Assembly (NCBI GenBank): GCA_965223845.1
Contig: CBDCXR010000004.1
Coordinates: 4,160,001 to 4,224,000, forward strand
DNA length: 64,000 nucleotides
Reading direction: 5' to 3'
From: Planctomycetota bacterium
Lineage (GTDB): Bacteria > Planctomycetota > UBA8108 > SXIK01
The notes beneath the pieces were generated by a model. That model was not told the DNA's origin. It searched no databases and saw nothing but the letters and a program-made list of their open reading frames with translations. Below are positions 1 to 64,000 of the stretch, piece after piece; position 1 is the first letter of the stretch; each line of letters begins with the position of its first letter. Position numbers and translations under genes: made by a program.

Positions 1-381
1 CGGCAATCCCCCCGCCGAGTCGGGAAAGAGCACGCGTCGACGATCGCTGCACATGCCACTTCGGATTGGAAGCCGCCCAGTGAGAAGCGCGGCTCGACTC
101 GGAGTGCACACCGACGAGGCGGAATAGAACTGCGTCAGCTTCATCCCTTCGCGCGCCATCCGATCGAGATGCGGCGTACGAATCGTCGGATGGCCGAAGC
201 ACGCGAGATCGCCGTAGCCGAGATCGTCGGCGAAAATCACAACGAAGTTCGGTGGCGGGGGAGCGGCGATCGTCGGGCCGGTGACGAGGCTACAGGCGAT
301 CGATAGCGCCCACACCAACGCAGGCGTCACTCTCTCGCGACGGGGGCGTTCACGAGAACGCTCGGTGACTGGTGAATTCAC
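1..381 (-). CDS. Sulfatase (arylsulfatase-type), N-terminal part; runs off the window edge
   Basis: Manual translation of the minus strand from GTG at 381 gives ...[61 protein letters not shown], containing the ADD-LG metal motif and the CxPxR formylglycine motif. Not in the ORF track because it has no stop inside the window. Confidence 0.9.
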
Positions 382-492
382 GTCGCAGGTTCTTTCTCAA
401 CGGTTTGCTTCGAAAAGTTCGGATGACCGACGAAACGAGTCGACCATAGTACCGCGCGGAGGCGCGGAGCGGACTTGATGATCTGGCCTCGC

Positions 493-2301
493 TCAGGGCG
501 AGCGCTCGAGAACACAGCGGAGACCGACGGCGTCGTCCAGTGTCTCGGGGGCGATTCCTCGCCGCGCGAAGCTCGTCAGCTCCGCGGCGGGGTCCTTCCA
601 GCTTCCACCGCGAATGACGCGTTTCGCCCCGTCGCCGTCTCGGGCCGAACCGTCGCGGGGCGCGCCGTCGTAGCTCGGGTGCCAAGAGTCGGCGCACCAT
701 TCCCAGAGGTAGCCGTGGACGTCGTAGAGCTTCCACGGATTCGGCCGCTTGGCGCCGACGGGCGGATCGTTTCCCTTCGCGTTGCCCGAGAACCACGCGT
801 AGTCTCCGAGATCGTCCGGCGCGTTGCCGAACGAGTAGGCGGTCGGGGTTCCCGCTCGCGCGCAGTACTCCCACTCCGCTTCCGTCGGAAGTCGGACTCG
901 GTCTAGTCCGCCGATGAACCCGGCGGCGCGCAGGAGGTGCGTCGCGTTTCGGCTGAAGGACACGGCATCGTCAAACGAAAGACGCTCGACCGAGTTGCGC
1001 GGGCCCTTCCATCGACTCGGGTTCACTCCCATCGCGGCCTCCCATAGATTCTGGGGAACTTCGTAGGCGGCGATCTCGAATCTCCGAGGCATCGTCACTT
1101 CGCGAGCGGGCGCGAACGGACCGTCGCCTTCGGCTCCCATCCGAAACCGGCGCGGGAAGGGCGCCGTCCCCGGCTCGATCGCGACGAACTCGTCTACGAA
1201 TCGACGCAGAATCCTCGTTTGCGCTCGATTCGGCCGGCGAAAGCCGTCGGCGTGAAGCCGAATGCGATAGAGACCGAGAGCTGCGGTGACGTAGAGCCGA
1301 TTGCTCTCCACGCCGATTCCGAAGGTGCAGTTGCTCGGGAGCCCCCCCTGGGTCGCATCCTCACGCCCCGAACCGGTCGGCACAAATGCGAGCGTCGAGC
1401 CGTCCGGGCGGACGACGCGGATCCCGGGACGCTTGGGATCGCGGACGGCGAGGTAGAGATTCCCGCGGACGTCGATCGTCATTCCATCGCAACCGAAGTC
1501 TCCGCCGAAATCGACGATCGTCCTTCTCGGTCCGCCGACGAGACCGTCGACCCCGAGAGGGAACGCGTACACCTTCATCGCCCCGGGCTCGACGGGGGGG
1601 CCGTCCTCGAGGATGCGATCCGTGCCGTTGTTTGTATCGGCGACGTAGAGCGTGCGGCCGTCCGGGCTGAGAGCGATCCCGTTCGGTTTCTCGACTTCGC
1701 GGGTCACTTGGGCAACGCTCCCGTCGACATCGACCCGGTAGACGGCGCGATGCTCGAGCTCGCGCGTCTCCGGTCCGACGTAGCGCGGGTCCGTGAAGTA
1801 GACGCGGCCGGCGGCGTCCAAGCAGAGATCGTTCGGCGAGTTGAATCGCTTGGAGTCGATGCCCTCCGCGATCACTTCGCGCGCACCGGTCGCGACGTCG
1901 TAGCGGGCGATACAGCGACCGCCGTAGTCCGCCCCTTCGCAAGCGAGGAGGCGCCCGTCGAGGTCGAACGCGAGCCCGTTGCTCTTCCGGCTGTCGGCGG
2001 CGAAGACACTCGTTCGACCGGTGCGCGGATCGAAGCGGTAGATCGTCCCGCGATCTTCACCCGCGGCGATATCGGAAAAGAAGATCGTTCCGTCCGGCGC
2101 GGCGGTGGGACCCTCGGTCAATCCTCCCGCGACCGGCGCGGTCCGCGTGAACAAGCGCTCGAGCTTCGCCCCCGCGGGGACGATTTCCGACGGCTCCGGC
2201 GCCGGGATCTCCGCCGTCGAGGCGTCCGGCGAACTCCACCAGAGAAGCAGAACGCAGAGCCATAGCCGCCACCCGCCCTCCGCGAACCGCGCGCGAATCA
2301 T
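493..2301 (-). CDS. Secreted fusion: SMP-30/gluconolactonase propeller + C-terminal FGE-sulfatase (SUMF1-like) domain
   Basis: Signal peptide MIRARFAEGGWRLWLCVLLLWW with GGAGG RBS. TEGP, SNGL, NSPND, KPNGIALSPDG and CDGM motifs, then FRMG, RLPTEAEWEY, NPWKLYDVHG, WEWC, RGGSW and GLR. Confidence 0.88.
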   Translation of the reverse strand: MIRARFAEGGWRLWLCVLLLWWSSPDASTAEIPAPEPSEIVPAGAKLERLFTRTAPVAGGLTEGPTAAPDGTIFFSDIAAGEDRGTIYRFDPRTGRTSVFAADSRKSNGLAFDLDGRLLACEGADYGGRCIARYDVATGAREVIAEGIDSKRFNSPNDLCLDAAGRVYFTDPRYVGPETRELEHRAVYRVDVDGSVAQVTREVEKPNGIALSPDGRTLYVADTNNGTDRILEDGPPVEPGAMKVYAFPLGVDGLVGGPRRTIVDFGGDFGCDGMTIDVRGNLYLAVRDPKRPGIRVVRPDGSTLAFVPTGSGREDATQGGLPSNCTFGIGVESNRLYVTAALGLYRIRLHADGFRRPNRAQTRILRRFVDEFVAIEPGTAPFPRRFRMGAEGDGPFAPAREVTMPRRFEIAAYEVPQNLWEAAMGVNPSRWKGPRNSVERLSFDDAVSFSRNATHLLRAAGFIGGLDRVRLPTEAEWEYCARAGTPTAYSFGNAPDDLGDYAWFSGNAKGNDPPVGAKRPNPWKLYDVHGYLWEWCADSWHPSYDGAPRDGSARDGDGAKRVIRGGSWKDPAAELTSFARRGIAPETLDDAVGLRCVLERSP

Positions 2302-2323
2302 CGTCGTACCTCCTTCGCGAGCG

Positions 2324-3670
2324 CTACGAACGTTTCCTGAGTGAAGCCCGCCACGCGGTTTCGAGCGCATCGAACCGAACGTCGCGAAAGACGACGTCGA
2401 CGGCCTTCACCGGGTCGGTCCCCGACTGCAGCTCCCAGAAATAGTCCACGTAAAACCGGCGGACGCGGCGCTGGAGCGTCAAGTCGGTGTTCTTGTAGTT
2501 CAAGAGAAAGTAGACGAACGACCAGGCCTGCGCGTAGGCAATGCTCACTCGAGACGGATGATAGAAATCCGCTTGCGACATCTTGATGAGATCTCTCAGG
2601 TCGATCAATCGCCCCTCGCGGAGCGCCCACTGAACGACGCGTTCCCGCGACTCGTTGAAAAGCCGCTGGACGCCCGATCCGCGAACAACGCTCGGCGCGA
2701 CGATTTCAGCGAAGCCTTCGTCGAACCAGCGGGGGGCGTTCGGAATGTAGTAGTCGAAATACTGGTGCCAACCTTCGTGGTAGAAGCTGCGGAAGATGTC
2801 GCCTTCACGTTTGAAGCGCGGATTCGTCTGGTGGAATCCGACGAGGTGCTTCGATTGAGGATCGTAGTACGCTCCAGCCCCCGGCGAGCCGCCGCCGTGC
2901 TCGATGAATTCGTTCTGATTGCGCCAGAAGTAGACGATGTATTTGGTCTCGATCTTGTCCTCGAACTCGAAGGTCGGGTGATAGGCGCGCGCAGTCATGA
3001 TGTCCATGCTGCGACCGAGGCGGGCCGCGAGTTTCCGTTCGGCCGTCGAGAGCACGTGGTAGTACTTGGTCTCGATATGATGGCCCCGCTTCCCCCATCG
3101 CTCCGTGAAGGCGTCTATGGTCGCTCGATTGATCGCCGCCCAATCCTTGGGGACGCCGAGGTACTCGAGAAGGAGACGCATCGCAGGCTCGTACTTCTTC
3201 GTTCTTCCGCAGTAGTCGATCAGCTTGCCTGCGGTTCGCAGGTCGAGCGCGCGAAGCTTCGTTCGCCGAGTCGGCTTCTTTTTCCGCCGCTTCGACTTGG
3301 TCGATCCACTCTTCCTCTCGCCGTCCTTAGACCTTTCTTTCTCGGACTTCTTCTTGCGCAGAAACGCGTCCTTCAGGAGCTCTTCGACGTGCGAAAGCGA
3401 GACCGCTCGAACGGCGCTTCGTGAGCAGAGTAGCCAGAGAGAGTGCGAGTTTCGATTTTCGAGCACGTTCGCGACGTGCTCCTCCGTCGTCATGCGGAGC
3501 TGCTCCTTCCTCCGCCGCAGCTCTTCACGCCGATTCTTTCTCTCGCTCTCAGGTTTCGAAGCCTCCGTAGGAGGCGCCGGTTGCCCGGCCTCTAGTCCAA
3601 AGATCGGCGACACGCACAGCGCGACGACGGCTCGCCAGGCGAGATTCGATCGCTTGATTCGCACCCACAT
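2324..3670 (-). CDS. Secreted DUF1570-like / zincin (HExxH) domain protein
   Basis: HEGWHQY...PRWFDEGFAE zincin pattern and YAQAWSFVYFL C-terminal motif; hydrophobic N-terminus. Start uncertain (3670, 3694 or 3790). Confidence 0.7.
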   Translation of the reverse strand: MWVRIKRSNLAWRAVVALCVSPIFGLEAGQPAPPTEASKPESERKNRREELRRRKEQLRMTTEEHVANVLENRNSHSLWLLCSRSAVRAVSLSHVEELLKDAFLRKKKSEKERSKDGERKSGSTKSKRRKKKPTRRTKLRALDLRTAGKLIDYCGRTKKYEPAMRLLLEYLGVPKDWAAINRATIDAFTERWGKRGHHIETKYYHVLSTAERKLAARLGRSMDIMTARAYHPTFEFEDKIETKYIVYFWRNQNEFIEHGGGSPGAGAYYDPQSKHLVGFHQTNPRFKREGDIFRSFYHEGWHQYFDYYIPNAPRWFDEGFAEIVAPSVVRGSGVQRLFNESRERVVQWALREGRLIDLRDLIKMSQADFYHPSRVSIAYAQAWSFVYFLLNYKNTDLTLQRRVRRFYVDYFWELQSGTDPVKAVDVVFRDVRFDALETAWRASLRKRS

Positions 3671-3902
3671 ATCGATTCTCGTTCGAGTTCGCATCAAAGT
3701 CGGAATCGCCTTCAGATCAGAATCGGTCGGGACGGAAGACCCGATCGGAAGAGCCATTCTGAACGACGAGTTTGCGCTGTGTCCACCCAAGCTCGGCTTT
3801 ATCTGGAGAAGCCCGCATCGCTCGCGTACGATTTTCTACTCCGGCGATCAAAGAACGACGTTCGCCGTGCCTTTGGACCACTACCGGAGAATCCTCAGCC
3901 CC

Positions 3903-4382
3903 ATGGGAACTCTCATCCACACGAGCCGCTCGACGATTCGAAAGCACACCGGTCCCCACCGAACGGCGCAACTCGAGGCGCTCGAGGAACCGGTCCACTA
4001 CGGCATGCACGGTGGCATCCTCGAACTCTACCGCTCGAAGTACGGGATCGAAGTCGAGCGAGAGTACCCCGCAACGCTCGATCACATGGTCGCTGCGGTC
4101 GGCGGGTGACTGTGTGGCACGCTTGCCGCCGCGCTGGAGGCGCGACAGATCCCCACCACCGACAAGCTCTCCGCCCGCGTCGAGGGCGATATCGAGGACG
4201 TCGACGGAGTGATTCGCATCAGCACGATTCGCATGCACTACGAACTCGAGATCCCGCCGGGAACGAAAGACGCCGCGGAGCGTGCGCTCGCAACGTACGC
4301 CGATCGTTGCCCCGCGTACAAGTCGATCGAAGGGTGCATCAAGGTAGAATCGAGCGCGGCGTTCGCAGAGTCGAGTGCCTGA
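3903..4382 (+). CDS. OsmC-like peroxidase, probable selenoprotein (in-frame TGA at 4107-4109 read as Sec69)
   Basis: ATG3903...DHMVAAVGG-TGA-LCGTLAAALEAR...ADRCPAYKSI...TGA4380-4382, 159 aa. The TGA sits at the OsmC/Ohr peroxidatic Cys position, the resolving CP motif is 67 residues later, and GC3-rich coding continues past the TGA. Confidence 0.85.
4110..4148 (+). promoter_or_regulatory. Candidate bacterial SECIS element
   Basis: CTGT(4110-13)/ACAG(4145-48) basal pairing and an apical stem CGCGC(4130-34)/GCGCG(4140-44) with a TGGAG loop about 26 nt after the UGA. Confidence 0.6.
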
Positions 4383-4402
4383 ACCGACATCGAGCCGTCG
4401 CC

Positions 4403-7400
4403 ATGCGATTCGCTTTTGTCCTCATCGCCTTCGCCTCTTCGTTCGCGAGCCTCCGCGCGCAACCCATCGCGTCGCCGGGCAACCGCTGCACCTATCTCCA
4501 CGATCCGTCGCCGTTCTACGCCGGTCCATCGCTCCCGCGCGTGACCACGCCGATGTGGATCGGCGAAGAGAACGTCGACGCGGCGGTGATCCTCTCGATC
4601 GACGACCTCACGGAGGCTCGCGTCGACCACTACCGTGATTTTCTCGCTCCGATTCTCGCTCGACTAGACGAGATCCAGGGTTACAGCCCCCTCAATATCT
4701 TCACCAACCGCATCGATCCGAGCGATCCGCAGGTCCAGCGCTGGATCGATCAAGGCGTTCGGCTCGACGTCCACACGCGCACTCACCCCTGTCCCTTGAT
4801 GCGCCACGAGATTCCCGCCGCTACGAGCGAGGTGTTCGACTGTCTCTCGAACTTGAACGCCGTGCCGAATCACTTCGCGAATGCGTTTCGGATGCCGTGC
4901 ACGGACTCGATCAACTCGTCGACTCCGCTCTTCTTTCGCGAGATTCTCCCGCAGCGCACGAACGACGGACGATTTCTCGAAGTCGACAGCTCCGTGTCGA
5001 TGTTCCCGGACTCTTCCTACGAAGCCTACGCGCCGTTCCTCAATTACGCCGCGACGATCAGCGAGTATCCGTATCCGTACGTCGTCGGAGGGAACATCTG
5101 GGAGCTCCCGATCGTCGTGCCTACGGACTGGCAGGCACAGCATCGCCGCGGAGTGAATCACCCCCAGACGGTCGCCGAGGTCAAGCGCGCGTTCGACATC
5201 GTGATCGAAGCGAAGGGTCTCTACACGTGGTGCTTTCACCCGCACGGCTGGATCCGCAATACGCAGATCATCGAGGTGATCGACCACGTACGATCCCGCT
5301 ACGGCGCGCGGGTGAAGTTCCTCAATATCCAGGAGACGCTCGAACGACTGACGGAACACATGCTCGGTGGAGTCGCGCTCCGCGACGCCGATGGCTCCGA
5401 TGGCGGCGTCCGCCTCGTCGACATCGATGGCGACGGGAGGATGGACGTCGTCGTCGGAAACGATGCCCGCCGCGAGACGCGGGTTTGGCATTCGGAGTCC
5501 CGCACTTGGCGAACCGTGCCGTTTCCGTTTTCGATCGTCCGCGGACAAGGGTCGGCAAAGCGGGCGACGGGCGTCGAGTTCGGGGTTTTTCGCGCCGACG
5601 GAAAGATCTCGGCTCTGCTCGCGACGAAGAACGGCTCGACCTTCGCACACTTCGACGGGGAGCAGTGGACCCGTCAGCCGGCCCTCGGGCTCGTCGTCGA
5701 CGGAAAGCAGGTCGTCGGCAGAGACGACGGCCGTGACCGCGGGCTCCGCCTACGCGATGTCGACGGCGACGGGTACTCCGATGCGATCGTCAACAACGAC
5801 TCGCAAAACTTGATTTTTCGTTGGAACCCGCGGGAACGCGAATTCGAACGTCTCGCGAGTGTGCTCCCGGCGCTCGCTGCCGTCGTGGACGCCGAGGGAC
5901 GCGACGGCGGACTTCGCTTTTGGGACGTCGATCGAGACGGCGATGACGATCTCGTGCTATCGAACGATCGCGAGTACTTCGTCTATCTCTACGAGGATGC
6001 GACGAAAACCTGGTCGACGCGAGTTCTCCACGGGAGCTCCGGCGCTCCCGGCGCGCTACCGAAGATCACGAGTCGTGGCGAAGACCGCGGCGCTTGGTTC
6101 AAGGACACGACGCTCTACGTCGCCAACACCGCGACGGCCGGTCGGCCGAATCTCGTCGAGACTCGAGACTTCGCACAGCTCCTAGAGCACCGCGCGACTC
6201 CACCCAAGTCGCCCGAGGAGGCGCGCGCAACTCTCCGCGTTCCCGATGGATTCCGAGTCGAGCTCGTCGCCTCGGAGCCTCTCATCGCGGATCCGGTTTC
6301 CGTCGAGTTCGGTGCCGACGGGCGCGTCTGGGTTGCGGAGATGGGCTCGTACCCGCTCGGTCGCGGCGAAGAGGCGGACGGCCGGATCCGCGTTCTCCGC
6401 GATACGGACGGCGACGGCCGTCTCGACCAGAGCACTGTCTTCGCACACGGTCTCAGCTTCCCCGCCGGAGCGCTTCCGTTTCGCGGAGGTGTTCTCGTCA
6501 CGTGCGCGCCGAACATCTACTACTTCGAAGATCGAAACGGCGACGATCGAGCGGACTCGCGCGAGATCATCTTCTCGGGCTTCGGCGAAGGCAACCAGCA
6601 GCACCGGGTCAACGGCCTCCACTACGGAATCGACAACTGGATTTACGGTGCGAACGGCGACAGCGGCGGCACGATCCGCTCGGCGCGTGCCCCCGACCGT
6701 CCCGCGCTTCACCTCGGTGGACGCGACTTCCGCTTTCGCAAAGACCTCACCACCTTCGAAGCCGCGACCGGTCGCACGCAGTTCGGACTCGCGATGGACG
6801 ATTTCGGGCGGCGCTACGGTACGAGCAACTCGCGTCACATCCTCTACGCGGTCCTTCCCGATCGCTATCTCGGTCGAAATCCGCACGTCGCACCACCGAA
6901 CGCCGTCCTCGACATCGCGGAGCACGGCGCCATGGCGCGGATTTATCCGATCTCGAAACAGCTGATCTCGCTCAACTCGATTCACGTTCCGGGTCACTTC
7001 AGCTCTGCGTGCGGAATCTCGATCTACCGCGGCGAGCGATTCCCTCCGTCCTACCGCGGCTCGGCGTTCGTCGCGGATCCCGTCGCGAACCTCGTCCACC
7101 GCGACGTCCTCGTGCCGGACGGAGCCTCGGTGGTTGCACGCCGGAGCGAGAACGAAACGGACTCGGAGTTCCTCGCGTCGACGGACGCCTGGTTTCGCCC
7201 CGTTTACACGACGACCGGACCCGACGGCGCGCTCTACGTGGTCGACATGCACCGCTACATCATCGAGCATCCGGAGTACATCCCGGAGGACTTGCAGCAG
7301 ATTCTCGACTTCGCAGCCGGCCGGGACCGCGGCCGAATCTACCGGGTCGTCTACGCGAGCGCCGATCCGAGATCGGAGGTCGCGCGAATTCCGGTCGCGC

Positions 7401-9553
7401 CATCTCTCGACGCGGAGTCGGATCTCGCCGCGGCGCTCGCGTCCCCGAACGGATGGATCCGCGACACCGCGCAGCGTCTCATCGTTGAACATCGTCCCGC
7501 GGGGATCGCGACCGCGCTGCGCTCGCTCGCTCGCGCGAGCGAGCGAGCGGCGACTCGCATCCACGCGCTCTGGACGCTCGACGCGCTCGGTGCGCTGGAC
7601 GAGTCGATTCTACGGGCCAGCTTCTCCGACCCGAGCGCCGACGTCCGCGAGCACGCCGCGCGGCTCGCCGAATCGCGCATCGATGCGGAACCCGTCTTCA
7701 CCGATGTCGTCGCCCTCACTCGAGATTCGGCGGCGCGCGTTCGCGTGCAGGTCGCGTTCACGCTCGGCGCGTCTTCGCACCCGCTCGCCGGCGTCGCTCT
7801 CGCCGATCTTCTCCGTCGCCACGAGCAGGATCCGTGGCTTCGCGCGGCCGTCTTGAGCTCGAGCCGAACTCACGCCGGCGGGATCCTCGCGGAGCTCGCC
7901 GGGAGCGAAGACGGGCCCTGGACTCTCGAGACGAGCGGCGATCGCGCGGTGTTCAACGCCCTCGTCGCGACCGTGGCGCGCGAGTCGAGCGACGACGCGC
8001 TTCGGCATCTCCTCGCTCGGCTCGATCCGGGCGACGTTCGCCGCGGACATTTCTCGCTCCTCGGCACGCTCGCGACCGCCGCCGGAGCACGACTCGAGAG
8101 AATCGCGAGCGCGAATGCGGACGTGAGCGCCGCCATCGCCGGAACGCGGCGAGCGGCGCGCGAGAAGGCCATCGATCCCTCGGCCGCCCTCGCGCTCCGG
8201 GTCGAAGCGGTCCGAGCGCTCGGCGGAGAGGCTGCCGATCTCGTCGTACTCGAAGCGCTCGTCGCGCCACGAACGCCGAGCGATCTCCAGATCGAAGCTC
8301 TCCGGCTAGTCAAGTCGGCGTCCGAAGACCGTCGCGCCACCGCGGCCGAGTTCCTTCTCGCGCGGTGGGATGCGCTCGGTCCGCGGATCCGCGGTGAAAC
8401 GCTCGAGCTGCTCGTCTCCACTCCGAGCGGGGCCGACCGAATCGCGGCGGCGATCGACGCGCAGCGACTCGATCCCCGCCACGTGAGCTCACCGCTTCGC
8501 TCCCGTTTGCGCGCGAGCGCCTCGCCGGAAGTGCGCGCTCGCCTCGCACGTGCATTCGCGCCGCCGCGAGCATCGTCCCCCGAAGCACACGCGGAGTATC
8601 GCGCGCAAGTTCGCTCTCTCCGCGGAGAAGCGGAGAGCGGGCGCGCGGTGTTCGAAGAGCACTGCTCGAACTGCCATCGTCTCGACGGCCTCGGCTTCGA
8701 CGTCGGTCCGCGGATCGAAGACGCCGCCGTCAAAGGAATCGAGAGCGTCCTCGAAGCGATCTTGGCACCGGCCGAATTCGTCCCGCCGCGCTACACGCCC
8801 TACATTGTCGAGAGTTCCAGCGGACAGGTCGCCACGGGTCTCATCGCAGAAGAGACCGCGACGAGCGTCCGGCTCGTCCGTCCGGGCGGCGTCACCGAAA
8901 CGATCCTCCGGAGCGATCTCGAATCACTCACCGCCGACGAAGGTTCGCTGATGCCATCCGATCTCGCGGCAGCGATCTCGCCGCAGGCGATGGCGGATCT
9001 TCTCGCCTTCGTCGCGCAGCGACCCGCGAACCTCGACGCACTCGACCCGGAGGCGACTCGGGCCGCGAGTGCGATCGTCGAGGCGAACGCTCACAACGGC
9101 CTCGCGGAGGTGCTCGAGGCGACGGAGATCGCGGATCAGGCGAGCTGGGTCGGTCGCATTCGGATGTCGCTCGCACGCCAGCTCGACGGGAAGCACGCCG
9201 TCGCGTGGAAAACGGATGTGGTCCCCGACTCGCTCGAATCTGCGACGTACTCGTTTCACTTGCCGGTCGCGATGGGCTACGTCAGCCAGCCGAGCGGATC
9301 CTTCACCCTCCACGTCGGCGAGCGGCGTGTGCTCGAATTCAACGTCACGCTCGAAAGCGCGACGTGGAAGTCGCCCGGAGGCGCCGCGCGACTCGACTAC
9401 TCAGTCCGTGCGCGAAACAGCGAAGATTCGACCGGGATCTTGACCGTCACCGTGCCGATCGGTTGGCTCGAACCGGGCTCCCCCGCGACGCTCCGCGTCA
9501 CCGGATCCAGCACGGGGAGCCGCCGCTGGTTCGGCGTGCTGCCGCTCCGCTGA
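4403..9553 (+). CDS. PVC-type heme-binding (CxxCH) membrane-bound dehydrogenase-like protein with N-terminal polysaccharide-deacetylase-like and FG-GAP regions
   Basis: Signal MRFAFVLIAFASSFA. SIDD...HTRTHP...FRMPC deacetylase-like region, DxDGDG repeats, PPKSPEEA...GFRVELVASEP...WVAEM..YP propeller, GIDNWIY, WFRPV..TGPDGALY.DM, HEAT-like helices, then CSNCH...GP...SLMP cytochrome c. The longer ORF-track start (3779) overlaps the OsmC gene. Confidence 0.88.
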   Translation: MRFAFVLIAFASSFASLRAQPIASPGNRCTYLHDPSPFYAGPSLPRVTTPMWIGEENVDAAVILSIDDLTEARVDHYRDFLAPILARLDEIQGYSPLNIFTNRIDPSDPQVQRWIDQGVRLDVHTRTHPCPLMRHEIPAATSEVFDCLSNLNAVPNHFANAFRMPCTDSINSSTPLFFREILPQRTNDGRFLEVDSSVSMFPDSSYEAYAPFLNYAATISEYPYPYVVGGNIWELPIVVPTDWQAQHRRGVNHPQTVAEVKRAFDIVIEAKGLYTWCFHPHGWIRNTQIIEVIDHVRSRYGARVKFLNIQETLERLTEHMLGGVALRDADGSDGGVRLVDIDGDGRMDVVVGNDARRETRVWHSESRTWRTVPFPFSIVRGQGSAKRATGVEFGVFRADGKISALLATKNGSTFAHFDGEQWTRQPALGLVVDGKQVVGRDDGRDRGLRLRDVDGDGYSDAIVNNDSQNLIFRWNPREREFERLASVLPALAAVVDAEGRDGGLRFWDVDRDGDDDLVLSNDREYFVYLYEDATKTWSTRVLHGSSGAPGALPKITSRGEDRGAWFKDTTLYVANTATAGRPNLVETRDFAQLLEHRATPPKSPEEARATLRVPDGFRVELVASEPLIADPVSVEFGADGRVWVAEMGSYPLGRGEEADGRIRVLRDTDGDGRLDQSTVFAHGLSFPAGALPFRGGVLVTCAPNIYYFEDRNGDDRADSREIIFSGFGEGNQQHRVNGLHYGIDNWIYGANGDSGGTIRSARAPDRPALHLGGRDFRFRKDLTTFEAATGRTQFGLAMDDFGRRYGTSNSRHILYAVLPDRYLGRNPHVAPPNAVLDIAEHGAMARIYPISKQLISLNSIHVPGHFSSACGISIYRGERFPPSYRGSAFVADPVANLVHRDVLVPDGASVVARRSENETDSEFLASTDAWFRPVYTTTGPDGALYVVDMHRYIIEHPEYIPEDLQQILDFAAGRDRGRIYRVVYASADPRSEVARIPVAPSLDAESDLAAALASPNGWIRDTAQRLIVEHRPAGIATALRSLARASERAATRIHALWTLDALGALDESILRASFSDPSADVREHAARLAESRIDAEPVFTDVVALTRDSAARVRVQVAFTLGASSHPLAGVALADLLRRHEQDPWLRAAVLSSSRTHAGGILAELAGSEDGPWTLETSGDRAVFNALVATVARESSDDALRHLLARLDPGDVRRGHFSLLGTLATAAGARLERIASANADVSAAIAGTRRAAREKAIDPSAALALRVEAVRALGGEAADLVVLEALVAPRTPSDLQIEALRLVKSASEDRRATAAEFLLARWDALGPRIRGETLELLVSTPSGADRIAAAIDAQRLDPRHVSSPLRSRLRASASPEVRARLARAFAPPRASSPEAHAEYRAQVRSLRGEAESGRAVFEEHCSNCHRLDGLGFDVGPRIEDAAVKGIESVLEAILAPAEFVPPRYTPYIVESSSGQVATGLIAEETATSVRLVRPGGVTETILRSDLESLTADEGSLMPSDLAAAISPQAMADLLAFVAQRPANLDALDPEATRAASAIVEANAHNGLAEVLEATEIADQASWVGRIRMSLARQLDGKHAVAWKTDVVPDSLESATYSFHLPVAMGYVSQPSGSFTLHVGERRVLEFNVTLESATWKSPGGAARLDYSVRARNSEDSTGILTVTVPIGWLEPGSPATLRVTGSSTGSRRWFGVLPLR

Positions 9554-9668
9554 GGCCCGGGAACCCGTCCCGGAATCGCGCGAGGATGCGGAGATCCCCT
9601 ATAGCGGCGCGGCGCGGCGGGCGGCCAAATAGAGACGGTGCTTCGATGGACCGTGCTCCCGAGCTCCG

Positions 9669-10322
9669 CTAGGAGTCGAGGAACGTCAGCCCCTCACGCA
9701 CAGCGAACTTCGTGAGCTCGGGGAGGCTGTCGATCTGAAGCCGCTCCATGATGTGTTGGCGGTGCGTCTCGACGGTCTTCACGCTGATGTCGAGCACCAG
9801 GGCGATCTGCTTCGTCGTCTTCCCTTCGGCGAGGAGCTGGAGTACTTCGCGCTGACGATCGGTCAGTCCGGCGCCGGCCGTGGCGAACCGCGCCGCCAGC
9901 TTCTCGACGTACGCCTCAGCCCCATCTTCCGTGATGAGCGGACTCAGATAGATTCGACCCGAGAGAACGGTCGCGATGGCCTCGGCAAGCTCTTCGATGG
10001 CGCATTCCTTGAGGACATACCCGCGCGCCCCCGCCTCCATCATGCGATGGATCATCCGCTCTTCGGCATGCATCGAGAGGGCGATGATCTTGACGTGTTC
10101 GCAGGCGCCTCGGATCTGCGTCGTCGCCTCGACGCCGTTGAGGCCCTTCATGGCGACGTCCATGATGGCGACGTCGGGCGAGAGCCTACCTGTCAATTCG
10201 ACGGCCGTACGGCCGTCGGCAGCTTCGCCGACGATAGCGTACTCGTCGCGATCCTCGAACCAGCTCTTCAGCCCGTCGCGAACAATTGCATGGTCATCCA
10301 CCAGCAGGACTCGAGTCGTCAC
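9669..10322 (-). CDS. NarL/LuxR-family two-component response regulator
   Basis: LLVDDH, phosphoacceptor IMDVAM, GYVLK, and C-terminal LTDRQREVLQLLAEGKTTKQIA...SVKTVETHR HTH. Confidence 0.95.
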   Translation of the reverse strand: MTTRVLLVDDHAIVRDGLKSWFEDRDEYAIVGEAADGRTAVELTGRLSPDVAIMDVAMKGLNGVEATTQIRGACEHVKIIALSMHAEERMIHRMMEAGARGYVLKECAIEELAEAIATVLSGRIYLSPLITEDGAEAYVEKLAARFATAGAGLTDRQREVLQLLAEGKTTKQIALVLDISVKTVETHRQHIMERLQIDSLPELTKFAVREGLTFLDS

Positions 10323-10762
10323 TGCGCCGCTCCGTCATCTCTCGGTGGCTCTCCATCACGGATCCGCGCGATCTCGTGCCCACGCGAAGAGCACGCCGAT
10401 TATAGGCGACTGGTCCGTTATTTGCAGAGCGAATCGGAGTCGGCGCACCCCATCGATTTCCCGAACAACAACATCGCCGGCGGGCGTTCGGCGCTGTTCT
10501 CTCCGCCCTCTCTCGGCGGTTAGGCGACGGCCGCTCGAAGTCCCAACCCACGGCCTCGCGGACGACATCGCGAAGCGGACCAACGGAGATTCTGGACGAA
10601 TCGTCGATGATTCGCGACCGAGAAGCCGGCCGAAAGGATCGCCCGTGGTCCGCACCGACGGCCGATCCCGGCGACTTGGACAGGCTCCCATCCCGAGTTC
10701 CTGACGTACGATGTACGTCCTATCGTTCCCCTCGTAGACAAGACTCAAGCGAACGAAACGTC

Positions 10763-11218
10763 ATGCGACTCCCCGATTCCAGCTCAGACCAAAATGGCGT
10801 ACCCGCCGCGTCGCGGCCCGATTCCGAATCGGATCCCGGGAAGCTCGACCAAGTCCGGGACATCCTCCTCGGTCCGCTGATCGACTCGGTCGAGCGCCGA
10901 TTCGACCGTCTCGAAGATGGGATCTCTGAGCTACGGCGCGAAGCGGAAGCCCGGGCGAACGCGATCGAGATGGAGCTGCGCCGCGCCGTCGAGGAGCTGA
11001 GCGAACGCGCAAAGCGGGACGACGCGGATCTCGGCGATCGTCTGACTGCGCTCGGGAGAACGGTCGAGGAGAACCTGAACGCACTCCGAAGCGATCTCGC
11101 GCGTGATTGCGAGAAGATCCGCGCGGCTAAGGTCGATCGAGCTTCCCTCGGGACGCTTCTCCAGCGGGTCGCGGAAGAGGTCGCCCGCGCGGAGGAGCCA
11201 GAGGGTGGAGCGGAATGA
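10763..11218 (+). CDS. Coiled-coil hypothetical protein, first gene of the GTPase/kinase operon
   Basis: LDQVRDILLG...helical heptads...KVDRASLGTLL; ends 10 nt before the next start. Confidence 0.75.
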   Translation: MRLPDSSSDQNGVPAASRPDSESDPGKLDQVRDILLGPLIDSVERRFDRLEDGISELRREAEARANAIEMELRRAVEELSERAKRDDADLGDRLTALGRTVEENLNALRSDLARDCEKIRAAKVDRASLGTLLQRVAEEVARAEEPEGGAE

Positions 11219-11228
11219 GGACGACACC

Positions 11229-13598
11229 GTGAAACCGCTCCAGCCGAAACGACCGACCTCCCCGCGCGCCGAGGGCTCCACGCCGCCGCCGCGCGGCGTC
11301 GACTCGGGCGCGCGTGGGTCGACGCCGGACGCTCGCGGGTCCGCGGAGACGGACGCCGCGTTCGAGCAACTGAGAGAGCTCCTAGCTCCCGACGAACGCC
11401 CGCTCGAAGCCGAAGAGGTCAGCCGCGTTCTCCCCGAAGCCGTCCACCTCCGATCGAAGCGCGATGCGAAGTTGAATCGCGCGCTGACGCCGACGATCGA
11501 GGAGGCGATTCAAGCGTCCGTTCGACGCGATCCGCAGCAGATCGCGACGGCGATCTACCCGGCGCTCGGTCCGGCGATTCGGAAATCGATCACCGAGACA
11601 CTCGCCGGGATGATTCAGTCGCTCAACGAGGCACTCGAGCACAGCGTGAGCCCGCAAGGCATCCGCTGGCGCATCGAGGCGTGGCGAACCGGGCGCCCGT
11701 TCGCCGAAGTCGTGCTGCTCCACACTCTCGTCTATCGCGTCGAGCAGATCTTTTGGATCGAGAGGGCGAGCGGCGTCCTCCTTCAGCACCTCGTCGCTCC
11801 TTCCGTACGCGCGCAGAGCGGCGATCTCGTCTCGGGAATGCTGTCGGCGATCCAGAAGTTCATCGAGGATTCCTTCGACGTCGAGCAAGGCGACACGCTT
11901 CAGTCGCTTCGCGTCGGCGATCTCACGGTGTGGGTCGACGGTGGCTCCCAAACCGTTCTCGCGACGGTGATCCGAGGCAATCCACCGCTCTCGTTTCGAA
12001 GCAAGACCACGGCGACGCTCGAAACCCTCGAAATCGAGCACGGTGCCGCACTCGCGGAGTTCGACGGCGACACCTCGAGCTTCGAAGTCTCGCGCCACGA
12101 GCTGGCGGCGTGTCTCGAGGAGCAGAAGCAGGTCGGCGCCACCGCGAAGAAGGGAAAGATGAAATACGCGCTCGCGCTCATCGCGATCGTCGTCTTGCCG
12201 TTTCTTCTCTGGGGTTTCTTCTCCTGGCGCGAATCCGGACGCTGGTCAGAGCTCCTCGCCGCACTCGATCGAGAGCCGGGGATCCTCGTCACCGAAAGCG
12301 GAAGCGAAGACGGATCACGCTCCATCGCCGGACTCCGCGACCCGCTCGCGCGCGACCCAGCCGAGCTCGCGGCGGCCGTCGGGCTCGATCCGGATGAGAT
12401 TCACTGGCGGTGGATCGATCACGCCGCGAAGGAGTTCGACGAGACGCGCATCCGCGCGGCGCTCGAGTTGCCCCCCTCGGTCGAGATCTCGATCGTCGAC
12501 GGAGCCGTCACCGGCAGCGGCTCGGCGACATCGGACTGGATTCGCGCGGCGCGCGACCGCGCACTCGCCGCCGGCGCACTCAGCGTCGACTTGAGCGGAG
12601 TCGCGGAAAGCGACGCTCACGCGCGCACTCTCGCGCGAGCGCGAAACGTGCTCGATCCTCCCGCGTCGGTCGACTTGCAACTCCGAGAGAACACGCTCGT
12701 TCTCGCCGGACGCGCGCCCGAAGCATGGATCGCCGAAGCGAGCATTCTCGCGCGCGCGATCGACGGCGTCGGCGCGATCGACGCGACGGGGGTCGAGCCG
12801 GCCGATCGCGCCGAACGCATCCTCGCGCGCGTTCACACCGTGCTCCAGCCTCCCCCGAGTGTCACGCTCACGCTCGAGGGTGACGTCGTCGTGGCGTCGG
12901 GTGAGGCCGAGGACGCCTGGATCGAACGGGCGCCGTGGCTCGCGCGTTCGATCGAGGGCGTCAGGTCGTTTCGCGGCGAACGGTTGAGGAGCACCGACCG
13001 CAGCTCGCGCGTCGTGCGCGAGGCTCGACTCGCGCTGCGCGCACCCGCGAGCGTGACGCTCTCGTTCTCCGGGGGCGTCCTCTTCGCTCGTGGTCGCGCC
13101 GCGCACCAATGGATTCTCGAGAGCCGGCGTCTCGCGCCCTTCGTTGCACGGGTCGAGAGTTACGACGATGGTGCTCTCATCGACATCGACGCCGAGGAGT
13201 TCGCCGCGATCAAAGCCGCCATCGAATCGGTGGAGATCTACTTCGAGGCGAACACGATCCGCCTCGCCGAGGGAAGCGAAGCAGGGATTCCGGCGGTCGC
13301 CGCGCGCATCGCGGAGATCGTGCCCGCGGCGGAACGCCTCGCGCTCGAGTTCGAGATCGCCGTCATCGGCCATCTCGACAACGTGGACCAGCGCCCCGTG
13401 CGATCGGAGCTCAGCCGCGCCCGGGCGGCGAAGGTGATCGATCTCCTCGTCGAGACGGGTGTCCCGCGCGATCGGCTGAATCTGCTCGACGCCGGCGCGC
13501 GCCACGCGGCTTCGGCGGACGCCGACGCGAGTCGGCGACGACGGGTTTCTTTCGAGGTGTCGACGCGTGGAGCGACGGGCGACGCATCCCGGCCATGA
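11229..13598 (+). CDS. Membrane protein: cytoplasmic domain, TM helix, four BON-like repeats, C-terminal OmpA-like domain
   Basis: TM ALALIAIVVLPFLLWGFF; four repeats of type L.PP.SV.L......L...G.A...WI; C-terminal IYFE...IGH.D.....ELSRARA..V...L...GV...RRRVSF. ATGA overlap with the GTPase gene. Confidence 0.82.
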   Translation: MKPLQPKRPTSPRAEGSTPPPRGVDSGARGSTPDARGSAETDAAFEQLRELLAPDERPLEAEEVSRVLPEAVHLRSKRDAKLNRALTPTIEEAIQASVRRDPQQIATAIYPALGPAIRKSITETLAGMIQSLNEALEHSVSPQGIRWRIEAWRTGRPFAEVVLLHTLVYRVEQIFWIERASGVLLQHLVAPSVRAQSGDLVSGMLSAIQKFIEDSFDVEQGDTLQSLRVGDLTVWVDGGSQTVLATVIRGNPPLSFRSKTTATLETLEIEHGAALAEFDGDTSSFEVSRHELAACLEEQKQVGATAKKGKMKYALALIAIVVLPFLLWGFFSWRESGRWSELLAALDREPGILVTESGSEDGSRSIAGLRDPLARDPAELAAAVGLDPDEIHWRWIDHAAKEFDETRIRAALELPPSVEISIVDGAVTGSGSATSDWIRAARDRALAAGALSVDLSGVAESDAHARTLARARNVLDPPASVDLQLRENTLVLAGRAPEAWIAEASILARAIDGVGAIDATGVEPADRAERILARVHTVLQPPPSVTLTLEGDVVVASGEAEDAWIERAPWLARSIEGVRSFRGERLRSTDRSSRVVREARLALRAPASVTLSFSGGVLFARGRAAHQWILESRRLAPFVARVESYDDGALIDIDAEEFAAIKAAIESVEIYFEANTIRLAEGSEAGIPAVAARIAEIVPAAERLALEFEIAVIGHLDNVDQRPVRSELSRARAAKVIDLLVETGVPRDRLNLLDAGARHAASADADASRRRRVSFEVSTRGATGDASRP

Positions 13599-14095
13599 TC
13601 AAGAAGAAGATCTGCATGCTCGGGGCCTTCGCCGTCGGCAAGACGAGCCTCGTCAGCCGGTACGTGGAGAGCCTGTTTTCCGAAGACTACCTGACGACGG
13701 TCGGCGTCAAGGTCGATACGCGCCTTCTCGTAGTCCGCGGCATGGAGGTCCAGCTCGTCATTTGGGACATCGCCGGTGAAGATGACGTTCACCAGATCAA
13801 CCTCGCTTACCTGCGCGGAGCGAGCGGATACCTCGTCGTCGTCGACGGTACCCGCCCCGAGACGGTCGATGTCGCGCTCGAAATCCTCGAGCGGTCCGCC
13901 GACACGGTGGGTGCGCTCCCCCACATCGTGTGCGTGAACAAGAGCGATCTCGACGATGACTGGGCGATCGATCGCGACTCGCTCGCAGCAAAAGGCGTCG
14001 AGGACTTCGTTCGCGTGAGCGCGAAGACGGGCGAGGGCGTCGAGAGAGCGTTCGAACGTCTCGCGGAGCTCATGATCGAAGGGATGAGGTCGTGA
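13595..14095 (+). CDS. Rab-like small GTPase (prokaryotic Ras superfamily, Rup-type)
   Basis: G1 GAFAVGKT, G2 YLTTVG, G3 WDIAG, YLRGA, G4 NKSD, G5 SAK; 166 aa, no C-terminal lipidation motif. Confidence 0.93.
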   Translation: MIKKKICMLGAFAVGKTSLVSRYVESLFSEDYLTTVGVKVDTRLLVVRGMEVQLVIWDIAGEDDVHQINLAYLRGASGYLVVVDGTRPETVDVALEILERSADTVGALPHIVCVNKSDLDDDWAIDRDSLAAKGVEDFVRVSAKTGEGVERAFERLAELMIEGMRS

Positions 14096-15273
14096 TCCAG
14101 TCGCACGAACCCCTCGCTCAGTTTCTCTCGCACCTCGCGGAACGTGATCGCTCGGTCGTCTACCTCCGCACCGATCGCGAAGGACGTCTCCGCGAGAAGC
14201 GAGGAGACGTCGAGCGGTACGGTCTCGCCGATCTCGAGGTCGGCACACCGGTTCAGTCGCGAGTCGCCGCGCTCCTCGGCTCCGTTCCGCTCGGCGGCGA
14301 GCCCGGGTGCCTGCCGCTCGTCGAGCTTCACCCCGGAGCGATCGTCGACATCCATCTGGTCCCGGATGTGCGAGACGACTGGATCGTCCTCATCGACTCG
14401 TCCACGGAGGCGCAGCGCCGGCGCGCGATCCAGCAGGAGCAGCACGACCTCGCGCTCGCGCGCGCGAAGCTGCGCCGACTCTCCGCGGAGCTCGATTCGC
14501 GCTCGGTCGACGAGGTCGGCGCCGGGTCGGACGCGCGTTCGCCGGGGCGAGAGTTCGATCGCGAAAGTGGAAGCGCGCCAGTGGAGAGCCCGGACGATTC
14601 CGACTCCGAGCTCCTCGCGTACGAACGCCGTCTCCGGCGCCTCGCGCTCGACCTCGCTCGAGCCGAGGAGGCGGAGCGACGGCGAATCGCGGTCGGTCTC
14701 CACGACGACGTCGGTCAGCTTCTCGCGGCGACGCGGATGAAGGTGTCGCTCCTCCGGGAACGCGCGTCCGAGGAGCGAGTGCGGTCTCTCGCCGAGGAGG
14801 TCGCGGATCTACTCTCGAGTGTCATCCGGCACACCCGCAGTCTCACGTTCGAACTCGGCTCGCCACTCGTTCGGGACGCCGGTCTTCGAGCTGGGCTGGC
14901 GAAGCTGGCCGCAGATGTGGACGAGCGCGGCCCGTTCTCCGTGACGTTCCATGCTCCCGGGGAGATCCCCGAACCGACCGAAGAGATCCGAATCCTCGTC
15001 TACCAGGCCGTCCGCGAGCTACTGTTCAACGCGACGAAACACTCGGAAGCGCGCCGCGCTGCGGTCGAGGTTGCCGTAAGCGCGGGGACGATCGAAATCT
15101 GTGTGAGAGACGACGGCGTCGGCTTTCGTCCTTCCCGCCTCGAGAACCGCGACACCCGCGGGTTCGGCCTCACATATCTCCGTGAACGGCTCGACGAGCT
15201 GAACATCGATTTCTCGGTCCGTTCGGCTCCCGGCGAAGGCACGCGCGCTCGTCTTCGGATACCGACCGACTGA
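14092..15273 (+). CDS. Cytoplasmic sensor histidine kinase (HisKA_3 + HATPase_c) with N-terminal PAS-like region
   Basis: ERRRIAVGLHDDVGQ H-box, RELLFNATKHS N-box, VRDDGVGF, GFGL, GEGT; no TM segment; GTGA overlap with the GTPase stop. Confidence 0.92.
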   Translation: MIQSHEPLAQFLSHLAERDRSVVYLRTDREGRLREKRGDVERYGLADLEVGTPVQSRVAALLGSVPLGGEPGCLPLVELHPGAIVDIHLVPDVRDDWIVLIDSSTEAQRRRAIQQEQHDLALARAKLRRLSAELDSRSVDEVGAGSDARSPGREFDRESGSAPVESPDDSDSELLAYERRLRRLALDLARAEEAERRRIAVGLHDDVGQLLAATRMKVSLLRERASEERVRSLAEEVADLLSSVIRHTRSLTFELGSPLVRDAGLRAGLAKLAADVDERGPFSVTFHAPGEIPEPTEEIRILVYQAVRELLFNATKHSEARRAAVEVAVSAGTIEICVRDDGVGFRPSRLENRDTRGFGLTYLRERLDELNIDFSVRSAPGEGTRARLRIPTD

Positions 15274-15283
15274 GCGGGCGCCC

Positions 15284-17125
15284 CTAGGTGCCCGGAGTCA
15301 TCGGCTTCGATTTCGCGATCCACTCGCGGACCACGTCTCCCAGAATCTCGAGCGGAACGGGTCCGGTCGTCAGAACGAGATCGTGGAACGCGCGCAGATC
15401 GAACGCCTCCCCGAGCGCCGCTTCCGCCTCGCGCCGAAGCTTCTGGATCTCGAGCATTCCGATCTTGTACGCCGTCGCTTGCCCGGGCATCACGATGTAG
15501 CGCTCGATCGCCTTGACGCAGTCGCCTTTCGGGTTCGGAGTGTTCTCGAGGAGATAATCGATCGCTCGACCCCGCGTCCATTTGAACTCGTGAATTCCGG
15601 TATCGACGACGAGCCGACACGCTCGCCAAAGCTCCATCGCGAGCCGGCCGAAGTCGGAGTACGGATCCTCGTAAAAGCCCATCTCTTTCGGCACGAGCTC
15701 GGTGTAGAGCGCCCAGCCTTCGACGTACGCGGTGTAGCCGCCGTAGCGTCGAAATCGCGGCAGCGTCTCCTGCTCCTGTGCGATCGAGAGCTGCATGTGG
15801 TGTCCGGGAATCGCTTCGTGGTAGGCGAGCGCCTCGGCTTGGTAAATCGGCATCTCGCTCATCGCGTAGAGATTGGCGTAATAGACCCCGGGCCTCTTCC
15901 CGTCGGGCGAGCCGGTCTCATAGAACGCCTTTCCCGCCGACTTTTCGCGGTAGGCCTCGACGGGCTTCACGACGAGAGCGGCCGTCGGCTTCGTGACGAA
16001 CAGCTCGTCGAGCCGCTCCGCGATTCCATCGATGTACCTCTGCGCGAGGTCGAGGTACGCCTGGCGGCCCGCGGCGTCGTTCGAAAAGTAGAAACGCTCG
16101 TCTTCGCGGGTGTAGCGGAAGAAATCCTTGAGCTTCCCCTCGAACTCGACGCGCTTCATGATCGCGCGCATCTCGTCGTGAATCCGCCGGACCTCCTGAA
16201 GCCCAATCTCGTGCACGCGCTCGGCGCCGATCTCGAGTGTCGTCGCGCCCGCCAAGCGATGTTCGTAGTACTCCGCCCCGCGGGGCAGTTTCCAAACACC
16301 GTCGTCGGTCGTCGCGAGCGCCTGCTCGCGCTCGAGAACTCCGATCAGTCGCTCGTACGCGGGTCCCACGGATTCGACGAGAGCTCCGCGCGCGCGATCC
16401 GTCCACTCTTCCTGCTCCGCCTCGTCGAACTCGAGGGCTGCGATCTTCTTCGTGACGTCCGCGAAGATCGGCGACGGCGAACCGGAGCCATCGAACGGCG
16501 AACCGCGGAGTACGTTGCGGCAATCGTCGAGCACCATCGGGAAGACGAACTGCGGCGGACGCACGCCGAGCTCCGCACGCTTCTCGAGGCCGACGACGAG
16601 CTGGTCGAACAGCGATTCGATCCCCCGAAGGCGCGTGATGTACGCCGCGAGATCCTCCGTCGTCTCGACGCGATGCTGATTGATGAGAAAGGCCGGCACC
16701 TCCGCGTGAAGCCCGAACATCTGATTCACGGGATAGCTGTGAAACCGCCACTCGTGACTCGCGAGCTGGCGCTCCGCCGCGTACTCGAAGAGGCGGTAGC
16801 TGAGCTGATCGCGCGGGTGCAAGGACTCGAATGCGAACTCCGTTCGGAGCCGTTCGAGCTCTCGACGCCTCAGCGCCACGGTCTCGTTCTTGAACTCGTC
16901 GGACAAGTCGTCCCACTTGTCGTAGTTCGTTTTGATGCCGAGCCGAGTCTGGAACATCGGACTCCGAGCGAGTCGCTGCTCGAACGACGTTTCGAAAAAG
17001 GCGGCGAGCCGCTCGCGTTCACTCTCCGGCGACGCCGAAGAGAGGAGCTGACAACCTGCGAGCAAGAAAGATGCGACGGCAGTGCCGCCGGCGGAAACGA
17101 GACACGCGCGCAGTGGCGAGTTCAT
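15284..17125 (-). CDS. DUF885 family lipoprotein (M3-like metalloprotein)
   Basis: Lipobox LLAGC; HEAIPGHH, EGWALY, RACRLVVDTG, PGQATAYKIG, FH motifs. Confidence 0.92.
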   Translation of the reverse strand: MNSPLRACLVSAGGTAVASFLLAGCQLLSSASPESERERLAAFFETSFEQRLARSPMFQTRLGIKTNYDKWDDLSDEFKNETVALRRRELERLRTEFAFESLHPRDQLSYRLFEYAAERQLASHEWRFHSYPVNQMFGLHAEVPAFLINQHRVETTEDLAAYITRLRGIESLFDQLVVGLEKRAELGVRPPQFVFPMVLDDCRNVLRGSPFDGSGSPSPIFADVTKKIAALEFDEAEQEEWTDRARGALVESVGPAYERLIGVLEREQALATTDDGVWKLPRGAEYYEHRLAGATTLEIGAERVHEIGLQEVRRIHDEMRAIMKRVEFEGKLKDFFRYTREDERFYFSNDAAGRQAYLDLAQRYIDGIAERLDELFVTKPTAALVVKPVEAYREKSAGKAFYETGSPDGKRPGVYYANLYAMSEMPIYQAEALAYHEAIPGHHMQLSIAQEQETLPRFRRYGGYTAYVEGWALYTELVPKEMGFYEDPYSDFGRLAMELWRACRLVVDTGIHEFKWTRGRAIDYLLENTPNPKGDCVKAIERYIVMPGQATAYKIGMLEIQKLRREAEAALGEAFDLRAFHDLVLTTGPVPLEILGDVVREWIAKSKPMTPGT

Positions 17126-17374
17126 ACGAGTACGTCCTCTTGCTGACGAACGAATCCGACTCGACCGAGCGTTGCGGACCGGAACGAGCACGGGGGAGCC
17201 CGCTTGACGGGTGGCGGACAGTGTCTCCGATGCCGCTCGCGCGTCCAGAGCAAATCATGCCGCGCGACGATTCCGGCGCGACGAGACCTTCGCTCCGCGG
17301 CAAGAGTCTGTTACGGTCGGGAGGCTCTCCTCCACCGCCCGCGCGATTCCTCGGTTTTTCTTGTGAGACCAGCG

Positions 17375-19453
17375 ATGATCCGATCCTCCTTCACTTTGGC
17401 GATTCTGCTCGCCGCATCCGTCTTGAGTGTGCCTTCGAGCGCGCGTGAACGAGGCGAGGCGCGACAGCCGAACATCGTGTTTTTCCTCGCCGACGATCTC
17501 GGCTGGACGGATCTCGGCTGCTACGGAAGCACGTTCTACGAGACACCGAACCTCGATCGGATCGCCGCCGAGGGAATGCGCTTCACCGACGCGTACGCCG
17601 CCTGCCAGGTCTGCTCGCCCACCCGCGCGAGCATCCTCTCGGGAAAGTATCCGGCTCGCCTCGACACGACCGATTACTTCGGCGGTGCGAGGCGAGGGAA
17701 ACTGCTGCCTGCGCCCTACCACCGGCAGCTCCCGCTCGAAGAGGTCACCCTCGCCGAAGCCCTTCGGGACGCGGGATACAAGACGCTCTTCCTAGGGAAA
17801 TGGCACCTTGGAAGCGCGCCGTTTCTTCCGGAGGCACAGGGATTCGACGTCAACGTCGCCGGACACGGAGCCGGGATGCCGGCGTCCTACTTCGCGCCGT
17901 ACCGTCGAAAGAACCGCTCGTACTTCGACGTTCCCGGTCTCGAAGGGGCGGCGGAAGGCGAGTACCTCACGGATCGCCTGACGAGCGAGGCGCTCCGGCT
18001 CATCGATCGCCATCGCGACGAGCCGTTTCTCCTCTACCTCTCTTTCTACTCCGTCCACACCCCGCTTCAGTCGAAGCCGGAGTACGCGGCGAAGTACCGA
18101 AAGAAGGCGGCCAAAGTGCGCTCCTCCTCGCTTGCGAAGTTCGTTCCGGAAGGACGACGTGAAGCGCGACAAGTGCAGGATCACGCCGTGTACGCGGGGA
18201 TGGTGCAAAGCCTCGACGAGAACGTCGGTCGCGTTCTCACGCGTCTCGATGATCTCGGTCTCGCCGACAAGACTGCCGTCTTCTTCACGTCGGACAACGG
18301 CGGACTCTCGACCTCGGAGGGATCGCCGACGGCGAACGTGCCCCTTCGCGCCGGCAAGGGGTGGATCTACGAGGGCGGGATCCGCGAGCCGCTGCTCGTC
18401 CGCTGGCCGGGAACGATTCGCGCGGGAAGCGTGTCGCCGGTCCCGGTGACGAGCACGGACTACTACCCCACGATTCTCGACCTCGCGGGCCTCCCGCCGC
18501 GTCCGGATCAGCACGTCGACGGTCGAAGCTTCGCCGGAGTGCTTCGCGGGGGCGAAGCCGTCGAGCCGCGCGCGCTGTTTTGGCACTACCCGCACTACGG
18601 GAATCAAGGTGGATCTCCGAGCGGTGCGGTTCGTCTCGGCGACTACAAGCTGATCGAGTTCTTCGAAACGGGTCGCGCCGAGCTCTACAACCTTCGCTAC
18701 GACATCGGCGAAAGCCGCGACCTCGCGGCGAATCAACCGGCGCGCGCGCGGGAGATGCTCGATCTTCTCCGAAACTGGCGGAAATCGGTCGATGCGAAGA
18801 TGCCGACACCGAATCCGGAGTACCGGCCGCCGGTGCCGCGTGTTCTCCTCATCGGCGATTCCATCGCGCAAGGCTACGCGCCAGGAGTGAAGACACTCCT
18901 CAAGGGAAAGGCCGACGTCCACACGATCCCGATGAACGGCGGTGCGACGAGTCGCGGGCTCGAACGGCTCGAGGCCTGGGTGGGGAATGGAGAGTGGGAT
19001 GCGATCCACTTCAATTGGGGTCTCCACGATCTCTGCTATCGACGCGACGGCGCGCCCGCGTACGGTAACCGCGATAAGCAGAGCGGTGTCCTCACGACGA
19101 CTCTCCTCGAGTACGAGCGAAACCTGAGTACGCTCGCCGCTCGGCTGAGCTCGACTGGCGCGAAGCTCATCTGGGCGACGACGACCCCCGTTCCGGAAGG
19201 AGAGGCCGGACGGTTTCACGGCGACGCGGCGCGCTACAACGCGGTCGCCCAGCGAGTGATGGATCGATTCGGAATCCCAACGAACGACCTCTACTCGCTC
19301 GTGCTTCCACGTCTCGGCGAGTTGCAGAAGAAGAGCGACGTCCACTTCACGGGCGACGGATCGCGAGTCCTCGCGCGAGCCGTCGCCGAAGCTCTTGCGA
19401 ACGGACTCGGGCTCGAGCTCGACCCGACGCCGACGAGCAGTGCGGCGAAGTAG
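17375..19453 (+). CDS. Sulfatase fused to a C-terminal SGNH/GDSL hydrolase domain
   Basis: PNIVFFLADDLG, CSPTRAS, GKWHLG, SDNGG, YEGGIR; then LIGDSI, FNWGLHD, WATTTP, DVHF. Confidence 0.92.
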   Translation: MIRSSFTLAILLAASVLSVPSSARERGEARQPNIVFFLADDLGWTDLGCYGSTFYETPNLDRIAAEGMRFTDAYAACQVCSPTRASILSGKYPARLDTTDYFGGARRGKLLPAPYHRQLPLEEVTLAEALRDAGYKTLFLGKWHLGSAPFLPEAQGFDVNVAGHGAGMPASYFAPYRRKNRSYFDVPGLEGAAEGEYLTDRLTSEALRLIDRHRDEPFLLYLSFYSVHTPLQSKPEYAAKYRKKAAKVRSSSLAKFVPEGRREARQVQDHAVYAGMVQSLDENVGRVLTRLDDLGLADKTAVFFTSDNGGLSTSEGSPTANVPLRAGKGWIYEGGIREPLLVRWPGTIRAGSVSPVPVTSTDYYPTILDLAGLPPRPDQHVDGRSFAGVLRGGEAVEPRALFWHYPHYGNQGGSPSGAVRLGDYKLIEFFETGRAELYNLRYDIGESRDLAANQPARAREMLDLLRNWRKSVDAKMPTPNPEYRPPVPRVLLIGDSIAQGYAPGVKTLLKGKADVHTIPMNGGATSRGLERLEAWVGNGEWDAIHFNWGLHDLCYRRDGAPAYGNRDKQSGVLTTTLLEYERNLSTLAARLSSTGAKLIWATTTPVPEGEAGRFHGDAARYNAVAQRVMDRFGIPTNDLYSLVLPRLGELQKKSDVHFTGDGSRVLARAVAEALANGLGLELDPTPTSSAAK

Positions 19454-19502
19454 ATCTTGCTCCGGTCGAGCAAACGTTCGCCCCGAACGAGAGAATCGCG
19501 CG

Positions 19503-19862
19503 ATGACGGCACCCGTTCGAGCTCGGATCTATCACAATCCACGCTGCAGCAAGAGCCGAGGAGCGCTCCTGCTCCTCGAGGAGCGCGGCGTCGACGTCGA
19601 GGTCGTGCGGTACCTCGAGCACCCGCCGGAGGTCGGTGAGCTGCGCGAGATCTGCGCTCGAATCGGCCTGTCGCCTCGGGATCTCGTGCGCAGAAAGGAG
19701 CCCCGTTTCGGCGAGCTCGGACTCGATTCGCGCGACCTCAGCGACGAGGAATGGCTCGAAACCTTGGCGGCGAATCCCGTCCTCATCGAGCGTCCTCTCG
19801 TCCTCATCGGGAGGCGCGGGGTCATCAGGCGCCCACCGGAGAACGTCCTTTCTATTCTCTGA
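19503..19862 (+). CDS. arsC: Arsenate reductase (glutaredoxin) / ArsC-family protein
   Basis: IYHNPRCSKSR and LIERP motifs; 119 aa. Confidence 0.88.
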   Translation: MTAPVRARIYHNPRCSKSRGALLLLEERGVDVEVVRYLEHPPEVGELREICARIGLSPRDLVRRKEPRFGELGLDSRDLSDEEWLETLAANPVLIERPLVLIGRRGVIRRPPENVLSIL

Positions 19863-19902
19863 GGCCGGCGGACGGGGCGGGTCGCGCGTCGCGGGCAACC
19901 GC

Positions 19903-19927
19903 TAACTCATTTTCTTCAAAAGAGTTA
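19903..19927. promoter_or_regulatory. AT-rich inverted repeat, possible operator upstream of the dockerin cluster
   Basis: TAACTC-ATTTTCTTCAAAA-GAGTTA in an otherwise GC-rich intergenic region. Confidence 0.35.
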
Positions 19928-20275
19928 ACGCCGATCCACCGCGCGCTCTCGAGCCTTCGCGGCGCTCACGTTGCTGCCGGCGACCCGGCGGCCGGATCGC
20001 CGGCAGCAACGAATGCGAAAACCCTGACGGCGAATTGGATTAGATTCGCGCGTGGATGCGTCTTTCATCGGCGTGGGCGTCGCTCGTGCCCGCGGGAAGT
20101 TCTTTCCTCACGCCGAGTTCGCGACGAGAATCGGCTTCGGCTGAGCAGTCGTCCGCCGGTCCAATCTCTCGAGATTGTGAAGTCGCGGCGGCGTACCGTC
20201 TCGATCGGATGTGTCGTAGGAAGGTGTCGTAGAAAGAACGTTCAGCCAATTCACACGCGTCATTGGGGGATATCG

Positions 20276-22858
20276 ATGTTTACGCGTAGCCCTGGGGCTC
20301 TCCGGATCGCCGTAGCGATCCTCGTCACCGTCTCGTCGGGATTCGTCTCGTCCACCTGGGCGATCGAGCCGATCGTTTACGTTTCGCGTTCGTTCGAAAG
20401 CGTACCGCAGGCCGACAGGAGGGCGAGCGCGGTCGAGCGCGCCACCGACGGCATTTTGTACATCAAGCGAGACGGCGAGCAGCCGGTCGTCCTCGTCAAC
20501 GAGGATTCTGAACCGGTGACGGGAACAGCTCCGCTCGACGTCTCCGACCCGAGCGTCTCCTACGACGCGCAGCGCATCGTCTTCGCTGGCTATTCGCCCG
20601 TCGAAGAGGCGTGGCGAATCTACGAAGTCGGCGTGGACGGAAGCGGGCTCCGCCAGCTCACGACGAGCGATCGAGAAGAGATCGACCTCACTCGTTACGG
20701 TGAGGAGCTCGGCGGTGAGTTCGCGACCTACGACGACCTCGATCCGTGCTACCTCCCCGACGGAAGAATCTGCTTCGTCTCGACCCGCTACCCCGGGAGC
20801 GCACCGGGCGGACGTGTTCGCGCGACGAATCTATACGTAGCGAACGCCGATGGAACAGACGTCCACCGAATCACTACCGAACGATTCGGCGCCGACACGC
20901 CCGCGGTCGATCCGATGACGGGGCAGATCGTCTACTCCCGCTGGTGGCTCACGGAAGAGGGGAACGCGCCCCCGACCGGAGGACTCAGTCCGACGAGCGC
21001 TCCGCCCTACTACGGCCCGGTCACGAATACCGCACTCAGCACGATTCCGCTGCGCGGTCTCGCGGACCCCGACTTCGTCGGCGTGAACAATTGGTCGCTC
21101 TCCTCGGTGAACCCTGACGGGACCGGCCTCCAGCAGTTCAGTGGATCGGGACTGTTGAGCGAGCTGACGATGGCGTACCGGCCGGCGTTCTTCGAGGACG
21201 GACGCGTCACCGGTCTCTTCATTCGCCAGAGTCCGTTCCTCGGCTACCCGGGATCGCACGGAATCCGGATGTACTCGCGCGGCATCGGCTACCCGGAAGC
21301 GGTCGCCGGTCCTCAGTCGTTCTTCGGGAGCGCGGTCCCGGCCGACCCGAATCCCCTCGTATTCGCCTCGTTCACCGAGCCGAGATTCGCGTACGGCAGC
21401 GCGGAGCCGCTCGCCGACGGAAACCTCCTCGTTACCGGTCACCCGTGGGGAAACGGCGATGGCAGCCCGGCGGACTTCGACGTCTACGTTCAAACCAGGA
21501 GGAGCAACTCTCCAGTCGGCGCCCCCCTCGTCAACTCGAACCGGATGTTGCTCGATGCGGTTCCGGTTTACCCGAGAGATGTGCCTCCGATCATCGAGGA
21601 CGAGTTCCGGCCCGAGTTCCGCGAGGATGTACCGCAGACCGTCGAAGAGGCGATCGCGATGCACGGCACGTTCAAGTTCGTGTGCGAGAACATCCACACG
21701 AACGGAGCCGTCGACTTGGCGATTCCGAACGCTCCGCCGGTCGGACAAAATCTCACGATCGAGTTCTACATGCATCCGCAGGGTGACAGCGACGCGCCGA
21801 ATCCGATCCTCATCGAAAGCCAGGAGATCGGTCCCGACGGTCGCGTCGAGATGGAGCTTCCGGCGGGAGTACCGCTGTTCGAGGTTCTCCGACGAACGGA
21901 CGGTCGCATTGCGCTCGGACGCGACGGCCAGGTGTTTCATGTCGGCGGGATGAATTTCGGCAACGCGGGGACCGAAGCGAAGTGCGTCGGCTGCCACGCC
22001 GGTCACAGCCGCCTCGAAGTTCCCGCCGATCCGAGCTGGACGAACATCGCTTCGAGTGCGACGGTCACGGCGAGTTCCGTCTTGAGCGGTCGCGTGCCCG
22101 GCACGCGATTCTTCGCGGTGTTCAGCCCGGCCTCACTCGTCGACCGAAAGACGCTACCGATCGCGTCGGAGTGGGCGGCACAGCCGTTTGAAAACGACGC
22201 AGAGCCGTGGTTCCGCCTCAGGTGGCAGCGTCCCGTCGAAGCGAAGGAGCTCGTTCTCTACGGGATTCAGACCGGGTCCACCCGCGACTTCGGCCGCCGC
22301 ACGACGACGGTGAACTCCTTCGACGTCGAGCTGCTTCTCGACGGCGAGAGGGTCGACGCGTGGCGTGAGAACCAAAAGATCCAGCCCGCACCCGAAGGGA
22401 CTCGAATTCAGTTCGAGGCACTCCGGACGATCGACGAAGTCGTGATCCGCTTCGGGAGAGAATCCGTTACCGGCGAGCTACTCGATATGAGTGTCGCGGC
22501 CGCGTCCGAGATCGAGGTCGTCGGACGCGCGCTTTCCGTCGACGGGCCGGCGACCGCGATCTTCGTCCGCGGCGATGCGAACTGCGATGGGTTCGCCAAT
22601 CTGAGCGACGGGATCTCGATGCTGAACGCGCTCTTCCTCGGGGGACCGATGGCTCCGAGCGGCAACTCGGCGCCGCTGTGCTGCGTCGCGGCCGGGGATG
22701 TGAACGACGATGATTCGCTCAACATGACCGACATCATCTACTTCCTCAATCACCTCTTCCGCGGAGGACCGGGACTCGCCCCACCGGAGCGCGAGTGTGG
22801 GCGCGCAGAGATGCGATCGCTCACCTGCGACCAAGAATCCGCCTGTCCGCCGCTTTGA
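20276..22858 (+). CDS. Secreted protein with hydrazine-synthase-alpha-like propeller/middle domain, CxxCH motif, beta-sandwich and C-terminal dockerin
   Basis: Signal MFTRSPGALRIAVAILV; DPSVSYDAQRIVF, DLDPCYLPDGRICFVSTR, DG...LPAGVP, CVGCH; terminal FVRGDANCDG...D(V)NDDD dockerin. Confidence 0.8.
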   Translation: MFTRSPGALRIAVAILVTVSSGFVSSTWAIEPIVYVSRSFESVPQADRRASAVERATDGILYIKRDGEQPVVLVNEDSEPVTGTAPLDVSDPSVSYDAQRIVFAGYSPVEEAWRIYEVGVDGSGLRQLTTSDREEIDLTRYGEELGGEFATYDDLDPCYLPDGRICFVSTRYPGSAPGGRVRATNLYVANADGTDVHRITTERFGADTPAVDPMTGQIVYSRWWLTEEGNAPPTGGLSPTSAPPYYGPVTNTALSTIPLRGLADPDFVGVNNWSLSSVNPDGTGLQQFSGSGLLSELTMAYRPAFFEDGRVTGLFIRQSPFLGYPGSHGIRMYSRGIGYPEAVAGPQSFFGSAVPADPNPLVFASFTEPRFAYGSAEPLADGNLLVTGHPWGNGDGSPADFDVYVQTRRSNSPVGAPLVNSNRMLLDAVPVYPRDVPPIIEDEFRPEFREDVPQTVEEAIAMHGTFKFVCENIHTNGAVDLAIPNAPPVGQNLTIEFYMHPQGDSDAPNPILIESQEIGPDGRVEMELPAGVPLFEVLRRTDGRIALGRDGQVFHVGGMNFGNAGTEAKCVGCHAGHSRLEVPADPSWTNIASSATVTASSVLSGRVPGTRFFAVFSPASLVDRKTLPIASEWAAQPFENDAEPWFRLRWQRPVEAKELVLYGIQTGSTRDFGRRTTTVNSFDVELLLDGERVDAWRENQKIQPAPEGTRIQFEALRTIDEVVIRFGRESVTGELLDMSVAAASEIEVVGRALSVDGPATAIFVRGDANCDGFANLSDGISMLNALFLGGPMAPSGNSAPLCCVAAGDVNDDDSLNMTDIIYFLNHLFRGGPGLAPPERECGRAEMRSLTCDQESACPPL

Positions 22859-22918
22859 GAGACTTTCCGACAAACTCGAAGTAACTCGACGCGCTCAGGC
22901 GCGGCTCCGAGCTTGCAG

Positions 22919-22962
22919 AAGCCCTCCGGGATCGGTCGGACCGATGTCGGAGGGCTTTTTTA
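22919..22962 (+). terminator. Rho-independent terminator
   Basis: AAGCCCTCCG...CGGAGGGCTT stem followed by a T run, about 60 nt after the stop at 22858. Confidence 0.8.
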
Positions 22963-23031
22963 TTTCGGCGATGCACCACCGCGATCGACCGACTGGCGTG
23001 ATCCCCGTCGGAAGACTCGATGGAGTGTGAT

Positions 23032-26000
23032 ATGCGTGACGTTCTCCGCTACGCGTTGCTGGGGCTTTTGCTCTGCCTCCAGTCCGTGCCGCTCCCGGCG
23101 CAGCTGGAAGAGTGCGACGATCGCCCGGTCGGCCGCGACGAACTCGATCGCGCGGGCGAATCCGACTTGAATGGAAACGGGATCCCCGATCGCTGCGACC
23201 TCGCCGGCGCGTTCTACACGCTACGACCGGGCTCTCGCGTCGAGCTTGAACACCCGTCCGCGCCGATCGTCGTCGATCTCGACTCCGACGCATATCTCGA
23301 CATCGTCGCCGCTCGCGACGCGGAAAACTCCCCGGGAGAGATCGTCATCGTCGCCGTTTTCGGCGACGAAAGCGCGACGCTCGAGCGCCGCACTACGACC
23401 AGTATCGCGGGAGGCTGGATCTCGGCCGCGACCCTCGATCTCAGCGCCGGCGATTTCGATGGCGACCGCGTTCCGGATCTCGCCGTCGCGGGAAGAACGC
23501 TCGCCGGAGCGACCGTCGTTCTCGCGCTCGGGGATCGCGAGCGGTTTAACGTCGCAAGCCGACACGTCGTCGCAGGATCGTTGATCCGCGATTCCGGCAG
23601 CTTCGTCGACATCGACGGCGACGGTGATCTCGACTTCGCTCAGTTCCTCGCGCGCGCCGCCGGCTCTCCGTTCGGCGGGAGCACGGGGGTTGGATTCCTG
23701 CTGCGAAACGTCGAGGGAGTCGCCCGTGAAGAAGCGTTCCTCGGTGCGACGGCGGAGGTGATGAGTCCGGTGTGGGGGGACTTCGACGGCGATGGTCTCG
23801 TCGACCTGGTCGCGCTCAATTCGCGCACGAACATGATTTGGACCCGGGATTCGCGCGGCGGCTTCAGGACGCCGCGCGTCCTTCCGCGCATCTATTTTTC
23901 AACCGCGACGGCCGCCGATCTGGACGGCGACGGTGATCTCGATCTGGCCTACGCCGTCGGAAGCAGCCGCGCCTATTCGGTGGCGTGGAACGACGGCGAC
24001 GGCTTCCGCGACCAACCGGCGTTTTCACGCATCGCCCTCCCGGAGGGCGTCGCACCGGAACTCGCGGTTTCCGCGATCGACGTCGACGGCGACGGTCGTG
24101 TCGATGTCTGCGGCGGCGTCCGCCGGCACTGTGCTGCGACGGATGGCCGAGCCTGGTTCGCGAAAAACCACGGCGAGGGCGACATCTCCGCCGGCGCCCG
24201 TCTCGTGACGGCCGCGGGACGCGCGGCGCGGAGCGCGCGACACTCGGCTTTCGGCGACGTCAACGGCGACGGCATCGTCGACGTCGTCCAAGCGGACGAG
24301 GATGGAATCGGCGCTTACCTCGGAACGCTGGGACCGATCAGCCGCGATTGCAATGGGAACGGCGTCCCGGACGAATCCGAGCTCGACGATTGTGATGGCG
24401 ACACGATTCCGGACGACTGCGAACCGGATGCGGACGGAGACGGCTTTCCCGACGGCTGCGGATTCGACTGCAACGAAAACGGAATCCGAGACGAGCAGGA
24501 CATCGCGGCGGGTCACGCAGCCGACTGCGACGAGAACGGCGTCCCGGACGAGTGCGAGCTCGAGCTCGGCGACCGCAATCGCGACGGAACGCTCGACGCG
24601 TGCCAGATAGGGGAACACGGCTCTCCCGATTGCAACTCGAACGGCATCCCCGATCCGATCGACCTCCACACGAGGACTCGTTTCGGGTCCCCGCTCGCCA
24701 TCGAGCTTTTGGGAGAGAACCTGAGCCGCACCGAAGCGTCCGTCGGTGCGATCGCCGCGGGCGACGTCGACGGCGACGAATGGACCGACGTTCTCGTCGC
24801 TCGGACGGGAAACTGCTGTCCTCCCAGCTCGGGAACGATCGAGATTCTCTCGAACCTGGAAGGCCGGCTCGTCGCTCGCGGCGTCGTCGTTCGCAGGGAG
24901 GCGCTGATGACGAGCTTCGCCGCGGGTGATCTCGATGCGGACGGCGATCTCGATGTCGTCGTCGGCATCACTCCTTGCCTCGGAACGGGGAGCTCGCGCA
25001 TCGAGTCGCTCGTCAACACCGGGAACGGAGAGACCTTCGTCGAGCGCGATTCTCACGCTTCGCTCGGGACGGTGACCGAATCCGTGCTCGAAGATTTCGA
25101 CGGGGATGGCGACGCGGATCTGGTCACGACGGCGACGATGGATTCGGCGACGATCGTTCAGATCTGGTGGAACGGCGGATCGGGAGTGTTCTCGCCGGGA
25201 ATCGACCATCTTCTGACGGAGGAGTGTTCTGGGATCGACACTCCGGATCTCGACGACGACGGCATCGCCGACATCGTCGTCGGCACGAGCGGCGACCGCC
25301 ACGCCTGGATCCTTCTCAGCACGCAGGAGTTCGACTCGGGACGACAAACGCCGTCCGTCTCCTCGATGGCGCAAGTCGGGCTCGCGTTTGCGGACTTCAA
25401 CCGCGACCAGAAGACGGACGTGCTCGCGATCCCCGTTCGAGACCCCGATCGCGGCTGGATCCACGAGCGAAACGACGACGGGACTTGGATCACGACCGAG
25501 ATCGGAGTCGAGGGTGTCGAGGGCATCCCACTCGCTCTCCCTCGCGAAGAAGATCGGATCCCGGACGTCGCGTTTTTTTCGAGCCAACGCTCCGCCGTGT
25601 TGTTGACGGTTGGAAGTTTCTCGCGCGCCGGGCACCTCGAGGGAGGATCGATCTACGGCCTGAGGGGGCCGCTCGTCGAAGATCCGATTCCGGTGGACCT
25701 CGACCGGGACGGACGCGACGAGCTCCTCATCGCGACGGCCGATTCCCTCTCCGTCGTCGGGCGCACTTCCAACGGTGCGTGGAGCGCTCCGAGGCAACAC
25801 GACGTCGATTGGGCTACGACCTACCCCATCGTCGCCCGAGATCTCGACGGCGATGGCGACCTCGACCTCGCCTCCGTGCGGCAGGGATCGCCGCTCAACA
25901 TTCTTCGTACGGGAAGTCAGGTGATTTGGAACACTCCGGACGGACTCGTACGCGCGAACTCCGCCGCTGCGGGGTCGGAGATCCTGGCGATCGGCGCAGT

Positions 26001-27162
26001 CGACCGCGATCGATCACTCGATTTCGTGGTGCGATCATTCTTGGATCTCGGATACGCGGCGGGTCGCGCCGCCGGAGATCGACGGGCCGCCAGAGCCCAG
26101 ATCTTCGCACCGGAGTTTCGGCCATCGGCCGCCGTGGTCGCGGATCTAACCGGTGATGAACGCGCCGAAATCGTCGCCGCATCCGAGCTGACGCGCGCAC
26201 TTCACACTTTCTTCGTGCGTCCGGACGGGGACGCGAACCTCGCGTTCGAGCCGGGTCCCACGATTCGGCTCGGAAACTTCGCGACCTTTCTCCGATCGGC
26301 GGATTTCAACGCGGACGGGTTCTCCGACATCGCCGTCATCGCGCGAGAGACTACCGATCCAGTGAGCGCCTCAGTGGGAATCCTCCTCGGACGTGGCGAC
26401 GGTTCGTTCGAAGGACCGCGACGGTACGCCGTACGGACCAATGCGCACGCCTTCGTCGTCGATGACTTCGACGGCGACGGGAACGCAGATGTCGCCGTGG
26501 GCGGTCCCGAACGCACGCTCGTCTTCGCGGGCGTCGGCGATGGACGACTCATCGAGTCCGTCGAATGTCGGGACGGACCGCAGACCGGACTCGCTGTCGC
26601 GGACTTTAGCGGTGACGGCCTCGCCGAGCTGGCCATCGGCTATCCGGGTCGCATCGACGTTTCGCGCGGTCTTGGCGCGATGACGTTCGGTCCACCGAGG
26701 CGCTACGCTGTGACCGATGAACTCCACGCGCTGGCTCCTATCGACATCGATGGAGACGGAGACCACGATCTCGCCGCGATGGATCTCGCCGCGAGGATGA
26801 TCAGCGTCTTCGAGACGACCGAATCGGTCACGAGTCTCGACACGGATCGAAATGGCGTCCCAGACGAATGCCAGGACGTCCCCCGCTTCATCCGCGGCGA
26901 GGTCAACGCGACGAGCGGTCGAGATATTTCGGACGCCATCGCGATCCTCAATCGCCTCTTCGGCGATGGCAGGCCGATCGCGTGCCTCGACGCCGCGGAC
27001 GTGAACGACGACGGAGGCGTCAACATCGCCGACCCGATCGCGCTTCTCAGCCACCTCTTCGGCACGGAGTGGCCGCAGCTCCCGGCGCCCGCGGCGACGT
27101 GCGGATTCGACGCGACGCAAGACGAACTCGATTGTTTGGAGTCTCCATCATGTCCCGAGTAG
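23032..27162 (+). CDS. FG-GAP/VCBS repeat protein with Cys-rich Ca-binding DCNxNGxPDxC repeats and C-terminal dockerin (paralog 1)
   Basis: Signal MRDVLRYALLGLLL; many DxDGDGxxD repeats; central DCNGNGVPDE...DCNSNGIPD block; FIRGEVN...CLDAADVNDDG...CGFD...DELDC. Confidence 0.88.
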   Translation: MRDVLRYALLGLLLCLQSVPLPAQLEECDDRPVGRDELDRAGESDLNGNGIPDRCDLAGAFYTLRPGSRVELEHPSAPIVVDLDSDAYLDIVAARDAENSPGEIVIVAVFGDESATLERRTTTSIAGGWISAATLDLSAGDFDGDRVPDLAVAGRTLAGATVVLALGDRERFNVASRHVVAGSLIRDSGSFVDIDGDGDLDFAQFLARAAGSPFGGSTGVGFLLRNVEGVAREEAFLGATAEVMSPVWGDFDGDGLVDLVALNSRTNMIWTRDSRGGFRTPRVLPRIYFSTATAADLDGDGDLDLAYAVGSSRAYSVAWNDGDGFRDQPAFSRIALPEGVAPELAVSAIDVDGDGRVDVCGGVRRHCAATDGRAWFAKNHGEGDISAGARLVTAAGRAARSARHSAFGDVNGDGIVDVVQADEDGIGAYLGTLGPISRDCNGNGVPDESELDDCDGDTIPDDCEPDADGDGFPDGCGFDCNENGIRDEQDIAAGHAADCDENGVPDECELELGDRNRDGTLDACQIGEHGSPDCNSNGIPDPIDLHTRTRFGSPLAIELLGENLSRTEASVGAIAAGDVDGDEWTDVLVARTGNCCPPSSGTIEILSNLEGRLVARGVVVRREALMTSFAAGDLDADGDLDVVVGITPCLGTGSSRIESLVNTGNGETFVERDSHASLGTVTESVLEDFDGDGDADLVTTATMDSATIVQIWWNGGSGVFSPGIDHLLTEECSGIDTPDLDDDGIADIVVGTSGDRHAWILLSTQEFDSGRQTPSVSSMAQVGLAFADFNRDQKTDVLAIPVRDPDRGWIHERNDDGTWITTEIGVEGVEGIPLALPREEDRIPDVAFFSSQRSAVLLTVGSFSRAGHLEGGSIYGLRGPLVEDPIPVDLDRDGRDELLIATADSLSVVGRTSNGAWSAPRQHDVDWATTYPIVARDLDGDGDLDLASVRQGSPLNILRTGSQVIWNTPDGLVRANSAAAGSEILAIGAVDRDRSLDFVVRSFLDLGYAAGRAAGDRRAARAQIFAPEFRPSAAVVADLTGDERAEIVAASELTRALHTFFVRPDGDANLAFEPGPTIRLGNFATFLRSADFNADGFSDIAVIARETTDPVSASVGILLGRGDGSFEGPRRYAVRTNAHAFVVDDFDGDGNADVAVGGPERTLVFAGVGDGRLIESVECRDGPQTGLAVADFSGDGLAELAIGYPGRIDVSRGLGAMTFGPPRRYAVTDELHALAPIDIDGDGDHDLAAMDLAARMISVFETTESVTSLDTDRNGVPDECQDVPRFIRGEVNATSGRDISDAIAILNRLFGDGRPIACLDAADVNDDGGVNIADPIALLSHLFGTEWPQLPAPAATCGFDATQDELDCLESPSCPE

Positions 27163-27170
27163 TGGCGTCG

Positions 27171-30100
27171 ATGGAACGGCGAGCTGGGCCGAAGTTCGGA
27201 GCTCGCTCTCGCGCGATCTTGGCCTTCGTCGCATCACTCGCTGGTTCTTCCTCGGTCGCGCAAGTCCCCGACTGCGCCGACCGCCCGCGGGTCCTTTCGG
27301 AGATCGAGAACGCCGGTGAGAGCGACTGCAACCGAAACGGGATTCCGGACCGTTGTGATCTGAGCGGCGAGCTCTACACGCTGAGTACCGCGTTCGTCGC
27401 CCCCCTCGATCGAACGTCACGCGCCCTTCTTCTCGACGCGAATGCCGACGAACATTTGGACATCGTCTACCTGCGAAATCTCGCGAGCGGGGCGCTCGCG
27501 CTGGTCACTCGCTTTGGCGACGGCGAGGGAGCGTTCGAAAGGTCGGCGGAGAAGTTGGTCACCGGGTCGTGGCTCGCGGCCGACGGTCTCGCTCTCTCTA
27601 CCGGCGATATCGACGACGACGGTGAGCCAGATCTCGCGATCTTCGGTCGGACTCTCAGCGGTTGGTCGATCGCGTTCGCGCTCGGGGATTCGGAGCGGGG
27701 CTTCGAGATCGCACACACCCACGACGGATCGCCGGCGACGTCGCTCTCTCACGGGAGCTTCGTCGACTTTGACGGCGACGGCGACCTCGACTTCGCTTGG
27801 TTCGTGCGCGACTTTAGCGGTGGACCGAGATCAAGAATCGAGTGGCTGCACTACGACGACGGTGTTCCCCGAGTCGAAGCAGTTTCTGATTTCTCCGCCG
27901 ACGTGCGGGGGGCGGCATGGATCGATGTCGACGGCGACCAACGATCTGATCTCGTGTGGACCGAAATCGGAGCGAGCTTCGTTTCCGTCCGCGAACCCGA
28001 CGGATCGTTTCGGACGGCGACGAGTCTGCCCTTCGCCTTCCAAAGTGCGACGGCGGCGGATGTGGACGCGGACGGGGCGACGGACCTCGTGTTCGCTCGT
28101 TCCGCCTTGCGCGTCGTCACCGTGGCGTGGAACGATGGCCAGGGCGGTTTCACCGAGCGCGAGCGGACGGACATTTCGATCCCGGTCGGCGACGTGTCCC
28201 AGTCACAACCGTTCGCGTTCGACGTCGATCGCGATGGAGATGTCGACATCGGCGCCGGGATTCGCCATTCGTGCGGACTGGGTTCCCGTCAGATGTGGCT
28301 CGCGACGAACCACTCGGACCGAGACTTCGCCGCGATCGCGCGGGCGATGGGGCCGCCGGATCCGCTCCGTCCGGCTCCACTCCACATCGCGGTCGGCGAC
28401 GTCAACCACGACGCGATTCCCGACGTCGTGGCAACGGGATCGCGGGAGCTCGGCGTCTATCTGGGACGGATCGGCCCCGTGAGTCTCGACTGCAACGGGG
28501 ACGGCGTTCCGGACGAGTGCGACGACCGCGACTGCGACGCGGACCTGATCCCCGATGAGTGCGAACTCGACTCGAATGGGGACGGTATTCCCGACGACTG
28601 CGGACACGACTGCGACGGGAACGGCGTCGTCGACGCGTTCGAGCTCGCGAACGGAGAGGCGGAGGATTGCAACGACAACGGCGTTCCCGATGCTTGCGAG
28701 CTCGACGCCGCGGATCGAGACCGAGACGGGCGCCTCGACGAATGCGAGATCGCGGACGGTGACGACCGCGACTGCAACGCGAACGGCGTTCCGGACTCGG
28801 CGGATCTGGCGCCCTCGGTACGGTTTCGACTCACGCCCACGATCGATCTCGAGACGTCGGCGAGGATCATGGCGTTCGCGTCGGCCGATATCGAGGAAGA
28901 CGGTTGGGCGGATGTCCTCGTCGCTCGCCGGGGTTCGTGCTGCCCGGAGAAGCCGGGACAGATCGAGCTACTCTCGAACGTAGAGGGCAGCTTCGTGAAC
29001 CAGGGCGTCGTCGCGCGGACACGCCCATCCATCAACAGCTTGAGTGCCGGCGATGTCGATGGCGACGGGCGGGTCGACGTTCTGGTGGGAAGCACCCCGT
29101 GCTCGACGAGCGCGTGGCGGCCGCTCGAGATTCTCCTCGGATCTGAGGGTGGAACCTTCTTCGGGGAACGCCGCGAAGTTCCCGCGCCGGCCGAAGTGAT
29201 CGGCACGGTTCTCGATGATCTCGACGGAGACGGCGACCTCGACATCGCGGCCGCGGTTCGACGGACGACCGACACTCGCATATCGTTCTGGTGGAACGAC
29301 GGTGGTGGTCGTTTCCAGTTCGGCCATGAACTCTCCACGCTAGGAGCGCCGCTGCTACGGGCCGCAGAGTTCGACGGGGATGGCATCCTCGACCTCGCCG
29401 TCACCGGCCGGGCGGAGCAACCGTTTTGGGTGTCTCTCAGCAGCGAAAAGTTTCGGTCACTGAACGCCGCCCCGGTCCTTCAGGCCTCGCGTTTCCCCGC
29501 GCACGCGTTCGGGGACGTCGACGGCGACGGTGATACCGATGCGATCGCGGTGTCCGCCACGACTCCGAACGAAGGCGGGCTCCTCCGCAACAACGGAGAC
29601 GGAACGTTCGATGCGTCTCCACTCGCGATCGCCTCCCCCGCCGGGATTCCGGTTCTCGGTCCGGTCAACGCCGACGGCGAGCACCAGCTTGCGATCTTCG
29701 TTTCGCGCTCCTCGTCGACACGTCTGACGCCGGCCGTTCTCTCCGGCCTGGACGTGCGCTCTACCGGACCTCTCTACGAAATTCCGGGCGGCCTGATCGG
29801 CCGCCCGATCGTCCTCGATGTCGATCGCGACGGTCAGACCGAATACGTCGTCGGGTCCAACGAAGGCTTAGCGATCGTCGACTCCCCGAGGTTCGGGGAT
29901 TGGGACGGCGGAAGGTGGCTCGCTTCTGTGCGGTCGGTTCAGCTCCAATTCGAGTCGATCGATCTCGATGCGGACGGCGATCTCGACCTCGCTGCCATCT
30001 ATCACGGCGAAAACGCCCGCGCTGCGTCGAGAGGTACGGACGTGCTGTTCAACGAGAACGGCACGTTTTCCCAAACCGACCCCTTCGATCGCGGTTTGTA

Positions 30101-31286
30101 CACGCTCGCGGCCGGAAACGTCGCCGGCGATGCGCGCCTCGACCTCGTCGCACGCGACCGCGAGAGGCTCGTACTCCGAGTCGGCGATGGGGCGGAACCG
30201 CTCCGTTTTCGCGAGCCGATCGTCGTGTCCGAGGACTTTTTGCCTTCGGCAGCGGCCGTCGTCGATTTCGACGGCGACGGGCAAACCGAAATCGTCGCAG
30301 CCTCCGATCGCACTCGCAGGATCCAAACGTATCTCGTGAGAGAAGGAAGGGACGAGATCCAATTCACCGCGGGGCCCAGCTTCGCGCTCGGAACGGTTGC
30401 GACCTACGTTCGAACGGCCGACTTTAACGCCGACAGCGTTCCCGACCTCGCGGTTTACTCGTTCACCCCCGGTCAGCTCATCGGCCAGACGGTCTCCATC
30501 GTCTCGGGTCGCAGCGACGGTTCGTTCGGAGAGTTTCGACAGTACGTGGTTCAGACGCCGGCTCACTCGCTGATCGCCGAGGACCTCGACGCGGACGGAA
30601 AAGTGGACGTCGTCGTCGGAGGTACCGATTTCACGACGATCTTTCCCGGACTCGGGAACGGACGACTCGCGGCTGCGCTGCGAATCCCCGGGGAGCGTTC
30701 CGCGGCCACCGTGGCCGCCGATTTCGATGGCGACGAACTCGTCGATCTCGGCGTGCTCCGTCGCGGTCGGTTGAGAATCCTTCGTCACGCGAGCGCGTGG
30801 AACTTCGAGCCGGCCGCGAGCTATCGAACCTCGACGGGTTTCGCATCCATGGTGGCGGCGGATGTAGATCGCGACGGCGACGCCGATCTCGTCGCGACGG
30901 ACAACTTCACCGCGTCGATCGTCCTTGTCGAGAACGCGACGCGAGGATCGAGCGTCGATACGAACGCAGACGGAGTACCCGATGAGTGCGACGACGGTCG
31001 CCCACGCTTCCTCCGCGGCGACACCAACCAGTCGAGCGGTCGCAACATCTCCGACGCGATCGCGCTACTCAATCGACTGTTCGGTGACGGAGGAACCAGC
31101 CCCTGCCTCGACGCGGCCGACGTCAACGACGATGGATCGGTCGATGTAGCCGACCCGATCGCTCTCTTGAGTCACCTCTTCGGCCACGACTGGCCGAGGT
31201 TGCCTCCGCCCTTCGACGCCTGCGGTGTAGACTCGACGGACGACGAACTCGATTGTCGAGCGTTTCCGGGGTGCGAGATCCAATAG
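27171..31286 (+). CDS. FG-GAP repeat + Cys-rich repeat + dockerin protein (paralog 2)
   Basis: Colinear with paralog 1 (DCNRNGIPDRCDL..LYTL; GSCCP; FLRGDTN...CLDAADVNDDG). Start at 27150 or 27171. Confidence 0.88.
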   Translation: MERRAGPKFGARSRAILAFVASLAGSSSVAQVPDCADRPRVLSEIENAGESDCNRNGIPDRCDLSGELYTLSTAFVAPLDRTSRALLLDANADEHLDIVYLRNLASGALALVTRFGDGEGAFERSAEKLVTGSWLAADGLALSTGDIDDDGEPDLAIFGRTLSGWSIAFALGDSERGFEIAHTHDGSPATSLSHGSFVDFDGDGDLDFAWFVRDFSGGPRSRIEWLHYDDGVPRVEAVSDFSADVRGAAWIDVDGDQRSDLVWTEIGASFVSVREPDGSFRTATSLPFAFQSATAADVDADGATDLVFARSALRVVTVAWNDGQGGFTERERTDISIPVGDVSQSQPFAFDVDRDGDVDIGAGIRHSCGLGSRQMWLATNHSDRDFAAIARAMGPPDPLRPAPLHIAVGDVNHDAIPDVVATGSRELGVYLGRIGPVSLDCNGDGVPDECDDRDCDADLIPDECELDSNGDGIPDDCGHDCDGNGVVDAFELANGEAEDCNDNGVPDACELDAADRDRDGRLDECEIADGDDRDCNANGVPDSADLAPSVRFRLTPTIDLETSARIMAFASADIEEDGWADVLVARRGSCCPEKPGQIELLSNVEGSFVNQGVVARTRPSINSLSAGDVDGDGRVDVLVGSTPCSTSAWRPLEILLGSEGGTFFGERREVPAPAEVIGTVLDDLDGDGDLDIAAAVRRTTDTRISFWWNDGGGRFQFGHELSTLGAPLLRAAEFDGDGILDLAVTGRAEQPFWVSLSSEKFRSLNAAPVLQASRFPAHAFGDVDGDGDTDAIAVSATTPNEGGLLRNNGDGTFDASPLAIASPAGIPVLGPVNADGEHQLAIFVSRSSSTRLTPAVLSGLDVRSTGPLYEIPGGLIGRPIVLDVDRDGQTEYVVGSNEGLAIVDSPRFGDWDGGRWLASVRSVQLQFESIDLDADGDLDLAAIYHGENARAASRGTDVLFNENGTFSQTDPFDRGLYTLAAGNVAGDARLDLVARDRERLVLRVGDGAEPLRFREPIVVSEDFLPSAAAVVDFDGDGQTEIVAASDRTRRIQTYLVREGRDEIQFTAGPSFALGTVATYVRTADFNADSVPDLAVYSFTPGQLIGQTVSIVSGRSDGSFGEFRQYVVQTPAHSLIAEDLDADGKVDVVVGGTDFTTIFPGLGNGRLAAALRIPGERSAATVAADFDGDELVDLGVLRRGRLRILRHASAWNFEPAASYRTSTGFASMVAADVDRDGDADLVATDNFTASIVLVENATRGSSVDTNADGVPDECDDGRPRFLRGDTNQSSGRNISDAIALLNRLFGDGGTSPCLDAADVNDDGSVDVADPIALLSHLFGHDWPRLPPPFDACGVDSTDDELDCRAFPGCEIQ

Positions 31287-31289
31287 TCG

Positions 31290-31652
31290 GGAGTCCTCGG
31301 CGGCGAGGGAACGCCCTGAGTCTCGTCGTCGACTCCGAGGTCGACGACCCGTTCGCACAGCGGCGGACTAACGAGTATCGCCGACGTGACCGCGCTCCTC
31401 AGCCATCTCCTCACAGGGGAGTGGCTGCGGCTTCCTCCGCCTTACGAGGAATGTGGCGTCGACTCCACTCACGACGATTTCGATCGTTCTGCGTTTTCGC
31501 AATGTCCTCGGAGCTGGCTAGACGAAATAAGCTCGAAGCTGCGGACAAACTCGACCTTAGCCGGAGTGCTCTACACGCTGCGCCCTGACGCGCGATTCCC
31601 AGATCCAGCATTCGTGGTTATCGCGTTGCTCGAGGCCGAACTGACTACTTGA
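31290..31652 (+). pseudogene. Decayed dockerin C-terminus joined to a fragment resembling the FG-GAP paralog N-terminus
   Basis: ADVTALLSHLLTGEWLRLPPPYEECGVDSTHDDFD...SQCP matches paralog 2's ADPIALLSHLFGHDWPRLPPPFDACGVDSTDDELD...PGC; LAGVLYTLRP matches paralog 1's LAGAFYTLRP. Confidence 0.75.
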
Positions 31653-31826
31653 CTCGACTTGACGCACGGCGTCCAATCTTTGCAATGGGAGCGGCGTACG
31701 TCTATGTCGCCCCGAGAGAGCAAGGTCCCGCGATAGGCGTCTCCGATTCGGAGCGTCTCGGTGTCGTCGATCATCCCGGAGCGCACTCGACGAGGGCCTC
31801 GCGGATCAGGCCGAAAGGAGACACTC

Positions 31827-33554
31827 ATGTCAGGTCGTCCGATCGCCATCGCACACGTTGTCTCGTTCCTCGCTCTGTCGCTGCCGATCTCCGAAAACCG
31901 CTTAGCCGCGCAAACGCTCTACGAGCGAACACACGGGTTTGCGGACGGGAGCGTGAGAGCGACAACTGCGCTTCAACTTTCAGATGGCAGCGCGGTCGTC
32001 GCCGCCCACGGGCTCGGAAATGGAGCCTTGTACCGCCGTGACCCTGAGGGCAATCTAGATTGGGTTCGGGTCTTTGATGGGTGCGTTCTCTCAGAAGAAG
32101 ATGTGATCGACATCTTCACGAAGCCGGTCGCACTCCGCGCCACGGCGGATGAAACGGAAATCCTTCTATTGAGTCAGCATGAAATCGAATTCGATCCGAT
32201 CGGGAACAACGACATGCCGGATTCAGAAACTGCTTTTCGGCCTTCCCTGACTCAAGTGAATGCTGTCACCGGAGAAGTCTTCGCACACACATGCCTCCGG
32301 TTCTCAGATGTCGCTCACTCTGCTGGTGTCGATATGATCATCAGAGCCGATGGGACAATTGAGGTGGTGGGTACAAACACATTAGACTTTAATACATTTC
32401 AACAAGAACCTTTCCTTGTACGAGTCAACACGGGAGGATTTATCGAAAGCGCCCGGTCGATTCGACCGGGCGCGAACGCGACATTCGACAGCCTCCAAGT
32501 CGGTGGAGTCGACTACAGGCCACTGACAGATGAAGTGCTAATTGTAGGCATCGCCAGCACGGCGCCCTTCACTCAGAATTCGCTCTTCGAGGTAACGCTC
32601 ACAGGTGACGATACTGCCGGCTCACTGATCGACTTCGGCGAGGCAAGCAATACCGAGACCGAAGGATTCGAATTGGTGGCACTGCCCAACGGGGACACCA
32701 TCGTCGCGGGAAGGCAGACGGATAACGGCTTCATCATTGGCTCGTTCATCGCCAGGGTGGATTTCACGGACTTGACCACGATCGTCTGGTCGCGCGAACT
32801 GGATGACGAAGTCGTCTTTAATACGATGCGGCTCGACACCCCACAGAATCCACCGGCCGTTATCTTTGGCGGTAGCGGCGCCAACGGCAGAGCGGTGGTC
32901 GGACGCCTCTTAGCCAACGGCGTTGTCGACTGGGTGCGAGATCTTCCTATCGACCTGACCGGACAGGAATATGGGAGTGGCTTTGTAGACACTGCGAATG
33001 GGGAAGTCGCGGTCGTGCGCTCGACGACGAACGGCGAGCCGCTGCGACAGTCCCTCTTGATGCGGCTCGGCAGCGACGGCTCGGGCGTGGGCGGTGCGGA
33101 AAGCTGTAGCGCGTCAGTCGCACAGCTGAGCTCGTCAACGATTTCCATGGACCGGCGTCCTGCGCCGTTCGTGATCGAAGGCTCTCTCGTCCCCGGAATT
33201 GTTGGGACTTTGTGGGAGCCACGGGCGGGGATCGATCGTGAGGCATGCGCTCTATTCGTTCGGGGGGATGCGAACAGTGACGGTGAGATTAATGTCACTG
33301 ACGCCAGCTTTATCTGTACGTGGCTATTCAACGGGGGACAGCCCCCAACTTGCAGAGACGCGGCCGACACTAACGACAGCAATTCGTTTGATGCGACCGA
33401 CTGCGTGTACCTTACGAATTGGCTTTTCTTCGGGGGCCCTCCACCACCACCTCCGACACCCAGCACGTCGGGCACTTATCCGGTGTCTGATTGCGGGATT
33501 GATCTCACTTCGGACGACGACATCCGCTGCGACAGCTTCTCACCGTGCATATGA
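31827..33554 (+). CDS. Secreted putative beta-propeller protein with C-terminal dockerin; atypical (AT-richer) codon usage
   Basis: AAAGGAG RBS; hydrophobic N-terminus; GNLDWVR / IVWSR / GVVDWVR blade-like motifs; FVRGDANSDG...CRDAADTND...CGID..SDDDIRC. Confidence 0.8.
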   Translation: MSGRPIAIAHVVSFLALSLPISENRLAAQTLYERTHGFADGSVRATTALQLSDGSAVVAAHGLGNGALYRRDPEGNLDWVRVFDGCVLSEEDVIDIFTKPVALRATADETEILLLSQHEIEFDPIGNNDMPDSETAFRPSLTQVNAVTGEVFAHTCLRFSDVAHSAGVDMIIRADGTIEVVGTNTLDFNTFQQEPFLVRVNTGGFIESARSIRPGANATFDSLQVGGVDYRPLTDEVLIVGIASTAPFTQNSLFEVTLTGDDTAGSLIDFGEASNTETEGFELVALPNGDTIVAGRQTDNGFIIGSFIARVDFTDLTTIVWSRELDDEVVFNTMRLDTPQNPPAVIFGGSGANGRAVVGRLLANGVVDWVRDLPIDLTGQEYGSGFVDTANGEVAVVRSTTNGEPLRQSLLMRLGSDGSGVGGAESCSASVAQLSSSTISMDRRPAPFVIEGSLVPGIVGTLWEPRAGIDREACALFVRGDANSDGEINVTDASFICTWLFNGGQPPTCRDAADTNDSNSFDATDCVYLTNWLFFGGPPPPPPTPSTSGTYPVSDCGIDLTSDDDIRCDSFSPCI

Positions 33555-33771
33555 GCCGCTCCCACGGGAGTTCGCCTGCTCTCTATCTCGATCAAGCGCT
33601 CGCTTGGCCCTAGTCGCACCTCGTTCGACGAGCACGTAGGATCCGTTCTCGTTCGTATCAACGTCGATTGACCGTCGGACGGCGACGGTCGATTTGGGCG
33701 AATTGCTTCGAGCGATCCCGAGTGCCTTGGAATGAGGACGGAGGCTTTTCGAGGAGTCGACGCCACCGTAC

Positions 33772-33882
33772 GATGGCACGCACCCGATCGAAGTCGGCGG
33801 GGATAGCACCGCGGAGTGCGGGCTCGACCCGACGAATGACGAGCTCGGTTGTTTCGTGTTCTCTCCTTGTGTTCCGCGCTGA
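33772..33882 (+). pseudogene. Orphan dockerin C-terminal remnant
   Basis: 33811-33882 reads AECGLDPTNDELGCFVFSPCVPR*, the conserved CGxDxxxDxLxC....C tail, ending 11 nt before paralog 3. Confidence 0.7.
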
Positions 33883-33893
33883 GCGAGAAGCCA

Positions 33894-36800
33894 ATGCGAC
33901 CCCAGATCGATCTGAATTCGATCGTCGTCGGAGTCTGCGGAATCCTGCTCGTCGGCAGCGTCGCGTTCGCCCAGGATGTCGACTGCACCGACCAACCGCG
34001 CTCCGCCGAGGAGCTCGAAGCCGCCGGAGAAATCGACTGCAACGAGAACGGGATTCCCGACCGGTGCGACATCTCCACGGAGATGCTTACCCTCGACCCG
34101 AAGGCCTGCGTCGAGGCCAACACGCCGTCGAGCGCGCTCCTCCTCGACGTCGACGGGGACGGGAAGCGCGATCTCGTTTATGTCGAAGAAGAAGACGGCC
34201 GGTTCTCGATCGTGACGAGGTATGGGGACGACCAGGACCGCTTCGAGCGCGAGAGTCGAACCTCCCCGATCCAAGGCGATTGGAGATCGGTCCGCGGGCT
34301 CAGTCTGGCGAACGGTGACATCAACGGAGACGGACGCCCGGACATCGCGATCCAGGGCGAAACGGAGAATCAAGACGACTGGTCGCTCGTTTTGGGATTG
34401 GGCGGTTCAGATTCAGAGTTCGAATTCGCGTACACGCTCGGCGGGAACGGGACGACCTTGGAAGCGCCCGGAACCTTTCAAGATCTCGACCGCGACGGTT
34501 CGCTCGAGTTTGTGTGGTCTGCCCGTGCACCGGACGGATCGAGCAGCGTGCTTCAGTGGATCGAGTCCGACGAAGACGGCGTGCGTGTCGAGTCGGGTCC
34601 AGAGTTCCCCGGAAGAGTGCGGGGAATGGTCTGGAGCGACTTCGATGGCGACGGCCGGCTCGATCTCGCCTGGTCTGATCAGAAGCATCAGATCTACCTC
34701 GCGACGCGAAGACCGGGGGGCGATTATTCCGATCCCCTCGCGCTACCGTTCGCCGCCTTCTACAAGGCGGCAGCGGATATCGACGGCGATGGGTCGACCG
34801 ATCTCGCCCTCGCCGTGGATCGGTTCGAGGTCATCGTCGCGTGGAACGACGGAGCGGGTGGATTCTCGGCTGAGAACGTATCGAGCGTCTCGATTCCGTT
34901 TGAAGGCCTCGCCGTCTTCGCAGCTGATGTCGACGGCGATGGGGATCTCGATGTGGGCGGTGCCTACCGAGGACGCTGCCGGCGGGACGACGTTCTCTTG
35001 TGGATCGCGATCCAGCGATCGACTCGAGACATCGATCCGATCGCGCGTCCGGTCTCGAGCGGAGAACCGGCGCGCGAACGACTGAACGCTCCGATCGTCA
35101 GCTCGAGTCGCGGTGCGTTCGACGGCGTCATCGACAGTCGGAGTGACGAGCTCTGCGTCTACTTCGGTCGAATGGCCGCCGGAAGTCGCGACTGCGACGA
35201 CGACGGAGTGCCCGATGAATGCAGCGATCTCGACTGCGACCAGGACCTGATTCCCGACGCTTGCGAGCCGGACGCCGATGCCGACGCGATCCCGGACGGC
35301 TGCGAGAGCGACTGCGACGCAAACGGCATCGCGGACGCGCAGGAAATCGATCGAGGCACCGCGGAAGACTGCAACGACAACGGGATCCCAGATCGCTGCG
35401 AGCTCGCCTTCGCAGATCGAGATTCGGACGGACGCCTCGACGGGTGTCAGCTCCGCGACGGCGAAGCGGAGGATTGCAATGCGAACGGTGTCCCCGACTC
35501 CGCCGACCTTATCTCCACGATGCGGTTTCGCCTGAACACCGTCGACGCTCCCGCAATCGCCGAGGTGGCGCCGGCGATTCAATCCGTAGCCTTCACTGCC
35601 GCGGACGTGGATGGCGACGGCTGGACCGACGTCGTCTTTGCCTCGAGCGGGTCGCGCTGTCCACGTTGGCCGGGACGGGTAGACGTGTATTCGAATCTCC
35701 GGGGACGGTTTGTCGTGCGTCGCGGCGTCGCGCAGGCCGGTTCCCTCGTGCGGTCCGTGAACGCCGGTGACTTGAACGGGGACGGGAGCGTGGATCTTGT
35801 CGTCGGCAGCTCCAGCGACGACGGCGGAGATTCATCACTCGAGTTCCTCTACAACTCCGGCCGCGGGTCCTTCTTCGGCCGCCGCCTCGCGCTCCCGCTT
35901 CCCCCCGGCTTGGTGGATACCGCGATCGCGGATTTTGACGGCGACGGTGACCTCGACGTCGCGGCGGCGATCGAAGGCCTCGAGCTCGACCCGGCGCGAA
36001 TCTCGCTCTGGATGAACGACGGATCCGGGCGATTCGTCTCCGGTCTAGAGTTCGAGTGCGACGTCCGGAGTCCATCGATTCGGACTCCGGACCTGGACGG
36101 GGACGGAAACCCGGATCTCGCCGTCTCTGGGTTCGGCGACCGACACGTCTGGATCGTCTACAGCAGTGATCCTTCCCGAGAGGTTTGGGCGACACCGCCC
36201 GTCGAGTCTCGCGAGCGGATCGAAATCGACTACGGTGACGTGGACGGTGACGGCGATCTCGACGCCCTCGGCATGTTCCCGTCCACCGACCGCGCCGGAT
36301 TCCTCTACCGCAACGACGGTCGCGCCGAGTTCGAAGTGTTGCCGCTCGAAGAGACCGATTTCGCGGGCATACCGGTCTTTCGTTCATTCGGCGAGGGGGC
36401 ACGGTTTCAGCTCTTCAGTCCGCAGCTGATCTCTCGGTCCACGTCAGGGGCGATGGCGAGACTCATCGATCGAAGGATCGTCGCGGCCGGACCGCGCTAC
36501 TTCGCGCCCGGAGTGATGGTGGGACGCCCGCTGGTGTTCGATGTCGACCGTGACGGAACACAAGAAATCGTGATCGGCTCCGAGGAGGGAATCTCCATCC
36601 TCGAGTCGTCGAACGCCGGAGACGAACCCGCCATCGAGAGAATCGGGGAGTACACGGTGGTGCGACCGTTCGAAGCGGTCGACCTCGACGGCGACCGGGA
36701 TCAAGACATCGTCGCGATCCGGCCGTTTCTCGGCTCGCGCGGACCCAGTCAAGTTCTCTTCAATCGCGCGGGAAGGTTCGAGCCTCTCGAGCAGCCCGAG

Positions 36801-37991
36801 CTCAGCCCCGACACACTCGCGGTCGGAAACCTGGCCGGAGATCAGCGCTCCGATCTCGTCGCCCGAATCGGCGAAGGAATGGTGCTTCGAATCGGAGACC
36901 GAGCCGCGCCGAGCGGCTTTCGCGATCCGGAGGTGGTGTCGGAAAGCGTGAATCCGATCTGTGCCGTCGCCGTCGATCTGGACGGAGACGACTCGGAGGA
37001 AATCGTGGCGGGTTCGTTCAACACTCGTTCGCTTCACACGTTCTTCGTCGAAGACGGCGTAGTGCCGGAGTTCACCCCCGGTCCGGTGCTCGTGCTCGGG
37101 GCCTTTCCGTTGCTCATCCGGTCAGCAGACTTTGACCGCGACGGACTGCAGGACCTCGTCGTCTACACATACGAAATCGCCGGGGAGGTGCAGGCGCATG
37201 CGATCGCGATCATTCTGGGCCGGGGCGACGGCTCCTTCGATCGCGTCCATCAATACTTCTTAGAAACCGAGGGGTACGCAGCCATCGCGAGCGACGTCGA
37301 CTCCGATGGGAATGAAGACGTCGTCGTCGGAGGCCAAGAGTTCGCCGTCGTCTTTCGCGGACTCGGCGACGGGCGGCTCGCCGACCCGTTCCGGATCGGC
37401 GACCGGCGGCAGCGATCGACCGTCGTCCGAGACCTCGACGGTGACGGACGCAACGATTTCGCGTTTCTCTACCCGGGACGACTCGCCGTTCACACAAACT
37501 CGGGCGGAATGACTTTCGTCCCCGCCCGCGAGTACCGAATCCCCCACAGCATCTACTGGATCGATGCACTCGATGTGGATCTCGACGGGGACCTCGACAT
37601 CGTCGGAGCCGAAAGCTCTTCGTCCTCCCTCGTCCTCATCGAGAACGTATCGCCGCCGCTCAGCCGCGACGTGAACGGCGATGGCGTACCTGACGAATGC
37701 AGTGGCGACCCCTTCGTCCGAGGGGATGCGAATGCCGACGGTAGGCGCAACGTCGCCGATGCCATCGCGATCCTCAATCGACTCTTCGGCGACGCTAGCC
37801 CCGGCTCGTGTCGCGACGCCGATGACGTGAACGACGACGGAGGGGTGCAGATCTCCGACGCGATCGCCCTGCTCCTCCATCTCTTCGGCACGGGGTGGGA
37901 ATCGCTTCCGGCACCCGACACCCAGTGCGACGTCGATCCCGTCGCCGATCGCCTCGAGTGCGCGTCGTTTCCTCCGTGCCGGGCTGAATAG
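33894..37991 (+). CDS. FG-GAP repeat + Cys-rich repeat + dockerin protein (paralog 3)
   Basis: Signal MRPQIDLNSIVVGVCGILLVGSVAFA; same architecture as paralogs 1 and 2; FVRGDANADG dockerin. Confidence 0.88.
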   Translation: MRPQIDLNSIVVGVCGILLVGSVAFAQDVDCTDQPRSAEELEAAGEIDCNENGIPDRCDISTEMLTLDPKACVEANTPSSALLLDVDGDGKRDLVYVEEEDGRFSIVTRYGDDQDRFERESRTSPIQGDWRSVRGLSLANGDINGDGRPDIAIQGETENQDDWSLVLGLGGSDSEFEFAYTLGGNGTTLEAPGTFQDLDRDGSLEFVWSARAPDGSSSVLQWIESDEDGVRVESGPEFPGRVRGMVWSDFDGDGRLDLAWSDQKHQIYLATRRPGGDYSDPLALPFAAFYKAAADIDGDGSTDLALAVDRFEVIVAWNDGAGGFSAENVSSVSIPFEGLAVFAADVDGDGDLDVGGAYRGRCRRDDVLLWIAIQRSTRDIDPIARPVSSGEPARERLNAPIVSSSRGAFDGVIDSRSDELCVYFGRMAAGSRDCDDDGVPDECSDLDCDQDLIPDACEPDADADAIPDGCESDCDANGIADAQEIDRGTAEDCNDNGIPDRCELAFADRDSDGRLDGCQLRDGEAEDCNANGVPDSADLISTMRFRLNTVDAPAIAEVAPAIQSVAFTAADVDGDGWTDVVFASSGSRCPRWPGRVDVYSNLRGRFVVRRGVAQAGSLVRSVNAGDLNGDGSVDLVVGSSSDDGGDSSLEFLYNSGRGSFFGRRLALPLPPGLVDTAIADFDGDGDLDVAAAIEGLELDPARISLWMNDGSGRFVSGLEFECDVRSPSIRTPDLDGDGNPDLAVSGFGDRHVWIVYSSDPSREVWATPPVESRERIEIDYGDVDGDGDLDALGMFPSTDRAGFLYRNDGRAEFEVLPLEETDFAGIPVFRSFGEGARFQLFSPQLISRSTSGAMARLIDRRIVAAGPRYFAPGVMVGRPLVFDVDRDGTQEIVIGSEEGISILESSNAGDEPAIERIGEYTVVRPFEAVDLDGDRDQDIVAIRPFLGSRGPSQVLFNRAGRFEPLEQPELSPDTLAVGNLAGDQRSDLVARIGEGMVLRIGDRAAPSGFRDPEVVSESVNPICAVAVDLDGDDSEEIVAGSFNTRSLHTFFVEDGVVPEFTPGPVLVLGAFPLLIRSADFDRDGLQDLVVYTYEIAGEVQAHAIAIILGRGDGSFDRVHQYFLETEGYAAIASDVDSDGNEDVVVGGQEFAVVFRGLGDGRLADPFRIGDRRQRSTVVRDLDGDGRNDFAFLYPGRLAVHTNSGGMTFVPAREYRIPHSIYWIDALDVDLDGDLDIVGAESSSSSLVLIENVSPPLSRDVNGDGVPDECSGDPFVRGDANADGRRNVADAIAILNRLFGDASPGSCRDADDVNDDGGVQISDAIALLLHLFGTGWESLPAPDTQCDVDPVADRLECASFPPCRAE

Positions 37992-38135
37992 GCCCGGCCG
38001 ACGGAGCCCCGCGAAAGAAACGAGCGCCCCCAGCGGATCGACCGAAGCGCCCGTACGGACGAAGTGGATACCCCGGATATCCACACTCGACGGTCGACCC
38101 ACGGGAGGCGCTCTCCCAGATCTCATAGAGAGTCG

Positions 38136-38465
38136 TCAATCGCTTGCGGCGGTTTCAGCTCCCCCGAACCGGCTCTCCACACACGCGAGCAGGCTCTCGA
38201 GATGCGGCTCGGCGATCTCGTAGTAGATGCGCCGGCCTTCACGCTCGCTCGCGAGGAAGCCGCAGCGCTGAAGCAAACGGAGATGCTCCGACGCCATATG
38301 GCTCTGAATTCCGCACTCTTCGGCGAGCTCCCCCACCGTGTATCGTCCCGTGAAGAGTAGCTGGAGCATGCGGAGTCGCGCCGGGTGCGCGAGCGCTTTC
38401 AGGCATTCCGCTGCTTGTCCGAGAGCTTCCCACGAAAGGAACTCGCGCTTCCTCGTCTGCGCCAT
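38136..38465 (-). CDS. ArsR/SmtB family transcriptional regulator
   Basis: LKALAHPARLRMLQLL...TVGELA...ASEHLRLL...REGRRIYY. Confidence 0.9.
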   Translation of the reverse strand: MAQTRKREFLSWEALGQAAECLKALAHPARLRMLQLLFTGRYTVGELAEECGIQSHMASEHLRLLQRCGFLASEREGRRIYYEIAEPHLESLLACVESRFGGAETAASD

Positions 38466-38695
38466 ATCGCCAATATATCGGGAAGTCTCGACATTTCAAC
38501 CTCGATTCCCGAACCGGAGATTCGCGGCGGCGACTCGGGATCGCACGGCGATTATCGGCCGCGCGATGCCCGCAGGGATCGACATTCAAAAGCTCGTTCG
38601 CCAGAATCGCCGAATCATCCGGCGGGACTCTAGCCCCATCCACTCGTTCTCAGATCCCGCTACCCGCCTTTCCGCGCCTCCTCGAGACCCCGCGC

Positions 38696-39685
38696 ATGCA
38701 TCTCAATCAACCTCGAATCATCGCCATCGCCGCCGCCGTCGCCATCGCGACAGTGTTCCTTTGGAACCGAGAAGTCGCCGCCTGGATGGGAATCGTCTTC
38801 GCCGCCGGGCTCGCGCTCCTTGCGCTCTCGCGAGCACGTCAGTACTACGAAGCCCGCACGCGCCGCACGGCCGAGACTCAGCGCGAACTCGAGCGGACGA
38901 TCATCGCGCTGACGAAGCCACACGATGAGTACTCGCTCGAAGATCTCAACAACGAGCGGACGATCATCGTGATCGGTCGCGGCCACTCGGGCACCCGGGC
39001 GATCTCGTCGACGCTGCAGAAGAGCGGTGTGTTCATGGGTGCGCCGCTCAATCCGCACGAAGACCTCGTGCCGTCGCTCTTCATGTACGAGGCGTGCAAA
39101 TACATCGGTCGCCACGTCAAGTACCGAGGCGGTCTCGAGTGGGACTTCGACGGCGTTCACCGCGCCGAGGTCGATCCTGGCTTCGAGCGGCTGCTCAAGA
39201 TCTATTTGTCGTCGCTCTTTCCGTCGACGGCGGAATACCGGGGCTGGAAGATTCCCGAGACGACGCTCGCCTATCCCTGGGTTGTGAAACTCCTGCCGCG
39301 GGCGAAGTACATCTATTGGATCCGCGATCCGCGCGACAGCATCCTCGGTCAGCACGGCACGGATGACATTCGCACGTACGATGTTCCGCTCGATGCGATC
39401 GACGATCTCTACCGGCGCCGCGCCGCGTCGTGGAAATATCACTACGACGTCGTCCGGTCGACCCCCGAACCGGAACACTTCATTTCTGTCCGCTTCGAAG
39501 ACTTCGTACTTCGCCAGGACGAGAGCCTCGAGGCCCTCTCCCCGTTCCTCGGGATCGACCTCGCGAAGGTTCCGGTTCGCCCGCAGGCGGTCGGACGCTA
39601 CAAGCGCGCAAACGTCGATCTCAAGGTCGACGATCTCGTCCCACTCTGGGAAGGGATCGGCACGAAAGCCGGCGCGCCGAGCTGA
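38696..39685 (+). CDS. Membrane-anchored sulfotransferase-family protein
   Basis: Two N-terminal TM segments; IVIGRGHSGT 5'-PAPS loop, GWKIP, WIRDPRD 3'-PB motif, VRFEDF. Confidence 0.82.
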   Translation: MHLNQPRIIAIAAAVAIATVFLWNREVAAWMGIVFAAGLALLALSRARQYYEARTRRTAETQRELERTIIALTKPHDEYSLEDLNNERTIIVIGRGHSGTRAISSTLQKSGVFMGAPLNPHEDLVPSLFMYEACKYIGRHVKYRGGLEWDFDGVHRAEVDPGFERLLKIYLSSLFPSTAEYRGWKIPETTLAYPWVVKLLPRAKYIYWIRDPRDSILGQHGTDDIRTYDVPLDAIDDLYRRRAASWKYHYDVVRSTPEPEHFISVRFEDFVLRQDESLEALSPFLGIDLAKVPVRPQAVGRYKRANVDLKVDDLVPLWEGIGTKAGAPS

Positions 39686-39704
39686 TATCGGATTCGCTCC
39701 GTCT

Positions 39705-39786
39705 TCGTTTCCGTTCCCGAGGAAGCGTATCGATGCTCACTCGCTTCGCGCGAGGCGAAGCGACGAAGATTCGGGAACGGGAACGA
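39705..39786. repeat. Nested inverted repeat (REP/MITE-like hairpin)
   Basis: TCGTTTCCGTTCCCGA (39705-20) / TCGGGAACGGGAACGA (39771-86), one mismatch, enclosing TCGCTTCGC (39741-49) / GCGAAGCGA (39755-63). Confidence 0.7.
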
Positions 39787-39994
39787 GTTCCTGCCCGAGC
39801 CGAAGCCTCTCCCATGCGCCTAAACGCGGGCGAATGGGCTTCGGTAACCAACCGTCCGGATTCCGGGTCGGACGATCTTCCGTACGAAGAGTTACGCTGA
39901 GGGTGCTCGCCGCCGCTGACGAGCAAATCTAAGGAGGTGATCCACGCCCTCCGAGGGGAATCGGAGCTCGGAAGCCGACGAAAGGTTCGCAGGT

Positions 39995-40459
39995 ATGGAG
40001 ATACGCAAGGCGACGCGGAAGGACACCGCTGCTATCTGCCGCGTGCACCGAGCGTCGATCACCAGGATCTGCAGCAGTCACTACGCTCCCGAACACATTG
40101 AGGTCTGGGCTGGGGCAAGACAGCCGCAAGACTACGAAAACGCTGTTGAGAACGCAGCGTTCTACGTTGCCGAGGAAGCGGGGGAAGTTGTGGGTCTTTC
40201 GTTTTTGGACCGTGACAGTGGGGAAGTTCACGCCGTCTACGTGCACCCGGACTTCGTCCGGCGGGGTGTCGGCACAGCACTCCTCGCCGCGCTTGAAGAA
40301 GAAGCGCGGCTCTGCGATCTTTCGACGATCACGTTGAACGCGACCTTGAACTCCGTTTCTTTCTACAAAGTTCGAGGATTCTCGTCACTCGGCGAGACAA
40401 CAAACACCCTCCCAAGTGGCGTCGACGTTCCTTGCCTTCGTATGGAGAAGCGCTTGTAG
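39995..40459 (+). CDS. GNAT family N-acetyltransferase
   Basis: MEIRKAT...VYVHPDFVRRGVGTALL acetyl-CoA motif, SVSFYKVRGF. Confidence 0.92.
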   Translation: MEIRKATRKDTAAICRVHRASITRICSSHYAPEHIEVWAGARQPQDYENAVENAAFYVAEEAGEVVGLSFLDRDSGEVHAVYVHPDFVRRGVGTALLAALEEEARLCDLSTITLNATLNSVSFYKVRGFSSLGETTNTLPSGVDVPCLRMEKRL

Positions 40460-40539
40460 GAGCTCCAAGTAGCTTCCTCTGCGCCTCGGACTTTGCGCAA
40501 CTCTTCGTACAGAAGATCGTGGAGCGCCAATTCCCGGCG

Positions 40540-41010
40540 TCAATCGACGAGCACCGCCTCGGTCGCCTCGAGGATGGCGCTCCATCCGTTCCGAGTGGGA
40601 TCGAGGAATTCCTTCCAGCGCTCATTGAGGTGGTGAACGATCGTCGCGACGCAGCCGTCACCGTCGGGCTCGATCGTCAGCGTGACTTTGTCGGGATCGG
40701 CCTCTTGCGCGGGATCCGGCTCGTCGCGGTTGTGAGCGATCCACGTGAATACGATCCTTCGCGGTCGGTCGAGCTCGAGGTATGTCCCTCGATGGCACAT
40801 TTCGGATCCGTCCCGAAAGTCCGAATAGAGAAAGGTCCCGCCGACCTTCGCATCGATCGTGACCTCTCCGATCTCACCGGAGAGCCCCATCTTCTTCAGC
40901 GCTGCCGACTGCCAGACCCGGAGCTTGTCCGGGTCGAGCCACGCGTCGTAGACGCGTTCGGCCGGCACGCGGAAACGATACGTAACCCGCACTTCGATCT
41001 TCTCACCCAC
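40540..41010 (-). CDS. SRPBCC/AHSA1 domain protein
   Basis: PAERVYDAWLDP, DAKVGG, GTYLELDRPRRIVFTW, GWSAIL. Confidence 0.88.
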   Translation of the reverse strand: MGEKIEVRVTYRFRVPAERVYDAWLDPDKLRVWQSAALKKMGLSGEIGEVTIDAKVGGTFLYSDFRDGSEMCHRGTYLELDRPRRIVFTWIAHNRDEPDPAQEADPDKVTLTIEPDGDGCVATIVHHLNERWKEFLDPTRNGWSAILEATEAVLVD

Positions 41011-41036
41011 GGTCGATCCTCCCGTGCAAACGGACC

Positions 41037-41390
41037 TCACCTCGATTCGTCGTCCTGCTGAAGGAACTCGTCGAGGGCTTCGAGTCCCGACCGCCAGTAG
41101 GCCTCCTGCTTCGCAATCCAATCCTGCACTCGCCGCAGCGATCCCGGCTTGAACCGAATCACGTGTTCTCGGCCGCTCCTCCGTCGCGCGACGAGCCCCC
41201 CGCGCTCGAGCAACTTGATGTGCTTCGAGATCGCGTTCAGCGAAACATCAAACGGCGCGGCGAGCTCGGTGACCCGCGCCTCTCCACGAGCGAGACGGCG
41301 CAGGATCGCGCGTCGCTTGGGGTCGGCGAGTGCCACGAGAGCGTGATCGAGTCTGTCGGCCGGCGTGGGCCTCCGGGCGGGCGATGCCAT
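41037..41390 (-). CDS. ArsR family regulator (ArsR-SRPBCC operon)
   Basis: ALADPKRRAILRRL..GEARVTELAAPFDVSLNAISKHIKLLE. Confidence 0.92.
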   Translation of the reverse strand: MASPARRPTPADRLDHALVALADPKRRAILRRLARGEARVTELAAPFDVSLNAISKHIKLLERGGLVARRRSGREHVIRFKPGSLRRVQDWIAKQEAYWRSGLEALDEFLQQDDESR

Positions 41391-41391
41391 T

Positions 41392-41411
41392 ATTCAACCT
41401 TTCGGTTGAAT
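41392..41411. promoter_or_regulatory. Perfect palindromic operator directly upstream of the ArsR start codon
   Basis: ATTCAACC-TTTC-GGTTGAAT, 1 nt from the ATG; consistent with autoregulation of a leaderless transcript. Confidence 0.75.
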
Positions 41412-41529
41412 TTTATCCAAAACGGCGCGGCCGTCAAGAATGAATGAGCTCGCGGGCGAGGTGATCTCGCCGCGCCCAAACGCCAGCTGACGCGCCCGGG
41501 TCCGTCGCGCGGCCGAACGCGACTCGAGC

Positions 41530-42804
41530 CTACTCGCCCGGCTGCGGCGGCGACGAGCCCCCGATCGCGTAGAGGTGTTTCCAGGTCCGGAGGTACAGCG
41601 TTCCACGCGAGACCGCCGGTGACGCGTAGATCGGATCCGCCATGTCGATCTTCGCCGTGACCTCGAGCTCGGGCGACGCGCGAACGACGGTCACGAGCCC
41701 GTCCTCGCTCGCGCAGTAAATGTGCCCGGACGCGTAGAGAAGAGACGCGCTGTAGTCACCGTCGAGTCGGATCTTGTTCTTGTACTCGCCCGACTCGGCG
41801 TCGAGCACGCTGAGGATCCCGGTATCGGAAACGCAGTAGAAGTGCCCCTCCAAATAGAGAGGCGAAGGAACGTACGACACGTAGTTCCGGCGGCGCCATT
41901 TGATGTGCGTTTCGGTGACGTCGCCCTTTCCGCGTGGATCAATCGCGAGAAACTCGCGGTCCGGGTATCCTCCGGTGACGAACACGTGCCGACTCCCGTC
42001 GTAGACAACGGACGCGACGCACTGCTCGGTCGGGCCCCAGCAAAACCAGTTTCGCTCACCGGTGCGCGGGTCGTACGAACAGACGGTCTTGCTGCCGGCG
42101 AGGATCATCTGCGGCGTGCCATCGATCTCGAAGAACGTCGGCGGACAATAGCTCCGCACCTTGTTCTCGCGCTCGATGCGCCATCGCTCGTCGCCATTCT
42201 TCCGCGAAAGAGCGACGATGAATGCCTTCTCGTGATCCTGGTCGCAGTTGACGATGACGAGATCCTCGAAGAGAACGGGCGTCCCGCAGAAGCCGTGCAT
42301 CGAGTGAAACTCGCCAGGGACCTTCCGCCACTGGAGATCGCCGCGGAAATCGTACGCAGCGATGACGACGTTCGGCCGGTCGAAAAACGTCACGTAGACG
42401 AGCTCGCCGTCGGTCGCCGGAGTCGACGACGCGTGGCTGTTCTTGCGGTGCTTCTTTTCGAGACTCGAGCGGACGACCTCGCGGCGCCAAACTTCGGCGC
42501 CGGTCTTCGCGTCGAGGCGAAAGAGCATGCGCGACTCGTCGACGTTCGACGTGAGAAAGAGGGCGTCGTTCCACACAATTGGCGAGGAATGTCCGAAGCC
42601 CGGATCCGTCCAGCGCCACGTCACGTTCTCCGACGTCGACCAACGCGACGCGATCCCGGCTTCCCGACTGACTCCGACCCCCGACGTGCCACGCCACTGA
42701 GGCCAGTTCTCGGCGATCGGTTCGGCGGCTCGGATCGGATCCGAGGTCCCGAGTGAACTCAAGAAAAACGCGACGATGAAAGCGCAGCGACTGATGGAGC
42801 GCAC
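41530..42804 (-). CDS. PQQ-binding-like / BamB-like beta-propeller protein
   Basis: Signal peptide, ENWPQWRG, GHSSPIV, HASSTPATDG, YVPSP, ASPAVS.G.LYLR. Confidence 0.88.
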   Translation of the reverse strand: MRSISRCAFIVAFFLSSLGTSDPIRAAEPIAENWPQWRGTSGVGVSREAGIASRWSTSENVTWRWTDPGFGHSSPIVWNDALFLTSNVDESRMLFRLDAKTGAEVWRREVVRSSLEKKHRKNSHASSTPATDGELVYVTFFDRPNVVIAAYDFRGDLQWRKVPGEFHSMHGFCGTPVLFEDLVIVNCDQDHEKAFIVALSRKNGDERWRIERENKVRSYCPPTFFEIDGTPQMILAGSKTVCSYDPRTGERNWFCWGPTEQCVASVVYDGSRHVFVTGGYPDREFLAIDPRGKGDVTETHIKWRRRNYVSYVPSPLYLEGHFYCVSDTGILSVLDAESGEYKNKIRLDGDYSASLLYASGHIYCASEDGLVTVVRASPELEVTAKIDMADPIYASPAVSRGTLYLRTWKHLYAIGGSSPPQPGE

Positions 42805-42896
42805 GGTGTTCTCCGTCGAGAGGAAGTGAATGCCCGAGCGAAGCGCGCATTGTCGCCCACGGAGCCGCGCGCCGTCCAATCCGCTCCGCCCGCGGC

Positions 42897-44003
42897 TCAC
42901 GCGCCGAGATCGAGAAGGGCCTGATTGCTCGCCGTTTCCCGGAGGATCTCGGTGACGAGCTGCATCGCTCGCGGCGGCGTTTCCTCGCCGATCACTCGGC
43001 GAAGGTACCCAGCGACGGCTCGCGAGCGTTCGTCGAGAAGCAGCTCCTCTCGGCGCGTCCCCGACTCGCGAAGGTCGATTGCCGGCCAAATGCGACGGTC
43101 GGACAGCTCGCGCGAGAGGACGATCTCGAGATTCCCCGTCCCCTTGAACTCGCTGAAGATCACGTCGTCCATCCGGCTTCCGGTCTCGACGAGTCCGGTC
43201 GCGAGAATCGTCAGCGAACCGCCGCCCTCCGTCTCGCGCGCAGCGCCGAAGATCGATTTCGGCTCGCTGAGCGCTTTGATGTCGAGTCCCCCACTCAGTG
43301 ATCGACCACTCGAGCGAGTCTCCTGATTGAACGCGCGACCGAGACGCGTGATCGAGTCGAGGAGGATGAGCACGTCGCGGCCAACCTCGACGAGCCGCTT
43401 CGCGCGTTCGATCACGAACCGCGCCGCCCGCGTGTGATCCTCGGCGCGGCGGTCGTTGCTGCTCGCGATCACCTCGCCGGGAACGTTTCGCCGCATGTCG
43501 GTGACTTCCTCGGGTCGTTCGTCGACGAGAAGAAGCAGGATCTCGAGCTCGGGATGGTTCTCGGCCGCGCCGTGCGCGAACTCCTGGAGGAGGACGGTCT
43601 TGCCGCATCTCGGAGGCGCGACGATGAGACCGCGCTGCCCGAAACCGACCGGCGTGAGGAGATCGATGACACGCATCGAGAGCGGACCGCCCGGAGTCTC
43701 GAAGCGCATCGGTCGATGCGGATCGATCGCGGTGAGCTCGCGAAAGTCCTCGCACGCGGCTCGTTCCGCAGGAGGAAGGCCGTCCACGCGAACGATCGCC
43801 GTCGCCGTCACCGCGCCGGAACGGCTCGAGGTCTCGAGGGTCTCACCGCCGCGCAGCCCGAGATCGCGACACGCGTTCGGGTCGACGCGAATGTCCCGAT
43901 CCTCGGGTCGGCTCCGGAGATCGCTCGCGCGAAGGAATCCGCCGCCCTTTCCGACTCGCTCGAACACACCCCGCCGGAGGCCGTCTTCCCCCGCACTCAC
44001 CAC
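42897..44003 (-). CDS. rho: Transcription termination factor Rho, short form
   Basis: GFLR RNA-binding motif, GQRGLIVAPPRCGKT, LLVDERPEEVTD, LLDSITRL, SLSGG, EFKGTGN, SGTRREELL. Confidence 0.93.
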   Translation of the reverse strand: MVSAGEDGLRRGVFERVGKGGGFLRASDLRSRPEDRDIRVDPNACRDLGLRGGETLETSSRSGAVTATAIVRVDGLPPAERAACEDFRELTAIDPHRPMRFETPGGPLSMRVIDLLTPVGFGQRGLIVAPPRCGKTVLLQEFAHGAAENHPELEILLLLVDERPEEVTDMRRNVPGEVIASSNDRRAEDHTRAARFVIERAKRLVEVGRDVLILLDSITRLGRAFNQETRSSGRSLSGGLDIKALSEPKSIFGAARETEGGGSLTILATGLVETGSRMDDVIFSEFKGTGNLEIVLSRELSDRRIWPAIDLRESGTRREELLLDERSRAVAGYLRRVIGEETPPRAMQLVTEILRETASNQALLDLGA

Positions 44004-44022
44004 CGCGACGCTCCCGCGGCGG

Positions 44023-44835
44023 TCACTCCGGCTCCCGGAACGAGAAATTCCGGCTCTTCGCGAAGAACGCGCGCGGGTTGTCGTAAACCATTTCGCGGAT
44101 GAACGCCTCGGTCGCCCCGCGTCGCCGGAGAGCCATGATGAAATCCGGCACCGCCGACGGCTTGGACGGACCCCAGTCGCCGGCCGAATTCACGAGGAGA
44201 CGATCCGTACCGTACTGCTCGACGATGTCACACGCGCGATCGGGAGTGCATTTCGTTACGGGATAGAGCGTCATCCCCGCCCAGTATCCCGCGTCGAGTG
44301 CTGCGCGCACGGTATGCTCTTCGACATGGTCGATCAGAACGCGCGTTCGATCGAGGGAGCTAAAATCGGCGAGCATGTCGATGATCATACGCGTCCCGAG
44401 GTACTTGTCCTCGAGGTGCGGTGTGTGGATCAAAATCGGTTGGTCGTACTTCAGCGCGAGCTCGACGTGCTCCATGAATACGACGGATTCGTTGCGCGTG
44501 TTCTTGTTGAGACCGATTTCGCCGATTCCGAGGACACCCGGCTGGTCGAGAAACTCGGGGATCATCTTCATGACCTCGCGAGACAGCTCGACGTTCTCGG
44601 CCTCCTTCGCGTTGATGCACATCCACGAGTAGTGCTGGATGCCGTACTGCGCCGCGCGCTTCGGCTCGACCTCGGTGAGCTGGCGAAAGTAATCGCGGAA
44701 GCCGTCGGCGCTGCCGCGGTCGAAGCCGGCCCAAAACGCGGGCTCGCTCACCGCGACGCAGCCCATGCGGGCGAGCGTCTCGTAGTCGTCGGTGATGCGA
44801 GACACCATGTGGATGTGGGGATCGATGTAGTACAT
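44023..44835 (-). CDS. TatD-family (EboB-like) metal-dependent hydrolase
   Basis: DPHIH, EPAFW, GEIGL, IHTPH, DH, NSAGDW. Confidence 0.88.
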   Translation of the reverse strand: MYYIDPHIHMVSRITDDYETLARMGCVAVSEPAFWAGFDRGSADGFRDYFRQLTEVEPKRAAQYGIQHYSWMCINAKEAENVELSREVMKMIPEFLDQPGVLGIGEIGLNKNTRNESVVFMEHVELALKYDQPILIHTPHLEDKYLGTRMIIDMLADFSSLDRTRVLIDHVEEHTVRAALDAGYWAGMTLYPVTKCTPDRACDIVEQYGTDRLLVNSAGDWGPSKPSAVPDFIMALRRRGATEAFIREMVYDNPRAFFAKSRNFSFREPE

Positions 44836-44912
44836 TGTCCTCTCGCCGCCGCGCGGGCGCGCGCGGGACGTTTGCGTCCGTGGCGCGCTGCGCGGGAGTC
44901 GTTCGAGATCGT

Positions 44913-45161
44913 TTAGTCGAGGATCTTGCGCCAGCTCTCGTCGTACGGCCGGGAAAAGAGAAGCTGGATCTTTTCGGCCCGATCCGGCCCCCCGGTCAGG
45001 AGAAGATCGAGAGCGGCCTTCAGGTTCGCCATGCGGGAATCGGATCCGATGTCCCCGTCGCCGCGTTCGACACGGTCGAGAGCCGCGCCCACCTCCAGGA
45101 TCTTCGCGCGTAGGGTGAGGAATTCCTCGTCGAGGATGCGGTCCGCGTCTCGCGGGTTCAT
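44913..45161 (-). CDS. Small hypothetical protein upstream of the TatD-like gene
   Basis: EFLTLRAKILEVGAALDRVER...RAEKIQLLFSRPYD; GC3-rich codon pattern. Confidence 0.7.
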   Translation of the reverse strand: MNPRDADRILDEEFLTLRAKILEVGAALDRVERGDGDIGSDSRMANLKAALDLLLTGGPDRAEKIQLLFSRPYDESWRKILD

Positions 45162-45385
45162 GTCACCATCTCTTCCTGGATTCTCGAGTTCGGTAGATCG
45201 ACCCACCGTCGCTGCGCGGCGGGAACCGCCGAGGCCAAACCGAGATTCTAACCGGCCTGGTGGGGCGGCTTCTACTCCGGCGGAAAGATCGCGGGGACCC
45301 GAATCCGCGCGGTCGCGGCCCCGGTAGAATATCGTTGGAATCCACGGGGAGGACCGATCCGTCGCTCACTCGGGGAAGATTGGGG

Positions 45386-46060
45386 ATGCCGACTGTGGAG
45401 CCCCCGGGCGAAGAATTCGATCCCGAGCTCAGACGACCGCTCGGAGAAATCGCTCGTCCCCTGCGTCGCTTGCGGTGGGGCGCAGTGATCTGTGCGATCG
45501 ACCTGTCGGTCGACCGCTTCGACCTCCTCCACGACGCGGTCGGCGTCATCCTGATTGCGAGCGCGGTATTCCCCCTCGCCGCTTTCGCTGACACCCCACG
45601 CTACAAGATCCCGATGCGAGCCGTCGCCGCGGTCTGCGTGTTGTCATTTCTCGAAAGCTTGTATCCGTCGGCAACGTCTGCTCGTCCCGGCGCGGGCACC
45701 TTCGCGCTGCTCGTCGCCGTCGCCGAGGTCGCTGCCGCTCTCGCTTTCCTACGTGCGATGCGCCTACTCGCGGGCTGGCACGGCGAAACCGAAGCGGCGC
45801 AAAGTTGGGAAAAAACGGGGCGGCTCGCGTTCTGGATCTACGCCGTGTTGCCGCTCGCAGCTCTCGCGCTCGCGCTCCTCACGCAGAGCTCGCCGCCGCC
45901 GGGCCTCATCGTTTTTGCACCGCTCCTCGTTCTCGTCGCGCTGGCCCCGGCCGTCCACTTCCTACTGTCGGTCTCCCGAATGATCGAGGCGGCGGATGAG
46001 AGGCCGCCGGAGGAACCACGTCCCGATAAACTCGATGATGCGAGTTCGTCGGCGCGCTGA
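45386..46060 (+). CDS. Multi-pass membrane protein (tandem paralog A)
   Basis: About 5-6 hydrophobic segments; paralogous to the next gene. Confidence 0.75.
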   Translation: MPTVEPPGEEFDPELRRPLGEIARPLRRLRWGAVICAIDLSVDRFDLLHDAVGVILIASAVFPLAAFADTPRYKIPMRAVAAVCVLSFLESLYPSATSARPGAGTFALLVAVAEVAAALAFLRAMRLLAGWHGETEAAQSWEKTGRLAFWIYAVLPLAALALALLTQSSPPPGLIVFAPLLVLVALAPAVHFLLSVSRMIEAADERPPEEPRPDKLDDASSSAR

Positions 46061-46161
46061 GGGGCTGTGCACTCGGAGCCGAGCGTCGAGCCGGCGAGCG
46101 CGCTGCGCGAGATAAACGCAGCACGCCCAGTTCGCTGTCCTAACAAGCGTCGGGAGACGGA

Positions 46162-46850
46162 ATGACGACTCCGAACCACGTCGAGGAAGCGTTCGATCCC
46201 GAACTCACGGGTCCGCTCGCGGACGCGATTCACCCCTCCTTCGCCTGGTTTGCGGCGCGTTTGTGTGCGCGATCGACATCCCCAACGAGCGTGTCGATAT
46301 CTGGCACGACACTGTCGGGATCGGATTCATCGCGAGCGGCGTAGTCCCGCTCATCCAGATGGCGTCGACTCCGCGCTACACGATCCTGCTGAAGCTCGTC
46401 GTCGCGGTTTGCATCTTCTCGTTTCTCGACGCGGTCCGAGTGACCCTCGGGGTGGAGTTTCCTCGACCGTTCCACGCGGTTCCGCTCTTCGTTCTCGTGG
46501 CGGAACTGGCTGCCGCACTCGCGTTCATCCGCTCGATGCGTCTGCTCACCGCTTGGCACGCGCAAACGATGGCCGAGAGAAGCTGGAGGACGACCGAGTG
46601 GCTCTACCTCCCGGTGTATGCGGTTCCCGGCGTGGTCGCAGTCGTATTCGCAGTGTCGACCTGGCCCGCAAGGGAACCGCTGGCGCTAGTTCATTATCTC
46701 GCCGCGATTCCGATCCTCATTCCGGTCGCTTTGGCTCCCGCGATTCACTTTTGGCTGTCGGTCGCGCGCACGATCGAGGCGGCTCGAGGGGCCCCGGCCG
46801 ACGACTCGGCCTCGGAGCCGCCCAGAGAGTCGGGACCGTCGGCTAACTAA
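46162..46850 (+). pseudogene. Tandem paralog B of the membrane protein, with a single-base frameshift at about 46233-46236
   Basis: Adding one C to the CCCC run gives FDPELTGPLADAIHPLLRLVCGAFVCAID, aligning without gaps to paralog A's FDPELRRPLGEIARPLRRLRWGAVICAID. Confidence 0.75.
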
Positions 46851-46927
46851 CCGCGACTCCGCCGTCACCCCCGGCGAATCGACGCCCTGCCGGCGCGGGC
46901 GGGATCTCCGAACCCGGCGTGACCGGG

Positions 46928-46960
46928 ATTATTTGTCTAGATTTTTTCTTAGACATAATG
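46928..46960 (+). promoter_or_regulatory. AT-rich promoter/operator of the CarH-like gene
   Basis: TGTCTA(46934-39)-N10-TAGACA(46950-55) inverted repeat overlapping a CATAAT -10-like box. Confidence 0.6.
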
Positions 46961-47024
46961 CCGCCGGACCGGTACGCTCCCGGAGTCGTCGCTGGAGCTC
47001 CCCCTCCCGAGGCCCCGCAGCGTC

Positions 47025-47957
47025 ATGGCAGAAGATCACGTTCAACCGGATACCCGACTCGTCTCCGTCGGCCGAGCGGCCGCACTCTCCGGAATCTCCC
47101 CCGACACTCTGCGCGTGTGGGAACGACGCTACGGGCGCCCGGTCCCCGTGCGACTCCCCTCGGGTCACCGCCGCTACACCGAAGATCAAGTCCGCTGGCT
47201 TCGTGTGGTCGCCGAGGCGATCGCCGCCGGTCACCGCGCGTCGAAAGTGGTCCCCGAAAGCGAAGAGAGTCTTCGCTCGATGCTGATCTCGGCCTCACGG
47301 GCCGCTCCCGCGCTCCGGGACGACATCGCGCAGATTCTCACCGCGACCGTAGCGGGCGACATCGACGGTGCGGCAGCGGTTCTTTCATCTTGGTGGGCCG
47401 ATCGTCCACCCGAGGACGTCGTGGTCGACGGAATCGCTCCGCTCCTTACGGCCGTGGGAAAGGCGTGGTGCGAAGGATCTCTCGGGATCCGTCACGAGCA
47501 CACCATCTCGTCGCTCGTCGAACGGTCGCTCGCATCTGCGATCGTGGCGATCGACGTCCCGCGCGACGCGCCTCGCGTTGTGGCCGCAACACTCAGTGGA
47601 GAGCGACACGGACTCGGCCTTCTCGTCGTCTCGTACCTGTACTCCCTCCACGGCGTGAACGTGAAGCATCTGGGCGTCGACGTGCCCGAGGATGAACTCA
47701 TCGCAGCAGCCCGCGAAATCGGTGCGACGGGCGTCGCGGTGAGCATCTCGCCCGCAAACGGCGGTTCCCGCATGGATCGCCGCGTCAACTCCCTCCGGCG
47801 CGGACTACCCGCGTCCACCGCGCTGATCGTCGGCGGTGCGGGCGCTCGCCGCGTTTGCCGGGGTCCGCAGGGAATTCACTATTTCGCCGAGCTGCGCCAC
47901 TTCGTGGAAGCGCTGCAGTCTGGCGGTGTACCACCGAAGACAGGAGAAGCCGCGTGA
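47025..47957 (+). CDS. MerR-family regulator with cobalamin-binding domain (CarH/LitR type)
   Basis: TLRVWERRYG.P.P.R...GHRRY HTH; W-x9-EH (WCEGSLGIRHEH) and ExHxxG (ERHGLG) B12 motifs. Confidence 0.88.
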   Translation: MAEDHVQPDTRLVSVGRAAALSGISPDTLRVWERRYGRPVPVRLPSGHRRYTEDQVRWLRVVAEAIAAGHRASKVVPESEESLRSMLISASRAAPALRDDIAQILTATVAGDIDGAAAVLSSWWADRPPEDVVVDGIAPLLTAVGKAWCEGSLGIRHEHTISSLVERSLASAIVAIDVPRDAPRVVAATLSGERHGLGLLVVSYLYSLHGVNVKHLGVDVPEDELIAAAREIGATGVAVSISPANGGSRMDRRVNSLRRGLPASTALIVGGAGARRVCRGPQGIHYFAELRHFVEALQSGGVPPKTGEAA

Positions 47958-49360
47958 TTCGCGCCGTCCGTTCGCAAGCCCGACTTGCCTCTTCCGCGCT
48001 CCGTTCCGCTCGTGCGATGGCCGCCGCCGTCGCCACCGTTCTCGTCAGCGCGGCCGTCGCGCCGGCGAACGAAGCCGTATCGCCACAACACGACTGGCCG
48101 CAGTGGCGCGGGCCGACGCGAGACGCCGTCGTCGAGCCCGCTCGACCATGGCCCGAGACGCTCGAGCTCGAGTCTCTCTGGAGCGTCGACGAGCTCGGAC
48201 CGAGCTACAGCGGTCCGGTCGTCCGCGGCGATCTCGTCTACACGACGGAAACGCAGGACGCGACGTACGAGACCGTTCGCGCCGTTTCTCGCCGCACGGG
48301 TGACGAACGTTGGCGCGTTACTTGGAAGGGCGCGTTAAAAGTCCCGTTCTTCGCCCGCTCGAACGGATCGTGGATTCGATCGACACCCACCGTCGACGAA
48401 AACACCGTGTACGTGGGAGGAATCCGCGACGTGCTCGTCGCACTCGACGCCGAGACCGGCGACGAGCGCTGGCGCGTAGATTTCGTCGAGGAGAACAAGT
48501 CGCCGCTCCCTGCGTTCGGATTCGTTTGCTCTCCGCTCGTCACCGATCGCTACGTCTACGTGCAGGCCGGCGGCGCGTTCGTGAAGCTCGACAAAAGAAC
48601 GGGCGAGAAGATCTGGACCACGCTCGCTGACGGCGGCGGCATGTATGGGAGCGCCTTTTCGTCGCCCGTCCTGGCGACAATCGCGGGCGAGCGTCAGGTT
48701 CTCGTCCAAACGAGAACGAAGCTCGCGGGCATCGACACCGGCAGCGGGCGCGAGCTCTGGAGCCGGGAGATTCCGGCTTTTCGGGGAATGAACATCCTAA
48801 CGCCGACCGTGGTCGGGGATCGGCTCTTCACGTCGACCTACGGCGGCGGTTCCGTGGCTCTCGAAGTTTCTCGCGATCCGCCGAGCGCGGCCGGGACGAA
48901 GCAAACGGGCGACTTTCGCGTATCCGAGGTGTGGAAGAATCCCGTTCAGGGCTACATGTCCTCTCCGGTCGTTATCGGCGGTCGCGTTTATCTACATCTC
49001 CGCAATCAACGAATGACGTGCTTCGATCTCGCGAGCGGGGATCGCAAGTGGACCAGCACCGAACGATTCGGCAAGTATATGAGTCTCGTCGCGGCCGGAG
49101 ATCGCATCCTCGCGCTCGATCAGGAAGGGAAGCTGTTCCTGATTCGCGCGCGGGACGATCGCCTCGAAATCCTGGATTCCGAATCGGTGAGTGATAGCTC
49201 GACCTGGGCGCATCTGGCCGTCGCCGGCGACTCTCTCTTCATCCGATCGGAAAATGAGCTTCTCGCGTTCCGCTGGACGCCCAGCTCCGCCGGTGAACGG
49301 TCGAGTCGATCGGCGACTCCAGCGGCGGATGATCCGGGCGGCGAAGAGGCGGCGGACTAG
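47954..49360 (+). CDS. PQQ-binding-like / BamB-like beta-propeller protein
   Basis: GTGA overlap with the regulator stop; DWPQWRGP, SYSGPVV, STPTVD, FSSP, YMSSP, TWAHLA. Confidence 0.86.
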   Translation: MIRAVRSQARLASSALRSARAMAAAVATVLVSAAVAPANEAVSPQHDWPQWRGPTRDAVVEPARPWPETLELESLWSVDELGPSYSGPVVRGDLVYTTETQDATYETVRAVSRRTGDERWRVTWKGALKVPFFARSNGSWIRSTPTVDENTVYVGGIRDVLVALDAETGDERWRVDFVEENKSPLPAFGFVCSPLVTDRYVYVQAGGAFVKLDKRTGEKIWTTLADGGGMYGSAFSSPVLATIAGERQVLVQTRTKLAGIDTGSGRELWSREIPAFRGMNILTPTVVGDRLFTSTYGGGSVALEVSRDPPSAAGTKQTGDFRVSEVWKNPVQGYMSSPVVIGGRVYLHLRNQRMTCFDLASGDRKWTSTERFGKYMSLVAAGDRILALDQEGKLFLIRARDDRLEILDSESVSDSSTWAHLAVAGDSLFIRSENELLAFRWTPSSAGERSSRSATPAADDPGGEEAAD

Positions 49361-49437
49361 ATTGCGCAGGCGGCGCGACTCGTCGGTTCTTCGTTCGCGC
49401 GGCCCTTCCCGAGATCGTGTGCCGGCGGGGGGAAGCA

Positions 49438-49490
49438 AGAGAAGATGAAGATGAAGATGAAGATGAAGTTTGCCGGGAACGGGAACGGAA
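49438..49490 (+). repeat. Hexanucleotide tandem repeat (GAAGAT)x4 followed by GGGAAC repeats
   Basis: gaagatgaagatgaagatgaagatgaag...gggaacgggaacggaa, intergenic. Confidence 0.85.
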
Positions 49491-49528
49491 TTGTCGGGAG
49501 CGAGCTCCACGGATTGAGCGACGCACGG

Positions 49529-49996
49529 ATGCGAACTCACACGCTCAAGCGAGTCGCCGAGATTCCCCACCCGCGTGATCGAGTGTTCGAATTCTTCGCC
49601 GACGCGCGCAATCTCGAACAGATCACGCCGCCGTGGCTCAAGTTTCGTCTGCGCGAGCGAGGCCCGATCCGCCTCGCCGTCGGGACGAAGATCGAGTACC
49701 GACTCCGCGTCCACGGAATTCCGCTCGGCTGGATCTCCGAGATCACCGAGTGGAACCCACCTCACGGCTTCGTCGACACGCAGATCAAGGGGCCGTACCG
49801 CGAGTGGGTGCACGCGCATCGCTTCGAGGAGACGGGCGCCGGCACGAGAATGATCGACGAGGTCGAGTACGCGGTACCGTTCGGCGAGTGGGTCCACCGT
49901 CTGCTCGTCCGCCGGGACCTCGAGCGTATCTTCGACTTTCGTACCGAGGCGCTTCGTGAGGTTTTTCCGGGAGCGGTCGCCGTTCCGATCGAGTAG
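49529..49996 (+). CDS. SRPBCC family protein
   Basis: VFEFF.D..NL..ITPP, FVDTQIKGPY..W.H.HRF, IFDFR. Confidence 0.88.
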   Translation: MRTHTLKRVAEIPHPRDRVFEFFADARNLEQITPPWLKFRLRERGPIRLAVGTKIEYRLRVHGIPLGWISEITEWNPPHGFVDTQIKGPYREWVHAHRFEETGAGTRMIDEVEYAVPFGEWVHRLLVRRDLERIFDFRTEALREVFPGAVAVPIE

Positions 49997-50214
49997 TCCC
50001 GGCCGTTCGCGCCGGAACGACCGTTAGGGTCTCCGCAGAAAGCTCCTTCGTCTCTAGCTGACCTCCCTGCCGCCGACGGAGAGCCACGAAAATCGCTGAG
50101 ACATACCGTCCGCAGCGCCTAAGATGCTGGTTCAGCTCGGGCGGACTTCCTCGACGGAAGGCGCTGGATGACGTCCGGCCGCAGGCCCGAGCGTCCGCGA
50201 GGCCCCCACCGGAG

Positions 50215-51960
50215 ATGGATATGTCGCCGTTTACCCTCACTCCGCGCCGGCTTACCTTCCTCGTCGCTCTCGTCTCCGTCCTCGGCGTCTCCGCGCCGGG
50301 AGTGGCGACGGTCACCGATCCCGCGTGGATCAATCTGACGCCTGATCTCAGCGACGGCCCGGTCCAGGTTTCGATCCATTCGGACGGATCCGGCATCCAA
50401 GGCTGGTCCTTCGGGATCTGTTTCGATCCGAACGCGGCCGAGCTCGTCCGTGCGGAGCCGACGATCGAGCTGCGCACGGTGCGTTCGGGGAATCCGCCCG
50501 CATACATGGTGAACGAAGTCGGAACGACACTCGGACGATCGGGCTACATTCAGGCCGTCGTCCTCGACTTTGGGGAGCCCGTGAGTCTTCCGGCGGCGGA
50601 GAACGGCGGTTTCCCGATTCTCGACCTCGAGTTCAACGCGACCGACGACGCCGAGCTCTCGATCTGCTCGGGCCTCCGCGGCACGGGGGAAGCGGTTCAA
50701 GTGGTCACGTCGATCGACGGGGCTTCCTACACTCCGGCTTTCCGCCCGTCGACCACCGTGATTCCAAAACCGGAGGCGTGGTTTGGAATCACCCCAGAAG
50801 TGAGCAACGGGTCGGTCACCGTGTTCATCAACTCGCGCACGGAAAGCGTTCAAGGTTGGTCGTTCACGTTGTGTCACGATCCCGAGAAGGCGATCATCAA
50901 GCGATTCGGCCCGACGCGTGAGCTTTGGACGCAGAACGGCGGTAACTCGCCGGACTTTTACTGGAGCGAGGAAGCCGACAACGAAACCGGAGCGGGCATC
51001 ATCCAGGCGGCGGTCCCGACCTTCGGTGATATCGATTCCGTTCCGACGCACGTCGAGGGCGGCTTTCCCTGTCTCCTCGTCGAGTACGAGGTGCTCGAGG
51101 AAACGACGGTTACATTCTGTCCCGGAGTCGAGGGTACCGGCCGCCCCGTCGAGCTCGTTGCGACGATCGCGGGTTTCAGCGCTCGCCTTCCCATGCAGCA
51201 GGCGCGGACAACGCTCATCGTCGATCCCTACGCCGACACGCTCGCGTTCCGAGCGGAGCCCGAGCTGAGCGACGAGGTCGTCACTCTGAAGCTCTACAGC
51301 GAGGAAGCGCCGGTCGAAGCGTGGTCGGTCGCGTTTTGCCATACGCGGGCGAATGCCGACTTACTCGAGGTGCAGACATCGCCCGAGCTCGGCACCATCG
51401 ACCGCGGCGAGCCGCCCCGGTTCATCAAGAACGAGATCGTAACCGTCGAGCCGTTTGAAGCCGTTCGCCATACGGTGATTCTCGGGACTGAACTCCACCC
51501 CCGCGAGCTCGGTCCATTCCCGGACGGCCTCGCGCTCGTCGACCTCCGTTATGACGTCCACGCCGACGACTCGCTCAAGTTCTGCGATCACGTCGGTAGC
51601 GTAACGTTCGAGAATTCGGTGACGATCGACAGCGTCGACTACAAGCCGCGTACGCGTACGGGCGCCCGACTCGTGACGGGTGGCCTGACGGCTCGCTTCA
51701 TCCGCGGCGACGCCGACCTGAGCGGGCGCGTGAACATCGCCGACCCGGTGATGATCCTCGTCTATCTCTTCAGCGACGGGCCGGCGCCGGCCTGCATGGA
51801 CGCGGCGGACGGCAACGATGTCGCGCGGGTCGATATCGCCGACGCGATTTATCTTCTCAATTACCTCTTCGTCAACGGACCGCCACCTCCGCCGCCGTTC
51901 CCGAACGCGGGGCGGGATTTGAGCCCGGAGACGGCGCTTGGGTGTGATCGCGGACTCTAG
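50215..51960 (+). CDS. Secreted protein with three tandem cohesin-like repeats and a C-terminal dockerin
   Basis: Signal peptide; three ~150-aa repeats starting V.V.I.S....(I/V)QGWSF..C.DP (third copy VEAWSVAFCH); FIRGDADLSG...CMDAADGND dockerin. Confidence 0.78.
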   Translation: MDMSPFTLTPRRLTFLVALVSVLGVSAPGVATVTDPAWINLTPDLSDGPVQVSIHSDGSGIQGWSFGICFDPNAAELVRAEPTIELRTVRSGNPPAYMVNEVGTTLGRSGYIQAVVLDFGEPVSLPAAENGGFPILDLEFNATDDAELSICSGLRGTGEAVQVVTSIDGASYTPAFRPSTTVIPKPEAWFGITPEVSNGSVTVFINSRTESVQGWSFTLCHDPEKAIIKRFGPTRELWTQNGGNSPDFYWSEEADNETGAGIIQAAVPTFGDIDSVPTHVEGGFPCLLVEYEVLEETTVTFCPGVEGTGRPVELVATIAGFSARLPMQQARTTLIVDPYADTLAFRAEPELSDEVVTLKLYSEEAPVEAWSVAFCHTRANADLLEVQTSPELGTIDRGEPPRFIKNEIVTVEPFEAVRHTVILGTELHPRELGPFPDGLALVDLRYDVHADDSLKFCDHVGSVTFENSVTIDSVDYKPRTRTGARLVTGGLTARFIRGDADLSGRVNIADPVMILVYLFSDGPAPACMDAADGNDVARVDIADAIYLLNYLFVNGPPPPPPFPNAGRDLSPETALGCDRGL

Positions 51961-51974
51961 GGCACATTGACTCC

Positions 51975-52235
51975 TCGGAGAAAGAGAGTTCACACGAAGG
52001 GCGCGAAGAGTTCGAAGGGAGACGAAGCGAGAGAGGCAGAGAGGCAGAGAGGCAGAGAGGCAGAGAAGAGGTTCGACCACGAAGGACACGAAGGGAGAGG
52101 GGAGAGAGAGATGAGGAAACAGTGGGGAAGAGGGGAGAGAGAAGAGAGAAGAGGGGGGAGGGGAGAGAGAGACGGAGAAGAGGGCGTGGAGAGTCGACCG
52201 TGATGGAAGACGAAGAGGAGGGGAGAGTCGGATTA
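51975..52235 (+). repeat. Polypurine low-complexity tract with (GAGAGGCA)n and CACGAAG-type short repeats
   Basis: gagaggcagagaggcagagaggcagagaggcagaga, cacgaaggacacgaag and long G/A-only runs. Confidence 0.85.
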
Positions 52236-52329
52236 GAGGTGCGGCGACTCGAGCTGTGAGAGCGACTGACGCGTTTCGCCGTCCACCGTGGATCACAGAG
52301 CGCGAAGCTAGAGCGACCGGTGGGACGAG

Positions 52330-55300
52330 TTGGGTAGAAAACAATCTCCATCGCGGGGTGAGCGCGCGGGGGCGAGGCCGGGCCGGACTCTAGCCTTACG
52401 GTTCAGTCCGTTTCTCCTCGTTTGCGCGCTCGGGGCGGTCGGCGCTGAGGAAGGGCGCGCCGAGGACGTTCTGAGTGTCGGGTCTTCGATCGTCCGCGCG
52501 TTTGAATTCGAAGCGCCAGAACGGGTGCCGACGAAGTCCGGCGCGTATCGCATCGCGATCGCAGGTCTCACCTCGTACGGCGCTCCCGGCGAACCGATTC
52601 TTCCGCGCCGCACGGTTCGCCTGCTTCTTCCGGCGGGCCATCGCCTTCTCGAAGTCTCCGTCGAAACGCCCGCACCGATCGAGGTGTTTCGCGAAACCGT
52701 AGTCGAAGCGGGCCGCGCCGAGCATTCGCCGATCGACGACGACGCGCCGGATCCGGTGACCGCCGACGCGTCGATCTACTCGTCGCACGAGACGTACCCG
52801 GCGACGTCGTGGCGGCACCTCGGCACGGGGCGAAAGCACGGACGCGACATCGTGCTCGTCGAAGTTTGTCCCATCCGCTACATCCCGGCGGACGAAACGA
52901 TCGCGTACCTCCCGTGGGCTCGCGTTCGCGTGACGTCCGTACCGGATCCCGCTCGAACCACACACACGATCTCTACTGCGATCGCTTCGTTCGATCGATA
53001 CTCGCTCGCTCGACTTGCGGACAACGCACCTTTGCTCGAGGAATCGACACGCATCGATTCCTCGCTCGCTACGCGGAAGACAACGCGAAAGGGCGTGCCG
53101 GCTTCACCCGGGTACGTCATCGTCACGAGCGAATCTCTCGCCCCAGCGTTCGAGCCCCTCGCCGATTGGAGGCGAAAGAGCGGCCTTACGGCGCGCGTCG
53201 TCACGACGGAGTGGATCGCCGAAAACTACGACGGCACCCGTCCGAGCGGCGGCGAAGATCTCGCGACAAAGATCCGTGCGTTCATCGCCGATGAGTACGC
53301 GCGCGGACTCCGCTACGTTCTCCTCGGCGGGGATGCGGACGGCGACGTCGACTGCGAGGAGTGCGAAGCGCCGATCGTCCCCGCCCGTCTCCTCCGCTCC
53401 CAGGCACTCTTTGCCGACGCGATTCCGTCCGATCTCTACTACGGCTGTCTCGACGGGTCTTTCGACAGTGACGCCGATGGAATCTACGGCGAGCCGAATG
53501 ACGGCGAGAACGGCGAAGACGTCGACTTTCTCTTCGAAGTTCACGTCGGGCGCGCGCCGGTCGACTCCGTCGAGGAGGCGGAGCGCTTCGTCGAGAAGAC
53601 CGTCGCCTACGATTCGGTGGACGGCGCCCACCTCCCCCGCGTTCTCCTCGTCGGCGAATACCTCGGTTTCGGGCGCCAGTACGATTTCGGCGCGAATCTG
53701 AACGATCAGATTCAACTGGGAACGACGATCTTCTTTCCGTCGACCGGCTTCGAGGACTCCGTTCACGCGGACTTCTTTCGAGTGGAGACGCTGAGCGATC
53801 GCGATGCCGTCGGGGGTCGTTGGGATCCCGAGGATCTCGTCGAGCGTCTCGAACGCGGCGTCCACATCGTCAATCACGTCGGACACGCCGACATCTCGAG
53901 CGTCATGAAGCTCACGAATCGTGAAATCGACGCGCTCGCCGATGGACCACCGTTCGTCGCTTACAGTCAGAGCTGCTACGCCGGTGCATTCGACAACAAG
54001 CGAACGCACGGCGGTTACGGCACGGACAGCGTCGTCGAGCACTTTCTCACCGGACCGTCGGGCGCGGTCGCGTTCATCGCCAACTCCCGCCGCGGCTGGG
54101 CGAGCACACTCACGGCCGACGGTCCGTCGCAGCGATTCAATCGACGGTTTTGGAACGCGGTCCTCCGCGACTCCGAATTCGGCTGGGGCGCGGCGAACGA
54201 CCGATCGAAGGAGGAGAGCGTCGGCGACATCCTTGTGAACGAGCGGGCTAGGTGGTGCGCGTACGAGCTCAATACGCTCGGCGATCCGGCACTACGCATC
54301 CGACTGGCGAGTCGACGTGGAACGCTAGTCTGGGATCGCCCGACGTACACGGTGCGAACGGGAGCAGCGACGCCCGCGAACGTGACGCTGATCGACGCCG
54401 ACCTCGACACCGATCCCTCGGCCGCCGACCGCGCGTCGGTCGAGATCACCGCTGAGTCCGGCGCACGGCGCACGGTGGAGCTCGTCGAGAGTGGCCCATC
54501 GTCGGGAGTGTTTTCCGCGACGGTCGAGCTCCGCATCGCGGGCGAAAACGCACCGGCCGACACGCTCGAAATCAGCCCGCCCGAATCTCTCGGAGCGAGA
54601 TACGACGACGCCGACGGAGGCGATGGCGCTCCGAGAACGACTCGAGCGACTGCCGACGCTGTCCGTCCGCTCGCGATCGCCGATCCCTGTCCGCCGTCCG
54701 GATCCATCGGAGTTCCGTATCGTGCCGCGATCGATGTCCGCGGCGGAGTTCCGCCCTATCGTTTCGAAACTCAAGGCGGATACGTCGAGGCATCGGGACC
54801 GCCCAACTTCGAAGGAATCGGCGGTCCGCGCGGCTGGAAGGAAGACGACGGCGTTTTCAGCTACGCGCTCCCTTTCAACTTTCCGTTTTACGGCGAAGAC
54901 GAAGAGGTCGTCTTCGTCAGCACGAACGGATTTCTCCAGTTCGAGGAGAACGGCGGGCGCGACTTCGCCAATTCGGAGGAAGCGCTCATCGCGTCCCGGC
55001 GCATCGCCCCACTCTGGCTCGACATCGACACGCGAGGCGGCGACATTTACATCAACGAGAAGGTCGACTCGGTGACGATCCGCTGGGCCGGAGACGGCTA
55101 TCACACCGGCGTCGCCACGAACTTCGAAGTCGAGCTGTTTCGCGACGGGCAGATTCGATTCGGCTACGGCCGTTTCGGAGCCGGGAACGGAGAGCTGCTC
55201 ATCGCACCGACGATCGGAATCTCGGCGGGAGACGGCATCCGTTTCGTCATCTCGGAGCTGAGCGGAAGAAACCTTCTCAGCGAAGCGCCGTCGCCGGTGT

Positions 55301-58300
55301 TCGTGAACACCCGCCTCCCGAACGGTCTCACGATCGATCCGGCGACCGGCGCCATCGCCGGAATCCCGCAGGAGGTCTACGACGGATCGGTTTCCCTTCT
55401 CGCGCGCGACAGCCGAGGAACGAAGACCGCAAAGATCTGTCGCCTCGAGATCGCTCCGGACGGCGTCGAGATGACGTCTCCCGACGACGGAACGAAGTGG
55501 CTCCGCGGCAGTCAACAAACCATCCGCTGGCGCTTCTCCGGGAACATCGGATCGACGGCGCGCATCGATCTCGCGACGGATCCCGGTGGAACCGACTTCT
55601 CCCGGGTCGTCGCGACCGGCGTCCCGTTCGCCGATCTCGAGCTTCCGTGGACGCTCCCGCTGGTCAGCAGCCCGACCGCGCGCCTTCGCATCCGGAGCGA
55701 AGATCGTCCCGAATTCTTCACCGTGAGCCCGACGTTCGCGATCGTCGAGCCGAGCCTCGCCTTGCTCGAACCGGCGAGCGGAGAACGCTGGACCATCGGA
55801 GAAGAAGTGCTCGTTCGCTGGGAGTCTTTCGGCGACACGGGGAGTGAAGTTCGCGTCTCGTACAATACGAGCGGCGGGACGAGCAGCTTTCCGCTCGAGC
55901 TCGACCCGGCCGCGCCGAATACGGGAACGCTCCGCGTCACCGTTCCGGACACTCCGGGGGAGACGTGCCGGCTCGAGATCCGAAGCGTTCAGCTTCCGGC
56001 GATGCGCGCGGTGAGCGACGTCTTCGCGATTCGTCCGCCTTCACTCGAAGTGCTCAGCCCCAACGGCGGGGAGTGCCTGCGCGCGGGCGACATCGTCCTC
56101 GTCACGTGGAGTCAGAGCGGCGAGACGGGCGACGACGTCGTGATCGAATACAACACAGACGGCGACGCCACCAGGTTTCCGCTCTCCTTGTCCGGCGGCC
56201 CGATCGCGAACTCGGGCAGCTTCGCTTGGGAGGTACCGGCGGACGTCTTCGACGCGGGCCGAATTCGCGTGCGATCTCTCATCGAGCCGGAAATTTTCGA
56301 CGTCTCGGACGCTCCGTTCCGAACGGATCGACGCTGCGAGATTCGCGCGCTCGTTTGGGTGCCGTACATCCCGCGCACGGACGAGCAGGTGACGGAGCTC
56401 ATTCAGGCGGCGCTTCTTTACGAGCCCGATCTCGACGTTCAGTTCTCGACTCAGACGACGCCCGAGGCGCTCCGCGCCGAGCTCGCGGGAAAGGACGCCT
56501 TCCTCGTTCCCCTGCAGAAGGGGGCGAGCGAATCGATCTACCAGACGCTCGGACGCGATCTCTCGCCAGTTCTTCGAAGCTTCATGACGGCGGGTGGCGC
56601 CGTCGTCATTTGTGGCCAGCGATTTCACTCGCAGCGTTTCCTTCAGGCGACGGGCTTCATGAGTGCGACGCGCATCGGCGCGGGAGCCGAGCTCTGCGAG
56701 GTGGTCGCGCCGCTCCACCCGGTCGTCCTCGGCGTGCGGCCGAACTTCGCCGGTCCGATCAGCACGGCGTGGTTCGAAGTCGACGGCGCCGGCGTGATCG
56801 AGCTTGCGCGCTCGCGGCGCGGAACGGTCGCCGCGGCTCGTTCGATCGGATTCGGGCAGATCACGATGCTCGGGTTCGACTATTACAACTTCAACGAGAG
56901 CACGGCTCGCATTCTCGGGAACGCGATTCGGCTTCCGCTCCCTCGCGATGGTCTCCGCATTATCGAGCCGGCGCCGGGTCAGACCTTCCTCCAGGGAGAC
57001 CGCGTTCCGATTCGCTGGGTCGGGCTCGGTCGGGGCGGCGGCGAGGTGCGCATCGCGTACAGCACGACGGGAACGGAGGACGTGTTTCCGCACGAGATCG
57101 CGATCGCCGCGCCGGAAGACGACGGACTCGGGAGCGTATTCTGGCCGGCCCCGCCCCCGCCCTTCGGCAGCTCGTTCACGCGTGCCTTCCTTCAAATCCG
57201 GCCGATCGCCGCGCCCGAGCTCGCCGCCGAGTTCGAGGAGCCCTTGTTCGTCGCCCTTCCGCTCTCCATCGAAACGGAGTCGCTGCCGGAAGCTTCGGTC
57301 GGGAGTCCTTACCTCGCGCCGATCGTCGTTCGCGGCGGCATCCCGCCGTACTCGTTTACGCACTCGGATTTTCCCTCCGGTCTCGTCGCGCGGAGTAGCG
57401 GGGACACGGACTTCGAGATCGTCGGCGTGCCGCAGTCCGCCTGCGCGGGTTGCGAAGTCACAATCGGAGTCGAAGATTCAACCGGTCTCGTCACGCAGCG
57501 CAGTTTCCCCCTCCCCGTCGTCGTGAGCCGGATCGAAATCGAGCGGCCGCGCCGGGACGAGATCATCCTCGCAGGAAGTCAGTACCGCGTTCAGTGGTCG
57601 GCGACGGGAGACGTCGGTACAACGGCGCGGATTACTTACAACGACGATGGCGACCCGAACGAGTTCCCGTTCGAGGCGGTGGCGTCAGTGCCGATCGCGG
57701 ACGGTGGATTCACGTGGCGGGTCCCCCCGATCAACGGCACGCCGCGCATTCGCGTTCAATCGAATGAGCGCGAATCCATCCTCGATACGAGCGACCGTTT
57801 CCTCATCACGGGACCGACCATCCGCCTCGATGTTCCGAACGGCGGCGAGTGCTGGACGCCCGGACGACAACGGACGATCCGGTGGTCGAGCGCCGGCATC
57901 GGCGACGCGCGCGTGCGCGTTCGCTACGGATTCGGACCCGAAACGGAGCTCCCTCACGTCATCGCCGACGACGAGGAGAACTCGGGTGAACTCTCGTGGA
58001 TCGTGCCCGACGAGTTCGCGGATGATGTTCGCATCCTCGTCGAGGTCATCGATGACGAAGGACTCGCGGACGCGTCGGACGGTCCGTTTCGCATCGGGGA
58101 TGACTGCAGCAGGGACGTCGTCGTGTGGAGTCCTTGTCCGGGCGCGGAACGATCGATCGAAACGATCGAGGAGGCGATTCGATCGCTCGACCCCGACGGT
58201 CGGCTCGACACGACCGGGACGCGCCGTCCCGATCGGCTGAGCGAGCTCCTCTTCAATCGCGATGCTCTCGTCATTCCGTTGAATGCGATCTGCAACACAC

Positions 58301-60813
58301 TCGACTACGACGAGCTCGGGAGGGCGGCAAGGGCGGTGCTCGAGCCGTTCGTCGAGTCGGGCGGAGCGGTCGTCTTCACCGGTGTCACGACGCGCACATC
58401 GCGGCTGCTCGCCGGGCTCGGACTTCTCGAGCGACTACGCTTCGTCGCTTCACGCGCCGGCCTTCCGTGCGTGGTCGAGGCGCCGCTTCATCCGATCGTG
58501 CGGGGCGTACCCCTCGAGTTCGCGGGACCGCTGTCGACGTCCGCGTATCGCTACATCGAAAGCGAGCTCGTCCCGCTCGTCGCGAGTGGCGATGCCGCCG
58601 TCGTCGCTGCGCTCGATCGCGGACTCGGGCGCTGGGTGAGCCTCGGATTCACGTTCGACGCGACATCGACAGAAAGCTCGCGGGTCCTCTTCGATAGCCT
58701 CCGCGTCCGCGCCGTCGAGGACGGTCTTCGGATTTCATCTCCGCGGACGGGATCGGTGTACGTCGCTGGCGAAACCATTCCCGTCGAATGGGTGACGCGC
58801 GGCGAGAGAGCAGGTCCGGTGAGACTTCGCTATTCGACAGACGGATCGACCGAAGAGTTCCCGCACGAACTCACGTCTGTCGATCCGCCGGAGACGGTCT
58901 ACGAGTGGGTCGCGCCGACTCCCCCCGACGGCGAACGATATCGAATCCGCATCGAGGCGCGCTGGGGCGACGAGGGTGGACTCCGTAGCGTCTCTCCCGA
59001 GTTCTTCATCGTCCGAGAGCCGCTCGAACTCCTCGTCAGCGATCTTCCCGATGGGTTCCTCGATGCTCCGTACCATGTGCCGCTCGGTGCGAGCGGAGGC
59101 GCGCCGCCGTACTCGTTCACGGTGTCGGAGCTTCCCGCCGGCCTCTTTCTCCTCGCCCCCGACGAAGGAGAAACCGAGGCGTTCCTCACCGGAACGCCGA
59201 TCGAGACGAAAACTGGGCAGGAAGTCATCGTGACGCTTCGCGATGACCTCGGAACGACAATCGCGCGAGAGTTTCAGCTCGACGTCCTCCCGAGTCAGAT
59301 GGAGATCCTCACGCCCGCAGGCGGCGAGTACCTGCTCGCCGGAGACCGACACCAGATCGAATGGATCGTGAACGGATACGTTGGCGACGCGCTCGACATC
59401 GAGCTCGAGTTCATCGACGATGGCGAATCGAACCGGTTGATGGTCGCCGAAAGCGTCGAGACGACGTCGAGCACCATCGAATGGACGGTGCCGGAGGTCG
59501 AGAGCGAGATCTGCCGGCTTCGCATCGTTTCCGATCGCGGACACCAGAGCGTTACACGGCGGACCTTCGCGATTTCGGGTCCCGGGATTACGTGTCTCGC
59601 ACCGAACGGCGCCGAAGCCTACGAAAGCGAAACGGTCCGCACGATCCGCTGGCGCTCGCTCGGAAACCCGAGTGAGCGCGTCCGCATCGAGCTCAGTATG
59701 GGCGGCGATGCGTTCGACACGCTGATCTCGGAGGACGCTCCCGATACCGGCTCCTACGAGTGGCTCGTGCCCCGATCACCTTCCGAGTCCTCGCGCGTCC
59801 GCGTGACGTCGACGACCGACGGCAGTCTCCGAGACGTCTCCGACGCGCCGTTCGCCATTCGACTCCGTACGCCGATGCGCGCGCTCGTGTGGACGCCGTT
59901 TACGGATCTCAGTCGTCTCGAAGTTCGCGGCGCCATCGCCGCGATCACTGTGTATGAAAACGATCTCGCATGGGGACTCTCCACCGCGCGAACCCCCGAG
60001 CAGCTCGCGAGCGAGCTCGTCGGCAAGGAGAGTTTCGTCATGGTGCAGCAGGACCCTGCGACCGAGGTGAATTTCGCCGCGCTCGGGCGCGCGCTCGGCG
60101 AAGTCCTCGAGACCTTCGTCGTTCGCGGCGGGACGGTCGTCGTCCTCAAGCAGCGCGGCTCGGCGAATGACTTCCTTCCGGCGACCGGGCTCTTCCATCC
60201 CACGGAGATCGGATCCGAGTTCGATGTCCCGTGCGAAGTCGCGTGGGCCGACCATCCGGTGGCGAATCAGGTGGCGCCCAAGTTCACGCCGGGGACGGCG
60301 ACGGCGTGGTACGACATCGCGGATCCCGATCACGAAGTCTACGTTACCGCTGACGGCGCGCCGGTCGTCACCGGTCGGCGAGTTGGCGATGGTCGCGTCG
60401 TCCTCGTGGGATTCGACTACCGCGACTACTCGTTCGATGCCGCGCGCGTCCTCGCAAATGCGGTGCGCATGGAGCCGTACGAGGCGCGTCCACGATTTGT
60501 CCGCGGGGACTACAACGCGGACGCACGGATCAACATCAACGACGCGTTCGGCATCCTCAACTACCTCTTCGGCAAAGGACCTCCCCCCACTTGCTTCGAT
60601 GCGGCCGATGTGAACGACAGCGCGGAAGTCGGCGATCGCCAGTTCCCGGTCAACTTGAGCGATGCCGTGCACCTCCTCAACTGGCTCTTCGGCGACGGCA
60701 AGCCGCCGCCCGCGCCGAGTCCGATGGGTGTTCACGGAGTTTCGGTCTCGTGCGGGTTTGATCCTCAGTATCGGGACGATCTGAGTTGTGAGGCGTATTC
60801 GCCTTGTGAGTAG
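52330..60813 (+). CDS. Giant C25 (gingipain-family) cysteine peptidase with Ig-like, NIDO-like and repeated glutamine-amidotransferase-like modules and C-terminal dockerin
   Basis: Propeptide (GAPGEPILP), YVIVT, YVLLGGD, SDLYY, VGRAP, catalytic NHVGHA / SQSCYAG, LGDP; GG.PPY.F Ig repeats; SPNGGE..W repeats; FVRGDYNAD dockerin. Start approximate. Confidence 0.88.
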   Translation: MGRKQSPSRGERAGARPGRTLALRFSPFLLVCALGAVGAEEGRAEDVLSVGSSIVRAFEFEAPERVPTKSGAYRIAIAGLTSYGAPGEPILPRRTVRLLLPAGHRLLEVSVETPAPIEVFRETVVEAGRAEHSPIDDDAPDPVTADASIYSSHETYPATSWRHLGTGRKHGRDIVLVEVCPIRYIPADETIAYLPWARVRVTSVPDPARTTHTISTAIASFDRYSLARLADNAPLLEESTRIDSSLATRKTTRKGVPASPGYVIVTSESLAPAFEPLADWRRKSGLTARVVTTEWIAENYDGTRPSGGEDLATKIRAFIADEYARGLRYVLLGGDADGDVDCEECEAPIVPARLLRSQALFADAIPSDLYYGCLDGSFDSDADGIYGEPNDGENGEDVDFLFEVHVGRAPVDSVEEAERFVEKTVAYDSVDGAHLPRVLLVGEYLGFGRQYDFGANLNDQIQLGTTIFFPSTGFEDSVHADFFRVETLSDRDAVGGRWDPEDLVERLERGVHIVNHVGHADISSVMKLTNREIDALADGPPFVAYSQSCYAGAFDNKRTHGGYGTDSVVEHFLTGPSGAVAFIANSRRGWASTLTADGPSQRFNRRFWNAVLRDSEFGWGAANDRSKEESVGDILVNERARWCAYELNTLGDPALRIRLASRRGTLVWDRPTYTVRTGAATPANVTLIDADLDTDPSAADRASVEITAESGARRTVELVESGPSSGVFSATVELRIAGENAPADTLEISPPESLGARYDDADGGDGAPRTTRATADAVRPLAIADPCPPSGSIGVPYRAAIDVRGGVPPYRFETQGGYVEASGPPNFEGIGGPRGWKEDDGVFSYALPFNFPFYGEDEEVVFVSTNGFLQFEENGGRDFANSEEALIASRRIAPLWLDIDTRGGDIYINEKVDSVTIRWAGDGYHTGVATNFEVELFRDGQIRFGYGRFGAGNGELLIAPTIGISAGDGIRFVISELSGRNLLSEAPSPVFVNTRLPNGLTIDPATGAIAGIPQEVYDGSVSLLARDSRGTKTAKICRLEIAPDGVEMTSPDDGTKWLRGSQQTIRWRFSGNIGSTARIDLATDPGGTDFSRVVATGVPFADLELPWTLPLVSSPTARLRIRSEDRPEFFTVSPTFAIVEPSLALLEPASGERWTIGEEVLVRWESFGDTGSEVRVSYNTSGGTSSFPLELDPAAPNTGTLRVTVPDTPGETCRLEIRSVQLPAMRAVSDVFAIRPPSLEVLSPNGGECLRAGDIVLVTWSQSGETGDDVVIEYNTDGDATRFPLSLSGGPIANSGSFAWEVPADVFDAGRIRVRSLIEPEIFDVSDAPFRTDRRCEIRALVWVPYIPRTDEQVTELIQAALLYEPDLDVQFSTQTTPEALRAELAGKDAFLVPLQKGASESIYQTLGRDLSPVLRSFMTAGGAVVICGQRFHSQRFLQATGFMSATRIGAGAELCEVVAPLHPVVLGVRPNFAGPISTAWFEVDGAGVIELARSRRGTVAAARSIGFGQITMLGFDYYNFNESTARILGNAIRLPLPRDGLRIIEPAPGQTFLQGDRVPIRWVGLGRGGGEVRIAYSTTGTEDVFPHEIAIAAPEDDGLGSVFWPAPPPPFGSSFTRAFLQIRPIAAPELAAEFEEPLFVALPLSIETESLPEASVGSPYLAPIVVRGGIPPYSFTHSDFPSGLVARSSGDTDFEIVGVPQSACAGCEVTIGVEDSTGLVTQRSFPLPVVVSRIEIERPRRDEIILAGSQYRVQWSATGDVGTTARITYNDDGDPNEFPFEAVASVPIADGGFTWRVPPINGTPRIRVQSNERESILDTSDRFLITGPTIRLDVPNGGECWTPGRQRTIRWSSAGIGDARVRVRYGFGPETELPHVIADDEENSGELSWIVPDEFADDVRILVEVIDDEGLADASDGPFRIGDDCSRDVVVWSPCPGAERSIETIEEAIRSLDPDGRLDTTGTRRPDRLSELLFNRDALVIPLNAICNTLDYDELGRAARAVLEPFVESGGAVVFTGVTTRTSRLLAGLGLLERLRFVASRAGLPCVVEAPLHPIVRGVPLEFAGPLSTSAYRYIESELVPLVASGDAAVVAALDRGLGRWVSLGFTFDATSTESSRVLFDSLRVRAVEDGLRISSPRTGSVYVAGETIPVEWVTRGERAGPVRLRYSTDGSTEEFPHELTSVDPPETVYEWVAPTPPDGERYRIRIEARWGDEGGLRSVSPEFFIVREPLELLVSDLPDGFLDAPYHVPLGASGGAPPYSFTVSELPAGLFLLAPDEGETEAFLTGTPIETKTGQEVIVTLRDDLGTTIAREFQLDVLPSQMEILTPAGGEYLLAGDRHQIEWIVNGYVGDALDIELEFIDDGESNRLMVAESVETTSSTIEWTVPEVESEICRLRIVSDRGHQSVTRRTFAISGPGITCLAPNGAEAYESETVRTIRWRSLGNPSERVRIELSMGGDAFDTLISEDAPDTGSYEWLVPRSPSESSRVRVTSTTDGSLRDVSDAPFAIRLRTPMRALVWTPFTDLSRLEVRGAIAAITVYENDLAWGLSTARTPEQLASELVGKESFVMVQQDPATEVNFAALGRALGEVLETFVVRGGTVVVLKQRGSANDFLPATGLFHPTEIGSEFDVPCEVAWADHPVANQVAPKFTPGTATAWYDIADPDHEVYVTADGAPVVTGRRVGDGRVVLVGFDYRDYSFDAARVLANAVRMEPYEARPRFVRGDYNADARININDAFGILNYLFGKGPPPTCFDAADVNDSAEVGDRQFPVNLSDAVHLLNWLFGDGKPPPAPSPMGVHGVSVSCGFDPQYRDDLSCEAYSPCE

Positions 60814-60823
60814 CGGGGCGAGG

Positions 60824-60857
60824 GTGGACGGGCGTTCGATTCCCCCCGCCTCCACCA
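60824..60857 (+). other. tmRNA (ssrA) 3'-end fragment, att-like site
   Basis: GGACGGGCGTTCGATTCCCCCCGCCTCCACCA matches the tmRNA T-arm plus acceptor 3' strand with CCA. Only 10 nt after the C25 stop, so there is no room for an intact gene; one T-stem mismatch. Confidence 0.75.
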
Positions 60858-61299
60858 CTATAAAACCCTACACAATAACCACTTGCATCCCTGGCGGTGG
60901 TGATTCTGGAACCGACGGGAATTCGGGCGGAACGGAGCCGGAACGCTCCGGCACCGGCGGGGAACAAACCCCTCTCTCGCCGCCACTTACAGATGTGGCG
61001 AGCGGAACGAGGGCGGACGAATCCGGCACGAGAGGGGAACAAGCTGGAAGCGGATTTGGGCCCCCCGTGGGCCCCACTGACGAGCTCGACCCGATAGTCG
61101 AGGAGCTCTACCAGCGTTGGCCGACTCTTCCTCGGGAAGTCCGCGCCGGAATCGTCGGAATGCTTCGAGGGATTCTTGCCGCGAATCCCGACGGCGACGG
61201 AAGTGGACGAGCCGATTAGGTAGGTATGGAAACGACTGACGAGCACACTTCACCTCTCGTCTCGAGATACACCGACCCAGGCGAGAACTCCGCCAAGGA

Positions 61300-61896
61300 A
61301 TGGCGCAGAGATTTTTGGCCGAACGAGGCCTCTGGGAAGGATTCGAAGAGAAGTTGAACGGTATCGCCGCCGGGAACATTCTGAGCGGCGACGACAAGAT
61401 TCTCTTCCGCTTCATGGTGAACGACGCTCGCACCATGGTCGAAAATGGCTGCAACTTCGCCGCCGCACTCTCCCTTCTTTGTTTCACTGAAGCTTGCGGA
61501 CGACTCTATCTTGAGAAGGTCGAAGGAGAGGAACCAGAGGGCGCAAAATACCAGAAGGGCTTTGCCGCCTTCCTTCGCGAGTGCGCCGGTTGCGACTGTT
61601 CCAAGCGATTCGCAAAGAAGTTCTACAGCGGTGTCCGGTGCAGCCTTGCGCACAGCTACTTCCTCCTTCGAGAGTCGCGCGGACTGTTGGTTTGCATTGG
61701 AGCGACAGGGGAACTCGAAGAAAACGGCTTCCGCTTGAACGGAGACACGTGGGAATTCGCTTGTATGCCGTATCTGAGACGTTTCGTCTCTGGACTCGAG
61801 AACTTGGATTCCATGGAACGCCGGACGCCCCGCCCGCGAACCTGGTGGTTAGCTCGTGCTTGTGGCTGGCTTGCACGCAAACTTCGATTCAGATAG
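61300..61896 (+). CDS. Hypothetical protein with HEPN-like RxxxxH motif
   Basis: NFAAALSLLCFTEACGRL helix, F..FL, FYSGVRCSLAH. Confidence 0.6.
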   Translation: MAQRFLAERGLWEGFEEKLNGIAAGNILSGDDKILFRFMVNDARTMVENGCNFAAALSLLCFTEACGRLYLEKVEGEEPEGAKYQKGFAAFLRECAGCDCSKRFAKKFYSGVRCSLAHSYFLLRESRGLLVCIGATGELEENGFRLNGDTWEFACMPYLRRFVSGLENLDSMERRTPRPRTWWLARACGWLARKLRFR

Positions 61897-61905
61897 CCTA
61901 ATACA

Positions 61906-62706
61906 ATGCCAGAATCGGAGTACCCCTCTCACCTTCCGAATGCGCCGCTCGCGGAGGCGATTTTTGAACTCCGCTGGGAGCTCGAGCCGAGGCCGCCCGG
62001 CATTCAACACGACCCGGGATTTCGACTGCTCCTGGGGCGATACTACGACCGGATAAGGGAGCGGTATCCCTTTGCTCAAGACTTGGCTGTGTCACAAGTC
62101 CCTGAGGACCTTGCCGCCTACGCTGTCCGTCACCAGTTTCGCGCCGGTAAGGAGGCATGGCCAGTTACGCAGCTCGGACCTGGTATTCTCACAGTTAACG
62201 AGACTCACGCGTACGAGTGGGACAAATTCCAACCACTACTACTCGAGTCCATATCGGCAACTTTTGAATCGTACCCGTCCGACATACGCAAGTTTACTCC
62301 TGCACACGCCGAGTTGCGGTATGTGAATGCTATACCTATTGAAGACGCTTCGGCTGTCATTCTTCTCGACTATCTGAGGGAGAAGCTTCACATTGACCTT
62401 TCGATTCAGGCTGACCTGTTTGAGAACCCCAACGCGTCCAAAGCGGCTGGAAGTCTCAATCTGAATCTTGGGTATGAGCTCGACCAACCGAAAGGAGTGG
62501 GCACTCTACTTTTTGCGACTGGGACAAGTGAGGGCAAGCCCGCGCTAATCTGGCAAATACAGGTCCGGTCGCTCAAAGAACACGCGCCAAAGTCCGCCGA
62601 GGAGTTCGAGCCGTGGCTCAGCGCCGCTCACGGACTTATCGAGAAGTGGTTCTTCACGCTCTGCGACGGCCCACTGTTAGAGTCCTTTCGACGGAAACCG
62701 GAATGA
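61906..62706 (+). CDS. TIGR04255 family protein
   Basis: NAPLAEAIFELRW N-terminus, QLGPGILTVN...Y.W..F, LRYVN.I, H......FF near the C-terminus. Confidence 0.85.
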   Translation: MPESEYPSHLPNAPLAEAIFELRWELEPRPPGIQHDPGFRLLLGRYYDRIRERYPFAQDLAVSQVPEDLAAYAVRHQFRAGKEAWPVTQLGPGILTVNETHAYEWDKFQPLLLESISATFESYPSDIRKFTPAHAELRYVNAIPIEDASAVILLDYLREKLHIDLSIQADLFENPNASKAAGSLNLNLGYELDQPKGVGTLLFATGTSEGKPALIWQIQVRSLKEHAPKSAEEFEPWLSAAHGLIEKWFFTLCDGPLLESFRRKPE

Positions 62707-63092
62707 GCACCGACACCTTAGAACGAACCGTCGACTTCGAACAGAGAACTGCTTGGACCAGGACTGGACTGGTTGAACATGGCGGCAACCAGCGCCCTGA
62801 TTATGAGATACCGCCAGCAGCACCCTTGCTTAGGCCCGGCAACCTGACGCGCCTCTTTATTGCGCTCACGGCGTTCACTTCTCCCACTCAGCTTGACGCG
62901 ACGTCGGATATCTACCAGTCGCTGACGACACCGACTGTCATGCGTAGGCAGTCGAGTTCGGTGTCGATATCTCTGGCTGAAGCTCGCGCACTCGCACTCC
63001 GAGTGTTGGCGGAAGCTGACCAGAGGCTTGAGGAAGAACGAGCTCGCGAGTCGGCCTTCCTTCTTGGCCCGTGGGAAGACGACGGGGGGTAG
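62703..63092 (+). CDS. Small hypothetical protein, translationally coupled to the TIGR04255 gene
   Basis: ATGA overlap at 62703-62706; S/T/P-rich middle and C-terminal helix SLAEARALALRVLAEADQRLEEER. Confidence 0.65.
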   Translation: MSTDTLERTVDFEQRTAWTRTGLVEHGGNQRPDYEIPPAAPLLRPGNLTRLFIALTAFTSPTQLDATSDIYQSLTTPTVMRRQSSSVSISLAEARALALRVLAEADQRLEEERARESAFLLGPWEDDGG

Positions 63093-63101
63093 ACGAACAG
63101 A

Positions 63102-63737
63102 ATGATTTACGAACAGGTAGGTCGGAAACCGATTCGCCAAGGAGATATTTTTCGTGCAGTTCCTCGAGTCGAGGTCTCGCTGTCGCAATTGGCCGTTCTC
63201 GAAGACACTCGCACGACCCGAACGACTTGGCAGGAACTACTTCGGCAGGATTCGTCGAGGCAGGGTGTCGTCGCGGTCCTCCCCATAAAACCCGTCACTG
63301 GGGTCGTTGTCACTCAGGACTGCGACGCAACGCGAGGTGAGTATATCTACCTGGCCGAAGTTACGAAACTGGAGACGGCCGCCAACCTCAAGAACCTACC
63401 GTCCAAGCCTGCCAAGTGGGTCAACCAGCTCCGTAGGATTTCCGATACGAATCCCCGCCTGTTTTATTTGCCAGAAGCTCCAGAGTTCGAGTTAGAGGAC
63501 CGCTCGGCTGCTGACTTCCGTGTTCTTCTTCGCGTCTCAAGACTCGACCTTGAGGACATGCGAGACCGCCGCGTCGGACGTTTAAACGCCGTGGCCAGAG
63601 AGCACTTTCGGGAAGCTCTCGGACACTTCTTTCGCCGGTACGCTCTGAACGCTTGGTATCCGTTCACAAAGGAAGAGTTTCAAGCTTACGCGGCCGATTG
63701 CCCGGAGGAGGTCGAGGCATACCCGTGGCAAGAATAA
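63102..63737 (+). CDS. Hypothetical protein with QGDI...VVTQDCD motif
   Basis: IRQGDIF, GVVVTQDCD, FYLP, DF, RL....REHF......FFRR; starts 9 nt after the previous stop. Confidence 0.75.
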   Translation: MIYEQVGRKPIRQGDIFRAVPRVEVSLSQLAVLEDTRTTRTTWQELLRQDSSRQGVVAVLPIKPVTGVVVTQDCDATRGEYIYLAEVTKLETAANLKNLPSKPAKWVNQLRRISDTNPRLFYLPEAPEFELEDRSAADFRVLLRVSRLDLEDMRDRRVGRLNAVAREHFREALGHFFRRYALNAWYPFTKEEFQAYAADCPEEVEAYPWQE

Positions 63738-63963
63738 TTGAGTGAAGCACACGGCGGGCGCGTTCGCGCTGGTTGGGGGCGAGGCAGCTTTTTTCGAGCG
63801 TTTTATTTTTCGACAGTCGAGCCAAAGTCGCCGTTTGCGCTCTTGCGGATTTCTTGCTCCGGTTTTTTCTCGCGAAGAAAAAGAATGTTCGCAATAATGT
63901 CACTGCCCTTTCGGAAGAAGACGAAAGGCGAGAAGAGTGACGCAGTCGGGTAGTGAAGTTTTG

Positions 63964-63999
63964 GCCCGCGAGGTGGAGAGCCTCGCGGGCTTTTCTTTT
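63964..63999 (+). terminator. Rho-independent terminator
   Basis: GCCCGCGAGG-TGGAGAG-CCTCGCGGGC followed by TTTTCTTTT. Confidence 0.85.
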
Positions 64000-64000
64000 G

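Follow-up and report, generated by a model that had tools for sequence, protein, structure and literature searches.

Five genes were confirmed within positions 9669-15273 of the window, the whole 64,000-nucleotide stretch of DNA that was analysed, and their coordinates agree with those given in an earlier note on this DNA. A divergent NarL-type regulator is followed by genes for a coiled-coil protein, an OmpA membrane protein, a Ras-family GTPase, and a HisKA_3 kinase, all four co-oriented on the plus strand, and the locus is present as a single copy in the genome. The four genes had been described as tightly coupled through ATGA and GTGA overlaps, and two such overlaps are real: the stop codon of the membrane protein gene and the start codon of the GTPase gene share an ATGA (13595-13598), and the GTPase stop and the kinase start share a GTGA (14092-14095). 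The junction between the coiled-coil and membrane protein genes has no usable ATGA overlap; reading from the ATG at 11215 ends at a stop codon after five codons, and the membrane protein frame can start either at GTG 11229, 10 nt past the coiled-coil stop, or at GTG 11205. We took GTG 11229 as the start on account of a GAGG lying 7 nt upstream of it. The divergent intergenic region of 440 nt (10323-10762) presumably holds the promoters of both the regulator gene and the operon. Within this region no sigma-70-like site and no Rfam match was found, repeats were short and imperfect only, and the one weak terminator-like hairpin did not rise above shuffled sequences.

The small GTPase (P0002; 13595-14095, plus strand) consists of 166 aa, matches the Pfam families Ras (5.1e-28) and Roc (2.1e-21), and is assigned to Group 1 Rup as set out below. 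Its sequence contains the G1-G5 motifs and the segments VGVKV, QLVIWD, YLRGA, and VVVDGT that had been picked out before: G10, K16, and T17 in G1, T35 in G2, D58-x-x-G61 in G3, N115-K116-x-D118 in G4, and S142-A143-K144 in G5. F12 occupies the position of Gly12 in Ras, and the residue after G3 (WDIAG) is E62, not Gln. Among 83 homologues, G1 and NKxD are conserved in all 83, WDxxG in 82, and T35 in 79, while the residue that follows G3 is Glu in 58, Ala in 9, Thr in 6, and Gln in 2. In Nostoc and Calothrix, GTPases from loci of like gene context are 44-55% identical to that of the window. The closest solved relatives are Rabs (Rab23, 6.6e-22), and 214 PDB sequences match at E <= 1e-10. In the eukaryotic Rab family, DxxG is followed by a catalytic Gln, and the C-terminus bears a Cys prenylation motif. 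The term Rab-like is apt for the sequence similarity, at the level of fold and family only, but membership of the eukaryotic Rab family was rejected, because E62 replaces the Gln and the C-terminus has no Cys. Close homologues of the GTPase also occur within longer proteins, fused to TIR_2 in 10 of 30 and to a protein kinase domain in 2 of 30.

The gene directly upstream (11229-13598, plus strand) encodes a single-pass inner-membrane protein of 789 aa (P0001). Residues 313-332 form a transmembrane helix (12165-12224, plus strand; KD19 2.45), the sole hydrophobic segment, and its N-terminal flank is Lys-rich, with five Lys within the preceding 14 residues, which places the predicted N-terminus in the cytoplasm. 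At the C-terminus lies an OmpA-like domain of the peptidoglycan-associating type (residues 693-772; 13305-13544, plus strand), which matches Pfam OmpA at 3.9e-8 with 34 bits, above the cut-off of 27.2; this match and the single hydrophobic segment bear out the reading as an OmpA membrane protein. A BON domain, which had also been named, was not upheld: the Pfam BON match is under the cut-off (E 0.004, 17.8 bits vs 27), and the periplasmic part instead contains four BON-like repeats of ~63 aa each (12429-13223, plus strand) that share a motif (at residues 415, 477, 541, and 606) and resemble one another on either side of it. The number of repeats differs among homologues, which range from 442 to 915 aa. 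The NCBIfam matches are of the MotB/YiaD/TssL type, every one under its cut-off. MotB, Pal, and YiaD likewise combine an inner-membrane anchor with a periplasmic OmpA-like peptidoglycan-binding domain, but these families are without the large conserved cytoplasmic domain seen in the window protein, whose matches lie far under the equivalog cut-offs.

The cytoplasmic domain of this protein (about residues 40-310, ~270 aa; 11346-12158, plus strand) is ~50% identical to more than 2,400 proteins of Acidobacteriota, Planctomycetota, and Verrucomicrobiota, whose names say just 'OmpA family'. Among 1.84 billion sequences, it matched 6,224 cluster representatives at E <= 1e-3 and 2,365 at E <= 1e-30. 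No match was obtained in Pfam or the PDB, and profile comparisons yielded no significant fold assignment. Sub-threshold Pfam matches appeared in 4 of 32 members, two to Fuz_longin_1 (best E 0.025) and two to Robl_LC7 (best E 0.11); with 30 Roadblock sequences, hhalign did no better than the control (P = 0.27), and comparison with a single Roadblock sequence gave a probability of 0.4%. The GEF role supposed for this domain is therefore without support from homology.

The first gene of the operon (10763-11218, plus strand) encodes a soluble protein of 151 aa (P0004), or of 203 aa from an alternative ATG at 10607, in which a hydropathy scan detected no hydrophobic segment. An N-terminal motif, DKIRDILFG in the consensus of 73 sequences and LDQVRDILLG in the window protein, is followed in this family by a long helical heptad-like sequence. 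There is no real Pfam family for the protein, and the label 'coiled coil' refers to the heptad-like sequence together with a weak Apolipoprotein-type helical match (E 0.001, 19 bits vs a cut-off of 90).

The last gene (14092-15273, plus strand) encodes a soluble HisKA_3 histidine kinase of 393 aa (P0003) arranged as an adapter, a low-complexity linker, a DHp domain with H204, and an ATPase domain; the Pfam matches are HisKA_3 (5.6e-10, residues 195-255) and HATPase_c (1.1e-13, residues 301-392). The kinase had been said to have no membrane sensor, and indeed no transmembrane or hydrophobic segment was detected (maximum KD19 1.25). Its first 125 residues (14092-14466, plus strand) are a Rup-associated N-terminal adapter of type AD1 (HMM match 1.2e-38), for which Pfam, NCBIfam, and the PDB returned no match. 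The AD1 adapter ends in a helix bearing Q114 and Q115, and the codon of Q115 was checked at 14434-14436. All 26 AD1 sequences compared have G38, G63, and Q115, Q115 is near-invariant among 61 ORFs downstream of the GTPase, and in the 45 AD2 adapters the equivalent position shows a Gln with conservation of >= 95%. Either type of adapter was found by its HMM in 77 of 91 loci, many of which contain two adapter proteins or tandem AD1-AD2 domains. The adapter is always N-terminal to the output, and its conserved end helix continues into the output linker. In the 61 ORFs, its partners were PAS (19), HATPase_c (12), HisKA (11), receiver (9), class III cyclase (9), Hpt (9), HD-GYP (3), sigma-54 activator (1), and HisKA_3 (1) domains. 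The gene after the GTPase in cyanobacteria is an adapter with no output domain, and such adapter-only proteins have 125-137 aa, so the adapter is not solely an input module of enzymes. A soluble kinase, with a conserved adapter that also stands before unrelated outputs, fits the idea that input reaches the kinase from the conserved proteins encoded upstream.

The divergent gene (P0155; 9669-10322, minus strand) encodes a NarL/FixJ-type response regulator of 217 aa, and its Pfam matches to Response_reg (7.5e-29) and GerE (1.4e-19) agree with its earlier designation as a NarL regulator. D9/D10, S83, and K105 are present, the predicted acceptor is Asp55, and every NCBIfam match (NarL/UvrY/MctR-type) is under its equivalog cut-off. 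The pair as a whole comprises a HisKA_3 His (H204) with HATPase_c and a REC Asp (D55) with a GerE HTH. In 4 of 11 loci from genomes of this phylum, the neighbours of the GTPase include a HisKA_3 kinase with 38-41% identity and also a NarL regulator with 52-54% identity, which supports the divergent regulator as the probable cognate partner of the kinase.

A survey of gene neighbourhoods had been proposed as a check on the coupling, with a lack of synteny counting against it, and the survey clearly showed the opposite. With the membrane protein as anchor, 80 loci were sampled from Acidobacteriota, Cyanobacteria, Zetaproteobacteria, Desulfobacterota, Planctomycetota, and other groups. In 65 of these the next gene downstream, on the same strand, encodes the GTPase; 6 have the GTPase at another place in the locus, and in 9 it was not found, six of which have <2 kb of downstream sequence. 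In 72 of the 80, the gene immediately before that of the membrane protein was a coiled-coil homologue. The order of coiled-coil, membrane, GTPase, and adapter-output genes is kept across many phyla. Across 301 genomes of the phylum, the membrane domain occurred in 12 and the GTPase in 12, with both in 11. This gene arrangement is far beyond chance. The membrane and coiled-coil proteins can occur without the GTPase: three loci (L004, L007, and L057) have both genes and at least 4.7 kb of downstream sequence with no GTPase. In a genome of the same family (G216, 96% complete), the membrane protein was present and the GTPase was not found with the window query.

A four-gene Group 1 Rup system has been defined by comparative genomics (Wuichet & Sogaard-Andersen, Genome Biol Evol 2014/2015, PMC4316618). 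By feature match to this published definition, rather than by a tree, the locus is very probably a complete system of this kind. As described in PMC4316618, Group 1 includes a coiled-coil protein and a protein with an unknown domain, a transmembrane segment, and OmpA, both of which are matched at the locus; a single-domain GTPase of <= 240 aa without the G3 Gln, for which the window has 166 aa and E62; and an output protein with an invariant N-terminal Gln, which corresponds to Q115 of the window kinase. Group 1 is described there as having no MglB/Roadblock coupling, and none of the five window proteins matches Robl_LC7. The outputs given there are diguanylate cyclase/phosphodiesterase fusions or histidine kinases. 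That of the window is a HisKA_3 kinase paired with a NarL-type regulator, and our sample extends the list by class III cyclases and by HD-GYP, PAS-only, and adapter-only proteins. The main text places Group 1 in Bacteroidetes, Chloroflexi, Cyanobacteria, and Gammaproteobacteria and leaves Planctomycetes unmentioned, and one member each from Sorangium cellulosum and Mesorhizobium loti is given elsewhere in the paper. In the passages of PMC4316618 used for this comparison, no mention was found of AD1 and AD2 as subtypes that often share a locus. The cassette type is widespread and was already described in 2014 (PMC4316618). While the observation made in the earlier note holds and its interpretation is partly supported, its novelty was overstated: that paper had already presented both this set of four genes and a hypothesis of like kind, in which a glutamine for GAP action would come in trans. 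No experimental paper on the Group 1 Rup cassette was found in the literature.

Two other bacterial systems bear comparison with the locus. The actinobacterial conservon (Cvn/AGPS) brings a histidine kinase and a small GTPase together in one complex whose signal path is still open (PMC13343842, PMC4316618); CvnA-D comprise an MglA-family GTPase, the Roadblock protein CvnB, CvnC with a domain of unknown function, and a membrane-bound kinase (Komatsu 2006, as cited in PMC4316618). As in the window, the genes for a small Ras-superfamily GTPase, a histidine kinase, and accessory proteins make up a single signalling unit. The window differs in that its membrane component, anchored through OmpA, is a protein apart from the kinase, which is soluble, and no CvnC-type protein is evident among the five. 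Membership of the conservons was rejected on the grounds that the locus has no Robl_LC7 match and the kinase no transmembrane segment. The MglA/MglB/RomR-RomX module of Myxococcus xanthus likewise ties a single-domain bacterial Ras-like GTPase to response-regulator-type signalling, but its GTPase belongs to the MglA family and not to Rup, a Roadblock GAP is present, and an OmpA-anchored partner is absent. Elsewhere in the window genome, ~3.36 Mb away, a separate MglA-like gene is flanked by two Roadblock genes, which lie at C4:7,528,700-7,530,478.

An order from receptor through G protein to kinase is plausible as judged from the sequences. In this order, the peptidoglycan-tethered membrane protein, with the coiled-coil protein, would signal the state of the envelope via its cytoplasmic domain and would alter the nucleotide state or the membrane recruitment of the GTPase. 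The GTP-bound GTPase would dock on the kinase adapter, and since the C-terminal helix of the adapter would run into the dimerisation helix of the kinase, docking is proposed to shift the kinase/phosphatase balance; the phosphorylated regulator would then alter transcription. The adapter may also give Gln115 for GTP hydrolysis, in which case the effector would be its own timer. Eukaryotic Rab and Rap GAPs give a catalytic residue in trans, the Gln finger of TBC RabGAPs and the Asn thumb of RapGAPs, and Rap, like the window GTPase, is without its own catalytic Gln. The conserved Gln of the window partner could be such a residue acting in trans, as was first suggested in PMC4316618, although the window GTPase has no prenylation motif and the partner no TBC or RapGAP domain. 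Covariation gives the idea no support: of the two sampled GTPases that keep the G3 Gln, one has an adapter with the conserved Gln (locus L078) and for the other no adapter was found (L071), and a GTPase-adapter fusion protein (P0128) carries both glutamines. Taken as a whole, Group 1 Rup identity with the proposed receptor-GTPase-kinase explanation seems to us moderately probable, the order and chemistry of the individual steps somewhat short of an even chance, and the specific assignment of the membrane protein as GEF and the adapter as both binding site and GAP element, with Gln115 acting in trans, possible but doubtful.

The same components could work by position. The GTP form of the GTPase would then recruit adapter-bearing proteins to a peptidoglycan-anchored scaffold of membrane and coiled-coil proteins, and kinase output would change through local concentration or co-localisation, with no conformational signal along the adapter helix. 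MglA in Myxococcus mainly controls where proteins sit and serves as the model. In agreement with this idea, the membrane and coiled-coil proteins vary least among the parts of the system and can occur without the GTPase, the peptidoglycan-binding anchor gives a fixed position, and small adapter-only proteins exist; the paired or tandem adapters of many loci would suit a docking platform. The adapter is, however, always N-terminal with its end helix entering the output linker, the usual layout of allosteric input, and we consider recruitment of this kind unlikely. Less likely still is a reversed wiring of the kind proposed for the conservon, in which the adapter kinase would be upstream and control the GTPase, which with the coiled-coil and OmpA proteins would act on the envelope. 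The periplasmic part of the membrane protein, with its repeats and OmpA domain, does look structural, and the conservon offers the precedent of a kinase and a small GTPase in one complex (PMC13343842, PMC4316618). Against it, the adapter has varied partners that are typical outputs (cyclases, HD-GYP phosphodiesterases, hybrid kinases with Hpt, a sigma-54 activator), and the kinase has its own DNA-binding regulator, so that the pathway has a transcriptional end point.

It is highly improbable that the genes form an NTPase-based conflict (anti-phage) system or are unrelated neighbours that merely look coupled. The TIR_2 and protein kinase fusions of GTPase homologues point to other, possibly defensive contexts, but PADLOC on the five proteins gave generic HTH and coiled-coil matches only, the locus is single copy, and the outputs are ordinary regulatory ones; the gene order kept over many phyla excludes chance juxtaposition.

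Returning to signalling from receptor through GTPase to effector, the Group 1 Rup GTPase clade is, according to PMC4316618, the closest bacterial relative of eukaryotic Rab/Ras/Rho/Ran. If the receptor-GEF and effector-GAP roles considered here are true, the corresponding eukaryotic logic would already have been assembled in bacteria, where a single portable adapter domain in two subtypes (AD1, AD2) would connect it to two-component and cyclic-nucleotide outputs.

Five genes lie within positions 9669-15273 of the window. The response regulator (9669-10322, minus strand, 217 aa; receiver domain and GerE/LuxR-type HTH) is separated by 440 nt from a plus-strand operon of four genes, which encode in order a helical coiled-coil protein of 151 aa (10763-11218), a membrane protein of 789 aa (11229-13598), a GTPase of 166 aa (13595-14095), and a kinase of 393 aa (14092-15273). 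The ATGA and GTGA overlaps described in the earlier note were confirmed, the GTPase start lying on the stop of the membrane-protein gene and the kinase start on the GTPase stop. A third overlap, between the coiled-coil and membrane-protein genes, is absent, since the ATG at 11215 does not lie in the reading frame of the membrane protein, which starts at GTG 11229 (preceded by GAGG) or GTG 11205. The genome contains one copy of this cassette. Scans of the locus for promoters, terminators, repeats, and Rfam families gave nothing usable, and PADLOC returned no relevant match. A 1,924-aa ORF (3779-9553, plus strand), which is convergent with the regulator gene and ends 116 nt from it, encodes repeated DxDGDG-type motifs and one CxxCH haem-binding motif; judged by synteny, it lies outside the cassette.

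The Rup family of bacterial Ras-like GTPases and its Group 1 were defined by Wuichet and Sogaard-Andersen (2014; PMC4316618). According to the main text of that paper, Group 1 Rup GTPases resemble eukaryotic Rab, Ras, Rho, and Ran more closely than any other bacterial proteins do, and are encoded together with a cytoplasmic coiled-coil protein and a protein combining an unknown conserved domain with a membrane helix and OmpA; the GTPase lacks the G3 glutamine, and the output protein, a c-di-GMP enzyme or histidine kinase, has an invariant N-terminal glutamine. There it was suggested that the glutamine is given in trans by a GAP and that the system works like the conservon, an actinobacterial GTPase and histidine kinase system; no Rup protein had been characterised at that date. 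Transcription of the gene in N. punctiforme, a Nostoc, is reported in that paper. Our literature searches on Rup GTPases found no later work, broader searches being blank or unrelated, and neither that main text nor these searches yielded an experimental study of Group 1. Every defining feature examined, as described there, is present at the window locus. The observation holds up, and the locus, complete and well conserved, is a further instance of the kind of system described in 2014, not a new kind. The window's phylum is not named for this system in the main text of that paper; planctomycete or acidobacterial members, and further outputs, may stand in its supplementary tables.

The GTPase contains G1-G5 as previously read (G10...G15-K16-T17, T35, D58-x-x-G61, N115-K116-x-D118, and S142-A143-K144), matches Pfam Ras (5.1e-28), and has Rabs as its nearest solved relatives among PDB sequences (Rab23, 6.6e-22). 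The residue after G61 is Glu in place of the catalytic Gln, Phe occupies the position of Ras Gly12, and the C-terminus contains no Cys. Close homologues (42-51% identity) were also found within 30 longer proteins, fused to TIR_2 domains in ten (P0125, P0126, P0135-P0137, P0139-P0141, P0147, and P0149) and to protein kinase domains in two (P0138 and P0150); this GTPase clade also serves in other contexts, possibly defence among them. Two genomes, G083 (locus L097, contig C54) and G122, each carry two Group 1 Rup GTPase genes; in G083 both are no more than about 5 kb away from the membrane gene. Outside the window, its genome (G000) has a second, unrelated small-GTPase module at C4:7528700-7530478 (loci L002, L111, and L112), in which a weak MglA-like match (30% identity to the Rup GTPase, E 3.5e-5) is flanked by two Roadblock/LC7 genes (E 1.3e-10 and 8.1e-7). 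Of 121 genomes sampled from the phylum, 74 carry Roadblock genes.

Since the sole hydrophobic helix of the membrane protein (residues 313-332) has a Lys-rich N-terminal flank, its first ~310 residues are predicted to be cytoplasmic. The designation of this protein as BON/OmpA failed for BON, which the four ~63-aa periplasmic repeats beyond the helix match below threshold, and held for OmpA, a domain that comes after the repeats and scored above the Pfam threshold. The cytoplasmic domain shares about 50% identity with over 2,400 proteins spread across several phyla, every one of which is annotated only as an OmpA protein, and its profile retrieved 6,224 cluster representatives among 1.84 billion. 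No Pfam family covers it, and an alignment search of PDB sequences gave no match below E 0.08. Weak longin/Roadblock hints appeared in 4 of 32 members, and profile comparison gave them no backing: the probability was 0.4% against one Roadblock sequence, and against 30 Roadblock sequences P was 0.27, with 0.16 for the control comparison of the GTPase with Roadblock. None of the 150 best membrane-domain proteins bears a coiled-coil, adapter, or GTPase domain. The coiled-coil and membrane proteins have in common a short N-terminal motif seen by eye only; when the membrane protein's N-terminus was compared with the coiled-coil protein by BLASTP, no similarity emerged. Three membrane-protein homologues (P0304, P0389, and P0284) have N-terminal extensions of 185-256 aa ahead of the conserved domain, which match none of the HMMs of the coiled-coil protein, adapters, or GTPase.

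Conserved synteny, for which the earlier note had proposed a neighbourhood survey, was borne out in 80 loci taken from species-representative genomes, with the cytoplasmic domain of the membrane protein as anchor. A coiled-coil gene lies upstream of the membrane gene in 72 of these. In 65 the next gene downstream, on the same strand, encodes a GTPase (40-55% identical), and in 6 the GTPase gene is elsewhere in the locus. Among the nine loci in which no GTPase was found, six have less than 2 kb of sequence left downstream, while L004, L007, and L057 have none despite at least 4.7 kb. Among 301 sampled genomes of the window's phylum, 12 contain the membrane domain, 12 the GTPase, and 11 both, the exceptions being G216 (membrane protein only) and G253 (GTPase only). 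G216 (96% complete) belongs to the same family as the window's genome and is the closest relative sampled. Its locus (L103) keeps the coiled-coil and membrane-protein pair, followed in the GTPase's stead by a low-molecular-weight phosphotyrosine phosphatase gene; with the window's GTPase as query, neither the locus nor the genome yielded a GTPase. Mirror-tree correlations (r) of pairwise distances over 65 loci were 0.67 for membrane domain and GTPase, 0.69 for membrane domain and coiled-coil protein, and 0.52 for GTPase and coiled-coil protein; because shared descent alone would give such values, they were not used as evidence of contact.

The kinase has HisKA_3 with H204, followed by HATPase_c, and no hydrophobic segment, in agreement with its description as a soluble HisKA_3 kinase. 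Its first ~125 residues match no Pfam or NCBIfam family and recur at the start of the gene 3' of the GTPase. In this adapter, G38, G63, and Q115 are invariant across 26 sequences. HMMs divide it into two subtypes, AD1 (the window's) and AD2, one or both of which were found in 77 of 91 loci; the last element of each subtype is a helix bearing a conserved Gln. Their profiles are colinear across about 80 columns (P = 0.004-0.01), which suggests common descent. In many loci the two occur together, as two genes or in tandem within one protein, for example before HD-GYP (L044:3301-4941, L080:9325-10809, L101, L102, L105, and L051); since they stand in tandem in one protein, AD1 and AD2 are considered to be used jointly, not as alternatives. 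Comparison of AD1 with Roadblock gave P = 0.0053 over 36 columns, too weak for use, and with PAS domains from the same loci P = 0.53. By eye, the adapter end is reminiscent of the PAS DIT motif and the signalling helix behind it, from which no fold is claimed. The adapter alignment found nothing below E 0.08 in PDB sequences, and lax Pfam and NCBIfam thresholds gave scattered noise only for adapter and cytoplasmic domain alike.

Behind the adapter stand PAS domains only, class III cyclases, HD-GYP enzymes, receiver/Hpt hybrid kinases, and plain kinases, and none of these in cyanobacteria. In nine cyanobacterial loci (L041, L046, L049, L052, L055, L056, L065, L072, and L075), an adapter-only AD1 protein (125-137 aa) comes next after the GTPase and a separate AD2 protein (about 375 aa) after that, this region lying at about 9120-10730 in most of them. 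Adapter-only homologues number 183, nearly all 'hypothetical' (two are otherwise named) and none with a Pfam domain. Beyond the 77 loci with an AD1 or AD2 match, one further locus encodes a sigma-54 activator with a divergent AD1-like N-terminus. Three Desulfobacterota loci (L016:1478-3452, L033, and L042) have a variant layout, with the GTPase gene transcribed divergently to the coiled-coil and membrane genes and a sigma-54 activator with an AD1-like N-terminus encoded after it. Pfam matches were counted in 61 downstream ORFs. Five of the 65 loci in which the GTPase lies downstream (L022, L027, L035, L077, and L083) are missing from this set, having no ORF of 100 aa or more that begins between -60 and +400 nt relative to the end of the GTPase. 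At L073 the second candidate ORF was taken and the adapter sits in the first, and at least three of the 61 were wrongly picked (L025 and L026, with the adapter in another ORF, and L030); the two metabolic matches, amidohydrolase and xylose-isomerase-like, probably come from ORFs of this sort. HisKA_3 occurs in this set in the window's ORF only. In 4 of 11 loci from same-phylum genomes, the GTPase has as neighbours an AD2-HisKA_3 kinase, whose catalytic part is 38-41% identical, and a NarL regulator (52-54%). This recurrence indicates that the window's divergent NarL-type regulator is likely the kinase's cognate partner.

Taken as a pathway, a signal would start at the peptidoglycan-tethered membrane protein, a candidate exchange factor, and pass via its cytoplasmic domain to the GTPase, from which the adapter with its helix would carry it on to the kinase core and the regulator. 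What the sequences show is the parts, their topology, conserved order, co-occurrence, and the portable adapter. Because a constant adapter precedes varied, typically terminal output domains, the adapter end is probably the output side. It is possible that the GTPase has a spatial role, acting by recruitment, and a reversed, conservon-like wiring is possible as well. For a possible catalytic role of Q115, two sampled GTPases with their own G3 Gln are informative: at L078 the paired adapter is still Gln-bearing, and at L071 no adapter was found. In these sequences, the pattern argues mildly against a simple complementation logic for Q115.

Several domain fusions were set aside as contact evidence: AD1 fused to the membrane protein in P0052 (39% identity to the kinase N-terminus, E 2e-24), GTPase fused to AD2 in P0128, GTPase followed by a Gln-Gln helix, PAS, and kinase in P0127, and membrane protein fused to GTPase in P0129, P0131, P0132, and P0134. 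All are single-member metagenome proteins, several have an internal start Met or frameshift-like stretches, and joining a periplasmic OmpA to a cytoplasmic GTPase is topologically senseless; they are probable read-through or assembly artefacts.

The Group 1 Rup system is common, the cytoplasmic domain of the membrane protein alone accounting for 6,224 cluster representatives. To the 2014 description, our analysis adds the breadth of the family, two adapter subtypes with a wider output range, a recurrent HisKA_3/NarL output in the window's phylum, and cases that depart from the four-gene pattern. Across the surveyed loci, kinases, cyclases, HD-GYP enzymes, and a sigma-54 activator are all joined to the GTPase module by one adapter domain, a clear target for interface mapping. 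The window's copy lends itself to a first test: its output is a plain kinase-regulator pair, so that control by the GTPase could be read as phosphorylation in vitro or transcription in vivo. It thereby offers a simple read-out for the mechanism of the closest bacterial relatives of Rab and Ras.
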